DNA of 64,000 bases from Squalus acanthias. Its lineage: Eukaryota. Below are positions 1 to 64,000 of this stretch, piece by piece. The stretch is from NCBI GenBank assembly GCA_030390025.1, contig CM059434.1, positions 10,602,001-10,666,000 of the forward strand, in the 5' to 3' direction. Numbering within the stretch: the stretch's first letter is position 1; each line of letters opens with the position of its first letter. The notes under the pieces were generated by a model, which ran no database searches, was not told where the DNA came from, and was given only the letters and a program-made list of their open reading frames with translations. Made by a program: the position numbers and the translations under genes.

Positions 1-238
1 AAGTTCCTCTCCAAGTCACACACCATCCTGACTTGGAAATATGTCGGCTGTTCCTTCATCGTCGCTGGGTCAAAATCCTGGAACTCCCTCCCTAACAGCA
101 CTGTGGGAGTACCTTCACCACACGGACTGCAGCAGTTCAAGAAGGCAGCTCACCACCACCTTCTTGAGGGCAATTAAGGATGGGCAATAAATGCTGGCCT
201 TGCCACCAATGCCCACGTCCCATGAACGAATAAAAAAA
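1..238 (+). mobile_element. Non-LTR retrotransposon (LINE) 3' end fragment, clade uncertain
   Basis: Encodes ...GSKSWNSLPNSTVGVPSPHGLQQFKKAAHHHLL, then GGCAATAAATGCTGGCCTTGCC and an A-rich tail; near-identical to 58275-58690. Confidence 0.75.
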
Positions 239-1032
239 TATCAATCTCAGTTTTGAAATTTTCAATTGACCAAGCCTCAACAACCTGTTGTGCATTTTAA
301 CCGTTTTCTATTTTTATTTTGAAAGTATCATTATCTTTCAATTGAAAAGAAATGGCAACTTTTCAACATTTAAAACATTAATCTGTCCTTACTTTGTATT
401 CTCGCTTCTTAATTTCCCAAGAATGCCAATAACAAGTCCCTTCACCCATTCCCTAAAGATATTGTAGAAGTTAAAAATTACATAATGCTTGTCTGGAGAG
501 CATCACTTGATCATACAGCTCCCATGTGTTGAAGCTATCCATGGTAATGTCTTCTGCAAGGTTTACCTTCCTACAAAATGTAATGCACTCACTACTCAAA
601 ACACAATCTACCAAGTAGGAATTCTAATCAAGCACTTTATCCCGACATTACTATATCGCGCAAGAAGAACATAAGTTTCTCGATGAACTGCAGTTAGGAA
701 ATGACATTGCCTTTTGTAATAAATTAGTTTTAATGACCAAGCCTTGGCAAAACAACCCAAATGCATCACAGGAACTAGAGAAGGTTACAGTACGTTAATT
801 CTCCAAAATTAATCTTGGTGGCACAATGCAGACATTACCAGATGACGATGAGGAATAAGCTAAATAACGAAAAGGACTTGTTTTGTCTGTGTTTGATTGC
901 CTAAAAATTGTAGCAGTGAATGTGTAGTTAAAGTGAATATGATGGCAGTATTTTCTAGGATGTGTGTGTGTATACCTCAGTGAAAGATGGGGATTTATTC
1001 TCCCTGGTTATGTGACCAATAGCATTAAAGTT

Positions 1033-1056
1033 TATATATATATATATATATATATA
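1033..1056. repeat. (TA)n microsatellite
   Basis: Visible directly. Confidence 0.9.
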
Positions 1057-2240
1057 AAAGTTGATGTGATCGATAAAGTTTTTTGTGCATTTGTCTGGTT
1101 CAATTGAAGACTAATGAAAGAGGGTTTTTCTCCCGGTCTTGAATCTCATAACAGGGTGTTATGTTAAAGTTTACAACATAGACTGAGGCCATTTAGCCCA
1201 TTGTGTCTGTGCTGGCTCTTTGCTAGTGCAATCCTAAACTAACCCCACTGCCCTACCCTCGCCCCTTAAAATAAAAGTAGTCACTAACATTCAGCTAATA
1301 TAGTAATTAACTTGACATCTTAAATTTTGCAGACTTCTTTCTAGATAAATTATCTTTGATAATTTGATTGACACCAATGGATTTATTTTCAGTGATTGGT
1401 CAAATTGCCTGAAATTATTATTTTTTTAAAGTAGATTAAGATAATTAAGGTTGAATATCACTCACCTGACTTGTCGAAGCTTTTGAGAAGATGAAGAAGA
1501 ATAAAAAGGTTGCCAAACAGAGAAAATATTTATAAAATGACTTGATGAAACTCAAATCACTGCATCATCTAAAACTGATTGAACTTTTTAACATTTCAGT
1601 TAACCTTCATGTAGACATGAAAGGTATACCTTTTACTTTTAGAAATCAAGGTTATGAACTTCATCTCAAAGTACATTACTGCTACTTTGAACTCTGCCAA
1701 GTACATGCTGTTACCTTAAAAATTGAATTTTAATATTAGTTTGGGTTGAATCCAGGTAATAGTGTAAAGAAATTGTTTTTTTACATAAAAACAGGAGTAA
1801 ACCATTTGATCATTGAGCCTATGCTTTCTTGGCATCTTTTTAATTCCAATCCCCCATCCTTTATATCCCTTAATTCCCAAGTAAGCATCTAGCTTAATTT
1901 TAAGCACTTCGATGGATTCTACATCTATGGCATTGTGCCACAACCCTTTGTGTGAAGATTTTTTTCTGGATATGATTTTAACCACTTAGCTCAAATTCTC
2001 AAATTATGTTTTAAAGTATGATTCTAGAAAGGATTCCTAGAAATGGTCACTAACATTTTCTGTACTTATGTTGTGGTCATTTTACATGATCATCTAACTC
2101 ACCTATTCTTAAGGAACCGTATAAAAGTTTCAGATATTGTTATTAGCCTGACTGACATTAATAATTACAAAACCATCTCTAACTATAAGGGATGAACTGT
2201 ATTTTTGTAACCAAGAAATTTAAAACAAAAAAATTCTCAG

Positions 2241-2520
2241 CAATAACTTGCATTTATAGTGTCTTTAACACACTATAATAACAACTTGCATGTATATAGT
2301 GCTTTCAACATAGTAAAAACGTCCCAAGGTGGTATGCAGGAGCGTTATCAGACAACATTTGACCCCGAGCCACATAAAGAAATATGAGACAGGTGAGCAA
2401 AAGCTTAGTCAAAGGGATAGTTATTAAGGAGCGTTCTAAAGGAGGAAAGTGAGGCGGAGAGGTTGAGGGAGGGATTTCCAGAGTTTAGGGGCTAGACAGC
2501 TGAAGGCACGGCCACTAATG
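2241..2520 (-). mobile_element. L2-clade LINE 3' fragment with a duplicated tail
   Basis: caacttgcat..tatagtg tail appears twice, followed by sequence homologous to the L2 copies at 46360, 56465, 61313 and 63176. Confidence 0.75.
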
Positions 2521-3217
2521 TGAACTAAAGGCATTTCACAGAGGTATAAGAAAAATAGCAGCAGCATGGTTCTGGTGGAAAGCAGGAATCGGTGTGTTTT
2601 AGCCCCACCATTTATAATCGATTTTTTTAAATCTTACATTTGCACACACTTTCTGTCAACTTTTTCCGTTCGACATCCTACCTCCACATGTGTAATGGAG
2701 GCTACCTGTGTAACCTTGCTCCCCCATTGGAGGCACTGGCATTAAAATGGGGACTGAATTATGTCTGTACAGGCTAATCCAATCGTCTCCATCCACCCCC
2801 CGCCCCCCGCCCAACAACCCTGATTCATCTGAAGACGACACTTGGTTTGATCTCCTCATGAGCAATGCCATGGGTGGTCATGTAGCGTCTAATAGAAGGT
2901 TTCCTTGCACCCTCTCCCTATGCACTTTGATAGTCTGAAATGTGTGCAGTGACAATGGAAAAACCGGGAACAGTTGGATGAATGAATGTAAAATGTTTTA
3001 AGCTTCAATGTTTTCTAATTAACATAATTGTCACACATTCCTGCCAACCAAGGCAAAATAGCATCATTATTAAATTACTGCAGAATAGCCATAGAAACTT
3101 GTGTTCAATACTGTTCAAAATGTGCTCTTTTTGACAGGTAGTACAATTCAGCTCTGGTGTCCACACACCAATCCTTAAGAGTGATACAGTATTTGCATAT
3201 TGTTGGATAAAAGAAAT

Positions 3218-3660
3218 ACTTGCATTTCTATAGCACCTTTCACGACCACCAGACATCCCAAAGCACTTTGCAGCCAATGAAGTACAGTACACTGTTGTAA
3301 TGTAGGAAACACAGCCAATCTGCACACAGCAAGCTCCCAGAAACAGCAATGTGATAATGGCCAGATATTCTGCTTTAGTGATGTTGGTTGAGAGATAAAC
3401 ATTGGCCCAGAACACCAGGGATAACTTTTCAAAATAGTGCCATGGGATCCCTTAAATCCACCTGAGAGGGCAGACGGGGCCTCGGTTTAATGTCTCATCC
3501 GAAAGATGGCACCTCCAACAACCTTCTATTAACTCCCTCAGTTACTGCACTGGGAGTGTCAGCCTAGATTTTTGTGACCAAGTCTCTGGAGTGGGATTTG
3601 GAACCCACAACCTTCTGCCTCAGAGGCGAGGGTGCTGCCCACTGAGCTATTGGCTGACAC
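3218..3660 (-). mobile_element. tRNA-derived Deu-domain SINE (SacSINE1-like), near full length
   Basis: Minus strand reads a tRNA-like head, the core GGATGAGACATTAAACCGAGGCCCC...GATCCCATGGCACTATTT and a tail GCTATAGAAATGCAAGT; multiple copies in the window. Confidence 0.8.
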
Positions 3661-4482
3661 AGTGATAACATTCAGAAACATTATTAGCAGAATAAAGATA
3701 GCCATCGCCAGGGAAATATACCCTTAAACCATATATCCAAGTTACAGAGTAACTATACCTTGATTCTAGTTGTTAAGCACATCAGCCAAGTGCTCATGTT
3801 GCACTGTGAATGTAAATTTCGCAATTTGTTTGAAATCCTTTGTTCCAAATGTTATTTATATCCTTTTAGTGGAATCCACTCAGAATCATAATTCTCATAT
3901 GGACTATATTTCTAGGTTGTACAGAACTGTGCTGTGAATTTAAAGAAACAATAAAAACATTGCTTATTAAACTAAAGCTTGTTTTTTTAAACATTTTATA
4001 CTGACATGAAATGAGGTGTTGGAGCAGGATAATAATTTAATCTTCCCCCTGTCTGAATTAGACTGTATATTAATCCTTGTAGTCCGTATTTTTTTCACTT
4101 TTTTCTTTTATGTTATTTCATTTTAATGTTAGTATGAAAATATGTACTCCTTCCTTTGTGATTCGTCATTCGAATAGCACCTAACAGGTTCAGGTACTGC
4201 CTATTCTAAGAATTTGAGAGCGTTGAATTGTCGGTGGTGTTTGAAATTGTCTTCCTTTCTGTCTGGCTATCTGTCTCTCTTGTTTATCTGCCCCTCTCGA
4301 CGGTCCAGCTCTGCTTTCCTTTTCATTTCAGAAATAATCTAGCATCTCGGTTGCAATCTCGAGTAAGATTGTTACTTTAACCCGGTGGGTGTCCATCCCA
4401 TTCCCCAGTTTCTTTTTTTTAATATAAAATGCAAAAAAGTTCCTTGCACGCGACGTGTTTCTAAAAAAAATGGTTACCCGTA

Positions 4483-4652
4483 AGTTCTCCCCAGTGTCCT
4501 GGCCAATATTTATCCCTCAACCAACATCGCTAAAACAGATTATCTGGCCATTATCGCATTGCTGCTAATGGGGACCTTGCTGTGATACTACACTTCAAAA
4601 AGTACTTCATTGGCTGTAAAGCGCTTTGGGATGCTGTCTCAATGTAAGTCTT
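4483..4652 (+). mobile_element. Deu-domain SINE 3' fragment
   Basis: GTGTCCTGGCCAATATTTATCCCTCAACCAACATC...AAAGCGCTTTGGGATG matches the other copies. Confidence 0.75.
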
Positions 4653-5571
4653 TTTTACATTGCATCTACTGGTTGTCGAGAAGACTCAGCAGACAGTTAA
4701 TGTGGCCCACGTTGACCCAAGTTCAACTGCAGTGACAATGCAGAGTTCTGCTCTCCCGGGTTGTTAATGGGAGGGCGAGAGGAGTATCTACCTTTCTCCG
4801 AATTTAAAAGATCCCATTAAAAGTGATCAGGAGGTCCAGCCGACAGCACAGGCATTTTTGAAAATGCAACTTTTCACTGGCTGAAGTTACACTCTTAACT
4901 GGAGCGAAGTTAAAGTGAAGGGAGGGGGGGTGATCTCACACTTGTTTTTTAGTGTGCTGTCGTGTCGCCCCTATCCACACCTTTAACCAATTCGCATTCA
5001 CGCGAAACTGGCAGCATGTCTGCAGCCTGAGTTCCGAGTCACATTCTACCATCTGTACTTTCAACATAGGATGTGGGCTCAATAAATGAAGAGCATGCTC
5101 GTGAGAGTTTTAAAGCAAGCAGGATTGAAGACCACACACTGTGACTGGTAGATGCAAGGTCCAAATTGACAACCAGAGACTCCCTACACGAAGGAACCCC
5201 ACTCCCTTCGGGACCCAGTCAAGTCTTTGCTCTGGATTGAGGCTAGATTTTTAAACCGCTTCACACTTACACTCCAGATACAGCGTCAATGCATCCCAAG
5301 AAACAATAATATGTCACCAGCACCATAACCGGATCATCCCAATAACTAAGGGTTACATAACCCGAAATAGCTTTTTCACGTGGGAAGCAAAATGGTAAAC
5401 ATCAAGACCACGGTGAATTTAACAATGGTCTGCTTCCTAATCTTCAATACACCTTGTTGCATAAGCTACAATTCTGCAGCTGTAATCCGACAGAAAGCGG
5501 ACCACAGAGAGGTGGCACTCAGCTCCCGGAGAGCTTCCTGTCCAGAGAAGAATCAGACGTATTATAGGTCG

Positions 5572-5707
5572 AAATAAAGGCTGAAAATGCTGGAAACGAG
5601 AGAAACGAGAGGTAACGGATCACCTTTCTGAAACGTTAACTCTGTTTCTCTCTCCACGGATGCTGCCTGGCCTGCTGAGTTTTTCCAGCGTTTTCTGTTG
5701 TTATTTC
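5572..5707. mobile_element. Penelope-like terminal-repeat relic in inverted arrangement
   Basis: GAAAATGCTGGAAAC...GAGAGAAAC on the left and its reverse complement GTTAACTCTGTTTCTCTCTCC...TTCCAGCGTTTTCTG on the right; same family as 21680 and 53495. Confidence 0.6.
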
Positions 5708-6446
5708 GCAATCTCTTGAATGTCTGTTCAATTAAACTGGCAGCAGAAATAAATAAGAAGTCGTTAGAAGATAAGGTCAGGGAGGCGATCTAAGCTCATT
5801 CCTCCGGTCATTTAGGCGTCAGTTTTACTGCATGTTACCCTACTCACTGTGAGTGCAGTTGTAATGCACAGAGTCAGCAGATCTGCGCCATACTGCCAAC
5901 TACACTGAGTTCATGGAAAATGAGCTCGGTGATTGAGTGTTTGGATGCATGCGCAGAGCTCTGGTATTCAGGTGGTTGGTATTTAATTTTATAAGAGTGA
6001 GGAGGATGAGAACATCCGATTTGTCCTAAGATTAAAAATACTGGGGAAAAAATAAGCTTACAAAGTGCTCAGAAGGTCCAAACTTGAGCACTTTTGGAGC
6101 TTTCTTTGCACTGGATTGGAGTTATACTGCAAACTCAAACCAGTGCGAGATGCTCTCTTGGATGGGGTTTCACACCACTTGGCTTTAGTGCACTGAGAAT
6201 CAGGTCAGCACCGGACTCCCGAGCTAGACTGACACTTCCATGTAAGTCCCAAACTGCTTTGCATGCATTAATAAATGACGGCAGAATTGTACCTTAACTT
6301 TCAATAACCCCAATCGTTTTGCCTCTATTACTTTACTGGGTAGATTATGTCAAACGTGTATCACTTATTATGAGCGAAGTTTACCTTTATAAATATTCTA
6401 AGTTTACTCCTCACCAATTTCCATTTATGTCTTTTGGTTCTGTGAA

Positions 6447-6667
6447 CGTAGGAACAGGAGGAGGCCATTCAGCCCCTCCAGCCTGTTCCGCCATTCAATG
6501 AGATCGTGGCTGATCTGTATCCTAACTCCATCTACCTGCCTTGGTTTTGTAACCCTTAATACCCTTGGCTAGCAAAAATCTATCAATCTCAGTTTTGAAA
6601 TTTTCAATTGACCCCCAGCCTCGACAGCTTTTGGGGGGAGAAAGTTCCAGATTTCGTTACACCCTTG
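6447..6667 (-). mobile_element. CR1-type LINE 3' tail fragment
   Basis: GGAACAGGAGGAGGCCATTCAGCCCCTCCAGCCTGTTCCGCCATTCAATGAGATC; shared with 9873 and 55926. Confidence 0.7.
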
Positions 6668-7749
6668 GAAGCAATAATCTGGGTTTACCTTACTGTAATG
6701 TTGCAAATCGGAGCATGAATATTTTCCTTCCTTCTCAGTTAGAGCTGTGTTTGATTATTTACAGGAAAATGAAAAATTACAAGGGGGAAACTGAGGCTTT
6801 TTGTGCTTTTTCCGCCTATTTTCTTTCATTTAAATAAACTGACTGTGTTTCTACCCAGTGTCATGTGGGATCTTGCAGCAACAGCAAGAGGCTTGGCCCT
6901 CATGTTCTAGGAGTGGACGACTTTAGCTACTGCATAAAGAACGACATTATTCATAATTGATAATTTAGGGGTGTCACCCTTCAATCGACATTTTAATACT
7001 TGTACAAAATATGTACATTTTTACAAGTTTTATTTTGTTTCTGCTAGTAGCTGTAATCTGTATAAACAACAAAAAAATTACAGTGTTTAAGCCAGAACTT
7101 AAAAAAAATGCTTACTGCATCTATAACGTGAATATCACCAGTTACATTTATCAACTCACCCATCCAAGAATGATTAGAAGTCTAATGTTGACATGTAAGA
7201 TCATTTTAGGAATTCCATGATAAGTCCATTAACATAGCATTTATTTTACTTTCCATTTAAAAAAAAAAGTCGGTTAAACAAGCAAAGGTAGCTTTTCGAA
7301 AGTAAGCGATTGGTTCACAATAATCCAAAGACTATAACTCCCTCTGAATTTATTGACAAAAGGAATGAACACAATACTGTGTTTTAAAAAAGAGGCAGGT
7401 AGTAACTGAAAAGTATGCTTTGGTATATCTTGGACATGATTCTTGACTGAAGCTTTGATAGGCAATCGAACATAACTCAAACACTTTTCATGTTTTAAAA
7501 CTCTTGATAACCAGTTTAATTTTGTATGAAGCATTTTTTTTTACTTGCACGAGAAAGAAAAAGAGTTTGAACGTGACAGCTACCTATATACAAATATCAG
7601 AACAATTAGCTTGCACGGAGTTAACGAAGAAAAATAGAACGTTTGTTGTCTATTATGATGCATGGGTGGATATAAATCATCTCTACCGTATTCGGGTGAA
7701 TATAAATGAAATTAACTTTATTATAGAAATCATTCTGGGAGATTTCTAG

Positions 7750-7756
7750 GGAAGAC
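7750..7756 (-). promoter_or_regulatory. miR-7 seed site (GUCUUCC, 7mer-m8)
   Basis: tttGTCTTCCcta about 660 nt after the stop; miR-7 regulation of Pax6 is established in mammals. Confidence 0.7.
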
Positions 7757-8241
7757 AAATACTTACATTTCGACATAACAAATTGGATTATATCGAAGAC
7801 ACAATCTACCTTTATCTACCAAATTGCCCACTTCCTTGAAGTTCTGTTACCTTTGCACATAAACTTATCTGCCAACGACCTTGGGCGAACCCAAACAGAT
7901 ACAGCTCGCTTATACACAACTAAGTTGGCTTCCCTTCCCCCAACCCCCACCCCCATCCCCCCTCCCACCCCCACCCAAAATAAAATTGACCAATATTTAG
8001 TGTAATGCAATGGTAACATCAAAGTCCATAAATCTAGAAATGTCGCGGTAGAAGCACTCGACAGTGGTCTAAGCTGGTGGCCGCTATGTTGCCCATGACG
8101 TCTTGTGATCATTCCATGGCCAACGAGTACCAGATGTCCATCGAGACTAGTTGTTCTTGTTTTAAAACATACAGAAATGCCCATTTACAAATAATACACC
8201 GAGTAGAGAATTTCGAGGGGGGGAGGGGGGGAGAAAGAACG

Positions 8242-8248
8242 TTTGTTC
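8242..8248 (-). promoter_or_regulatory. miR-375 seed site (GAACAAA, 7mer-A1)
   Basis: gGAACAAAc about 170 nt after the stop; a proximal miR-375 site is described in mammalian Pax6 UTRs. Confidence 0.5.
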
Positions 8249-8416
8249 CGTCGACTTTACACGCCTGGCACGCCACACAAGTCCACGTGAGTCTTCTCAA
8301 AGTGAGTGTAACCTGCGCAGTCCCAGAACAAAGATACCTTCAGAGTCTCATCTCAGAAACAAATACTGCTGGGCTATCCGACTCTCCACAGTCTCTTTCC
8401 AACTCTCCCTTTTTTT

Positions 8417-8515
<99 letters not shown>

Positions 8516-9317
8516 TCAAAACCATCGTCAAAAAAAAATCCTCTCAGCTCTTAACCTACTGCTTTTATTTTGCACGCGATGCTTGTGTGTTTTTAAAAAA
8601 AAAATCTAATTTTGCAACAATAACAATGATGTTGTGTAACGGGATAAATTTGAGATCCCACAAAACAAAAACAGAAGTATTTATTCATTACCGATGCGTG
8701 GGTAATTCCCCAAACACTTGCAAAAAAACATAACTTGTTTATTATATGACTTGAGTGCGCCAGTCCTCAGAGGATTGGGGAACATTATAATAATGTTTGC
8801 TACACTTGTGTTAGAATTCTGGTTGCTATTTTTAAGTAGCAGACTCACAATTAACTCGGGCTGTTGAAGCAGTTTATTTTGACCTATCGTTTCACCAGGA
8901 ATACAGAAACCCGGGAGTACTCCTGTTCCCTCACTTTAGCCTCAAACGCTTATGAAGTACATTTTGAGATCTGATTATTACATGTTGGTCATAAAACGAA
9001 ATATTTGGCAATCTCCAAGTTCAAATAATTGGTTAATTCGTTTATAAGCACAAAATCTACGAATACTCGTTGATAATTAAATTATTGATATTTATTTGTG
9101 CCTTTTAAAAGAATATTCCTTAAGGGAAAAGACTGAGATTTAAAAGGGTCGAAGTAAGTGGTTAATAAGAATAATTTTAGACAGTGATTGGTTAAGTGAG
9201 AACTGGGGTGAGTGTGAACACATCGGTTCACACAAGTGGGCCAACGCAAATATAACTGGGCCGGAGCAGTAAGTAAGGTGCTGAAGAATTTTCGGTGGCT
9301 CTTCGCTATAGTCTTAC

Positions 9318-9468
9318 CTGTGGATGTGGCCCCCGAAGTGCCCATGGACTGGGGGTTCATATGTGGCTGCATGTGAGGCGGCGTGTACGTGTCGTAACTG
9401 CGTCCATTAACTGACGGGCTGGTGGGCAGCATACAGGAATAAGACGGCGTTTGGCTGGACACTGGCGA
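9318..9468 (-). CDS. pax6: Pax6 exon 12 (PST domain: [34 protein letters not shown]...)
   Basis: 151 nt, acceptor gataag|TCG, donor CAG|gtaaga. Confidence 0.95.
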
Positions 9469-9567
9469 CTTATCGAAAAACAAATGGAAAACACAAGATC
9501 CGTTTGTGCATGCCGTAGAGAAAGCATTTAATGGCTGTTGATTCTGTTTGCTCTGCTCCATACTTAC

Positions 9568-9683
9568 TTGCATAGACAGGTTGTTTGCCATGCTGAAACT
9601 GGGCATCGGTGGCAGTGCGCTGTAAGTGTTTGTAAGGGATGTGTCTGCCCGACCCAGCATTGCACCTGTGCCAAAAGAGGAAA
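9568..9683 (-). CDS. pax6: Pax6 exon 11 ([39 protein letters not shown])
   Basis: 116 nt, ttccag|TT...CAA|gtaagt. Confidence 0.97.
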
Positions 9684-9872
9684 CTGGAAACGGAAGAAGG
9701 GAATCTATGTTAGAAGCAATTTATATTTTGAGACATAATGCCATTAACTTAATTTAAATACGTTGAATCCGTTTTTATTAGAAAGAGAGGAGATACAGTT
9801 GGTTATCCCCCCCACCCCCAGTTGTCTCTGTTACAGGGTCTCTCCACGCCTCCCCTGCTGACCGTGTCCAAT

Positions 9873-10232
9873 CATAGGAACAGGAGGAGGCCATTCAACC
9901 CCTCCAGCCTGTTCCGCCATTCAATGAGATCATGGCTGATCTGTATCTTAACTCCATCTACCCGCCTTGGTTCCATAATCCTTAATACCCTTGCCTAACA
10001 AAGCTATCCATCTCCGTTTTGACATTTTCAATTGACCCCCAGCCTCGACAGCTTTTTGAGGGCGAGTGTTCCAGATTTCCACTTACCCTTTGTGTGAAGA
10101 GGTGCCTCCTGATATCACCCCTGAACGGCCTTGCTAGAATTTTAAGGTTATGTCCCCTTCTTCTGGACTCCCCCCACCCACCAGAGGAAATAGTTTCTCT
10201 CTGTCTACCCGATCAACTCCTTTGATCATCTA
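9873..10232 (-). mobile_element. CR1-type LINE 3' fragment in intron 10
   Basis: Homologous to 6447-6667 and extends further into the element. Confidence 0.75.
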
Positions 10233-11233
10233 CATGTTGAAGTTTGGATCCAGAGATTCCCTTCCTCCAAGTGGCCGCCCTTCAGCCACTGGGGCGGTGC
10301 TGCTGAACGCGGGGTCGCAGCTTGGCCAAACTGATCTCACCTGGCGTCCATCCAAATGCACTCCCAACAGGGGCGGCTGGACGGTGGTGAGGTTGCAGGA
10401 AATTTGGATGACGCTTCCCATCTCCTGACCAGCAATGTTGCCGCACCGCCAAATTTGAGATCACCCGGCTCAACCTAGATCAGTGATCCAACTTGGCACC
10501 TTTCTGACCTGTGGAATTCAGTGCTACAATACCCAACTGAATTAGCTATTGAACCATGGGGGGGGGGGGGGGCGAGTTCACTGATTCTCTGACGCATTGA
10601 AAGAGACACCGTGGATTTAAGCAGCCTATTTCACACAGTTAATTGCATAGAATTTCAAGGGATAACATTATTTCATATTTATTAATATTCCGTCCTGTCC
10701 ACGCTTTGATTGTATGGTCATATCGTGATCCAGACGCAACTGACGCCAATTACCTTGATAGAAATAAAATTTGTCTCTTTTATCAGATAGTCCCCCTCTA
10801 TTAAGAAGAACCCATCAGTCGCTGTTTAAACATACTGGGAACATTCCAGCCGCGAAGGAATGTATCCTATTAGCCCTGACCCAATTAAGGCTTCAATTCG
10901 ATGTAGAACATATTTCTTTTCTTACGATGCCCTCGGGGGGTCCTGATAAATGGGCCGCAAAAGCAGATAACATTTTAACATGTTCTCTTATTGTAATCAC
11001 TGCACTTTTCAGTTCTCGGGAAATCATAATTACAGAATCTGAATACTCGATTTATTAGAAATGTGTCCGTGGTCGTTTTGTCCACGGCAGAGGTTGGACC
11101 TTTATATTAAACGTGTAATGATTTGTTAATTAATAAAATATCCCTGACGGGATTTAACTGGGAGAAAAATTGCTGAGGGTGTTAAACTTTCTGGTTCTTT
11201 TAACTCATTCCCTCCTTTCGTGACTTTGCACTA

Positions 11234-11566
<333 letters not shown>

Positions 11567-11596
11567 TCAAAGGGGGGGGGGGGGGGAAAGAGAGAC

Positions 11597-12048
11597 ATTT
11601 GCATTTATATAGCGCCTTTCATGACCTCAGGACGTCCCAAAGCGCTTTACAGCCAATGAAGTACTTTTGAAGTGTAGTCACTTGTTGTAATGTAGGAAAC
11701 GCAGCAGCCAATTTGCGCACAGCAAGCTCCCACAAACAGCAATGTGATAATGACCAGAAAATCTTTTTTTTTTTAAGTGATGGTGGTTGAGGGATAAATA
11801 TTGACCAGGACACGGGATAACTCCCCTGCTCTTCGAAATAGTGGCCATGGGATCTTTTACGCCCACCTGAGAGAGCAGACCGGGCCTCGGTTTAATGTCT
11901 CATCCAAAAGACGGCACCTCCGACAGTGCGGCACTCCCTCAGCACTGCACTGGGAGTGTCAGCCTAGAGTCTGTGCTCAAGTCTCTGGAGTGGCACGTGA
12001 ACCTACAACCTCAGAGGCGGGAGTGCTGCCCACTGAGCCACAGCTGAC
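11597..12048 (-). mobile_element. Deu-domain tRNA SINE, near full length, in intron 9
   Basis: Same family as 3218-3660, in the same orientation as Pax6. Confidence 0.85.
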
Positions 12049-12414
12049 TGAAGTGCAACATTGCAACAAAGTGGAAAAAGATCACAGTGCTTGAAAAAAA
12101 TCGAAAATGTCAGAATGCTTCTTTGTTTCGATATTTTGGGTTGGATTTCTTCCTGTGCATTATATTTAATAGACACTCCGCTCTTGGACGGAATGGGATT
12201 GAAATCGCCAGTCTGCATTCTAGCTCAAGCAGGGAGAAATACCATTTTTTGTGCAAATCGCCGACAGAAATTGACATGGCGATTCAAAAGTTACTGAAGT
12301 AACATCGACAAGAAATTACATAAAATAGTCTTGCATTTATCTAACGCCTTATCAAGTCTCAGAAACATCCCAAAGAGCTTCAATAGTTTTACTTTTTGCA
12401 ATGCAGTCAGATTA

Positions 12415-12570
<156 letters not shown>

Positions 12571-12627
12571 TTAACGAAATAAGAAACATAAAACTCGAGC
12601 AACAGGGAGCGTGAAAGGTCGCGTGCT

Positions 12628-12968
12628 TCTCATCTCCCTCATTCTCATTCTCCCCCTCTCTCTCTCTCTCACTCACACATTCACTCTCACTCTCTCACTC
12701 ACACATTCACTCTCACTCTCTCACCCTCACTCACTCTCACACATTCACTCTCACTCGCTCACCCTCACTCACTCTCACACATTCACTCTCACTCTCTCAC
12801 CCTCACTCTCTCTTTCACTCCTCTCTCTCGCTCTCACTTTCACTCTCACTTTCTCTCTCACTCCCACTCACTCTCTCACTCCCACTCCTCTCTCTCTCTC
12901 ACTCCCACTCCTTTCTCTCTCTCTCACTCCCACTCTCTCTCTCACTCTCCTCTCACTTTCTCTCCCCC
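12628..12968. repeat. (CT/CA)-rich low-complexity tract filling most of intron 8
   Basis: About 340 nt of CTCACT/CTCT units, almost no G on the + strand. Confidence 0.9.
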
Positions 12969-12973
12969 GCTCA

Positions 12974-13174
<201 letters not shown>

Positions 13175-14974
13175 TTAAAGCCACTCGGCTTCCTTAACGG
13201 GCTACAGCGCGTGGTCAGTGGGAATATTTGTCTTAGTAACGAAGCACAATCAACAGCTTCCTTCGCGACTGTGCCCGAATAAAAGCATTTCTCAAATGAC
13301 ATTTGCATCTCAAACTATAACTGTGCAGTCTGTTCAAAATGCAACCGTGATTTAATAATGCAACCCCTTCCCCATTGTTCTTTTGATCTATATTTAAAAG
13401 TATAAAAAGCTCAACGTGTTTGAATATCTTGAAATCATTCAACCCCCCCCCCCATTAATTTATTTTAATTGTACCTCATTATATTCACCCCACCCCCCAA
13501 AGACCGGCCATTCTCTCTACCAGCATAGACTAGTTGGGCCGAATGCCCTGTCTCTGTGCTGTTGTATTTTATGCAATTCTCAATTAACCCAAAAAAACGA
13601 ATCGCTGATTGGATTTGCCCTTTATGAAAGTGACCTGAAATTGAAAGATACAAAGGGGATACTGAAAGTTCAAGCATTCATATAGAATGGGCCATGCTTC
13701 TTGGGGCCTCAGTATCTTTGTGCCAGGATGGACCTGGATGGGAGCCGGCAGTATTCTCCTGGGTCAATATGCCATCTGATTACTACAGCCAGGTGTGAAA
13801 CCACTTGGAGCAGGTGGGCTCACTGTAGTGTAACGCCAGTCAGTGCAAAGTCACGTTTTAAAAATAGCCAGGCTATTTTGGACCTTCTAACAACTTACTA
13901 AATTTAGCACAGAATTTTCTTTGGTGTTGGGCGAAAGCTAATCTGCATGGCATTCAATGTCAGTGCAGAAGTCCTTCGTTGCTGAACTCAACAGTCTAAC
14001 TCCGATCTGACCATTGCACTATTCAGAGACTCTGCAAGCAACGACTTGAAACGTGCATCTATAGTACGAGGGTGACCCTAGAATTCCCTCTTCACTCCTA
14101 TTTATTCCTAGTAATTGGTCTGTGTTTCCTATTGCAGTTATTCTGATCAAATCCTTCCCTGCCAAGTTACTTACTAACTTTATAGACTGTACATTCCAGA
14201 AGCTCAAACTCCAGGCTTTCTCCATTCGTTGCTTTAACGAGAACGTTACATGAAAGCTCATAATCTTGGCCTCTTGTTGCTGAGCACGGGTGCAATTATA
14301 TCATCAGTAATAACAGCCTATAATTTTCTTATATTTAGAAGAAACCACTATTCACTACTTGTGATACATAAGTACTTTTAAAAAAAGGAACAGAATTTGT
14401 GACGAGTGCTGTAATAAATCCAGAGCTGATGTCTTAACACTCTGGTTAACCGAGGCAGAGTCGATTATCCAGATTCATATTTGCCTCGAGTAGGGCAGAG
14501 CTATATTGAATGGGCGAACAACTAAAACAAGAGTAACTGTCAGCACATACTCCATATTAGTAAACTCCTGCAACAATGCAGGCACAATCCTGCAAACATC
14601 TGTCAATATTACTACTCAGTGACATTTTTGCAAGGTTTATGAGATAACAATTTTCATATGATTCATGGTTGATCGAATCCTTTTAAAGCGCGATTCGGGT
14701 CGAAACCCAATGAGAATTTTTGTGTCCATCGAAATCAATGCTTTACCATATCCCCCCCGATTTCTTTATCCAGATAATTGCTAATTAATAAAAATGATCT
14801 GCTTCTGTTCTACTTGTATTTTAAAAGTGGCCCATTAGGAATTTACAGAAATCTGTTTGTCGGCTGTATTGTACCAGCAAAGCTACACTCTGAAGATTAA
14901 GGAATTTCCCTTAAAATAGAGATTTTTTTGTCTATGTTTCTGACCACCATATGGGCGTTTTTTTTTAATGTCTA

Positions 14975-15330
14975 TTGCAGTGGCCGCCAACACTTGAATA
15001 GCCTTTCAGGCGCACAATGCCAGGAGAAGACGGAAACTATTAAAGTCCCGGGCCAGAAGGTTGGCAAATTTTCGTGGGCAGAATTTTGAGAATACAATCG
15101 CTGGTTATCGCGGGAAGGCAACAAAAGGATTCTCTTCAGGCGGGCAGTGCTCCACATTGTCGCACAAGGATCACAGTCAACAGACTTTTCAGTGAAGTAT
15201 GTTAACCTTTGTGCGACGCTATCATTAATCACTGTCCTGTGAGTTGGACTGTCCAACGCCATTTAGGCTTATACATTCTATAGGAGGAGAATGGGCAGGA
15301 GCAGTGTGAATGGGGCTCTATGCACTGACC
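14975..15330. promoter_or_regulatory. Candidate intron-7 conserved element (distal)
   Basis: Non-repetitive and motif-dense (Sox-like CATTGT/CACAAT/CTTTGT, ATTAAT); position fits known intron-7 enhancers; inference only. Confidence 0.4.
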
Positions 15331-17933
15331 TGTGTACTCAACGGGAAAAAGAAAAATCTCACTTAGCTAAGATTAGAACATTAAAATCTTCACACGGATT
15401 GGTGTTGCAATGTTTCCCCTTTAAAACATTATTTTGCCATGTGTTGGGCTCGCTTGCTGTAGACTGCAAACTACCCGCTGGAGTCAACGCATTCCATTAC
15501 ACTCTTCTCCACAGCTAACCTATGTCACTGCATGGCTTTTGAAGACTCAAGCTAATATTTGCGTCGATGCAGTTATCTCCATTCATTGTTTCTATCTTTA
15601 ACATGGTAGGCCTCCAAAGTGTACAATTTTGGAGGGCGAATTTGCAACCTGTACGTTTTTTCTTTTCCTGCACTTGATCGAAAGCCCGATTTAAATGATA
15701 ACATCTTGAGCTATTTGCTTTTCTTTTCTATTGAGCCGACTGCCAGAAGTGGAGCACAATTCTGTCCTTCAACGAATTCCTAACCACTTTCCCCAAATGC
15801 CCGATTGCCTATTCGGGGAGTATTCGCTGTCCTTAATCATTCTCGTACATGTCGTGGCTACATTCCCGAGCGCTTCTTTCCTGACCTATTTCTAACCGCA
15901 TACGCAAGCTCTCAGTTCTCTCTATAAACGAACAGTGCACGGTACCCAATCGTGAATTAAGGTGAATAAATCATCAAACCCTGCTGTTAAACTTCAAATG
16001 AAAAAAAGTAATGAGGAACGCTCCCAACCTTTAGTCCAAATTGAATACAATATTGACTCTTGCATCTTGCGTTTTAAAACTACGTTTAACAAGAGACGAC
16101 ATGAAGTAAATGTACAGTTCTGTTCTGAAGCATCCCACATCCAACCTTCTACTATATTTGAATACAGGTGAACGGAGACCTAACAATGTTGTCAACTGCC
16201 TCAACCCTATTATTCCTGGTTGTCTTTGATATAAAGGGGGTACAGGAATTAAAAACACACACACACACACACCAAACGACAGACAATTCAGTTATCTTTC
16301 TTTTATGCCTCTTTTAGGGGGAGGGCGTTTTGAAATCTCCTAAAGAACCAATTGAATACCCCGGTCCCTGGTGCTGTTACTCCTGAGAGCTAATCCGTAA
16401 AAAGAAGGATAAATGTGTGTCCTATTATCCCACAGCCAGACCCACTGACGCTGGCGTTAGGATTTGTTGTCTACAATAAGGCGCTGGGAAATAAAATCAT
16501 TCCTTAGTTTCTTAGTGTCTTAATCATTCACGCGGAAAACAAGCAAGGAGATAGCAAACCAATTGCGGCACTTTTCAGCGCTCCGGCTCAGATGAGAAAC
16601 ACTCTGCCCTTCACTATAAACCTTGTGAAAGGAAAAGTGTCTAAATCCTATAGAAGGCTTTAGCCCTATAGGGAAAAAAAGATAAGAAAAAAAACCTGTC
16701 ACAGCGATCCTTAAACCCTAATTCGCTGGAGAATGTCCCACTCCCCTGATTGAAGGGTAGGGTTGATAGAGATGTCTCTCTTAGACTATTGTCACATTAT
16801 TTTTTTTTCCACTGCTGGTTGACATGAATCAGCTTGAAACCATATTCCCCCCGATGAGACCTAACCCTGACTTGTGCTTCGAGTAATGGACTTTTAAAAA
16901 TCTGCTCAAACATCCCGCGCACGAGGTGGGGGCAGCATTAAGAAGCAGTGTGGACATTCGAAAGGGGGTCCCGCTTATTATTTGGGACACACATCTGCTC
17001 AACATCGCTTTATCGGTCAAAGATACAAAGGCTTAGAGACCAGTTAGATAGAGAGGAGCAGTCGTTCGAACTTGGATTTTAAACCAATTACTGCCTCCTC
17101 ATATTATTCCGTGTGTTTTAAACGAGATATTAAATGAGACTTTCTCCTATTTCCAATAATCTCGCTTGCATGATTTTTTTTAAAGCTAATTGAAATAAAA
17201 CTTTAACAGAGAAAGCCCCAGAACTCAGGTTGGCTTCCTTTAATAGTTTATTTGCGTTTTATTCACCTCAACCTGTGGCGAAAAAGTAATTTTAATACGG
17301 TTAATTTTTTACTGTCTGATTCTTCACGTGTTGCACATTGCTCATTGACACGGCGTCTGGCATTCAGAGGTAACACACTCGATTTCTAACCAAGTGCTGT
17401 ACAAATTCAGATAACTTCGAAATGCAGCCAGAATCAGCTGGCCAGAGTATAAAATATTCAATAAACATAAAACGAAACGAAATGACTTCGTATTTTTTAT
17501 TGCCTAAAATGTTTACATTTTTGTATATTTTGTTTATTTCAGTGCAATTTTAGACGCAGGTAAGAGGTGAGATTCAAACTTTCCTTGTGATCTTTCTCGG
17601 ACTATTTAACAGAGGCAATTGTGATTACACGATTGCTATCGGTGTTACAATCTGTCCATGAAGAGGGAAAGTTAATGGTCGGAATTGATAATGAGATTAA
17701 GATTGAGATTTTTTTTAAACTGGCTGACTTTAAATCTGCTATAACTCCGCCTAAATTATAAACTGTTTCGATTTAGAAATGACTTCAGAAACAGATGATA
17801 TAAAGGCATTTCTGCTGAAAACTGTTCAGATACAACACGGCTATCATTGGTAAAACAATCCCTCTGTTTCATGTGAAAGAAATGATTACATTTCATGATC
17901 AGGTGAAGGTAAATTGAATACAGTCAAAGAACG

Positions 17934-18120
17934 ACTTGCATTTCTATAGCGCCTTTCACGTCCTCGGGACGTCCCAGAGCCCTTTTACAGCCAATGAAGC
18001 ACTTTTTGACGTGCAGTCACTCTTATAATGTTGGACACGTGGCAGCCAATGCGCGCACAGCAAGCTCCCACAAACAACATTGTGATGATGACCAGATAAT
18101 CTGTTTTAGTGCTGTTGATT
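17934..18120 (-). mobile_element. Deu-domain SINE 3' fragment
   Basis: Matches the tail half of the other copies. Confidence 0.75.
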
Positions 18121-18349
18121 GCAACGTAACATTGCGCACATTCTATTGTTCAAAATAGAGTTAGCAAGAAGCACGATTGAAAAGGCAACATTTACAGGGC
18201 TGTGGAGAAAGGGTGGGTGAGTGGGTCCAATTGGAGAGCTCTACAAAGAGCACAGGCTCAGGCACGATGGGCCGAATGACCTCTGTTTGATCCTACAATG
18301 CCGTGTCTGTAAATATTTGTTGTTCTAAAGACTTTTTTTGTGTGTGTTC

Positions 18350-18620
18350 CCAAGCAGTGTACAGTATTTTTTAAGGCCCGCATTGACAGTTGCTCATTAA
18401 GGCCTGGCGGAGACTGTGTGTATTTATTAAACAACGATCAAGGGTCCGAATGTAGAGCACTCAAAGCTCGACATGATTCCGCCCGCGGCGTGCACGGTCC
18501 TAACCACTCAAAGCAACTGTCAAGTAAATCCCACCTCCACCGACATCATTACCATGTAATTGCCGTAAACAAGTTTGGATTTCCCTCGCTATCCCTAGGG
18601 ATTCCAATCAACACAATTCA
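18350..18620. promoter_or_regulatory. Candidate intron-7 enhancer (7CE3-like)
   Basis: TGACAG/CTGTCA (Meis), CATTAA, ATCAAG and GTAAACA motifs; order within intron 7 is consistent; name assignment is inferred. Confidence 0.45.
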
Positions 18621-19229
18621 CCTAAAATATCTAGACAGCCTCAACAGTCACTTCGGGTTTCTAGCCCAAACGAACCAGGCCCAAGCCCTGCTCTTAAAAA
18701 CAGCATAGAATGAAATGAAATATTCAAATGATTTTTCTCCGTTATTCAAATCTTGACCTATAGCAGAAATAAAATTTGGCTTGTCTTTTACATTAAAGCA
18801 ATTGCAATAACTTAAAGCATATTTTTTCTTTAAAAAAAAGTTATAATCGCCTTATCCAACAATATATTCAAATTACACCAGCCCAGTGACCTCTTGTATT
18901 CGCACATACAATTCACAGCGGGCTATACAGTAAGTACAATAAAATCGAAATATTAAAATAACCACACGATTTTGAAATAAAATAACATTGGATGCAAATT
19001 TCAGCTATTTAGTTAATATTGGTGTCTTCCTACACTTAATATATAGATCTCTTCAAGGCACCAGAAGGAAATGACTACTTTTACACTCAGTGACTCGGCT
19101 ACCCAGCCTCTCAGCAATGGTTGCATTCCCAGGTTTATTTGTACTCTTACTGTGATGAGTGGCGAGTTAAAGTTGTTTAGAAGTTTGGACTCTGGACTGT
19201 TGAAGCGCCCTTGTGTTGCAATACACTCG

Positions 19230-19660
19230 TTGTTCGTTGTGTCGATGGCTTCATTAAGAGTGCTATAACAAGCTGGGGATATTTTACAGAAAGCAATGCG
19301 CTGCTGTGTATCTTTCTAGTGCCCTTCTTATATTGTTTGCTTCTCAGAAAGCTGACATGTCTAATTGGCAAGTGGTGCGATATGGTGTCCAGGGGTCTCA
19401 TGTGTAACATTTCTACAGCTGTCTCCTAGAACTAGACGCTTATTCATGTTGCTTAATGAGAAACAAAACGCTCTCTAATGAGCAATTACATAGCGACAGA
19501 ATTGTTCCCATAACAAATTCTTGCGTGTGGCAGAAACATCCTTTGTACAATATATTCCGCACACTGTTGCTGATTCTGCGAACAAAAAGCAGGTTGTGGA
19601 CGGGACACCTCCTCCCCAGGCTGATGACTGTCACGCACAGGCTCACTAATGACACACAGG
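19230..19660. promoter_or_regulatory. Candidate intron-7 enhancer (7CE2-like)
   Basis: Dense TAAT/CTAATTGG/AACAAA/TGTCA motifs, no repeats, CNE-like; name assignment is inferred. Confidence 0.5.
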
Positions 19661-20544
19661 ATACAGAAAATGATTCACTCGCCATTCTCTCCCCCCGCAC
19701 CCCCCACCCCAGCCAGTAACATCACATCCAATTACACTGCAAACTATCTCGCTGCTATCGCGATAATAAACAGGGGCTAAACCTTAAACATGAACAACGT
19801 CAGCTCGTCAGTTGACATCAAGGCGAAGAAGGTTATCTATAATAATGTAAGGTCTTAGAACCACTTCCACCTGTGTTCTTGTAAGGTTACTCAAATATTG
19901 GAATATGGTTTACTTCAAAGAATAGAATTATATCAAGCACTGTAGGGTTTTTTTTAAACTAGATATATATCTCAATTTATTCTCCAGAATGACTGGCCCG
20001 GGAGTTGTTTGTGTTCCGAGTTGTGTGGCTCTTGTGCTGTCAACAGAGTGATTGTGTAGTTAACAGAAATGGTCACTTAATTTGCACTAGGCATCCTTTT
20101 GCTTGCTCTTGCTAACTATATTTTCAGCCTTCCCTAACCTTCAGGCAAAGTGATCAAGGAAAAAAAAAACATTTACCAATGATCAGAATGTATTTTTCAA
20201 GAATTAATACTTTCTACATACCTCTCTGGGGCTTTGCAACTGATTGTTTCATTGCGCCGTTTAACCCGTTTACATTCACTGTTCTCCCGAGGGGTAGATA
20301 AAGGCCGCACTATTTACAACAATGATGCGATTTTCCGACTTACGATCAGCGCTGTCGCACAGTTTAAGCTGGTTTTTAATTGCAGGTGATGTTTAGCCAT
20401 TGAAATATAAAAGGGTGAAACTTAAGATGCTGAACTAGACCCTTTATATTAGCATTCAACGTAATTATTAAGTTTAATTCTAAATTTGTAGGTGTGTATA
20501 ATTAGTAATATAGTCATATTTAAAAATTAGGACAGTGGAAGCAA

Positions 20545-20760
20545 TGCTTTGGCCAATTGAATGGAAAGATAATTTTAACACTGGCGCCACACCCGCTCTG
20601 GTTGTAGAGTACCGGAGCAATGTAACAATCCCGTGCATGAATTTATCTAGTTCTTGTCTGAACTTGGAGATGGGAAGGATACGACAGGGCCGCATGAGCG
20701 GGATGATTTGAGCAATTCACCTGAACGGAACAAATTGTTAATCTGCTAAGCACCTGGGGA
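20545..20760. promoter_or_regulatory. Candidate intron-7 element (7CE1-like)
   Basis: Motif-dense block 0.7-0.9 kb downstream of exon 7; inference from position. Confidence 0.4.
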
Positions 20761-21441
20761 CGGGTTCCCTCCGTTAAAGCCGCAATTTAAATGCAAGTTG
20801 TTGTTGGTCGGTATAGCGCCGATAAAGTCCCCGCCGCTTATAGCGGGCACGCTGGTGATTACGTGATTTGCTCGCTATACGGGTTGGACGGTTTCAGTGT
20901 TCAAAAAAAGTTCTGACACGAATTAAACCTTGAAATGGACAAAAAAATTCTTTCAAGGGTCGCCGTGCACAGCGCCATTGTTGCTTCGCATAGAAAATGC
21001 ATCATTTGGTCTCATATGTATTGCCTATTTGCCCTGACTTTCTCTTCTCACAATGATTGTCTGCAGCGTTTTTACAGGTTTTTTTAGGCATTAGTCTGAA
21101 TGTAATTGTCGAATGCAATAAATTGACCTCTTGAACGAAATAAAAGAACAGAGGCAGTGGCAGTAGAGGAATCTGAACTCCACTGAATCTTGGCACTGAG
21201 AGCAGATGACAAACAAATGCCAAAGATAAACATGCTCTACCATACAAAGCTGGTTGGATCAGGTACACCTGAACTGTTTGGTTTGATCTTTATCCTGTCA
21301 TTTACTTAGAAGTTCATCTTAACGAGTTGTGTGGACTACTTGACTGACCACCTGCCCGGAATAGCCGCACATCCGAGCATCACTATATCTGCCCATCTAT
21401 CTACACATACGCTCTACATTGGGTTATCCGCCAGCCAGTTA

Positions 21442-21663
<222 letters not shown>

Positions 21664-21677
21664 TTAAATAACAATGA

Positions 21678-21758
21678 ATGAAAATGCTGGAAACACTCAG
21701 CAGGTCCGGCAACATCCGTGGAGAGAGAAACAGAGTTAACGTTTCGGGTCTGTGACTC
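21678..21758. mobile_element. Penelope-like terminal fragment next to the exon 7 acceptor
   Basis: GAAAATGCTGGAAACACTCAGCAGGTCCGGCAACATCCGTGGAGAGAGAAACAGAGTTAACGTTTC, as at 53495. Confidence 0.65.
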
Positions 21759-22326
21759 TTAAATATCTTGCCGCTCTTAAAGTGATCAGTTTGAATGTTG
21801 AAATGCACATATGCGCGCGATTAATCCCCTACTAAACTAATGTTAAACAGACAAGAATTATGGTTATCTAATCGATACTAATTGATCTATGAAATGCATT
21901 TCATATGAAGCACTAGGGTAGTTCAGTCTCGACTGAATGCTGATAGGTGAAGTATATAGGTGAAGGTTTGACAATATATGCGTTCATCTGCATTCATATC
22001 AATAAGCGGCGCAAAATGAAATCAATCACAAAATCGGGTTTAATTAATACATATGAATTGACACAAAGTTGTGACTGGGTCTACACCAAGTGATTGCGCG
22101 CGTTGCACTGTTAAATAGTGAACAGCCAGCTTTTCACACTCCTCCAATAATCACTACCAAATCCAGGAGTAATCTTTCAAATCATCACTGCAACCAGGAT
22201 TACAACATCATCATATTATCGCTGGATTTAAACAAATTCGCTTCATATCACTGCATATTTATCCATCGAAGAAAGATGGCAATATTTATTTAAACTCCGT
22301 CTTAAATGGCCATAATCTATGAGTTA

Positions 22327-22770
<444 letters not shown>

Positions 22771-22904
22771 CTACATGTATATATATATAAAAAAAAAGGA
22801 AAGCACATACATCAAAAAAAGTTTTACAAATAAAATGGCTCTTTTTGTTTGATAATATATATTTATACAGGTATATAAATATAGTTAAACAATGGTGAGC
22901 TTAC

Positions 22905-22946
22905 TTTTCGATTATCCACTACTTGGACTTTTGCATCAGCATGGGT
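22905..22946 (-). CDS. pax6: Pax6 alternative exon 5a (THADAKVQVVDNRK)
   Basis: 42 nt, tgtag|ACC...AAA|gtaagc; matches the 14-aa 5a insert (human THADAKVQVLDNQN). Confidence 0.96.
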
Positions 22947-23067
22947 CTACAATACAAAAATATACCTTAAATGGCAATGGGAAACGGACCAATATTGCAT
23001 CGATTTCAAGAGAATTTCAGGCGCGTGCCAAAGTTATTTTTAAAAAAAAGTTTCAAACTTAATTTTT

Positions 23068-23159
23068 TTTTGCATCAACATTGGGTCTACAATACAAAAA
23101 TAAACCCTTAAATGGCAGGGGGAAATCTTACCATTTCTCAATCATTTCAAGATAATTTC
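23068..23159 (-). repeat. Degenerate tandem duplicate of the exon-5a acceptor region (pseudo-exon 5a')
   Basis: Aligns to 22929-23018 at about 140 nt offset; identical 21-mer TGGGTCTACAATACAAAAATA at 22942 and 23082. Confidence 0.88.
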
Positions 23160-23316
23160 TTGCTTTTTTCTTGCCAATTGTGAAAGAAATTACTTTGAAG
23201 GTACGAATGCAATTTTTAGGAAGCATTTTTGGATTGTAGAAAACCCCTTCTAGAAAATGTTTCAATAAGCTGATTGCATATGCAATAGTAACACTGTGAC
23301 ATCTTGCATGCGTTTA

Positions 23317-23577
<261 letters not shown>

Positions 23578-24099
23578 TCACAGCGCCCGTCCTTAATCCC
23601 GCCGGAGATCCCAATTGCAAAAAAAAAACTGACCTATAAACGCGCTCTCTTGCTCTAAACACGAAAACTGCCAATCAAAAACAGAATACCTTACGAGCAA
23701 CGAAAGCGTCGGTGTGCTAACAAATCCTCTAACCGAAAGAAACGCAACAGACCACTCAACCTGGACATTGCATTAAACCAGAGAAAGCCAACACAAGCAA
23801 GATTTTCACTAAATTGAACGAGAGAGCGCCTAATCAAGCAACTAACAATTCCTCTTAAACTGACAATGCAAACTCAACTGGATCCAAGATTACAAATGAC
23901 ACATTATCTTCCCGAAATTACAACAGATGCCCCAATGCACCAAAACAAGCCATTTTTTTGCGTTATTAAAAAAAACACCCAGAGAAGGGACAGTAATTGT
24001 AAGCGTATGGAGACTCCTAACCTGAAACTCAGGCTGGTAACCGTGTCCCTGGAGGAAGCTCCCGGCTTATGGAGAGAACCTGTTCTCCTCTCCCTAGGA

Positions 24100-24370
24100 G
24101 CGCCTGCTAAATTGGCTCCACAAAGCCCAGCCACTTAGCCATAAATAAGCTCCGAATATAGCAGGGGAGGCAAACTGATGAGGCTTGCTGACATTTGTCT
24201 CGAAAATCAAGCTAGCTGCACGTCAACTTTGAGCTTAATTTCTAGAAATAAGCGGAAGTCTCCCTGGATAGTGCACGGAAGGATAATTGAAAAGATCAGT
24301 CCCAAACACTTGTGGCAGGCATGTCACTTTATGACACTGTTCCACTTTGAAAATCGCATCGTCACGACAA
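24100..24370 (-). promoter_or_regulatory. Pax6 alpha (neuroretina, intron 4) enhancer / P-alpha region
   Basis: Minus strand GACTTCCGCTTATTTCTAGAAATTAAGCTCAAAGTTGACGTGCAGCTAG...GACAAATGTCAG closely matches the amniote alpha enhancer as I recall it. Confidence 0.8.
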
Positions 24371-26205
24371 ATGGTAGCATGGTAAAACGTCCCTTTCTGT
24401 CCGCATTTGTATATCATTCATAGCGTCTTGCACTATCCTCATTACCCTTAAAGGAAGCCTTCATTTTAAGGTTGCCTGGGGGGCTAGGCGCGGTCACGAC
24501 ACCGGGGACGCGCGCCCTACTTAATTCAACACTGTTTAAAGATGCAAAAACGCTAGCCATTTAAATTTAAAAAAAAATAATCACATGTATTTAACATTTT
24601 TTTAAAAAAGCACATACAGTACATATTTATAACCTTTTTAAGCTTTAAAATGTCTTTGTTGATTAGAACCAGGAGTCCACAGTTACACTTTAACTCCCTT
24701 AATCCTGCTCTGGTACCTGGACATTCATTTAAAAAAATCAAACTAATGACAAATAATGCAGGTTTTTTTGGGGGAAAGTCAAAAGTACCATTTTCACATA
24801 AATTTGAAATACAAGTGTTGTAACTATGATATCGTTTTTTTTTTAAAAAAACAATCCATTAAATTCACATACCACACAGCCATCAGTTCTGAAACGAGCT
24901 GGGCATTCTCAAACACCAGCAATAGGTGCGATTCTTTTAAACGAAACAGTCAGCCCCAGCTACCTGGAGTACTGACGTGTGGGAGTATCGAGTTCCCCCA
25001 TCAAAAGGCTCTGTGTACATTAAGCAGTGTACCTTACACTGACTCACACATGCCCAGGCCTTGACTGCACCCCATCCCGCCCCTCCCCCCCCCCCCCACC
25101 CCCACCCCCCCCCCCAACACTTCCACATGCAAGTTTTATTTTTTAAGAGAAGAGGTCGTACAAACAGAACTTTTTTTTAAAAAAGTACATCTTAATCATT
25201 GTATTAATCTCTGTGCTGGGGCGTGCGGGAATCGCCCGGCGGCAATGATTATGCGCCATGTATTCTATTGCGAGTCATCTAATACGAAAACATATGGTGG
25301 CAATTTGGATGCTATGCAGCATATACACCCAGGAGTTATTAGCACAAAGCCCGCAGTGCCCGCCGCGACCTTTAAACAAACTAAAGGCTTCAGCCGAATG
25401 ATATCTCCTCAGCAATTCGCACACCAGCTTACTCGATCATACACACACACATCCCATTTCAATTAATCCCATTAAGATGAACTTTTAGTTACATCTTCCG
25501 TTCTCAGTGGATATTCTGATGGTACTTTGGAGCGGTTTTAATTTGCTTTCGCAACTAATGTATTTTCCAAAAACAAAAATAATAGATTATTTTTTTTTGG
25601 GGGGGGGGGGGGGGAAGGGGGGAGGGGGCGGGGGCGGGGTGTGAAATTTGGAGCAAACGCCTGAGACTAAATATTATCAATATCCGGATAGAAAGCAGCC
25701 GTGATTGGAAATGGACAAAGAACTCGCGCGCCAGTAAAGCTGCAGATTCAGTTCTGTGGTGGGGTTCCAGAGGCAGAAAAGCAAGCGCTCTTACAAAATA
25801 AGGGTCCACAGGTAACGGAAGGGAATCGCGCCTATTCTTTTTTTTCTTCTACTCAAAGTGGTCAGTAAATTCAGGGAGTCGTTTCTGTTTGGCCTTCAGC
25901 ACGACATCTACTGACAACAAATAACTGGAAGCCCCCTTCAAACACGGCCCCTGTCTGACAGTCGCAACGGTTATATGCCAGCAATTTTACAACACTGAAG
26001 CTAGAAACTGCCGGCGAAAGTCTGGCTGGGTAGCTAATTTAAACGTGTGTTTTTTTTTTACAATTATTATTAATTATGGAACCTGCATATTTGGACTTAA
26101 CACTTGAAGTACGGGGGTGGGGTGGGGGAGAGCGATCTGTTCTTTACGCACATTAATGTTTGGCATTTCTCGGTGATTGATATAAGCACATGGAGCATCA
26201 CTTAC

Positions 26206-26215
26206 TGTTCTGCAT
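26206..26215 (-). CDS. pax6: Pax6 exon 4, coding part (ATG CAG AAC A; MQN); whole exon is 26206-26260
   Basis: ctattag|AATACG...CAACATGCAGAACA|gtaagt; 55-nt exon. Confidence 0.96.
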
Positions 26216-26567
26216 GTTGAATTGTTACACCAGTGTCCCACGTGGCTTGCTTATCGTATTCTAATAGTAATAAAAATAAGCGTTAATCAGGGTCAAGTCA
26301 CAGACAACAAGGTTTTTGGAAACATCTATCATCGCTGAGAAACTGACTCTGAAATACTCTATAAAGAGCACAATTAAAAAAAAAGAATTGCTAAAAACTA
26401 AACAAGTGTCTTTCGCAGAAGCCGCGAGCGGCCACACTGTATATATATATATGTGTGTGTGTGTGTTTAATACAAAGCAACCGCTTGCTGGCATTGAGGT
26501 TTGTTTGAAATTTTCAATTTTTAAATGCTGCCCGAATGATTGAAAGCAATAATATTTCAAAACTTGC

Positions 26568-26631
26568 CTGAAAGCTGTGTTGGCAGTCTGTGACCACAGA
26601 CATCTGTTTGTCACTAGTTAAAGTCTTCCCT
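26568..26631 (-). other. pax6: Pax6 non-coding exon 3 (64 nt) with GC donor
   Basis: ccaatag|AGGGAAGACTTTAACTAG...TTTCAG|gcaagt; both ends match human exon 3 (GGGGAAGACTTTAACTAG...TTTCAG, from memory). Confidence 0.85.
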
Positions 26632-29600
26632 CTATTGGAAAAAAAAGCAACAAAAAAAAAGTTTATTATGGTAACCTGGTGGGTGCTTTTTTTTTAAAAA
26701 AATTATATTATTGGTGCAGTTCCCTGAATTTCCCTATTTAAACCAGAATGTGCATCCGATCACTCCGCAACAATTTGACTGTTTAAAGGCATTTGGCCTT
26801 GGAACTGGGTCGCGTAAAGGTTGGACAAACATAGCAATGGGGACCGCTCCTTTTAAGACGCTGTACCTCTCTTGTGCAAAGTTCCCCCACCCCACCCCCA
26901 CCCCCCAACTCCCACCACCTATCAGATACTTTGAAGAGGGAGGTAAGAATTTCCGCCCGAATTCTATCTTACATCGCCCACAGTGAAAACACCCAATTTT
27001 ATTCAACTCAGGAACTTCGACTGAGGCCCATCCGAAAGTGCTTTGCCTCCTCGCACGGGTTTCTTGTTGTGTGCGAGAGAGTGGCCCCGATCTTATTGCT
27101 TCAGTTTCTTAATGGTGAATCTGACCAGTGCAGTCACACTGTCTCATAACGGCAGGGGCATGCGTGGAAAGTGGTCTCGTGTTTTAATACCTTGAAAATA
27201 TATTTAAACTCAGTTATTTCGTGTCTGGTTTCGGGGGGACGCGCCTTATTGTAAACCTCTGTGGTGTTTCGCCGTTGCAAATACTGTATATTATCCTGCA
27301 CTGTTTATTTTGGATAGCCCAGGAGTTCCGTGCTTTCTTTTTGGGCTCAACAACAGACTAGGCTTCCACCAAAAAAAAACTTCTTAATGTACTGTACTCT
27401 ATAAGATACTTCTGAACTTAGTTACTCTTGATTAACTTTCTTCCCTGGTCTTTAGATCTTCTTTTATGCTTAGGTATTCTGACACACGCTGTCTACCTCG
27501 CCTCAGTGCTTAAAAAGTAGTAACGGGAGGGGGTCAGAACTGATCGACAAAGACTACAGAAAGTGAACAATGCTTTCTATTCTGCTTACAGCCCAAACTC
27601 AGAGAGCAAGCCCCCCCCCCCTCTCTCCCTCCCTCCCTCCCTCCCTCCTAGGCTCCCCAGCCAGCAACACAGCGTCCAGCTAAACGCAGCGCACTCTTCA
27701 ACTCACACTCACTCAAGATAGAAGGACAAACTTTCTTCAACATCGAACAGTGACTGTGTAGAATTATTATATTTTTTTGGGGGGTTGCTTTATTTCCCCC
27801 CTCCCTCTCATTCCACCCACCACCACCGCCCCCCCCTCCCGAAATAAAACAAGTAATTTCTGTTATGAGTATCTGGAGGTAATTGTGTTGCTGGTATGGG
27901 TTGTTAAGGGTTGTAAAAAGACACAACAGCTCCGTGGGGCGCTCAATTGCGAGAAGACAATCACAATAAAGGATCTATTCAAGGGGTTTGGTAAAAGAGG
28001 GGTACAATAACGAAATAGACCAGCTTTCATTTTCTCTTTCTCGAAATACTTTATTCTGTTTGCTTTTGCCACCATAAGTATAACGCATATTGTGCCCCCC
28101 CCACCCACTATTACATCTTAAGCTAAATTCTCCAACGCTCGCCTTTCCTCCCTCCCCTCTTCTTTCTATTCATTACACACCAGCGGAAAATAATTTATAG
28201 ACTAGCTTTGTCATCTATTCCTGCACACACACACACACACCAAAAAAAATAAACTTCAAACAAACACTTTCTCTCAGCATGCAGACTTCCCTGCGTAAAT
28301 ATTTACAGCAAGGAAGGGTGACTACCTGATTACCCCAGAACTCAAGCGAGCAGGAGATACCCGGGCGTTTAACTTCTCCAACTGCAGCCAGTCCCGGAGA
28401 CTCCGAGAAAGATCATTTGTGTTTTCTCACTTTAAGCAAGGGCCGTTACATTTGCAACAATTTTCTTAAATAATAACAAAAAAAAATAAAGATTTCTTTT
28501 TTGACTGTGATGGGATTTTTTTTTCCTGCGGTATCGGAAATGCTTTCCTAATTACTCGGTTTGCAAAAAAAAAGCGATTTGTCACTTTCTGAAAAGTTCG
28601 CACGCCGTTTTATTGCCTTATCAAAATGTCTTTTTAAATTAATAATATTCATAATAAAAAGAAATCAGCAGCTGATAGCGTCCTGACATATTCCAGTGCT
28701 AGTATTTTAAGCCCACTGTTTACTATTGTCTGTTCGGTACAGTGATGAAAACAAGTGCTGAACAAGCAGTTCTCAAAGGCCCAGCCTGAGAGTCGTATCT
28801 GTATCTCCCTTTCTCTATATATAGAGATATATAGATATATATATATTAATATGTAAGCCTAACCGCGGGCGTCAAATACACCGATTGTGATCTTTCTTAT
28901 TTTGTATCTTACTGTCGATTTCGAGCCAAAATCTCACCCTTTTCCTTGGGCCTAGCCTTCCCTCAACGCTGGCCGAGGGTACATGTTATCAAGTATTGAA
29001 TTATATCTCAAAAGCACACCCGCAAATGACACAATAAACCCGCCGTTTCCTATGTCCTTTTCTGACTTTCATTTTGCTCTTTATCCTCCACATTTCTACA
29101 TTTAAAAAAAACACTGCCAACTTTTCGTGCATTTAAAAAAATGTAGAAATATTATTCCCACCTGCGCTGCTATTTCCCAGTTTCTGACTGTTAAGATGCG
29201 TGCAGTCAGTAATGGGAACACTTATACCCTTAATATGGAGAAATCTGCACTGATTTTTTTTTAAGACCATAAATTAAAAGTCTTATTTATAATAACGTGA
29301 GGATGCGGAACAGTTCGGGTGAGCGCTCATTAATTTATTATAATATCGAGTAGTTGAGGCAGATTAAATCTTACAGAGACAGATCTGTATACTTCAGCTC
29401 TTCAATGTTAAATGTCTTATTATTGCTTCTTGTTTGAAGCGGAATTTGATGTCAAATTTTCGGTCTAAATTGCGAATGCGTGTTAATATCCTCCCCAAAA
29501 ATACACATCACAGACTGATGTACTTGGCTTTCTCGCCAGGCCATGCTCGTTTTAAATGGCTATCATTATTCTTTTTTTTTAAAAAAACAAAGTTTGTAAT

Positions 29601-30594
29601 ACACTAGAATCTGGTTTGAAGCGGAGTAAGAAATATTGATCGAATGAATTCATGGAAGCCGAGCCGAGGAGAGAAGTCTCCTTTCAATTAATTAGCGTTT
29701 TAACAGGGACACATGCAGTTTTGGAGCTAACTCGCTGAGCCCATTGATTCTCGAGAAGGTAAAGCACGTTAATATCTAGATTTTTTTAAAAAAACAACCC
29801 TAACGTTTGTATAGAGTTATGATGAGTTGGAAACACTCTGTGCAAACGGCTCTAATGAATCGCCTGATTGCTTAATTCAAACTGACACTATGCATCGCCG
29901 GGTCATTGCACCTTCCTCAAACAGCGAGCTTTGGCCTAAAGTGACTTATTTTACTCTTTCTTATCATTAATAAACATCAACGACTTATAAACATGCAGAA
30001 AAAATGACGTTAGACAAGCCCACATTACAGCATCTCAAACACATTTCCAGTGACGCCTGAGTTACATTTGCCCGGGGGGTGGGGGGGTGGGGGGGAAATA
30101 AGGGGATTTTTTTAACTAAATGGTGCATCGTTCGGAAAATTATTTGTTTTCCTGTTAAAATACACGGATGCGTTGCTGCCGAATCCGATTAAAATAAATC
30201 TGTGGTCATTAATACAAGTCAAGCAGAGAGTAAACGGCTTGATGAATGGTAGATAGGAATAGAAAATAATCCACAAGTTAAAACGAGAGAATGGTCACAC
30301 AAAACGGCCGAGAATTTCGCTGAATTCCCATTGAATTTCCTAAAGATTGCCCAGCGATATATTGGCCCCCTTAAGGAGTGCACGTTTGCTCAATGCAGTA
30401 TTTCAAAATAACCTTTTCAAATGATAAAATAAATCTCGTTAAAGTGTAAAATAATGTTACACTAAATCGGAGTTAGGCAATAAATCATAGGTGGGAACTA
30501 AAGGAAACTTAGCTTTCGCTTGCGATTAAGAAATGTTAAATAAGATGCCCCAAAAGTGCAATAAATAAAATATAAGGAAAGCAAATAAACTCAC

Positions 30595-30736
30595 CTTTAT
30601 GGGGCATTCTGCGTCGCTGCCAACACGTCCTGCTAACAGTTAAGATGGGATATGACGGGCGACTTTTTTTAAGACTTGCCAGTGAATTATAGTTTCTCCA
30701 CACACACACATACACACACACAGATAGGGCAAATTC
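30595..30736 (-). other. pax6: Pax6 5'UTR exon 2 (142 nt) ending in an upstream ATG (ATGCCCCATAAAG)
   Basis: cttcgcag|GAAT...ATGCCCCATAAAG|gtgagt; human exon 2 starts GAAT and ends ATGCCTCATAAAG (from memory). Confidence 0.88.
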
Positions 30737-30888
30737 CTGCGAAGGAGACAGAGATTGACAATGAAATCTACTGTCACTATGGAGAGAGGGAGTTGTTGAT
30801 GCACGGGTAGAGGGAGAGACAAGAGAGAGAGAGAGAGAGAGAGGGGCAGAAAGACAAGAGAGGAGAGAGAGAGAGAGAGAGAGCACAC

Positions 30889-31140
30889 CTAGCTGATTGC
30901 TGATGGTGCTAGTTGTATTAATGTATGTCTGGATTCAGGAGGTGCGCTCGCCTCGCCTCGCCTCGCCTCCACTTCACTTCACTGGCCCATTAGCAGAGGG
31001 TGACCTTTGTCATCATCCGCAAGGAAAACACTTCCTCCCTGCGCCTCACCAGAGCGGGAAATGCACGTTTTCAAACCCACTAATCACTCCACACGGTTTT
31101 ATGCACCGCATGCAAATGCACACAAATAAATATCTCCTTA
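30889..31140 (-). promoter_or_regulatory. pax6: Pax6 P1 promoter and exon 1
   Basis: TGCATTTGCATG...GGAGTGATTAGTGGGTTTGAAAA...CATTTCCCGCTCTGG...GGATGATGACA...GCTAATGGGCCAGTGA...CAATCAGCTAG|gtgtgc matches human exon 1 (from memory); TSS approximate. Confidence 0.88.
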
Positions 31141-31251
31141 TGCAAAGCAAAGGGGACGGCGAGCAGCAGGCCGGACAAGCGGGCACAAGAGACAGTCCTC
31201 GCTGCTACATTTGTCTTTCGTGCATGCATGGGAGGGTTTCATGGATATATT

Positions 31252-31356
31252 TAGTGTGTGTAAAAGTTTTATCGCAGGATTCGGTGAAATAACACCAAGT
31301 GAGTGGCCAATGGTGTTATTTCACCGAATCCTGCGATAAAACTTTTATACACACTA
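31252..31356. repeat. 46-bp inverted repeat with a 13-nt spacer (palindromic, MITE-like)
   Basis: Arms 31252-31297 and 31311-31356 with one mismatch (G31260/T31348); TA-rich flanks. Confidence 0.93.
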
Positions 31357-32265
31357 TTATATATATATATACAAATGTTGTAATGTAATTTTACATGAAT
31401 TGAACATTTTAAGAATTTTTTGCTTCGTTCAGGGGATGGTTTTGGAAGATGGCTAAAATGATTTTTAAAATGTCAGGCACCAATTGCTTTGACAATCGCA
31501 GTTATTAGATGGATGGGCTTAATTTAAATGGATTTTTTTCCCATCTCTACATTAAGATGACCTTTATAAAGTAGTTATTTAAAATGACTATGGATATTTA
31601 TAATATATATATTCTCTTTTTACCTTTTTTAAAAAAAAAAACCCACATACATTTAGGTCCATGATGAATTAACACAAATTACCCATCTCTGGTAATGTTC
31701 TGAGCAAAGAGGAGCACTCCCGTCCCCTTGACAGCGGCTGATTAAATACACATTTACTTTGTGGATTCGAGGCTCTGGTAAAGAGGCCTGAAGTGCCTGC
31801 ACAGAAAACACTCACAAACCTCTCCCACGCGCCCTTTGTTTGCCCATGGCTGTTATTAGCATTTTTTTGTGGCTGGAATAAGTTAAACCTCAACTTTTCT
31901 GAAGGAGATGCTTCGACTTTTGGAGCGGGGGGGAGGGGGGGGGGGGTGAAAAAAGCATATTTAACACGCTCCACCGAGAGCCCGTGCCGCCGGTATTGCA
32001 GAAGCTCAGTGCAAAGCTCTATTAGTTTTAATTGATCATTTCCAATCGGCTGTGCCACTTCGCCGGCTGCCAGAAAATCGCAGGGAAAGTAAGTAAATGA
32101 ACTCGCAGCTGACCACACACCAGAACTACATTTGTTGAATGCGCTACTATTAATGCACACCTCAGTGCACTGCAAAGCAACCCCTCAGCGCCTGGTTTGA
32201 GGTTACATAGGTAGCACCAGTCTCGGCTCAGGGTGTCTCCATTATTTATCCCATTGGAATAGAGC

Positions 32266-32351
32266 GTGTGTGTGAGAGAGAGAGAGAGCGAGTGAGAGAA
32301 AGAGAGAGAGAGAGAGAGCGAGTGAGAGAAAGAGAGAGAGAGAGAGAGAGA
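32266..32351. repeat. Compound (GT)n(GA)n microsatellite about 1.2 kb upstream of P1
   Basis: Visible directly. Confidence 0.9.
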
Positions 32352-33919
32352 CGGCAAGCAGCTAGGAGGAAAAAAAGGGCGATGGAAGGGTTGGGGGGGG
32401 GGGGTCTCAAGAAACGCGCAAAGCATAAAATGAAGTCGTGGATGCATACACTTGACTTCTCTTGACATGTGAAAAGTGCTAAAAGTCAGAGCTCATCAAT
32501 AAAGTATCTTGAAAGTGAATAAGAGCACTGACAACCATTGCATTCCTAACTAAAGTACAATGCGGAGACAAACGACTCTGCCAAATACTTTGCATCTGAC
32601 TGAAAGGGACGCCTCAATGGGAGCTGGATAATGAGCTGCCGAGCCCGTCATGCACTGTCATCTCGAGTCCTGGCGAGAGCTGCCACTCTCTTAATATCGA
32701 CCCAACTCCCTTCTGCTATCCTTTCCCCTCACCGAACACCAATATTCCTGGATCCGAATGGGATATTTCGAATCTTTATATATTCGAGGAGATCCGGTAA
32801 CTACTGGTCACTTCGGGAGGGGGGAGGGGGTGGAATATAAAAAAAGAATGCATGTTTTGTTTTAGGGGAGTTACAGGTCACGCTGTGACCGAGTACAGAT
32901 TTGCATGGGAACGTGGGCCCTGTTACAGCAAATGTCCAAAGAGAGAGAGAGAGGTGGTGGTGGTGGGTAGGCGGGTGGGTGGGGAATCGCCTTTAACTGC
33001 TTAAAGTGGAGAATCTTGTCCGTTCTATTATGGCGAAGAGGACAAGACTCGCCTTACAGTGCCACAGACACAAGAAAAATGCACCTTCTTTTTTTTGGTA
33101 GCAAAAACATCACTTGGGTCAGACGGCGCGGTGCGGGAGCTGCATTGGATCGCTCGCCTTTCGCTTTCCCAAAGTGCGACTTCAAAAACCGCAAGAAAAC
33201 AACATAAAAAAAAATACCCCAGAAGAGGGGAGATACAGACGCAGGCCGGCGCATTAAAGTTTTGCAACTAGATCCGGTAAAGTGCAGGTGTTAAAATAAA
33301 GAAGGTGTCCTTGTATTAAAATGAACTTTCACAATTCAAACCTGTAACTATTTTTCTGACCGTAAACACACACAGGGAGACAGCCAGCATTGAAATAAGA
33401 GCAAGGCCTTGACTACAGCGCATAGAAACTTGTCGAGTTGGTAATGTATGCCAAAAGGGGGAGAGAAATACACACACGAAAAAAAAAACCTCTTCCCAAG
33501 TTTCGCACAGAACTTAAAGCCGAAACCCCACAGTCGCAACAAAAGCAATGTACGTGTTATTTTCTCTTAAAGTACAAACCCGTTTTCCTTTGGTAGGTGT
33601 GGCTTCGAAAAGCTTTTGCAAATTAGCTGGAAACAATAGTGCATTAGTCAGAGTCTGATTATTTGCAGGAGAGTATCCGCCCCGCCGTTCTCTCTTTTTT
33701 TTTTAAAAAGAAGACAATTTTAAATGTATTTCCACCTTTTTTTTTGGAGAGCGTTCAATAAAAAGAACTCGACTCTTCGGATCAGTTCGTTCTGCAGCTA
33801 GTTGGACTGTAGCTTTTTTTGGGAAGTAAAAGCGCCTTTCCTCAACAAACAAAATTAGAAGAAGTAAAGTTGGTTCTAAGTCCGCAGGCGACCATGGTGA
33901 TTTTCTCTCTCTCTCTCTC

Positions 33920-34260
33920 TTTCGCGGCGAGCTCAATTAGCGCACTCCGGATTAGCACCCAGTAATACGGGCCAGAAGACCTTAATCTTGTCGCTATTTC
34001 CCCCGGGGCAAAGTGTTCTTTGTGGGGCCCCGCTAAAAAAAAAGTTTTAAACACACACTCACACAAAAAAAATCATGCGGAGGGAGGGAAATACTGAATG
34101 CAACTGACGTCATTCTCCGAGAGAAAGGGGTTTATTAAAGCGCATCACCCAAAAGAGCCTGGGAGTTTAGGAATAGGCGCTAGCAGCCAATGGGAAAGCA
34201 CAGCAGCCAAGGTTTATCATTACAATAATTCTCTAATTGTTAGGGGGTGTAGAATTCCTC
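33920..34260. promoter_or_regulatory. Candidate CNE between P0 and P1
   Basis: CpG-rich with CAATTAG, GGATTA, TAATCT, a full CRE TGACGTCA and a CCAAT box; inference. Confidence 0.4.
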
Positions 34261-37249
34261 ATTGCCTTTGGTGCACCGTTTTCGACTTCAGTATCATTGC
34301 ACCACTAATATAGATATATATATATATAAAAATCCCAACCAGGCCTGTTTTGGGAGTTCTGTTGTTGTACCTGAACAAGTTAATTCTCTAAAATGTTTAC
34401 AGAAAGAGTTATCAGGAACTCACCTGATCGACAGCTTTTCCTATCTGCTGGGTGGGTGTGTGTTGTGGTGGGGGGGGGGGGGGGGGGGGGGGGGAAATCC
34501 CTGCAAAAAAAAATATATTTCCCTCCCTCTCTCTCTTGAGTTTGGTAGGAGGAACGGAGTGACGCCATTTTACTGAACTTAGCTACTAACTGAACTCCGG
34601 CCTTCCACAGAGAGAGAGAAATGCAGCTTTAATAAGTCTTTTAACTTGGACTTTATAGGGCTATCCTGCTGCCAGATTGCATGTTTGCAAAATGACATTT
34701 TAAAAAGAAAACAACCGATAGCACCAGTGTGATCCGAGTGTGGATTTAGTTATATGTGAAGCACAGAGGGGCTTTTTTTTTAAACAAAAAATTAAAATGG
34801 GAATCTCAGGCGGAAGTTCTGTTTTATTTTCTGCGGGACACACAACAGAAGAAGGAACGGTTATTTGGCGATCACTGCTCTGATTTTTAGGCAGTAGGGC
34901 CGAATTAGTTGGTGCACTTTTAAATTTGAATATCAAAAGTGTTGTGTAAAAAAAAATAACTGGGAGGAGAAAAAAAAGGACCATGAACTTGTCAAAAGCT
35001 CCTTGTTTTGTTATGAGCGATGAACCCAAAGGACTTTCTCCAGCCCTACATCTCCAGAATACAAAATGAAGGGAAATGAAGATTAAGAAAGTTGATATTG
35101 GACAGGACTACAAAAAAAAGCGGAAACCCAATTACTGGAACCAGGAATAAGAAATAAACTTGATCCAAAATTAAAAAAAAAACTAAAGTGCTTGAACAAA
35201 AGCTTGCGTGATATCTGATTGAAAATGACACCAACATTATAAAAGGATATTTTGTGAAATGATTGCTAATATGGATGCACCATTACATGATGTTAGGGTT
35301 GCATTTTATTGCGTGGTAGTCATACTATGCTTTGAAACTTTTTCCATTCATCTGTCTTAAGTAATATAACTCGTCTGACAAAACTGAGAAAAATTCCAGA
35401 ACTTAAAGCCTGTCCTTTCCCAAGGAGAGAAAACCCAAAGTTACAGACACACACACACATATTTATAATTATGTTGTCTACGAGGAACACAAAATATCTA
35501 GAAGAATGCGTATGTCCCGCTTAAAATCAGTCGCTCCTGTTCTTTGTAGAGACTTGATCAAATAAACTGTGTTTTACTGTGGCAGTTAAGATTAGTTTTT
35601 GATTTTTAAAATCAATAAGGGATTAGGTGACATAGCCAATGGCTCCACACCAGGATTCTCTTGCCTGTGGGTTAATAACATTAATCATTACCGTTAGCGC
35701 AGGTTGGTGCAGCACAGTGCGATTAAAACACTGTCTGCCTGGAACAAAAATGTTCAAAAATCACCCAATTAAAGTCATTATTATAAAACATGCTTCGTTT
35801 ATTTGTACAGGCATTGTGGCAGAGGTTGTGTCAGCTCATAGACTGTGTACAAAACCCCGAAAATTACCTTGTCGAAAAGTATATTAAACCATCTGTGCAA
35901 TTCGTTTGAACAGGTCTTCTGACAATCACAGATTACGTCTCTCTAGGATTCTGTGTCGTTGTAAAGTCGCCTGATTTAGACGACCTGCTCTCCCAAGGCC
36001 GCGGTGAGTAGATTCGGTTTCAGGAGAGCTAATAAGTTGGTAAATTAACGTTTTAAACCCCCCCTCCCCCCCCCCCCATCCTTCTCAGCCTCAAGAAGTC
36101 TAAATCACTTAATCGTACTCGTGCAAAAACTGACCTCGTCTCCTTGTATTAGCAAACCAAACTACCAAGTACCTTTCACAATCCTCAGAATACTTAAAAG
36201 TCCTCTTGTCTAGTCCAGTCGGTAGATTGTGGAGATGCACGATTTCTGACAACTTATCCCAGCGCCCGTGCCTTGCGGATACTTTATGCCTATCTGTGCA
36301 TTGAACACAAAATGTATTTTAAGCTGTAATACCGACACAAATGAGATAATACCCCATTGCTCTCCGCCTGCACTCTGGGTGAATCTTCGCTGTGTCTCCC
36401 TGCTGGTTAATTTTCTAGTGTCATTCATACTCGGTTTACAAAAATTAACAAAAAAAACCCACACAACCTATGTTACGCAACTCTGAGAGGAAAACCCCGT
36501 CCAATGGTTAATCAGTCTCTTAATCTGATCACACATGGAGGATAGATGTATTTTATTAACACCTAGAGAACGCTGCTAGATCAGGAGATGCCTGAAAAGG
36601 TCAGTGAGAGAATCTGCTTCAAAGCACATTCTATGCGAAATGTATTAGGTTTATATGTACATTAGTAGGAGGGAGGGGGGTATTCAGGCAAAGGGCTTCT
36701 AGTCAGGGCAATTATGTTACAGGCCTATCTCGACATGACAGCTGGATAAACAGTATCTCTGATAAACATCTCTAATTAGGGAGGAGGGTCTGTAATGCAG
36801 GGCGCTTGATTTATTACCGAGGTATGGTCCACTAACGGTGTGCCCCCATATACAGTAGTACCTTCATCTCTAATACCTTAACTCCAGCCGTACCCAGAAG
36901 AGCTACCTCGGAATATCTCTCTGAATGATTTATGATCCTGACAGAGGGGGAAAAAATTGGCATGCACACAGCAAAGTGGAGCCACTTAAGGTGAGTTGGT
37001 CTGTGTTTTTTTATTAATTATTAAAAAAACCTAAACCATATTTCCCACAAGATTCTTTAAAAAAAAAGAGGGTTGCTAAATTCTAACCTTGATTCCCACA
37101 CAGGGTAGCTTTAGGCTGGTGACTACAGTGCAATTATCCCGGCCAGTGAAATGGGAGCAATCCCTCCTTAACATAGCCGCAGTTGGTTTGCCCTCTAAGA
37201 TGCTTCCTTTAAATTTCCTAATTTTTGCATTCTTAATGTGACATGCTTG

Positions 37250-37520
37250 ATGTCCACGAGTAAACTGGCAGCGCCTAATCTCCCCTAAAATCGCCCCGAC
37301 TTATGGAGCCCCCCCTGACACGCACAAGGGTGTGACAGAGACTGGTGTAACATGAAGCCGGTGCTTCACCTCGCTGAATAGAGTTAATTATACGCCGTTC
37401 AAACGGCGAGCAGAAATCAAACAATTTCCTGGGATTTAAAACTGCTGCCAGGGCGGCGTGAAGCACATTCTTCAACCTTGTCACCTATTTTTATTTTTAA
37501 TTATTGCTAGAGGTGAGCTA
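37250..37520. promoter_or_regulatory. Candidate CNE in intron 0 (telencephalic enhancer region)
   Basis: TAATCT, TGACAG, TTAATTA and ATCAAACAAT motifs about 0.8 kb downstream of exon 0; inference from position. Confidence 0.4.
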
Positions 37521-37601
37521 ACCGCCGGCAGCTTCGAAAGAGAACACAGATACCCATCCACACACCCCCTCACAGCATTTGATTGAGGAGTGTGTGTATG
37601 T

Positions 37602-37632
<31 letters not shown>

Positions 37633-38210
37633 GGTGCAGAATTACTAACTAACCGTCTTTTCATTGCCCCCCACCTCCCCCCACTACCCCCGACCCCAGA
37701 CAGACAACTGACAACAGAAAAAGCTTTGGTCTGTTTCCGCGCCACCTGTTAACAGATGTTGAGAGCAACTTTGCTGCAATCCCACAGTCCGTCTCCCCCC
37801 CACACCCACCCCCACACCCCCCCCCCCCAAAATGAGCAGTTGTGGCTTCCTGTAACAGTACATTTTTAAAATGATATCCGCCTTATCTAATTCAAATTGG
37901 CACGCCGCCCGTCGCAATAGATGCAATAAGTGCGAACTAGTGCAATCTGTAGAAACGTCCTCGAAATGCAAAGATTTCGGCTCGAAAGAAAAGTTAGATC
38001 ACACACAAACATAAACCCGGAGCGGACAGGTCACCGAAAATGTATAGCAAAAAAAAATGTTAGGGGTGGAAAGCAACAAAAAAAGAAAGAGATGAAAGGA
38101 TAAAATGCAAATTGGTCGACACACAATAAAGAGAGGAAAACAGACAGAGAAGGTGCTGGTAAGAAGCCACAACAGACAGCAGCGGTAAGGTAAGATCGGA
38201 GCCACAATAC

Positions 38211-38450
38211 CTGAATCAAGTCGCCCTGTGATGCAGGCTGTGGTTGCCCCCAGTACAGTCGGTGGAAAAGAAACCGTGGGAGGTTGGTTTTTTTTTGGTG
38301 TCGCTTTATTTTTCACATTGGGCTGCTCGCACAGAGTTTAAATGTCACCGGGACGTTGGGACGGCTTTTCGTCCAACACAAACTTTCCCCCTTAATATCA
38401 GTGTCAGCTCGGCGCTGATTGGACCAGGCGCCTGCGTGACGCGACGACAC
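38211..38450 (-). promoter_or_regulatory. pax6: Pax6 P0 promoter and exon 0
   Basis: CCAAT box 38418-38422, TATA-like ATATTAA 38392-38398, GACATTTAAACTCTG 38332-38346 (present in mammalian exon 0, from memory), donor CAG|gtattg at 38211. Confidence 0.8.
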
Positions 38451-39910
38451 CCTGTGCAAACACAAGAGGCTGCACTTAACGCCGGGCCCAGCGCCTGTCT
38501 CATCTCAAGTGGAGATTTCCTTATGTCTGGAAATTGGCCCTCCTCCCCCCCCAACCCCCCCCCCCCCACCCCCCTTTCCCCACCCACCCCACCCTCCTCC
38601 CGTTAAAGAAACGCCGCGTTGTGAAATATGGCAAGAGCGGAAGCACTCAGTGATTATTCTTTTGTGCCCCCCAAAAAAACTTATAGTGCCCCCTTTAAGA
38701 AAAGCGCGGCCTCGTGCTGTTTCCCTTATATGGCCATTTATCCTCAAGCAACATTGCAAGTAATGACTCCATAAAGTTTTGATAGTCCTGACTCAGATCG
38801 GTGTTGATGGCAGAGAGGGCAGCGTAATGGGCTCACTCATCATTATATAAATATATGAATATGCAAATATGACCCAATGTCTATATCTGATAGATCATAT
38901 AAATGGGAACAGTTCATTCCGCAAAATTACCACACTGGCGATATTTTAACGGTCGTGCAGTGGATGCTGCAATTATTGTGTAAGAATGGTACACTTTAAA
39001 CGAGTGCTGCAATTCTCCAACAGCCCGTTCTTTTCTCTGGGCACATCATGCTATTTCATATTTCTGAGGGTGTTTTTTTTTTGCGGGGACAAATGTACAA
39101 CTGGGTAAAGAAAGTGATGTTTATCTGGTGTGAAGTATTAGACACCAGCCCTCATATAACAATTATTCACGCAATTAAGTCGCACTGCCTGACATTAAGT
39201 GGGAAAACATTCGCCAGGGCTAATAATTGCTTTATATAAATTTATCATTCTCCTCGGGTCTACGGCCCGTTCCTCCGTGATTTAGTCCGAAGTCACCAAT
39301 AAAGTAAACATCGATCTATTGGTTCTCGGTTCTGTTTATTGAATGGGTTCAATCAGGTAGAAAAATCAACTTTCTGCTTCTGACTGGATACCTTATTAAA
39401 ACGGTAACTAGCCTCAGCACAGCGAAAACAGATCGAAAGTGCAACCCCCTCCAACCGGCTCACCTGACCCTTCATCTTTTACCAATACACCGTTGCACAC
39501 ACACACACACACACACACACAGTCTATGAAAATGTCTCAAATACTTGTCAAGAGAAATAAAATCAAGCTTTACGCTCCCCCCCCGTCCAATGTAATGCGC
39601 TGCAACAGAGACTGGTGTTGGGATTTTGTCTTTATTCTTCAGAACATCACGAACACTGGGAAAGCGAGCTGTGAGAATCGCTGCACTGTTGTCACCCCGT
39701 ATCTTCACTGCATTTCAAGTTATGCATTTGGGTCTTATTAATTGTTAAAGGAACATCTGAGGTCATTCAGTTTGAATTATAAAAACATAGGCACGCGTGC
39801 ACGTATATCTCTGTATGTGCCCTGTACGCGTGTCCTGTGTGTCCTGTGTGTGTCTGCACATACACTCACACACAGTCATATATACATACACACATATATA
39901 TATACTCATA

Positions 39911-40193
39911 NNNNNNNNNNNNNNNNNNNNNNNNNNNNNNNNNNNNNNNNNNNNNNNNNNNNNNNNNNNNNNNNNNNNNNNNNNNNNNNNNNNNNNNNNN
40001 NNNNNNNNNNNNNNNNNNNNNNNNNNNNNNNNNNNNNNNNNNNNNNNNNNNNNNNNNNNNNNNNNNNNNNNNNNNNNNNNNNNNNNNNNNNNNNNNNNNN
40101 NNNNNNNNNNNNNNNNNNNNNNNNNNNNNNNNNNNNNNNNNNNNNNNNNNNNNNNNNNNNNNNNNNNNNNNNNNNNNNNNNNNNNNNNNNNNN
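39911..40193. other. Assembly gap (283 N)
   Basis: N run next to a CA/TA microsatellite. Confidence 1.
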
Positions 40194-43100
40194 TGATAGC
40201 TGTATTCTAATAGGTACATTTGCACGTTTTTAACGATTGTTGTCAGACTGTACATTTCAGCTATCACACTATCATACTTCCCGTACAGTTCCAGTACAGT
40301 GTTACTGATTTTCAGATAGACCATTATTTACACACATTTTGCAGAGTAAATAATTTATTAGGATCTGCCCTCACACCGCCCGTTCTCAGCCACGGTTTAC
40401 CGTTTATAACTAAACATTCCAGGGAAATGATCTTCACGCGTGTGCCGCTTTGCACAGTCCTGATTCGGCAACTGCGTGTTCCCAGCGAGTTTCAGGATCG
40501 CTGTGAAAGTTGCATTGAAGGACTGGAGAACAAAACTGAGCCATTTGGGCATGTTACAGTGAAAAGACTCTCGGTCCCTGATCTTTTTAATATATATATA
40601 TATAATCTCTCATTCATAGAGGATCTATACAACCGGTTACAATGTTTGTTTTTTCTATAGTAACGAGAGAATATTCATTATTCCAAATTCAGGTGTAAGG
40701 AAAGTCTTTGCTCCACGCTGTTCCACGTTTTTATTGAAGGTAGGATCATTTATCAAGTTTTGATTTTTTTTAAATCGGTGTAAATGAAGCAATGGGTGTT
40801 TTAAAATAAATGTGTGTGTGTGTTTGCAATGTTAGGAAGGAAACTGAAGCAAGTGGTGTTTGCTCCCGCCGTGGATTTGGTGGAACAATATGTTGGCAAG
40901 TATGGCAGGAAGTGAGTGGATAAGGTTTTAACAGATTTTTTTTTTTAAAAGGGGGAACTGTCAGGAAAAGGTGTTTCGCTAATGATCCAACCCGTTGCTA
41001 TTAGGGGGACTGTGAAACCGTGCAACCGACCAGGGTGCTCGAAGGAAGCGCTGGCAACGCCGCGGCCGCTCCTTATCTGTCTCTCAGCAAAGGCGAGCGC
41101 CGCTAAAACACAGCCAGGTGTTGCCTTGCCCTCTTCAAACTGCACAACTCCAAAAGGAGCTCACCCGTGAACCAATCTGTGCCGCCAGACCCGTCGCCAG
41201 AGCGCAAGCTTGTTTACACGGCCTACATCATGAGCATTTGATAAGTTGATTTTGGGGTTTAACAGTGGATAGGTGTCAGAGGGAGCGGATGCTAACCGCT
41301 CGTTGATGTGGTGTTCCAAACATGGGCTGTTTCATCTGGGTTTTTTTTTTGTTGCGTGTGTCAAAAGTCATGCACTGAGGTTGCATTTGGAAAGAAAGCA
41401 TTAGATATAACATGGGGCAATTTTTATTTAAGATGACATCAATGGGATGCTACAGTTATGCACCTATCCAGATCTCTAGCTACCTAAGATGCTATTAGTA
41501 ATTTTATCCAAACGGATGAATTGCGACTGTGTAATTTACAGCGTCAATTCTGTCGTTACTTTATATATTAAAAATGAGTTACCTCAGATAACCACACGAT
41601 TTTTTTTTTGGCCGCTGCTGATTATTTTAATAAGCTCGTATATTGAATCATAAAATAATACCTTAAGACAAGCCTTTGTCTTCCGGATTAAATAAACAAT
41701 GATATTCTGGCATATCTTGTCCATAAAGGATGCAATTCTTGTACCTCGCTTTACGGTGGGACTGAAAGATGCCAACTCAGGACCCTATTGTACATTTGGC
41801 AGTCCCCAGTGGGTGCAGTGAACAGTGTGCTATGTCGGGTGGAAATTGATTGTCTTTAGTTGAGGAGAATTTACATGGCAGCATCAAAGCTGTATCACAA
41901 GTGTGGAGTATTTGGGGCACAATTACGTGTCATTGAATCTGCAGGAATTAGCATTTCCAAATCGCCTGTTCGTTATGTATATACTGCGGATTTTGAGCAG
42001 GTTCATATAAATAAATAGAAGACATTCCTTTAGCTGGCAGGACAGTGCACTACTGCAGCAAACAGGCAACGAGTTTAAGACGTTCTCTTGGTGTTCTGAA
42101 GTGTCTTTTATCTGATGTGACTTCACTGAAAAGAATACCAGTTGTTTGTTCGATTTGCTTTTTGCGCGGGGTGCCTGTATTGCTCTTTTAAAGCGCATTT
42201 TAAAATGACCTAGTGCATTTTTAAGTCGGCTTTGGTCTTCAGTTGGTAATGATGAAAGAAAATCGCGTCTCCACCAAATGCACTGAAATGCCTCCACTTT
42301 CTGTTTTAAAAGTTGAGCGTGGCAAAATATCTCCAATAATGCCGTCTGATTTCTGCAGGATCTCTGACTCCTTATGTGACTTTAAGAAAAGGCAAAGCTA
42401 CATTTGTAAGGTGCTCGATATGATGTCATCTGAATGTGACTATGTACAAGCGTTGTGCATTCGGGTTAACCAAAAAAAAAGAGAAAGCGTCTGTCTCTTT
42501 AATTATGGCATTCTTAACATGAGGTGCAGGATGCTCCACAGAAATTTAAATAATTAACCTGCCTGTTCACGCAGTTTCAGTAACATCGCGAACCTGGCCC
42601 GCGAGTACTAAAACTCATTGCAAAATAAAAAGAGGAAAGATGGCTAAACCCGTGCGAGTGGGTTGGACACAAGTACAGAAGGATTTCCCCCTCCCCCCCA
42701 CCCCCCCCAAAAAAAAGTCCAATTTGCCGGGAGTGGTTAGAAAAAGTGGAATTGTACGCAAAGGTGTGTTTGCAAAACGAGATGGGTAGCAACGAAATGT
42801 GGAACCGAATCGTGGACAGGTGAGGTAAAGTAGACTAGACCCATTTAAAGAATCGCACCTTTACATACTGAAGCAGGCAACGTCAGTGCATAACTAAATG
42901 AAAGAGCCGGTTTATAGTCTTCAAACAATAATTAACTCTATCAGCACAGTAATCCGTATGTTCCTCTTCCCACCCCCTCCCTCCCTCCCTCCTCGGTCGC
43001 TGAATTCTGACTGGACTCTTCCTCCCTGAGTGGGGGCATTCCTGAAACCCCTCTAGTTACACACAGCAAGTAATGCCCCCCAAACTAATACTGTAAGAGT

Positions 43101-44779
43101 GATGCTAAATCGAAGTCGACCCCGAGCAACAGTAATAAGCTCACGAGTAGATATTACTAATGCACGGTGGAGCTGACAACCCTGGGTCTCCCTCAATCTA
43201 GCTGCGAAAGAAACCCAGGCGATCTTTATATAAGTTTCTTATTTTCAAAAAAAAAATCTGCCGACTCCAAACTCGTTTTGTTTTGAGTCTTTTTCTAAAA
43301 AGAAAACCCCGGCATGCAAACAATTGCTGTTTGTTTCAGGGCTGGGAGTCCATCTGCTTGGTTCAGAATGTCCGGGGAGGAAATCCACGGTAGGTATTTC
43401 AAACGGAGGAGGGTGGAAGCTTTGAGAATCGAACCTGCAGAAAGCAACAGTGAGGATCGGGACACTTTCCTCCCCCTCGCTTCTTTCCTTTAGTGAAAGC
43501 AGCAACGGTAACGAAAAATAAAATGCGGACAATCGAATGAAACAGTCCTAAAATGACACCGGCCCTCCAATCACTGCGAGTTGTGGTTCCTGGGGTTAGT
43601 TCGGACGGTGGGACATGTTTTACAGTCAGGGGTTGATCGGCATTCACTGTTAACCGCATTGCAATCGGCGGATTCCAGTATGATTTGATCAATTGCATTG
43701 CATTGAACCGGTCATTTGCAAAGATTTTCTTCTCTCCATGTTAGAATGTGTTCCCCTAGCTTCACAAACGTGTTTGAGGCAGTTATTATCAGCAGCAATC
43801 AGGGAACTTGTCAACATTAGTTGGTTTAATATCAGCTGCCCGCTTGTGATTTCAGAAAATTTGTATCACTTTAACCTGATACCCGGTGCATGAAAGGATC
43901 GGGGTGGGGGTCGGGGGGGGGGGATCGTGTTAAAAACGGGTGTCCGGTTACAAAATACTGCGCTCAATTATCATGCAAATTTCCCACCTTTTTGCCTTAC
44001 CTTTTGCCCAAACACAAGGGCTATTTAAATAATTCGTTTTAAGTTGGGAAATCGAAGCCAGTTGTAAAGTGAAATTAAAATTTTTATATTATGTGCCCCT
44101 GTTATTTTAACATCTAACAAACGGCGGGCTTTAAAAAATTGCATTCGATGTCGGCGCCCGTTAATCGAGTACAAATTGCCCTGACGTGGTTATTGTGAAG
44201 AGGCAAAAAGAGCGTTGCTTAGCGCCACTTGGAGAAATCTAAGTTTGGCTCTGAAGCGAAGGGCTCCGATATCCCAGTGTTCTTGCTGCCAGTGTGGCTG
44301 TGAGTCTCATACCGTTCTGCACGAGCTGTTGCATTATTATATGATTCCCTTCAGTAACCAGACACTGACAAGCAATTGCAAATGACTGACAGCTGCCAAT
44401 CCAAATGACAAGTGATTTCTCAAACAAACATCGACTCGCCAAATAATAACCTTTCTGATCGAGCGCTTGCGGTTCAGGTGCCCTCCTGCATATGTCGCGT
44501 TATTTCGTGTTTAAACATCCACTCAGGTTCACACACACACACACACACATGTGTAAAATCACATGAATACTATCGGGCTGACTATTGCAATTCCTATTTT
44601 CTCTTTATATGCAATTTGAGTTGCTCGGAGGGGCTAGACACGCTTTTAATGTGTCTGCAAAACTTAGTTTCACGTGGCTGTCCTGTATTCTTAGTTACTT
44701 GCCTGCACATTTTTTAATAAGCCTGGCTACAGTCTTTGATTTTTTTTTTCTCTCTCCCCATGCCGGGTTTTTTTTTTGG

Positions 44780-45040
44780 GCTGAAGCATTAGCCGTATTC
44801 CCCGGGGCTGATTGAATGCAACTTGCTGTATGTGGACAGGCACGTCCTGTATGTTATAGATTCACTGCTTCCCGGCGTGACAAGGGCTGAGTTCGATCTA
44901 CAATTGGAGCCGAAAGCGCAGTGAGCCGAGACACAGCCTCCATCATTAAAGCCTCCCTCTCCTTTAGGAAATAACAAGATGATTCATTTACACATAAACA
45001 CTCATAAATATTCCATTAACGACCAAAGAACACCTGTTTA
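44780..45040 (-). promoter_or_regulatory. Pax6 ectodermal (lens/cornea) enhancer EE
   Basis: Minus strand CAATTGTAGATCGAA...CCTTGTCA...AGTGAAT...CAGGACGTGCCTGTC...GGGAAT..GCTAATG matches the mouse EE core (from memory), including the Meis site at 44878-44883. Confidence 0.82.
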
Positions 45041-45139
45041 ATGAAAGGCGCGGCGGCGCTCTCTCTCTCTACGCTCAGATCCGAAATTATTGCCCCCCCC
45101 CCCCCGACCCGCTCCCCCCCTCCCCAAAAACTCAAATAT

Positions 45140-45480
45140 GATCATGTTTAACTTTTACCATAAATCGGGAATAACAAGTGAGCTGTAACAAGGGGATTTG
45201 CACTTACTCCTTGACCCTTGTAATTGGATTAAATATAGACGGAGACACACAAAAAATATAGCAAGATTGACACCTGCCAACTGGACTTCCTTGTGATTGA
45301 TTATGATTCATGGTGCTGGAAACAATAATGAAATAAATTGTATGGATAAAACAGCACATTTGTCATTTTTCTGCCAGGAGAGAGACAGAGAGAGGGAGTT
45401 AGCATGTTTGGCAAGCTGCTAGTTGACAAGACACCAACTAAACGCAAACATTGCAAGCAGGTCGTTCAGAACCTGACACA
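45140..45480 (-). promoter_or_regulatory. Pax6 pancreatic islet enhancer
   Basis: CATTATTGTT.CCAGCAC...AATCAATCACAAGGAAGTCCAGTTGGCAGGTGTCAATCTTG (Pbx/Prep and Meis sites) immediately upstream of EE, as in mouse. Confidence 0.8.
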
Positions 45481-46359
45481 GAATCAACGATCCATCCCGA
45501 TCATACATTAAGGGGAAATGCCCTCGCATATTTGAAAAAAAGCACTTAATTAGCTAGCTTCTAAAACTTACCGTTCTGTCCCAGTTCCCCCGATGCAGTA
45601 CCCGCCGGCACCGGTAAAGCGAAGGGCTCCTGTGAGTGTACGAATCCGATCAGGACTCCTTATAGTGGATCTGTATCTATTCTCCTCGTGTTCTGTGCAC
45701 CTGTCCGATATTTCTACCCGTCCACCGCCGGTTACTGGACCAAGGCTTGTACACAATACCATACTACAGTGCTCTCAACAGCACGTAAAACTATAAATGT
45801 GGGTAACTTTAGTTGTAACTGTTGGACGAATCCGTTTTATTCCGCACCTCTACCCCGACATGCATCTAAAACGTCCCCTATAGATCACAGGGCCATTCAT
45901 ACCCACTGCACGTGCCTTTAACAATCTCCCTTAACGTGTTCTTAGCTTATAGTTGCAATGTCGTCGTTATCAAAATAACGCCAAGAATTATTGGTGTGTT
46001 TCCCTATCCTTGTGTACACTTTACAAACGCCTGCCGGTGAGGTTAATATATTGGCCTGAGAGAGGAAGGTGGTAATCGTAAAGTAATGCTCAATTACACC
46101 ACGCAGATTACTGTGATAACTATGCCAAGCAATACAGCATTTCTACCAGCCAATAAGATCATTATTAGCGCCTTATCTTCAGATCACCTGGAGATCAACC
46201 AGGTGCTAGCCCCCCAAAAAAGACCCGATTTATTGGATTCAACTTCATAACTCGATATGGTGGGATTTGAACTCACAACCTTTGAGGTTACTAGCACGAG
46301 TAGCATAACCACCACCTTACTGCGCCTATAACAGTTATGAATGCGCTATTACTGATCAG

Positions 46360-46775
46360 CAACAACAACTTGTATTTATATAGCGCCTTTAAGAATTAAA
46401 ACGTCCCAAGGCACTTCACAGGAGTATTATAAGACAACACTTCTTGACACCGAGCCACATAAGGAGAAATTAGGGCAGGTGACCAAAAGCTTGGTCAAAG
46501 AGGTAGGTTTTAAGGAGCGTCTTAAAGGAGGAAAGAGAGGTAAGAGAGGTTTGGGGAGGGAATTCCAGAGCTTAGGGCCTAGGCAACAGAAGGCACCACC
46601 ACCAATGGTTGAGTGATTATAATCAGGGATGCTCAAGAGGGCAGAATTAGAGGAGTGCAGATATCTCAGGGGGTTGTGAGGCTGGAGGAGATTACAGAGA
46701 TAGGGAGGGGCGAGGCCATGGAGGGATTTGAAAACAAGGGTGAGAAATTTGAAATCGAATGAAGCATTAGGCAAC
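46360..46775 (-). mobile_element. L2-clade LINE 3' fragment
   Basis: ORF 46427-46795 [16 protein letters not shown]...GPKLWNSLP; (GTT)n tail. Confidence 0.85.
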
Positions 46776-47628
46776 CTGGAGACCAAATAAACCAATGTAC
46801 TATTGACCTCAGGGTAACTTCAAGAATGTGTTGGGCTTCAATGCAAGAAAGCCTCAGGTTCAGTTGATGTCCCTGGTGTATTGTAGATGTCTAATAGTAC
46901 ATGCTCAACCATCTGAAGAGCAAAGAGTAACCGTACCCCGTCCTCAAGAGCATTCTGTCATTTTCTTTAGATTAAACCGAATGCAACTTATAATGGTAGT
47001 TGGATTTAAGAAAAGTTTAAACATTTTTTTGAATTATGATTTTACTCGGAGCTAGTCAGATGCACCAAGCAGCATTCCGATGCACAGTTGGGTACAGATG
47101 TGGTTTTTCCTGCTCTTATGCATGAACATCGAGGGCTAGAGTACAGACAGGACCTCACTGTAACTGTGAAAATCCAATAAAGAAAACAAAATCAATAAAA
47201 TCAATTCAGTTTGTTCCGCGGGCAGAACATTCGAGATTGACTACTTGGAAATCGTTTCGTGGTCACAACTATATCACTGGTGAAGATTTGCAGTGGAATG
47301 CTGGTAAATGCAATGCCTCCATATTATAAGAGTATAGAAGCACAGGAGAAATGGCAATTTTTTTTTTACAAGAATGATACCAGAACTGAGAGGGCAGAAC
47401 TATCTGACTGAACAGAATGGGACTCTTTTCTCTAGAAAAGAGATCATAATCTTAGAAGTTTGATTTGATTGTCGACCTTATCAACCAGACATTGAATTGG
47501 AGCTTTTTACACTCTCCTGTGGGTATGCCTACAATGTTTTAAAACGTTAGATGTATATTTTGAGTTGCTGGTTGTGATGGCGGTGAGTTACACTGCATGA
47601 ATTAAATGTATATAGAACCTTGCTAAGA

Positions 47629-48172
47629 TCACACTTGGAGTACTGTGCACAGGTCTTGTCTCCATATTACATAAAGGATATAGAGGCACTGGAGAAAGTG
47701 CAAAAAGGATAAACAAAGATGATACCGGAACTGAGAGGATATAATTAGCAGGAAAGATCGAACAGGCTGGGGCTCTTTTCTAGAAAAGAGAAGGCTGAGG
47801 GGTGACCTGATAGAGGTCTTTAAAATGATGAAGGGGTTTGATAGGGTAGAAGTAGAGAAGATGTTTCCACTTGGGGCCATCAATATAAGAGAGTCACTAA
47901 TAAACCCAATGAGGAATTCAGGAGAAACTTCTTTACTCAGAGAGTGGTGAGAATGTGGAACTTGCTTGGAGTAGTTGAGGCGAATACCATAGATGCATTT
48001 AAGGGGAAGCTAGATAAACACATGAGGGAGAAAGGGATAAAGGATATCTCGATAGTGTGAGATGAAGAACATAGAATGGCCGGAGGCTCCTGTGGTGCAT
48101 AAACACCGGCACAGGCCAGTTGGGCCGAATGGCCTGTTTCTGTGGTGTAAATTCTAGGTAATTCTATGTAAC
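47629..48172 (+). mobile_element. CR1-clade LINE 3' fragment
   Basis: Degenerate HLEYCAQ...RRLRGDLIEVFKMMKGFD...FFTQRVVRMWN followed by the GGGCCGAATGGCCTGTTTCTGTG tail. Confidence 0.85.
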
Positions 48173-49139
48173 TTGCTCACAGAGAGGCTTGTAGTACCAA
48201 TTAACTGAATCGGGAATGTTAGAACGGATAAAATATGCTTACATCAGGGAGTTTCTGCATCAGAATTTCATACAATTTCAGGCTCGATGTCAATTTCGTT
48301 ACTAAATGAAAGTTTATATTTTAAGTTGTGATTTAAAATCTCTATATTGTGACCTGAGATATAAAAAGTCAGGGAAGGTGATAAATCACCCGGTCTGAAA
48401 AGATACAACATTCATTTCATAATAATCCATAGAAGTGGTTAAAGTGCATAGAGTGGATAGGGAAGATAAAGACGCGAATCAAAGACATACTGTAGCAAGA
48501 AGTCGATTGTAGAGACTAACTACACGTTTGTATCATTTCAAATGGTCGGAGCCAAATATACTGCAATCCCGGATTTGAAATCACCCAGTAGGTAATTGTC
48601 ACTAATGGAAATGAATACTTCTGACTTGCGATGGTTTCGTTATCCTTGTATGAAGCAAGCGACAATAGCCCGAGAATGTCGTAACACTAAAACGGAATCC
48701 ACTGACAGTTGTTAACCTTTCTAACCCTCGGCTACAATGAGAAAAAAAACACTCTAGTGTGCAACAATCATAACTTATTAATCATTTTTCCAATGACCCC
48801 GGAGATATTTTAGGTGTTCCCAGCGTCATTACAAAGTGAGGCACACCAGTTAGAGAGTGGATGATTTCACCATTGGAGTTAATACTGTAATCCAACAGTA
48901 AATTAACCCCAGGAATTATGGAGTCACTTTCTGCGCTAGATTTAATGTGTTCGCGTTCTAAAAAAAAAACCTGGCCAATGATGAACCAAATGCAGTAGAA
49001 TCGAAGATAATTCTATTGCCCAGATTATTGGACTTCCTTTGGGGATATGGCAACAAGAAGAGACCATCATTGAGCTACAATGCCCAGAATGACAGCCTGG
49101 CCAGCGATAATGTGCTTAAATATATTTTTCTGTTTAGTC

Positions 49140-49620
49140 AGTTAATTCGCCTCCATTTGAGAAACATCTTTAAGTGGGTTTATGCCGGGGTAATAGAACT
49201 AAACACCATTGCCCTCTTCCTCACACAGCTGCCTGCTGACGAGCGCACAGCAAGAGATGCAGAAGTAAGTGGCTCTAGTCCAATAGCATTTTATACATTC
49301 AGTGTAATAATAGATGGCTATCAGGCAAGTACAAGACAGTTACACAATGTCACCCTGAACCTGGTATATAAGTGTAGCTGCCTTTTGTTCCCTCCTTGAC
49401 ATTTGTCATTTCATAAAATAGGCACAATACTGGGGACGGCTTGACAGTTAACGAATGCCTCCCTGCTAAAGGATTTCTCCACAGGCCTTTAAATCATCGC
49501 GTTTAAATTCTAGATTATGAGATTGGTGATGTGTCATCACACATTGAACAATAGGCAGGGAGGACTTAATGAAACAATAAAAAGGCCAGCCGGTTTATGA
49601 ATCATATATGATTGTGTTAT
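49140..49620. promoter_or_regulatory. Candidate upstream CNE about 11 kb from P0
   Basis: Unique, motif-rich island (TTGACATTTGTCA, TGACAG, AACAAT twice, TTTATG) among TEs; inference. Confidence 0.4.
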
Positions 49621-49660
49621 GTACTTTTAATTCTCTCCTGCACCTCCTGACATCTCCACA

Positions 49661-50481
49661 GTGTCAGCCGTGGCTCAATGGGTGTCACTCTCACCTCTGC
49701 GTCAGAAGGTTGTGGGTTCAGGTCCCACTCCGGAGCTCACAATCTAGGCTGACACGCCAGTGCAGGACTGAGAGAATGCTGCACTGTTGGAGGTACTGTT
49801 AGACCGAGGCCCTACCTACCATCGCAGGTGGACGTAAAAGATCCCGTGGCACTATTTTGAAGAAGAGCAATGGAGTTATCCCCGGTGTCCTGGCCAATAT
49901 TTATATCTCAACCAGCCTCACTAACAGATTATCTGGTCATTTATCCCATTGCTGTTTGTGGGACCTTGCTGTGTGCAAATTGGCTGCCGGGTCTCCTACA
50001 TTACAATAGTGACTACACTTCTAAAGTACTTCATTGGGATGTCCTGAGGTCGTGAAAGCAACACCTTGATTTCAAAATTCGCATCCTTGTTTTCAAAGCC
50101 CTCCATGGCCTCGCCCCTCCCTATCTCTGTAATCTCCTCCAGCCCACAACCCCTTGAGATAGCTGCGCTCCTCTAATTCTGCCCTCTTAAGCATCCCTAA
50201 TTATAATTGCTCAACCATCGGTGGCCGTGCCTTCTGTTGCCTGGGCCCTAAGCTCTGGAATTCCCTCCCTAAACCTCTTCGCCTCGCTACCTCTCTCCTC
50301 CTTTAAGACGCTCCTTAAAACCTACCTCTTTGACCAAGCTTTTGGTCACCTGCCCTAATTTCTCCTTATGCGGCTCAGTGTCAAATTTTTTGTCTTATAA
50401 TACTCCTGTGAAGCACCTTGGGACATTTTACTATGTTAAAGGTGCTATATAATACAAGTTGTTGTTATATAAATGCAAGTC
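49661..50481 (+). mobile_element. Deu-domain SINE with an L2 fragment (50059-50465) nested in its tail
   Basis: A box TGGCTCAATGG and B box GGTTCAGGTCC; SINE breaks after GTCGTGAAAG and resumes TATATAAATGCAAGTC after the L2 (GTT)n tail. Confidence 0.82.
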
Positions 50482-50650
50482 TTCCTTTCTTAACTATCGA
50501 TTCCTTGAATAGTTTGCACAATTTTAGTGGGTGGAAGTTATTCATTCCTGTTGACTTACTGGATTCAGACTTCCCTCAGACTCAGGTAGCATGAGGTCAT
50601 TGAATAAACATTACAAGGTTTTGTGATCCAAGTAAATACATTGCAACAAA

Positions 50651-52487
50651 CGCGATTTTGCCAGCGGAGGCGGGATCGTGGCGGGACAGGTGGTTGGCGG
50701 GTTCCGGTCCCGCTCACGACTGCAGCCGCTCTGTAAAAAGGATTTTCCGTGAATAGGGCTTGTTAAGCCCGCCCTGCGGGGTTCCCGGCCAATTAAATGG
50801 AAGCGGGTCTGATGACATCATTTGATGACGCGTCATCAGCCGGTTTCCTTAAAGGGACCACGGCCGCATTCATTTTGACAGTTGTGCTGTCTGTGTTCTG
50901 CAGCATTGAGGTGCTGCAAACACTGACAATCACTGCACAAAGGTGCACGGCTGCACCCAGGCTCTCGCATGGCTCCCTCCATATGCTTATGGAGGGAGTC
51001 ACAGCACACAGGGAGATTTTCTTTCCTTCCAAGGGCGGAAGAGACCTCCCCAGGACACCAACGCAGCCTGGTTGCACATTGCACAGGAGAACACAAGCTG
51101 GGATGTAAACCTTTCAATGATCTCAGTAGATCACAAAATGTTACTGCAAAGCCACACTCAACCTCATCCTGCTGTGCCACTCATCACATCCCCATAACTC
51201 TGCCTTCCCTACCTTACTCCTGCACATTCTTACTTACACCAACTTACATTGCATCTCCACCCATCCCACTCTATCTACATTATCACTTCCCCATCTCACT
51301 AGCCACCCCTCACACTCACCCTCATCCTAGTGCAATCATACCAACTAACAAGCCACTTGGGTGTTTTATGCAATGTTCATGTAAATTTTCTGTTAATGTG
51401 TTGTCAAACATTGAAATCTTTATTTTCAACACTTTCCCTTATTGTACAGATCTGTGCTCACCTTTGGAAGTGTCTTAGTGAGTTGCAGTGAATGGTGAGA
51501 CATCACGGTATCCCCCGCAATGGTGATGAGTGTGAAAGGAATGGCTTGGACATTGTAAGGATGCTTTATGGTGTTGGTGTGGGGTGGTGTTAACCTGGCG
51601 CATCATGTGGCAGCCAGGGTGTACAGCGTCAAGTGAAGTAAATCTGGCCATGGTGATGTCATCGCTGACCTCCCGGGCAGCAATGTTGTTGGGTGCTGAT
51701 GCCCTGTGTCCTGTGCAGCATCAGGTGATTATGGAGAAGGTTGGTATTGTTGTTGGTGATGTTGGTGTGCCTGGTGATGTTGGTGTTGGGGCTGATCGTG
51801 GAGGGATTTAGAGGACCAAGGTGAGATTTTTTCAAAGGCACCAATGTTGCTGGAATAGATCTGACGAAGGAGCAGCGCTCCGAAAGCTTGTGATTTCAAA
51901 TAAAGCTGTTAGACTATAACCTGGTGTTGTGCGACTTCTCACAGCTGGAATAGATGGCAGCTGAAGTTGAGATGATAGAAGCGATCTGTCAATGGTGAGA
52001 GAGCTTGCTCCAAGGAGGTGACAGTGGATGGAGAGTTTACTCCAAACACTTCCAAACTGCATAGAGCTCAAAAGTGTCTTCCAAGTCCTGAAGGCTCAAG
52101 CTTCTGACATTGGAAAGTGACCAGCTGTGAAATGGTAGCTTTCATACCACTCTTGCAGCTGTCACCTATTCACAGCAATGGGGAGACATAGAGAACCTGA
52201 CCTACTTACTTGACATGATCTCCGAACGACATGAACCCTGTTAAAAATGTGGTAAAATAGAAAAAGGCTGGCAAAAAGTAGTAAACAAGCACTTAACAAG
52301 CAGTTAAGTATCTTAAATGCCTCCCCCGCCGCTTGGTGTCGGGTCTGTTCTGAAATCGCAGACCCGACACTTTGGAAACTTACATGGAGGCGGGTTCGTA
52401 GCGGGTTCCCAACCCTGTCAATTATTTTGCTTTTGACAGCGGACCCGCCTCCAAACCTGCACGCTGAGTGCCGGCAAAATTCAGCCC
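50651..52487 (+). mobile_element. Degenerate PIF/Harbinger-like DNA transposon
   Basis: Imperfect terminal inverted repeats (CGCGATTTTGCCAGC ... GCCGGCAAAATTCAGCCC then TTA), GC-rich subterminal GCGGG repeats, frameshifted Myb/SANT-like remnant at about 50945-51135 (APRLS..SLHMLMEGV..HREIFFP / GRKRPP...AAWLHIAQE / CKPFNDL). Confidence 0.65.
51861..51943 (+). mobile_element. 83-bp Penelope-like insert carrying a hammerhead core, with a 12-bp TSD
   Basis: Flanked by GCTGGAATAGAT at 51849-51860 and 51944-51955; begins CTGACGA-A-GGAGC-AGC-GCTCC-GAAA-GCTT. Confidence 0.78.
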
Positions 52488-52587
52488 TTAGTAATAGTAC
52501 CGTAGGTTTGTTCTGCTATTCTTTGTAGCATTATTTAGTACCTTATTTACATTATTTAGTTGTATGGGAGAGGATAGACTTTCCCCC

Positions 52588-53400
52588 TGTAAGAATTTGT
52601 ATCACAGGTCCCACACAGATTACCCAAAGGGTCTTAGGAGTTGTAAAGCATTTTATTAAAGAGCTACAGTTTAAGTGTAATCAGATACTACATGTGATTG
52701 AAATAGATACAGTAGGCATATAACCCGTGACAGCATGAGCGATCTACGGCCCCTGAGTGGAACGGAACAGAATGACCGGACGGAGGGTGAGGCAGAATGG
52801 TGGTCTCGGATTGGGTGGATCCCTGCAGCCTGCGGGAGCGGACACTTCCATTGGGTTGTCTCTCGAGCTGTTGGAGGTGTTAGGCCGTAGCCAGCATCGA
52901 TCCACCGCAGAGGCTAAACTTGATCAAGGTGTTAGGCCGTTGCCAGCCTGCATCCACCTCGGAGAAGCCTTTGCCCCTAACTGCCTGCCTTCTTCTCCCG
53001 GTCGCCCGTTTTTTTACCTTATTTCGATGGGCTGGTGGATACCTGGTGTCAATCATTTTTACCCATCCCATTGTCCAATTACAAGGGAGAGGGTACCTCT
53101 GACAACTCCCCACCCCCCTCCCATCTTTCTGAGGTCAGCTATTTCTAAATGTCTTGTTGTGTTTCTAAAGACATCTTGCTTATCCTACTGGCTCCATGCT
53201 GTCCTCCTTACCAGTTTAGGAATGTCTGCTGGGAGGCCTGTCCTTGTGATGATCTGAGCCCTCTGTGCATAGCTGATGTGAGTGGAATTCTCTCTAAGTC
53301 ATCAGCCAGCCCACATCTGCTGAGTTGGCAAACCTACTTTTTGCAGAATCGTTATTCCCTTTATAACTTGCGATTTCTTTGGGTTTAAAGATTTCTTACA
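52588..53400 (-). mobile_element. Solo LTR (813 bp)
   Basis: TGTAAGAA...TTCTTACA 8-bp inverted termini, CCCC on both flanks, AATAAA on the minus strand at 52652-52657. Confidence 0.62.
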
Positions 53401-53492
53401 CCCCTCTATTACTAGCAGATGTGCTTCAGTTGTTGGCATATTAGGCTGCAGTTGTGCTCCAGACATCAGTTTCAGACAGGCATCTGTACACT

Positions 53493-53620
53493 GAAATAAT
53501 AACAGAAAATGCTGGAAACACTCCGCAGGTCAGGCAGCATCTGTGGAGAGAGAAACAGAGTTAACGTTTCAGATCGATGACCTTTCATCAGAACTGTAGG
53601 AAGCTAGAGATTTAACAGTT
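53493..53620. mobile_element. Penelope-like terminal-repeat fragment
   Basis: ACAGAAAATGCTGGAAACACTC.GCAGGTCAGGCAGCATCTGTGGAGAGAGAAACAGAGTTAACGTTTC; same family as 5572 and 21678. Confidence 0.7.
53559..53595 (-). ncRNA. Minimal type I hammerhead ribozyme motif (Penelope-type)
   Basis: AGUU-CUGAUGA-A-AGGUC-AUC-GAUCU-GAAA-CGUU-AACU: stem I, stem II, conserved core and palindromic stem III. Confidence 0.65.
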
Positions 53621-54002
53621 TATCGGAGAGAAGAGCAGATTTTCTTCAAGGTGGGCATTTCTCTAGAACGATGCTCATTTGGTAGATCTCAGCCATTCTG
53701 CTGACTGTGCCTCATACTCAGCACATTGACAATGTAACTCTGTGCATGCGTGCTTGGATAACTGTACATAGATCGTATCCCCAGGTGGCTGACTTTTTAA
53801 ACAGGCAGGACAAGTGCTTCGTTCCTAATTTAAAAATAACATGTAAATGAACCAACTGGACACTTTTAAAATATGATAAGACGTCAGGCTGGAGTATCCA
53901 GCACCCTGTACAAACTTGGGGCCATTAGGTCTGCCTGCTGGACAGGACTTCACATCTCTTGCTTTATCGTCTGGTTGTACTGTGGTAAAAAGATAAGAAG
54001 GA

Positions 54003-54357
54003 ACTTGCATTTATATAGCGGATTTGTCCCAAAGTGCTTTACAGACAATGAAGTACTTTAGAATTATATTCATTACTGTAATGTAGGAAACACAGCAGCC
54101 AATTAGCGCACAGCAAGATCCTGCAAACAGCAATGAGATAATGACCACATAATCTGTTCATTGCGGTGAAGGTTGAGGGATAAATATTGGACAGAACGCC
54201 AGAGATAACCCCCCTGCTCTACTTCGAAATAATGCCATAGGATCTTTTACGTCCACCTGAGAGGGCAGACAGGGCCTCGGCTTAACGTCTCATCCGAAAG
54301 ACGGCACCTCCGACAGTGCTGCACTCCCTCAATACTGCACTGGATTGTTAGCCTAGA
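54003..54357 (-). mobile_element. Deu-domain SINE lacking its head
   Basis: Same family as 3218-3660. Confidence 0.8.
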
Positions 54358-55714
54358 ATTCTTTTAGAGTTAGGGTAGGAGCAACCATACTCTCAAACAC
54401 ACACAAAAAAATCTCAGCTGCATATTGGAGCTAGATTGGGAACTAACTCTGGCCTGACCTGAGTTATACTGTCACTCTTAGTTGCGGTGAAGATGAAGCC
54501 ACTTTGTAATGTTGCAAAACTGATATCGTAACGGCACTCTTTGTGTCTTTGGGAATCAGATTGCCAACCTCACTCCAGAGGTATATTGCCACTTTCATAT
54601 CAGGAGACATTCAAGACCACTTTGTATCATTGCAAAAGTGGCTATATAACTTCAGCCTAAGACACAATAGTGGATAATAGGGAGAGCATGGTGAATATCA
54701 CCTGAAAGTCAGAATTGGGTTGTGGCTTTCAAGTATTATTAATTCTGTATTATACTAGCAGATCACTTATGGCACTGCTCATAGTTATACTGCTGTATGG
54801 AAAGGGTACTGGCTGTGAATCTGGAGGAGGGTTTCACTTCTCCACTGAAAGAATTTGGAAAGAAGCTTGCAAGAGAGGTCCTCAGAAACAGTGCAGCATT
54901 TTTCATTCTTACACGGAAAATAAATAGTGTTTTCCTTACTCGCTGCAGATAGATAGATAAATCCTAGTAACATAAATAAATCTCTGCGCATAATATGGGG
55001 AGCAGCCCTATCACCCTTCTGGTGCACTCCCAGTCCATCTCCCGTGGGAGAAAGGGCCAAAAGTTGGCGAGGATTGAGATATGCTGGGTCCCAGCCTATA
55101 TTGGGCATTTGTGCTGGGCTTTGTTAGTGGGGGGAGCCCCTGCCTGGCCATTACAGGGCCACTGTTGCAAAGGGGATAGAACCAGGAATTCCCTAAGTCA
55201 GGTGTACCTGCTCGCCGGCCTTCAGCTAAGCACTGGCATATGATTGGCACAGATACACGTGGTCCCACCAGGCATACCTGACCAATCCAACAGAAGAGAG
55301 ACCCATCCCAGGCTCCAGGCCAATGTTTGGGTCTGGACTTCCAAAGACAAGTAGCCCAAAAAACAATTGGTGGGAATTGAAGAAGCCCCTTTGTAAGAGG
55401 CCCACTCAGGCACGCAAAAAGATTTAATGGTGCGGGTGGGGGGTCGGTGGGGGGGGGGGTACCCAGACTCACCTCCCGCCCCAAACCCCCACACGCCTGC
55501 CCAGCCACCTACTGGACTGGTTGGGGGAGCCACAAAGGTGTCCTCACACCACGGAAGGTCCGCTCCTGAAGACTCAACCCCTGACCCATGAACTTCAGCA
55601 GGGCTGAAGACAGAGTTCTGCAGTGGTCCCAATCCTGGTGATTTTCTAGGCCTTTTTTTCCCCCTTATTTGCATTTTTTCATTCTTTACCAAATATCTCT
55701 GCCACCGCAATTTG

Positions 55715-56245
55715 ACTTACATTGGCTCCAGGTCTGGCAACGCCTCCATTTTAAAATTCTCATCCATCTGTTCAAATCCCTCCGTAGCCTAGCCCCTCCC
55801 TCTCTCTGCAACCTCCTCCAGCCCTACTACCCTCCGAGAAATCTGCATTCCTCCAACTCTGGCCTCTTGTGCGTCCCCCCCACTTCCCTCACCCCACCAT
55901 TGGCAGCCATGCCTTCAGATGGCTATAGAATCATAGAAGATAGGAGCAGGAGTAGGCCATTCGACCCCTCGAGCCTGCTCCGCCATTCAATGCGATCATG
56001 GCTGATCATCCAAATTCAGTACCCTGTCCCTGCTTTCTCCCCATATCCCTAAGCTTTGGAATTCCCTCCCTAAACCTCTCCGTCTTCACCTCCCTCTCCT
56101 CCTTTAAGACTCTCTTTAAAACCAGGCTTATGGTCACCTGTCCTAATGTCTCCTTCTTTGGCTTGGTGTCGATTTTTGGCCTATCACCCCTCTTGTGAAG
56201 CTCCTTGGGATGTTATATTATGTAAAAGGCCCTAAATAAATTGTT
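55715..56245 (+). mobile_element. L2 3' fragment interrupted by a minus-strand CR1 tail (55926-56051)
   Basis: LHWLQVWQRLHFKILIHLFKSL...; L2 resumes at CCCTAAGCTTTGGAATTCCCTCCC after the insert. Confidence 0.78.
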
Positions 56246-56464
56246 GTATATCCCACCCAATTTTCTTGCTCATTGATAAAGCAATGCAAAGGAGAATTGG
56301 GTGAGCTTTTAAAGGGAAAAATCGCGCATGCGCAGAATTTTGAATGGGCCACACAGCCCGGTAAAGGGGCCGCATGGCTCAAAAGAAAATGAGAGGGAAC
56401 TATGGTGTATAATGGTTGGCCGATCCAATACCACCAATTTTTGTCATCGCCAAAAGTGAAAATC

Positions 56465-56822
56465 AACAACAACTTGTATTTATATAGCGCCTTTAATATA
56501 GTAAAACGTCCCAAGGCGCTTCACAGGAGCGTTATAAAACAAAATTTGACACCGAGCCACATAAGGATATATTAGGACAGGTTTTAATGAGCGTCCTGAA
56601 GGAGGAGAGAGAGGTAGAGAGGTGGAGAGGTTTAGGGAGGGAATTCCAGAGCTTAGGGTCTCGGCAGCTGAAGGCACGGCCACCAATGGTGGAGCGATTA
56701 AAATCGGGGATGCTCAAGAGACCAGAATTAGTGAAGCGCAGAGATCTCGGAGGGTTGTAGGTTGTAGGAGATTACAGAGATAGGGCGGGGTGAGTCCATG
56801 GAAGGATGAGAATTTTAAAATC
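56465..56822 (-). mobile_element. L2 3' fragment
   Basis: SIPDFNRSTIGGRAFSCRDPKLWNSLP; (GTT)n tail. Confidence 0.85.
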
Positions 56823-58274
56823 CACTCCCATTGCTTTCTTGTATTCTTAGTAGTTTCTCATTGTACATTTATCTACCCACTTTCCATCACATCCCCTATC
56901 CCCTCAGTTGTGACTTGTTGGAATTCTTTTATGAACATGGAATTTGAAAGAATCAGCTGCAATATACTAAGACATGATGACTGAAGTGCAACCCCTGAAG
57001 CTTGGCACAAATAGTATGCCTTGTTGGACAAAACATGCATTAGATACAACATTATATATATAGGTATATTAAATAGTGTTGTAAATAAAGTAAATTTTTT
57101 CACCCTTTATGTAGCAACCACATCAGATGCGATTGAGGCGCTGTGTGTAATATATAATCAAAGTCTACACATACACACAGAATGCAGATGTGACAATTTT
57201 TATTGCATCTGTTTAACCTACAGCTGTATTATTATGTATTTTTGCCACCCTTCAATTCTCTTCCTCCCTCTCCTGCAGGCAATGATTTATGCTGGGTACA
57301 ATTCCATCGGCACTACCACTATTGAACCCAAGCATCTATTCTTCATGTATGTGTCTGGAGATTTAATGTCAAAAGGGTTACTTGTCAAAGGGGGTCAGAG
57401 CTGAATCCAGCCCTGTCCTCACATAAAGTCCATGCATGTAGATGTTCCAGGAGCAGGAATATTCGATGATTTTTTCCCCCCTTTCTATCTCAGAGTCACC
57501 AAGGATAATTGTAATTGCCCAACATCTGTCCTGGCTGGGATGAGCTAGCTTAGCTCAGAGCAGGGATCAGTTCTGAGACCTTCTTGTTCTTTGTGGCCAA
57601 CCCAGATCATGTGATACGTTACCCACTGCACTATTGGGGAACTCAGATCATTTTAGGTTTTAGGTCATTGGGAAACAAATAGAGATTAAAGAAACTGAAC
57701 CTATTCCAACTGTGGAAAAAAATAAGTGGGATGCGAGCCAGGTTTTTTAATATAATGAAGCAAATTGATTAAGTGGATGTAGAAGGATAGAAGAACCATA
57801 GGAGAGAATTCTAAACTAAAGAAATCAAGAGCTAAACTTAATATTAAAAAAAAACTTTCCTAGTAGTCACTGACTTATGGAATAGACTGCCACCTAGTGC
57901 AATAATACTAACGCAGTTGAAGCATTCAAATGGGAATTGGATTGATTCCTGATACAAATGTAACAGATGGATATGGGTTTGGAATAGGAGAAGGGCAGTG
58001 GACAGGATTTAAGGAGAGCAATAAAGACAAGGGACATAGGCTTGGGTGAAGAAAAAGATGACAATAGTTGCATTGATTCTGAACTGGGCTTGTTTGATGG
58101 ATGGGTTGAATGGACGTTTCTCATTTCTACATCTTTTTCTTTAAGTTTATTTATAAATTGTCATTGATAATAAGACATGATCATCTGACTGATATGATAG
58201 TTTTACAGAGGATAATAGATGTCCAGCCATGAGATATAAGGTAGTTAATGCAGTTGGCATCCAACCAACTACCT

Positions 58275-58690
58275 CAAGCATTCACTCCCTCCACCACTGG
58301 CGTACCGTGTCTGCACTGTGTACCATCTACAAGATGCACTGCAGCAACTCGCCAAGGCTTCTTCGGCAGCACTTTGGCAGCACCTCCAAAACCCGCGACC
58401 TCTTCCACCTAGAAGGACAAGGGCAGCAGGCGCATGGGAACACCACCACCTCCAAGTTCCCCTCCAAGTCACACACCATCCTGACTTAGAAGTATATTGC
58501 CGATCCTTCATCATCGCTGGGTCAAAATCCTGGAACTCCCTCCCTAACAGCACTGTGGGAGTACCTTCTCCACATGGACTGCAGTGGTTCAAGAAGGCGG
58601 CTCACCACCACCTTCTCAAGGGCAATTAGGGATGGGCAATAAATGCTGGCCTTGCCAGCGACGCCCACATCCCATAAACAAATAAAAAAT
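58275..58690 (+). mobile_element. Non-LTR LINE 3' fragment (same family as 1-238)
   Basis: IHSLHHWRTVSALCTIYKMHC...WNSLPNSTV...FKKAAHHHLLKGN* followed by an A-rich tail. Confidence 0.8.
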
Positions 58691-59707
58691 AATTATTGGA
58701 AGTCTTTAATCCTATTCTTGCTTTCTATTACTCATCTATTTTTCATCTTTGTTGTATAAAATGGCTGTTGAATTTTTGGCGGTACTTTCCTTCAACTACT
58801 GGAGAATGAAGTTTGTACATGCAGATAATAAGATAATACAGACAAGAGACAAGGCATTGGATGCACCTGGTATACAAGATCACATGTTGTATGCGATCGA
58901 TATATTAATTTGAATTTTCATTTGGAAGTAAAGGCAGTAGCACATATTAGATTGCATTTTCCAATAGTCTACTGGACTTATACAATTCAGTGTACATTTC
59001 CCACAGAGCAGCATGTCCACTAGGCTCAGACTCCTGAGATATCTGTCCTCACTATGGGTTTTATCCAGCCCCATCCTCTTGTTAACCCATCTGATACTTA
59101 TTGCAGTACGTTAGAAGGTTTAGTGACATCAGGGAGCTCAGATTACACCAGTGAAACTCCAAAATTATACTACAACCTGTAATTCGAAGTAGTGACGATC
59201 TTATATCTGTTTATGTTATTTTGATGCACCTATGACTGGTGCATTCAGAACCATTGTAGAGTCCAGTATTACCTGCAAATTTCCTTCATGTCATTCCTCT
59301 GAAAATGCTGACTTGATATCTCATGGTGTGACATAACAAGACTTTCACCATGATTGGCTTTGTACCACCACATTACCTCATGTGATAGGAATAGCCAATG
59401 CCAGAAGTACAATTTTGCTGCTGTGATACTGGGAAGTAGCCTAACCATTAAAGGCTTTTTGTGCCACTATATGTGCAAGAGGAAAGAAATTTTTGCATCT
59501 TTTCACCCAGAACATTACTCCTATATCAATTTGGATGGGCAAAAGTATACAACAATTCTAGCAGACAAGTCAGAAGGCACAAAATACAGAGAATAAAAGA
59601 CGGCTGGAAGTGAGCTATAAAGTTGCAACTTCTGAAAACATCAGAAACCACAAGAGCTGTACTTTACCAGTTTATAGAGACATCAGAACCCCAGCACTTT
59701 GATCTGT

Positions 59708-59848
59708 TTGACCAAGCTTTTGGTCGCCTGTCCTAATATCTCCCTATGTGGCTTGGTGTCAAACTTTGTTTGATAACGTTCCTGTGAAGCACCTTGGGAT
59801 GGTTTACCACATTAAAGGTGCTATGTAAATGCAAGTTGTTCTTGTTGT
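59708..59848 (+). mobile_element. L2 3' tail fragment
   Basis: TTTGACCAAGCTTTTGGTC...AAAGGTGCTATGTAAATGCAAGTTGTT. Confidence 0.75.
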
Positions 59849-59934
59849 TACACACTCCAAAGTATAAGTGTGTACATATAATAGATGGAAAGAGAGAAAG
59901 GGGGAAAGAGAGAGATATTCTGCTTTGAAAGAAA

Positions 59935-60331
59935 ACTTGCATTTCTATAGCGTCTTTCACAACCAGACATCTCAAAGAACTTTACAGCCAATTTGCGCAC
60001 AGCAAGCTCCCACAAACAGCAATGTGATAATGACCAGATAATATTTTTGTTATGTTGGTTGAGGGATAAGTATTGGCCAGGACACCAGGGATAACTCCCC
60101 TACTCTTCTTCAAAATAGTGCCATGGGATCTTTTACGTCCACCTGAGAAACCAGACAGGGCCTCAGTTTAACATCTCATCTGAAAGACAGCACCTCCAAC
60201 AGTGCAACACTCCCTCAGCACTGCACTGGAGTGTCAGCCTAGTTTTATGTGCTCAAGTTCTATGGAGTGGGACTTGAACCCACAACTTCTACGACTCAGA
60301 GGCAAGTGTGCTACCCACTGAGCAACAGCTG
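59935..60331 (-). mobile_element. Deu-domain SINE with an internal deletion
   Basis: Same family; head and tail both present. Confidence 0.82.
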
Positions 60332-61312
60332 GCCATTTGGGTCATAGTATATATTATACATACTTATACTTGAGACTTGTAACAACAACAACTTGAGGTT
60401 GAATTGTCACCATTGTATTTTTATTACCAACACCAACTTTCACCATTAAGAAAGTTCAAATGATTTGCAATTATCGTTTGAACTACAGAATTAGATTGCA
60501 GCTTTGAACTCATTCCCCTGTATCTGTTTTCCTTTTGCAATATACAAGATTTCTTTCTCTGTGGTACTTTATATTCTATGTGGGGACAGCAGCTGTCAAT
60601 GCGCTGCATCCCTCATGGACAACTGTCACATTGACAGAGGGATATTATCATTTTTATTTCAATAACCAGCATATATTATAAGGCAATAAATTAATCCAAG
60701 GATACCTGTGGCATAAACTAAATCATAAAAGCATGAACATCGACATATTCTAGTAGAACATAAACACTGTGTTACTGCTGTATAACTCCTGACTAATTAT
60801 TGCTCTAATGTAATAACATCTTGATATAAGAAAATTGATATTAAATACCAACTGTGCTCCTTGTCATGGTATACAACAATAATATAGTTAAATAACTAAC
60901 TTGCAATCGGGTTATATCAAATGCTCTCTTGTAACAGGACTGCACTGAAACTTCTTATACTGTGACAGTTGGTAGAGAGTACAGTATTTGGGCTTAAGGA
61001 AGTCCTAGTTTAACAATATAACTAGTGGAATATTTGTGTGGCAGTGTGCTAGCATGGCCTTCAATCAGTATAGATTATTATTTTATCTCATGAGTGTGGA
61101 AAACTATACAGCCCATAATTGATGAAGTCACATGAGGGTTTTGAAGTTTATCCGCATGGCATAACATTCCATAGGTACCCACTGAGTAATATATGCATAG
61201 CACTCATTTAAAAACGTCTTACTGAAACGAACTGAGAACTATTGTAAGTGCAAAGGCCCATTGATATTTTACATAGTCATGTGAGGATTTGGGTTAAATG
61301 ATTGGATGATTT

Positions 61313-61742
61313 AACAACAACAACTTGTATTTATATAGCGCCTTTAACGTAGTAAAACGTTCCAAGGCGCTTCACAGGAGTATTATAACACAAAAAATTT
61401 GACACCGAGCCACATAAGGATAAATTAGGGCAGGTGACCTAAAGCTTGGTCAAAGAGGTAGGTTTTAAAGCGCATCTTAAAGGAGGAGAGAGAGGTAGCG
61501 AGGAGGAGAGGTTTAGGCAGGGAATTCCAGAGCTTAGGGCCTTGGCAACAGAAGGCACGGCCACCAATGGTTGAGCGATTATAATCAGGGATGCTCAAGA
61601 GGCCAGAATTAGAGGAGCACAGATATCTCGGGGGGTTGTGGGGCTGGAGGACATTACAGAGATAGGGAGGGGGCGAGGCCATGGAGGGATTTGAAAGCAA
61701 GGATGAGAATTTTGAAATCGAGGTGCTGCTTAACCGGGAGCC
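61313..61742 (-). mobile_element. L2 3' fragment
   Basis: ORF 61425-61700 PPYLCNVLQPHNPPRYL...FKTYLFDQALGHLP. Confidence 0.88.
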
Positions 61743-61917
61743 CTAAATTAAAGTCCCTAAATTATTTTTGCAGCGATCACAAACTAATTATAACTTTCAT
61801 CTCCGTGAGTCATTGGTACCACTGACAGTGTTTGAAATGACTTCAGCCTTTCAGTGTGAAATGAAAGCATCACTTTCAGTGCAGACATTTATCAGAGCAA
61901 AGTACCTCAGTGCTCGT

Positions 61918-62320
61918 CGACCTACATTGGCTCCCGGTCCGGCAATGCCTCAATTTTAAAATTCTCATCCTCTTGTTCAAACCCCTCCATGGCCTCGCCC
62001 CTCCCTATCTCTGTAACCTCCTCCAGCCCTACAACCCTCCGAGATCTCTCCACCTCTCCAATTCTGGCTCTTCGCTCCACCATTAGTGTCTGTGTCTTCA
62101 GCTGCCTCGGCCCTAAGCTTTGGAATTCCCTCCCTAAACCTCTCTGCCTCTCTGTCCTTATTTAAGACACTTCTTAAAACCTACCCCTTTGACCAAGCTT
62201 TGGTCACCTGTCTTAATATCTTCTTATGTGGTTCGGTGTCAAATTTTGTTTGATAATGCTCCTGTGAAGCATCTGGGGATGATTTATTACATTAAAGGCA
62301 CTATATAAATGCAAGTTGTT
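61918..62320 (+). mobile_element. L2 3' fragment
   Basis: Reverse-orientation homologue of 61313-61742. Confidence 0.85.
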
Positions 62321-63175
62321 GAAATTGACTTCTTAGAGATATTACAAAGTCCAGGAACTAAAAGTTGCAATTAGTTCTTGTAAGAACTTGTTTTTAATCT
62401 GTAGACCACTCTGGGTCAGGCTCCCTTCCCTGAAGGACACTGGGGAACCAGTTGGGGTTTTACAATAACCCTTCAGCTTTCATGGTCATTCTTCTGAAGC
62501 TAGCCCACAGATTACCAGATTTATTGAATTTAATTTCACAACCTGCCATAGTGGGAGTTGAAAACCCAACCTCTGGGTTACCATTCCAGTACCCTAATCA
62601 AACTACTGTACACATGTACAGTTGGGACTTCAATAGCCAAATACTTAAACTTACATTGCAATTCAGAGAATTTCTGCAAGTGCAGCCAGACCTGAAAGGA
62701 AGAGAGGCACAATGTTAGTGTTGAACAACTTTTGTATTCGATAGTCCTTCAGTAGATGAGCATGGTATAAACTGCATTTTTCAGTAACTGAACTTGCACT
62801 TTCCCCCATAAGATACAAAGAGATTCAGTGCCCTGTACTATAAACAAACTATGACTGTAATTTTCTTATAATAGAGCCGAAGTTACTGACCTGAAATTAC
62901 AAGGGGCCATTTACTGTGCAGCTGCAATTCTTCCTGAGTAATTAATTTAAAGGGAAACTCCAATCAGTTTACAAATGATACATACAAAATTGTAATGAGA
63001 AATTTGCAATGCAACTGATCGTGTCCTGAAACATGCATTCGTTGAATCCTCTGATTGACTTTCACCTTTAAGTCGCTTTCAAGCCAGATATTTATTTCAT
63101 ATATAATAATTATGATAATTTTTTTTACAATGCATTTTAATTGCTTACCATTGTTGGTTGTGCCTACTGAGCACA

Positions 63176-64000
63176 CAACAGCAACTTGCATTTATATAGT
63201 GCCTTTAACGTAGTAAAATGTTCCAAACATCACAGAAGCGTAACCAGACACAAAACTGACACCGAGCCACATAAGGAGACATTAGGACAGGTGACTAAAA
63301 GCTTGGTCAAAGAGGTAAGTTTTAAAGCGCATCTTAAAAGGAAGAGAGAGAGAGAGGTGGAGAGGTTTAGGGAGAGAATTTCGAGCTTAGGGCCTAGACA
63401 GATGAAGGCATGGCCGCCAATGGTAGAGTGAAGGAAATCGGGGATGCACAAGAGGCCAGAGTTTTAGGAACGCAGTTTTCTCGGTGGGTTTTAGGGCTGG
63501 AGAAGGTTACAGAGATAGGGAGGGGCAAGACCATGGATGGATTTGAACATGAGGATGAGAATTTTAAAATCAAGGCATTGGTCGACCGGGAGCCAATGCA
63601 GGTTAGTGAGTACACGGGTGATGGGTGAATGGGACTTGGTGTGGGTTAGGAAACGGGAAGCAGAGTTTTCGATGAGCTCAAGTTTATGGAGGGTGGAAGA
63701 TGGGAGGCCAACCAGGAGAGCATTGGAATAATCAAGTCTCGAATAAGAAAAAAATAGATGAGGGTTTGAGCAGCAGATGAGATGAGGCAGGGGCAGCGAT
63801 GGGAATTTTAACAGAGCTGCAAATAGGTAATCTTTATGATAGAGAAAATATGGGGTCGGAAGTTCAGGTTATGGTCAAATATGACGCAAAGGTTGCGAAC
63901 CGTCTGGTTCAGCTTGAGACAGTGGTCAGGGAGAGGGATGGAATCGATGGCAAGGGAAGACAATTTCTTTGGTCTTCCCAATGTTTAATTGGAGGGAAAT
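63176..64000 (-). mobile_element. L2 LINE 3' portion, longest copy, running off the window end
   Basis: Same tail, with degenerate RT C-terminal coding sequence extending rightwards. Confidence 0.82.

Follow-up and report, generated by a model that had tools for sequence, protein, structure and literature searches.

Intron 5 of the Pax6 gene in the window, by which we mean the whole 64,000-nt stretch of DNA analysed here, carries a partial tandem copy of the acceptor region of exon 5a and, further upstream, an antisense arm complementary to both acceptor units. We propose, while holding the idea somewhat short of probable, that the copy is an RNA structural decoy that would draw the blocking arm off the real 5a acceptor. 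The first-pass annotation of this DNA had read the duplicate as a candidate poison or decoy splice site. Its list of elements proved incomplete, as the arm (23184–23243, minus strand) had been missed, and the arm quite possibly adds a mechanism, the structural decoy, that is distinct from and more specific than a poison acceptor.

The setting is an intact Pax6 gene on the minus strand, in which an ATG-bearing exon 4 is followed by exons 5, 5a and 6 and by exons 7–13 down to position ~8420. Exon 5 (23377–23507, minus strand; 131 nt) codes for the paired domain's N-terminal portion, has its GT donor next to it at 23376, and is the same size as vertebrate Pax6 exon 5 (131 bp; PMC4488758). Exon 5a (22905–22946, minus strand; 42 nt) encodes the same 14 residues as annotated shark Pax6 5a isoforms, the peptide being identical in Heterodontus, Mustelus, Heptranchias and Scyliorhinus, and exon 6 (22555–22770, minus strand) spans 216 nt. 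The layout is that of canonical Pax6.1: the paired-domain exons, 131 and 216 nt long, flank an exon 5a within the usual 36–42 nt, and homeodomain and PST exons follow exon 6. While the 131/42/216 exon sizes and the 5a peptide agree with annotated shark Pax6, the duplicated acceptor and the antisense arm are undescribed in the available text of PMC3554528 and PMC4488758. The exon 7 peptide shows 100% identity to named shark Pax6 proteins, and exons 11–12, compared by eye, agree with the Pristiophorus protein P0011 where the other compared sharks differ, which suggests a squalomorph shark.

Exon 5a is known from sharks, skate and chimaera and probably originated in jawed vertebrates (PMC4488758, PMC3554528); the Pax6:Pax6(5a) ratio shifts during brain and retina development, and the targets of the two isoforms differ (PMC3285655). 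The words “intron” and “structure” do not occur in the accessible part of PMC1182360, which deals with the developmentally regulated isoform ratio. Besides the canonical form, human PAX6 minigenes yield exon 6-shortened, 5a and exon 5-skipped products, and an upstream 5a acceptor is absent among those given in the accessible portions of that work (PMC9863980, PMC11936725). A full-text literature search, covering mostly titles and the starts of abstracts and subscription journals thinly, returned no duplicated 5a acceptor or RNA structure at Pax6 exon 5a.

The duplicate itself (23068–23159, minus strand) comprises ~73 intronic nt, the AG and 19 exon-like nt, with weaker similarity reaching 23177, and corresponds to an original unit (22929–23018, minus strand) made up of the end of intron 5, the real 5a AG (22948–22947) and the start of exon 5a. 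Aligned from 23159–23068 against 23018–22929, the two differ at 16 of 93 columns (83% identity), the copy lying 140 nt upstream, in agreement with the ~90-nt duplication at 140 nt described at first pass, all of whose coordinates were correct on recheck. Local alignment of ~110 nt of copy and original scored 111; among 1000 dinucleotide shuffles the mean was 31 ± 5 and the highest score 57. A search of the 3.7-Gb genome matched the duplicated region at a single locus, which rules out extra copies elsewhere. Such short-range duplications are nothing unusual in this genome: besides the present one, 14 non-satellite places carry direct ones of similar size in 263.6 kb (31 rows, reducing to 2 satellites and 15 other places with this one counted). 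Two more diverged short-range direct duplications in the window, at 47294–47791 and 54458–54640, were counted as background. Folding predicts that the beginning of exon 5a pairs with its own pyrimidine tract (22922–22972; −10.7 kcal/mol), and the end of the duplicate coincides exactly with the end of this self-pairing segment.

A 21-nt acceptor core across the AG (−16 to +5) is identical between copy and original. The first reading, an identical acceptor between diverged flanks, was thus correct as to the core, but the contrast it drew depends on the null model: differences between the units number 4/50 in the core versus 12/43 upstream (Fisher P = 0.011), but under a fairer half-rate null, with only the copy free to change in the core and 7 differences expected, P = 0.15. 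Beyond its AG (23088–23087) the copy reads ACC CAA TGT TGA (feature 23075–23088, minus strand), the stop lying at 23077–23075. If the copy acceptor were used together with the 5a donor (23086 to 22905), the exon would, as previously noted, be 182 nt long and meet a stop at its fourth codon. This premature stop falls after protein residue 50 and 170 nt ahead of the 5a/6 junction, with seven more junctions downstream. The copy is truncated, frame-shifted and, as also noted earlier, without a donor of its own. The donor-like ATG/GTAAGA inside it (23126–23134, minus strand; GT at 23131–23130) lies where first reported, but upstream of the copy AG with a 45-nt gap, which rules it out as the copy’s own donor; folding prediction places it mostly within a local hairpin, as the 5′ arm (unpaired 0.26).

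The antisense arm has a 16-nt core, here called E (23225–23240, minus strand), which is reverse-complementary at 15 of 16 positions to −15 to +1 of both acceptors, so that its complementarity spans the pyrimidine tract and the AG of each. From E the arm extends to ~23184 with further pairing to both units. Complementarity at E with at most one mismatch in 16 nt arose in none of 3000 shuffles of the upstream intron, and a comparable partner within 300 nt was present at 3 of 1980 acceptor-like sites (261.7 kb) and at none of nine other Pax6 acceptors. Over the whole arm, the antisense alignment, covering ~55 nt of both units, was matched by 6 and 15 of 2000 shuffles. Predicted duplex energies with the arm were −18.8 kcal/mol for the copy, −17.7 for the real acceptor and −5.5 for the exon 6 acceptor. 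An equally strong duplex occurred at 4 of 306 AT-matched sites, and an acceptor core at least 0.9 paired at 1 of 40 comparison sites; without composition matching, raw duplex energies of some other Pax6 acceptors were as low (−25.9, −29.7). The columns facing the arm differ less between the units than the remainder (2/26 versus 14/67), but not significantly (P = 0.11), and with no effect upstream. Rfam covariance models, run over positions 22300–24300, gave no matches at E-values up to 1.

Comparison with relatives, which the first-pass annotation had named as a check, drew on four of 23 listed runs. Three of these carry the whole stretch in one contig: X15, X17 and X18, corresponding to organisms F, G and H, from studies P8 and P9. 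The fourth, X1, presumed to be RNA, yielded no contig over exons 5, 5a or 6 of this gene, a gap that proves nothing either way. The copy is present in one contig in each of the three, and misassembly of the duplicate, raised as a concern at first pass, is ruled out by these single-contig spans from two studies. Eight letters separate F and G from the window, and these two are uninformative on constraint. H differs by 37 substituted letters and 30 gap letters, of which 30 substitutions and eight indels could be placed; 7 of the 37 substitutions and one 2-nt indel are unplaced and probably lie near the ends of the aligned piece. Since the two units differ by 17% and the window and H by only 6–7%, the duplication predates the split between the latter.

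In H, the most distant of the three relatives, the copy has changed more slowly than the rest of the intron. In this one comparison, with 8 differences unplaced, it carries 0 listed changes in 93 nt, where 5.7 would be expected, versus 31 in 506 of other intron (Poisson P = 0.003; Fisher P = 0.005; substitutions only, P = 0.015), although with a wider 111-nt boundary two changes fall within it. The original intronic unit likewise has 0/85 listed changes (P = 0.005), and the arm has 1/60, which is not significant alone (P = 0.12). Changes came at background rate in the spacer (3/35) and in the loop (2/22), and 6 of 82 synonymous sites changed. That the copy lags behind spacer and loop suggests purifying selection on it, and the feature is common to the relatives and probably constrained. 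The single arm change falls at a position predicted to be unpaired in both of the folding states described below; none falls in the E helix, and no compensatory changes in that helix were seen in H, again in one comparison. Low change extends over a block at 23287–22848, with six listed events in 440 nt, including the 44 nt above the arm. The acceptor pattern gave no matches in metagenome contigs, and among the best 80 of 272 exon-6 loci from metagenomes no 5a-bearing outgroup was found; against the intron the same loci gave only low-complexity or 15–42-nt matches.

On the structural-decoy reading, the arm would mask whichever acceptor it pairs with, and only one at a time. It would fold onto the copy first, since the copy is transcribed 140 nt earlier than the real site. 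In this state A, with the copy masked and the real acceptor under its weaker local hairpin only, exon 5a would be included. Strand exchange through the identical core could then shift the arm to the real acceptor, giving a state B in which that acceptor is masked and 5a skipped, while the copy closes its own 8-bp hairpin. The effect on splicing that we infer is therefore that pairing of the arm with the copy frees the real acceptor and raises 5a inclusion; the arm might also keep the frame-shifting copy itself from being spliced. The balance of A and B, and hence the Pax6:Pax6(5a) ratio, may be set by elongation rate, temperature or RNA-binding proteins. In origin, one arm of an older acceptor-masking stem, the 3′ arm, would have been duplicated, a route of the kind proposed in PMC6071210.

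Both states, and the balance between them, are folding predictions. For the 175-nt stretch from arm to copy the fold has z = −2.39, matched by 3 of 200 shuffles, and for the whole intron z = −2.07, matched by 1 of 20. E is predicted to be ~0.9 paired in every native folding window, and its pairing with the copy to stay at 0.95–0.97 until the real acceptor is transcribed. At 37 °C equilibrium the preferred partner of E is the real acceptor in 25 of 30 folding windows and the copy in the remaining 5. Folding at 10 °C gives 0.36:0.62 and 0.58:0.40, near parity of the two states, and the constrained ensembles lie 0.5–2.2 kcal/mol apart with a sign that varies. Because the 37 °C equilibrium favours the real acceptor, a decoy effect would need kinetic trapping, cooler temperature or proteins. 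With the repeat unit removed in silico, the predicted opening cost of the real acceptor was 10.6 kcal/mol, up from 7.6; removing E instead lowered it to 6.2, and removal of the arm brought that of the copy down from 6.0 to 3.7. Seven constitutive Pax6 acceptors cover 4.6–12.7 kcal/mol, so the measure is not discriminating. The local hairpins are predicted at −10.7 kcal/mol for the real acceptor, which uses the start of exon 5a, and −9.6 for the copy. The copy hairpin is built with two copy-specific differences just upstream, whose direction of change is unpolarised.

A stronger version of the structural decoy, which we regard as doubtful though a serious candidate, holds that in sharks the Pax6:Pax6(5a) ratio is set by a protein-free co-transcriptional strand-exchange switch, with the dead acceptor duplicate serving as an anti-antisense decoy. 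A truncated duplicate of an exon would then be retained purely to titrate an RNA structure, in a gene that is a vertebrate master regulator. If it is true, inclusion should be sensitive to elongation rate or water temperature.

Other explanations account for parts of the same evidence. The duplicate could be a neutral relic of a complex local duplication that left direct and inverted acceptor copies, the inverted arm happening to silence a harmful copy without any switch. The abundance of short-range duplications (14 others in 263.6 kb) fits such an origin, as does an arm running antisense to ~55 nt of each unit, the pattern of an inverted copy; template-switch correction of near-palindromes can make inverted repeats perfect. 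The excess identity of the acceptors is, moreover, not significant under the half-rate null, and conservation comes from one pairwise comparison with eight differences unplaced. The absence of listed changes in the copy against 5.7 expected, next to a spacer and loop at background rate, and the retention in both lineages of a copy older than the window–H split lead us to consider neutrality rather unlikely. The same low rate could instead reflect protein-binding splicing elements (enhancers or silencers) or a DNA-level enhancer, for which the copy would be kept independently of its AG and of pairing. Low change does extend over the whole 23287–22848 block, including the 44 nt above the arm, and introns beside conserved cassette exons are often conserved. 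Introns 4 and 7 of Pax6 also house enhancers (PMC3554528), and work with human minigenes led to the inference that regulatory elements lie around exon 5 (PMC11936725). This explanation is nevertheless decidedly unlikely, as it does not account for a core that is antisense at 15 of 16 positions and centred on the AG, and the accessible text of PMC3554528 contains neither the term “intron 5” nor mention of an enhancer there.

The constraint on the copy in H would also suit the poison or spliceosomal decoy acceptor envisaged at first pass, in which the copy AG is spliced to the exon 5 donor and yields a 182-nt exon whose early stop leads to degradation, or binds U2AF/U2 unproductively in competition with the real acceptor of 5a. 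Its −16 to +5 region is identical to that of the real acceptor and it lies nearer the donor (290- versus 430-nt intron). The stop, 170 nt before the next junction and followed by seven further ones, sits farther than 50 nt ahead of a later junction, as in poison exons, and the copy changes less than the intronic background (0/93 versus 31/506, in one comparison with 8 differences unplaced). In state B, after full transcription, the copy is also predicted to be easier to open (6.0 kcal/mol) than the real site (7.6). Its AG, however, is predicted to be paired in both states (unpaired ≤0.04), by E first and then by the −9.6 kcal/mol hairpin, and the antisense arm is left unexplained by this reading alone. 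The stop also falls at nt 151 from the ATG, and decay may be weak for stops near the ATG. None of 242 proteins searched is a short called product ending in the predicted poison tail, a weak blank that we do not count as evidence. Shark isoforms of 355–400 aa are ruled out as products of the copy, as they stem from alternative donors of exon 6, and two paired-less shark isoforms (286 and 221 aa) could not be linked to it. Taken by itself, a poison acceptor is in our view unlikely. It and the other alternatives are not fully exclusive of the structural decoy; silencing of the copy, for example, may be the main reason why the arm persists.

The structural decoy resembles several known systems without coinciding with any. 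Like the docking-site/selector arrangements of Dscam1, 14-3-3 and Mhc (PMC6071210, PMC10790352), it has one upstream arm complementary to two tandem duplicates, with a single pairing possible at a time and an origin by tandem duplication at an exon boundary. One arm thus faces the at least two tandem duplicates of such systems, and the pairings are, by prediction, mutually exclusive and similarly stable (the same 16 nt of E; −18.8 versus −17.7 kcal/mol; ensembles within 2.2 kcal/mol). In contrast to those systems, which have at least two complete alternative exons with one entering each mRNA, the Pax6 copy keeps only 19 exon-like nt; the pairing covers the acceptor itself and, by prediction, blocks the neighbouring exon instead of activating it, and the outcome would be inclusion or skipping of a cassette. 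As it lacks a second complete exon and its pairing covers the AG, we do not assign the Pax6 arrangement to this class. With the splice-site-masking hairpins of tau exon 10, SMN2 exon 7 and cTNT exon 5 (PMC10790352) it shares a helix over a splice signal, which there lowers inclusion, but the Pax6 arm lies 140–280 nt away and has a second, duplicated target that could titrate it.

Poison exons subject to nonsense-mediated decay are similar in that the copy acceptor would give an early stop in a dosage-sensitive regulator and lies in constrained sequence; they differ in that the copy would serve as an alternative 3′ extension to exon 5a rather than as a cassette, with an AG predicted to be masked. 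Decoy sites and exons, such as caspase-2 In100 and the erythroblast decoy exons, are reportedly non-productive acceptor-like elements that alter a neighbouring exon. Those decoys act on spliceosome components, whereas the Pax6 decoy, as proposed, would act on an RNA arm. If the proposal is true, the region would constitute a compact 350-nt switch of Pax6:Pax6(5a). It would also be a naturally occurring example, from a vertebrate, of the route outlined in PMC6071210, in which one stem arm is duplicated, here lacking a second functional exon. The acceptor-masking arm may then predate the duplicate and could be present in other jawed vertebrates, including in human PAX6.

Several minor features of the gene and its surroundings were also recorded. 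Exon 6 contains two internal donors (15-nt and 108-nt forms) used by annotated shark and ray Pax6 isoforms (P0011–P0017, P0098, P0099, P0105, P0106); because such events are also reported in human minigenes (PMC9863980, PMC11936725), they are common to jawed vertebrates. A 330-nt degenerate microsatellite (12633–12964), purine-rich on the gene strand, begins just past the donor and occupies most of Pax6 intron 8. The window holds a single run of 283 N (39911–40193), far from the exon 5a region. In the 5′ region of Pax6 lies a near-perfect inverted repeat (31252–31356), its 46-nt arms 98% complementary around a 13-nt loop; it could have come from a small inverted duplication or a transposon, or be an artefact of assembly.

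Follow-up and report, generated by a model that had tools for sequence, protein, structure and literature searches.

An upstream ORF in the PAX6 leader of Squalus acanthias as a probable relic of the ancestral Pax6 start

The window analysed here, 64,000 nt of Squalus acanthias DNA (assembly GCA_030390025.1, contig CM059434.1, positions 10,602,001 to 10,666,000 of the forward strand), carries the PAX6 gene on its minus strand. The paired domain is encoded in exon 5, where the paired box starts (23377..23507), and in exon 6 (22555..22770), both recognised by Pfam PAX and PDB 6pax. The 42-nt exon 5a was placed by splice consensus at 22905..22946, and the exons for the homeodomain are found further on, at about 13.2-11.2 kb. 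This gene is the sole 100% match among 11 genomic paired-box matches in the 3.7-Gb genome, and its top whole-protein matches are found in catsharks and other cartilaginous fishes. Dose matters for PAX6, and aniridia variants have a hotspot in its leader.

The leader, also on the minus strand, contains several upstream ATGs. A pair of small uORFs in exon 1 occupies 30979..31016; one, of 7 codons, opens at ATG 31013 and has an extra ATG at 31016, and the other, of 3 codons, opens at ATG 30990, base 30990 being common to both. Their lengths of 24 nt and 12 nt and their one-base overlap are those of two human PAX6 uORFs given in sheets of the PMC9943669 supplement. Exon 2 (30595..30736, 142 nt) is bounded by an AG acceptor and a GT donor, and its last 13 nt (30595..30607) hold an upstream ATG at 30607-30605 with A at -3, encoding MPHK and the opening base of a codon that the intron divides in phase 1. 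An extra exon 2 ATG at 30711 lies inside a TG repeat and opens a 23-codon ORF that closes within the same exon. Exon 3 (26568..26631, 64 nt) is single copy in the genome. Exon 4 (26206..26260, 55 nt) consists of a 45-nt leader and 10 coding nt beginning with the main ATG at 26215. Both exon 2, with its 13 coding nt, and exon 4, with its 10, end in phase 1, and exon 5 is in frame with the ATG of either exon. The joint of exons 4 and 5 is present in one contig of a presumed-RNA run, a kind of contig that drops rare forms, and this same contig crosses the start of exon 5 unbroken. The five records of that run, a filtered list, include none over exon 2 or exon 3, which speaks neither for nor against splicing there. 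The other exon boundaries are inferred, that of exon 2 from splice consensus and human geometry.

The original prediction had described an upstream ORF, MPHKEGRL and a stop, running from exon 2 into exon 3, and a GC-AG intron of 307 nt behind the latter. Read from the predicted spliced sequence, this putative uORF has every coordinate right, exon 2 contributing 13 nt and exon 3 the remaining 14 nt, with its TAA at 26620-26618 (nt 12-14 of exon 3), 95 nt upstream of the main ATG in the spliced leader. The predicted intron 3 (26261..26567), with its donor CAG/GCAAGT at 26567, is likewise correctly placed. Closure of the uORF in exon 3 is unremarkable by itself because most shuffled versions of the exon also give a stop (14199 of 20000 shuffles, 4247 of them within five codons). 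What lies beyond chance is the agreement in layout and letters with human PAX6. In sheets of the PMC9943669 supplement the human uORF spans chr11:31810840-31806912 and a donor variant lies 13 nt from where it starts; together with the acceptor position in a passage of PMC7615962 this yields a layout of 13 + 14 nt, identical to that of the window. All seven human exon 3 letters that can be read from published reference alleles equal the window letters. The human exon 3 homologue measures 77 nt (c.-128 to c.-52) vs 64 nt in the window; human exon 5 starts at c.11 and human exon 2 contributes 13 nt, both in phase 1.

Two relatives were compared by means of DNA contigs, two sets of which come from one sample, and each contig covers exons 3 and 4 without a break. 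No change is listed in these contigs for the stop, the GC donor or exon 4. The listing comprises 10 of 15 other letters and 3 of 8 gap letters, and the remainder presumably falls at a skipped repeat (26431-26476). The upstream ATG and its 13 coding nt are identical in one relative. Codon 7 of the uORF is changed from Arg to Thr (position 26625) in a close relative, and the first four codons are near-constant.

When exon 3 is skipped, the uORF is predicted to become an overlapping ORF of 35 residues in frame +1 that runs over the main start and stops in exon 5 (ending at 23468), as had been claimed. In humans, PAX6 variants that skip exon 3, and with it the uORF stop, create an overlapping ORF and lower translation, a mechanism of aniridia described in passages of PMC7617937 and PMC12822670. 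In a minigene, a mutant skips exon 3 and the wild-type human sequence includes it in two cell lines (excerpts of PMC9934858). The need for exon 3 in human is evident from aniridia variants, and both the element and its skip mechanism are already known from human genetics. We propose that loss of exon 3 alone would be harmful in sharks and tetrapods. In the blunt snout bream, exon 3 is alternatively spliced and its exclusion shifts the start to exon 2 (PMC6480603).

The GC donor had been described as weak, a description that its predicted strength does not bear out. It agrees with the consensus at 8 of 9 positions. At -7.4 kcal/mol, its predicted U1 pairing is mid-range among the eight donors of the gene (-4.5 to -10.7 kcal/mol) and better than that of three of the seven GT donors (exons 1, 4 and 5a). 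From the uORF stop to the exon 4 acceptor there are 37 GT/GC candidates, of which it ranks first, the next best fitting 5/9; an alternative GT donor near exon 3 was considered and rejected, none scoring above that figure. The exon 3 acceptor, with 13 of 16 pyrimidines, is joint best of seven by this crude proxy. Neither U1 pairing nor pyrimidine count thus gives exon 3 the weak splice sites expected of a cassette exon, and on these predicted values the GC donor would be a compensated, working donor. The homologous joint of exons 3 and 4 is read through in the frog protein P0103 and the mammalian proteins P0143 and P0282, in which the intron dinucleotide is not visible. A literature search found no link of PAX6 to a GC donor and no treatment of PAX6 uORF, shark and teleost together, and a scan of metagenomes for the exon 3 pattern of further vertebrates returned two loci, neither of them related.

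Exon 3 also contains a second upstream ATG (26601..26603), in a weak context with C at -3, which opens a 23-codon ORF in the main frame. This ATG, at 26603, lies 14 nt past the uORF stop, and its own TAA (26227-26225) precedes the main ATG by 9 nt. The beaver P0106 and rabbit P0071 gene models read an ATG at the same distance. Because it follows the first uORF stop by only 14 nt, the second ATG would probably be passed by reinitiating ribosomes. The overlapping-ATG sheet of the PMC9943669 supplement, judged by the row order of the excerpt, has no row for PAX6.

The exon 2 ATG has a third possible outcome in addition to the short uORF of the 2-3-4-5 route and the 35-residue ORF of the 2-4-5 route. 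Joining exon 2 directly to exon 5 would leave the frame open for 175 residues through exon 7, with MPHKG placed before the paired box, so that one ATG could lead by three splice routes to a short uORF, an overlapping ORF or an open paired domain. Just such a start, with exon 2 joined to exon 5, is annotated in RefSeq for sterlet (P0285, P0287) and for eel (P0324), X-isoforms being model predictions.

A related use of the exon 2 ATG is seen in ray-finned fishes. An extension that begins at the exon 2 start is present in 85 of 325 proteins, 81 of which have 19 residues before the main Met, and by name the bearers are teleosts, sturgeons and paddlefish. Translation of teleost Pax6 can start in exon 2, and the extension has been termed teleost-specific (passages of Ravi et al. 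2013, PMC3554528); judged by the gene models, it is not, as those of sturgeon and paddlefish have it too. The exon 2 ATG lies 57 nt from the main ATG on the skip route in ray-finned fishes, in frame, vs 58 nt in the window, where it is out of frame. The leader part of exon 4 is 45 nt in the window, 15 codons in frog P0103, and 17 codons in both chinchilla P0143 and badger P0282; human has 51 nt, and subtraction (57 - 13) leaves 44 nt for ray-finned fishes. The simplest reading would be a single 1-nt loss in exon 4 of the ray-finned lineage. An assembly error behind the one-base offset was considered and set aside, in that the relatives list no exon 4 indel and tetrapods have the same offset. 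The skip frame of the window resembles the ray-finned extension in 5-8 of 14 residues (0-4 of 100000 shuffles were as good), and the closed main frame of exon 4 resembles frog in 7 of 15. Because the closed main frame is equally frog-like, the likeness of the skip frame proves that the DNA is homologous but does not establish coding use in sharks, and coding selection on this frame in the window species was likewise considered and found unsupported.

The product of the exon 2-to-5 route can be compared with invertebrate Pax6 proteins. Its first 14 residues are those of the tick P0329, the sea spider P0330/P0331 and the rotifer P0383. MPHKG stands directly before the paired box in 11 of the 120 matches listed (833 found) and an ending in HKG in 17 of the 120, counts that give no frequency because the query was the sterlet start (MPHEG) and the matches are therefore ranked toward that start. 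By name the carriers of MPHKG are tick, sea spider, spiny lobster, midge, acanthocephalan and bdelloid rotifer. Drosophila erecta P0451, which we take to be eyeless, has MAHKG before the paired box, and two sea urchin proteins begin differently. The ESM Atlas yielded nothing further. The invertebrate matches are Pax6-class by their paired-domain identities (38-42 of 43 and 62-68 of 72), and they fall inside a 99/96 branch with vertebrate Pax6 in a tree of 21 paired domains, which separates only Pax6 from other classes. The chance of PHK after Met is ~7.5e-5, or ~0.006 over the 74 different four-residue ends. An intron at the first paired-box codon is presumably common to fly and vertebrate Pax6, and amphioxus Pax6 presumably begins with the same motif. 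The first coding exons of lamprey Pax6 are short (passages of PMC6925180), and the excerpts of PMC3554528 and PMC6925180 do not mention the invertebrate motif. The proposed homology of the start is carried by four residues only.

Taken together, these features suggest that Pax6 ancestrally started, in all probability, at the ATG that ends exon 2, and that exons 3 and 4 were inserted later between this old start and the paired box. Exon 3, which most transcripts are predicted to contain, would shut the old start as an eight-codon uORF, and exon 4 would supply the main start. Ribosomes that had translated this uORF would resume scanning, pass over the second ATG, which at 14 nt is too close for reinitiation, and initiate 95 nt downstream at the main ATG. 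The uORF would thus be tolerated, and may shield the second upstream ATG. In ray-finned fishes, where exon 4 appears to be 1 nt shorter, the loss of that base would have converted a harmful skip to an N-terminal extension of 19 residues. The reading of the uORF as a bilaterian Pax6 start exon is absent from the passages of the papers cited here, and it may already be in print.

Other explanations of the same leader can be weighed against this history. Exon 3 could be a regulated cassette whose skipping makes the repressive ORF and lowers PAX6 dose by tissue or stage, tuned by the GC donor. Such a splicing-controlled switch had been put forward in the original prediction, and its framework holds to the extent that exon 3 carries the stop and that skipping would give the overlapping ORF. 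The further step to a regulated dosage control in this animal is unsupported, since the donor is mid-range, a human minigene of wild-type sequence includes exon 3 and the ray-finned skip is in frame. More specifically, the donor out-pairs three of seven GT donors, a half dose of PAX6 is pathogenic, exon 3 inclusion from that minigene holds in two cell lines, and fishes skip the exon without repression. In addition, the enrichment given for GC-AG introns concerns alternative 5' sites, and PAX6 is absent from the main text of the paper concerned (PMC7242645). A regulated cassette therefore seems unlikely. Similarly improbable, in our estimate, is that sharks and tetrapods still employ exon 2 as an alternative first coding exon, some of their cells skipping exons 3 and 4 together and so producing full-length PAX6 from the ancestral, well-placed ATG. 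The open frame of 175 residues through exon 7, the annotation of this start in sterlet and eel, and the identity of MPHK between the window and protostomes, which suggests selection on the peptide, would all be in keeping with a live start. However, among 441 tallied proteins this start occurs in none that is named as coming from a shark or tetrapod, in a tally where cluster representatives mask most isoforms, and the uORF role alone could preserve the ATG and its donor.

The match to invertebrates could also be a coincidence, the uORF being vertebrate-born and the leader conserved as an RNA or DNA signal. The match of four residues is short, the query was selected, and the neighbouring leader DNA is conserved whatever the frame (7/15 residues with frog vs 5-8/14 with ray-finned fishes). 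Against this, the residues are exact, the distance to the paired box is exact and the frame is open, a combination expected by chance at only ~0.006, and ray-finned fishes use the same ATG as a real start. We consider coincidence very improbable. An ancestral start closed by later exons is thus the reading favoured here. It is doubtful, meanwhile, whether all three splice-selected fates of the one ATG, as a harmless uORF, a repressor and the start of a full-length PAX6 with the ancestral N-terminus, are still in use.

If the uORF is indeed the old start, this would account for a conserved four-codon piece of a "non-coding" exon. Exon gain would have demoted a start codon to a uORF, and a change of one base would have promoted it again in ray-finned fishes. 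Human PAX6 would also be predicted to have an in-frame transcript that joins exon 2 to exon 5 (13 nt vs 10 nt, both phase 1) and that might be induced to get round lesions of exons 3 and 4. Were the old start moreover still in use, joint skipping of exons 3 and 4 would be a natural isoform in sharks and humans and a way of restoring PAX6 in patients with variants in exon 3 splicing or in the exon 4 start.

Several known systems resemble parts of this leader. The two-uORF leaders of ATF4 and GCN4 share a short first uORF followed by a second upstream ATG nearer the main start, but the 14-nt spacing in the window leaves no room for a stress-dependent choice, and nothing points to eIF2-alpha control. 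In the beaver model P0106, the ORF of the second ATG runs over the main start, whereas here it closes 9 nt before it. Intron 3 resembles the GC-AG introns described in passages of PMC7242645 in that a GC donor is combined with an otherwise full consensus, and differs from them in having no alternative donor nearby.

The closest counterpart is the uORF of the human PAX6 5'UTR, in which the ATG lies 13 nt before the exon 2 donor, the stop falls at nt 12-14 of exon 3, an exon 3 skip gives an out-of-frame overlapping ORF and the exon 1 uORFs are 24 and 12 nt. The differences are in length, with exon 3 at 64 nt here vs 77 nt and the exon 4 leader at 45 nt vs 51 nt. Passages on the human uORF (PMC7617937, PMC12822670, PMC9934858, PMC11062406 and the PMC9943669 supplement) regard skipping as a matter of mutation and not of regulation, and leave an ancestral start unmentioned. 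The teleost Pax6 extension, as described in excerpts of PMC3554528 and in PMC6480603, shares with the window the same ATG, the same exon 3 skip and 5-8 of 14 exon 4 residues, but is in frame in ray-finned fishes (57 nt) and one base out here (58 nt). The Pax6/eyeless start of protostomes (P0329, P0330, P0332, P0348, P0383, P0451) has MPHKG, or MAHKG in the fly, and once exon 2 is joined to exon 5 the window would place five identical residues before the paired box; in these invertebrate proteins the sequence makes up all or some of the protein's own start, whereas in the shark two exons intervene.

In a single sequencing run (X1, presumed to be RNA), the end of PAX6 exon 4 (minus strand, window 26235-26206) is joined within a 204-nt contig to a 174-nt exon that is bounded by AG and GT and lies on a different genomic contig (G000:C11:88800701-88800528). 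The depth of this contig is 21, as against 72 for the contig carrying the exon 4-to-5 joint in the same run. The partner exon precedes a rhodopsin-family 7TM ORF (Pfam 7tm_1), which resembles GPR19, by approximately 5.6 kb. A genome search for a second copy of exon 4 found none, and a literature search on the joint found no paper. The joint, which is seen in run X1 only, may represent trans-splicing, a library chimera or a rearranged allele.

A candidate upstream first exon of the P0 type has inferred boundaries (38345-38211), the donor CAG|GTATTG and, at 38318, an ATG directly followed by a stop codon. A long, near-perfect inverted repeat (31327-31265), whose arms measure about 40 nt as judged by eye, immediately precedes the promoter region of exon 1 and is possibly a small non-autonomous transposon. 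A run of 283 N (39911-40193) is situated upstream of the gene and outside the uORF finding. Within the gene, positions 23125-23068 resemble 22984-22929, so that the acceptor and opening codons of exon 5a have a similar tandem counterpart approximately 140 nt before that exon. This counterpart has an additional base and lacks a matching donor; it may be either a decayed duplicate or a decoy acceptor.

A further AG is present two bases inside exon 3 (26631-26630). If it served as the acceptor, the first and second uORFs would become one 36-codon uORF that stops 9 nt ahead of the main ATG. In the axolotl Pax6 database protein model P0323, exon 4 is read in the main frame as a 20-residue extension, and its last three residues before the main Met are the same; the axolotl exon 4 lacks the stop found here at 26227-26225. 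This model represents a third route by which the leader became coding sequence.
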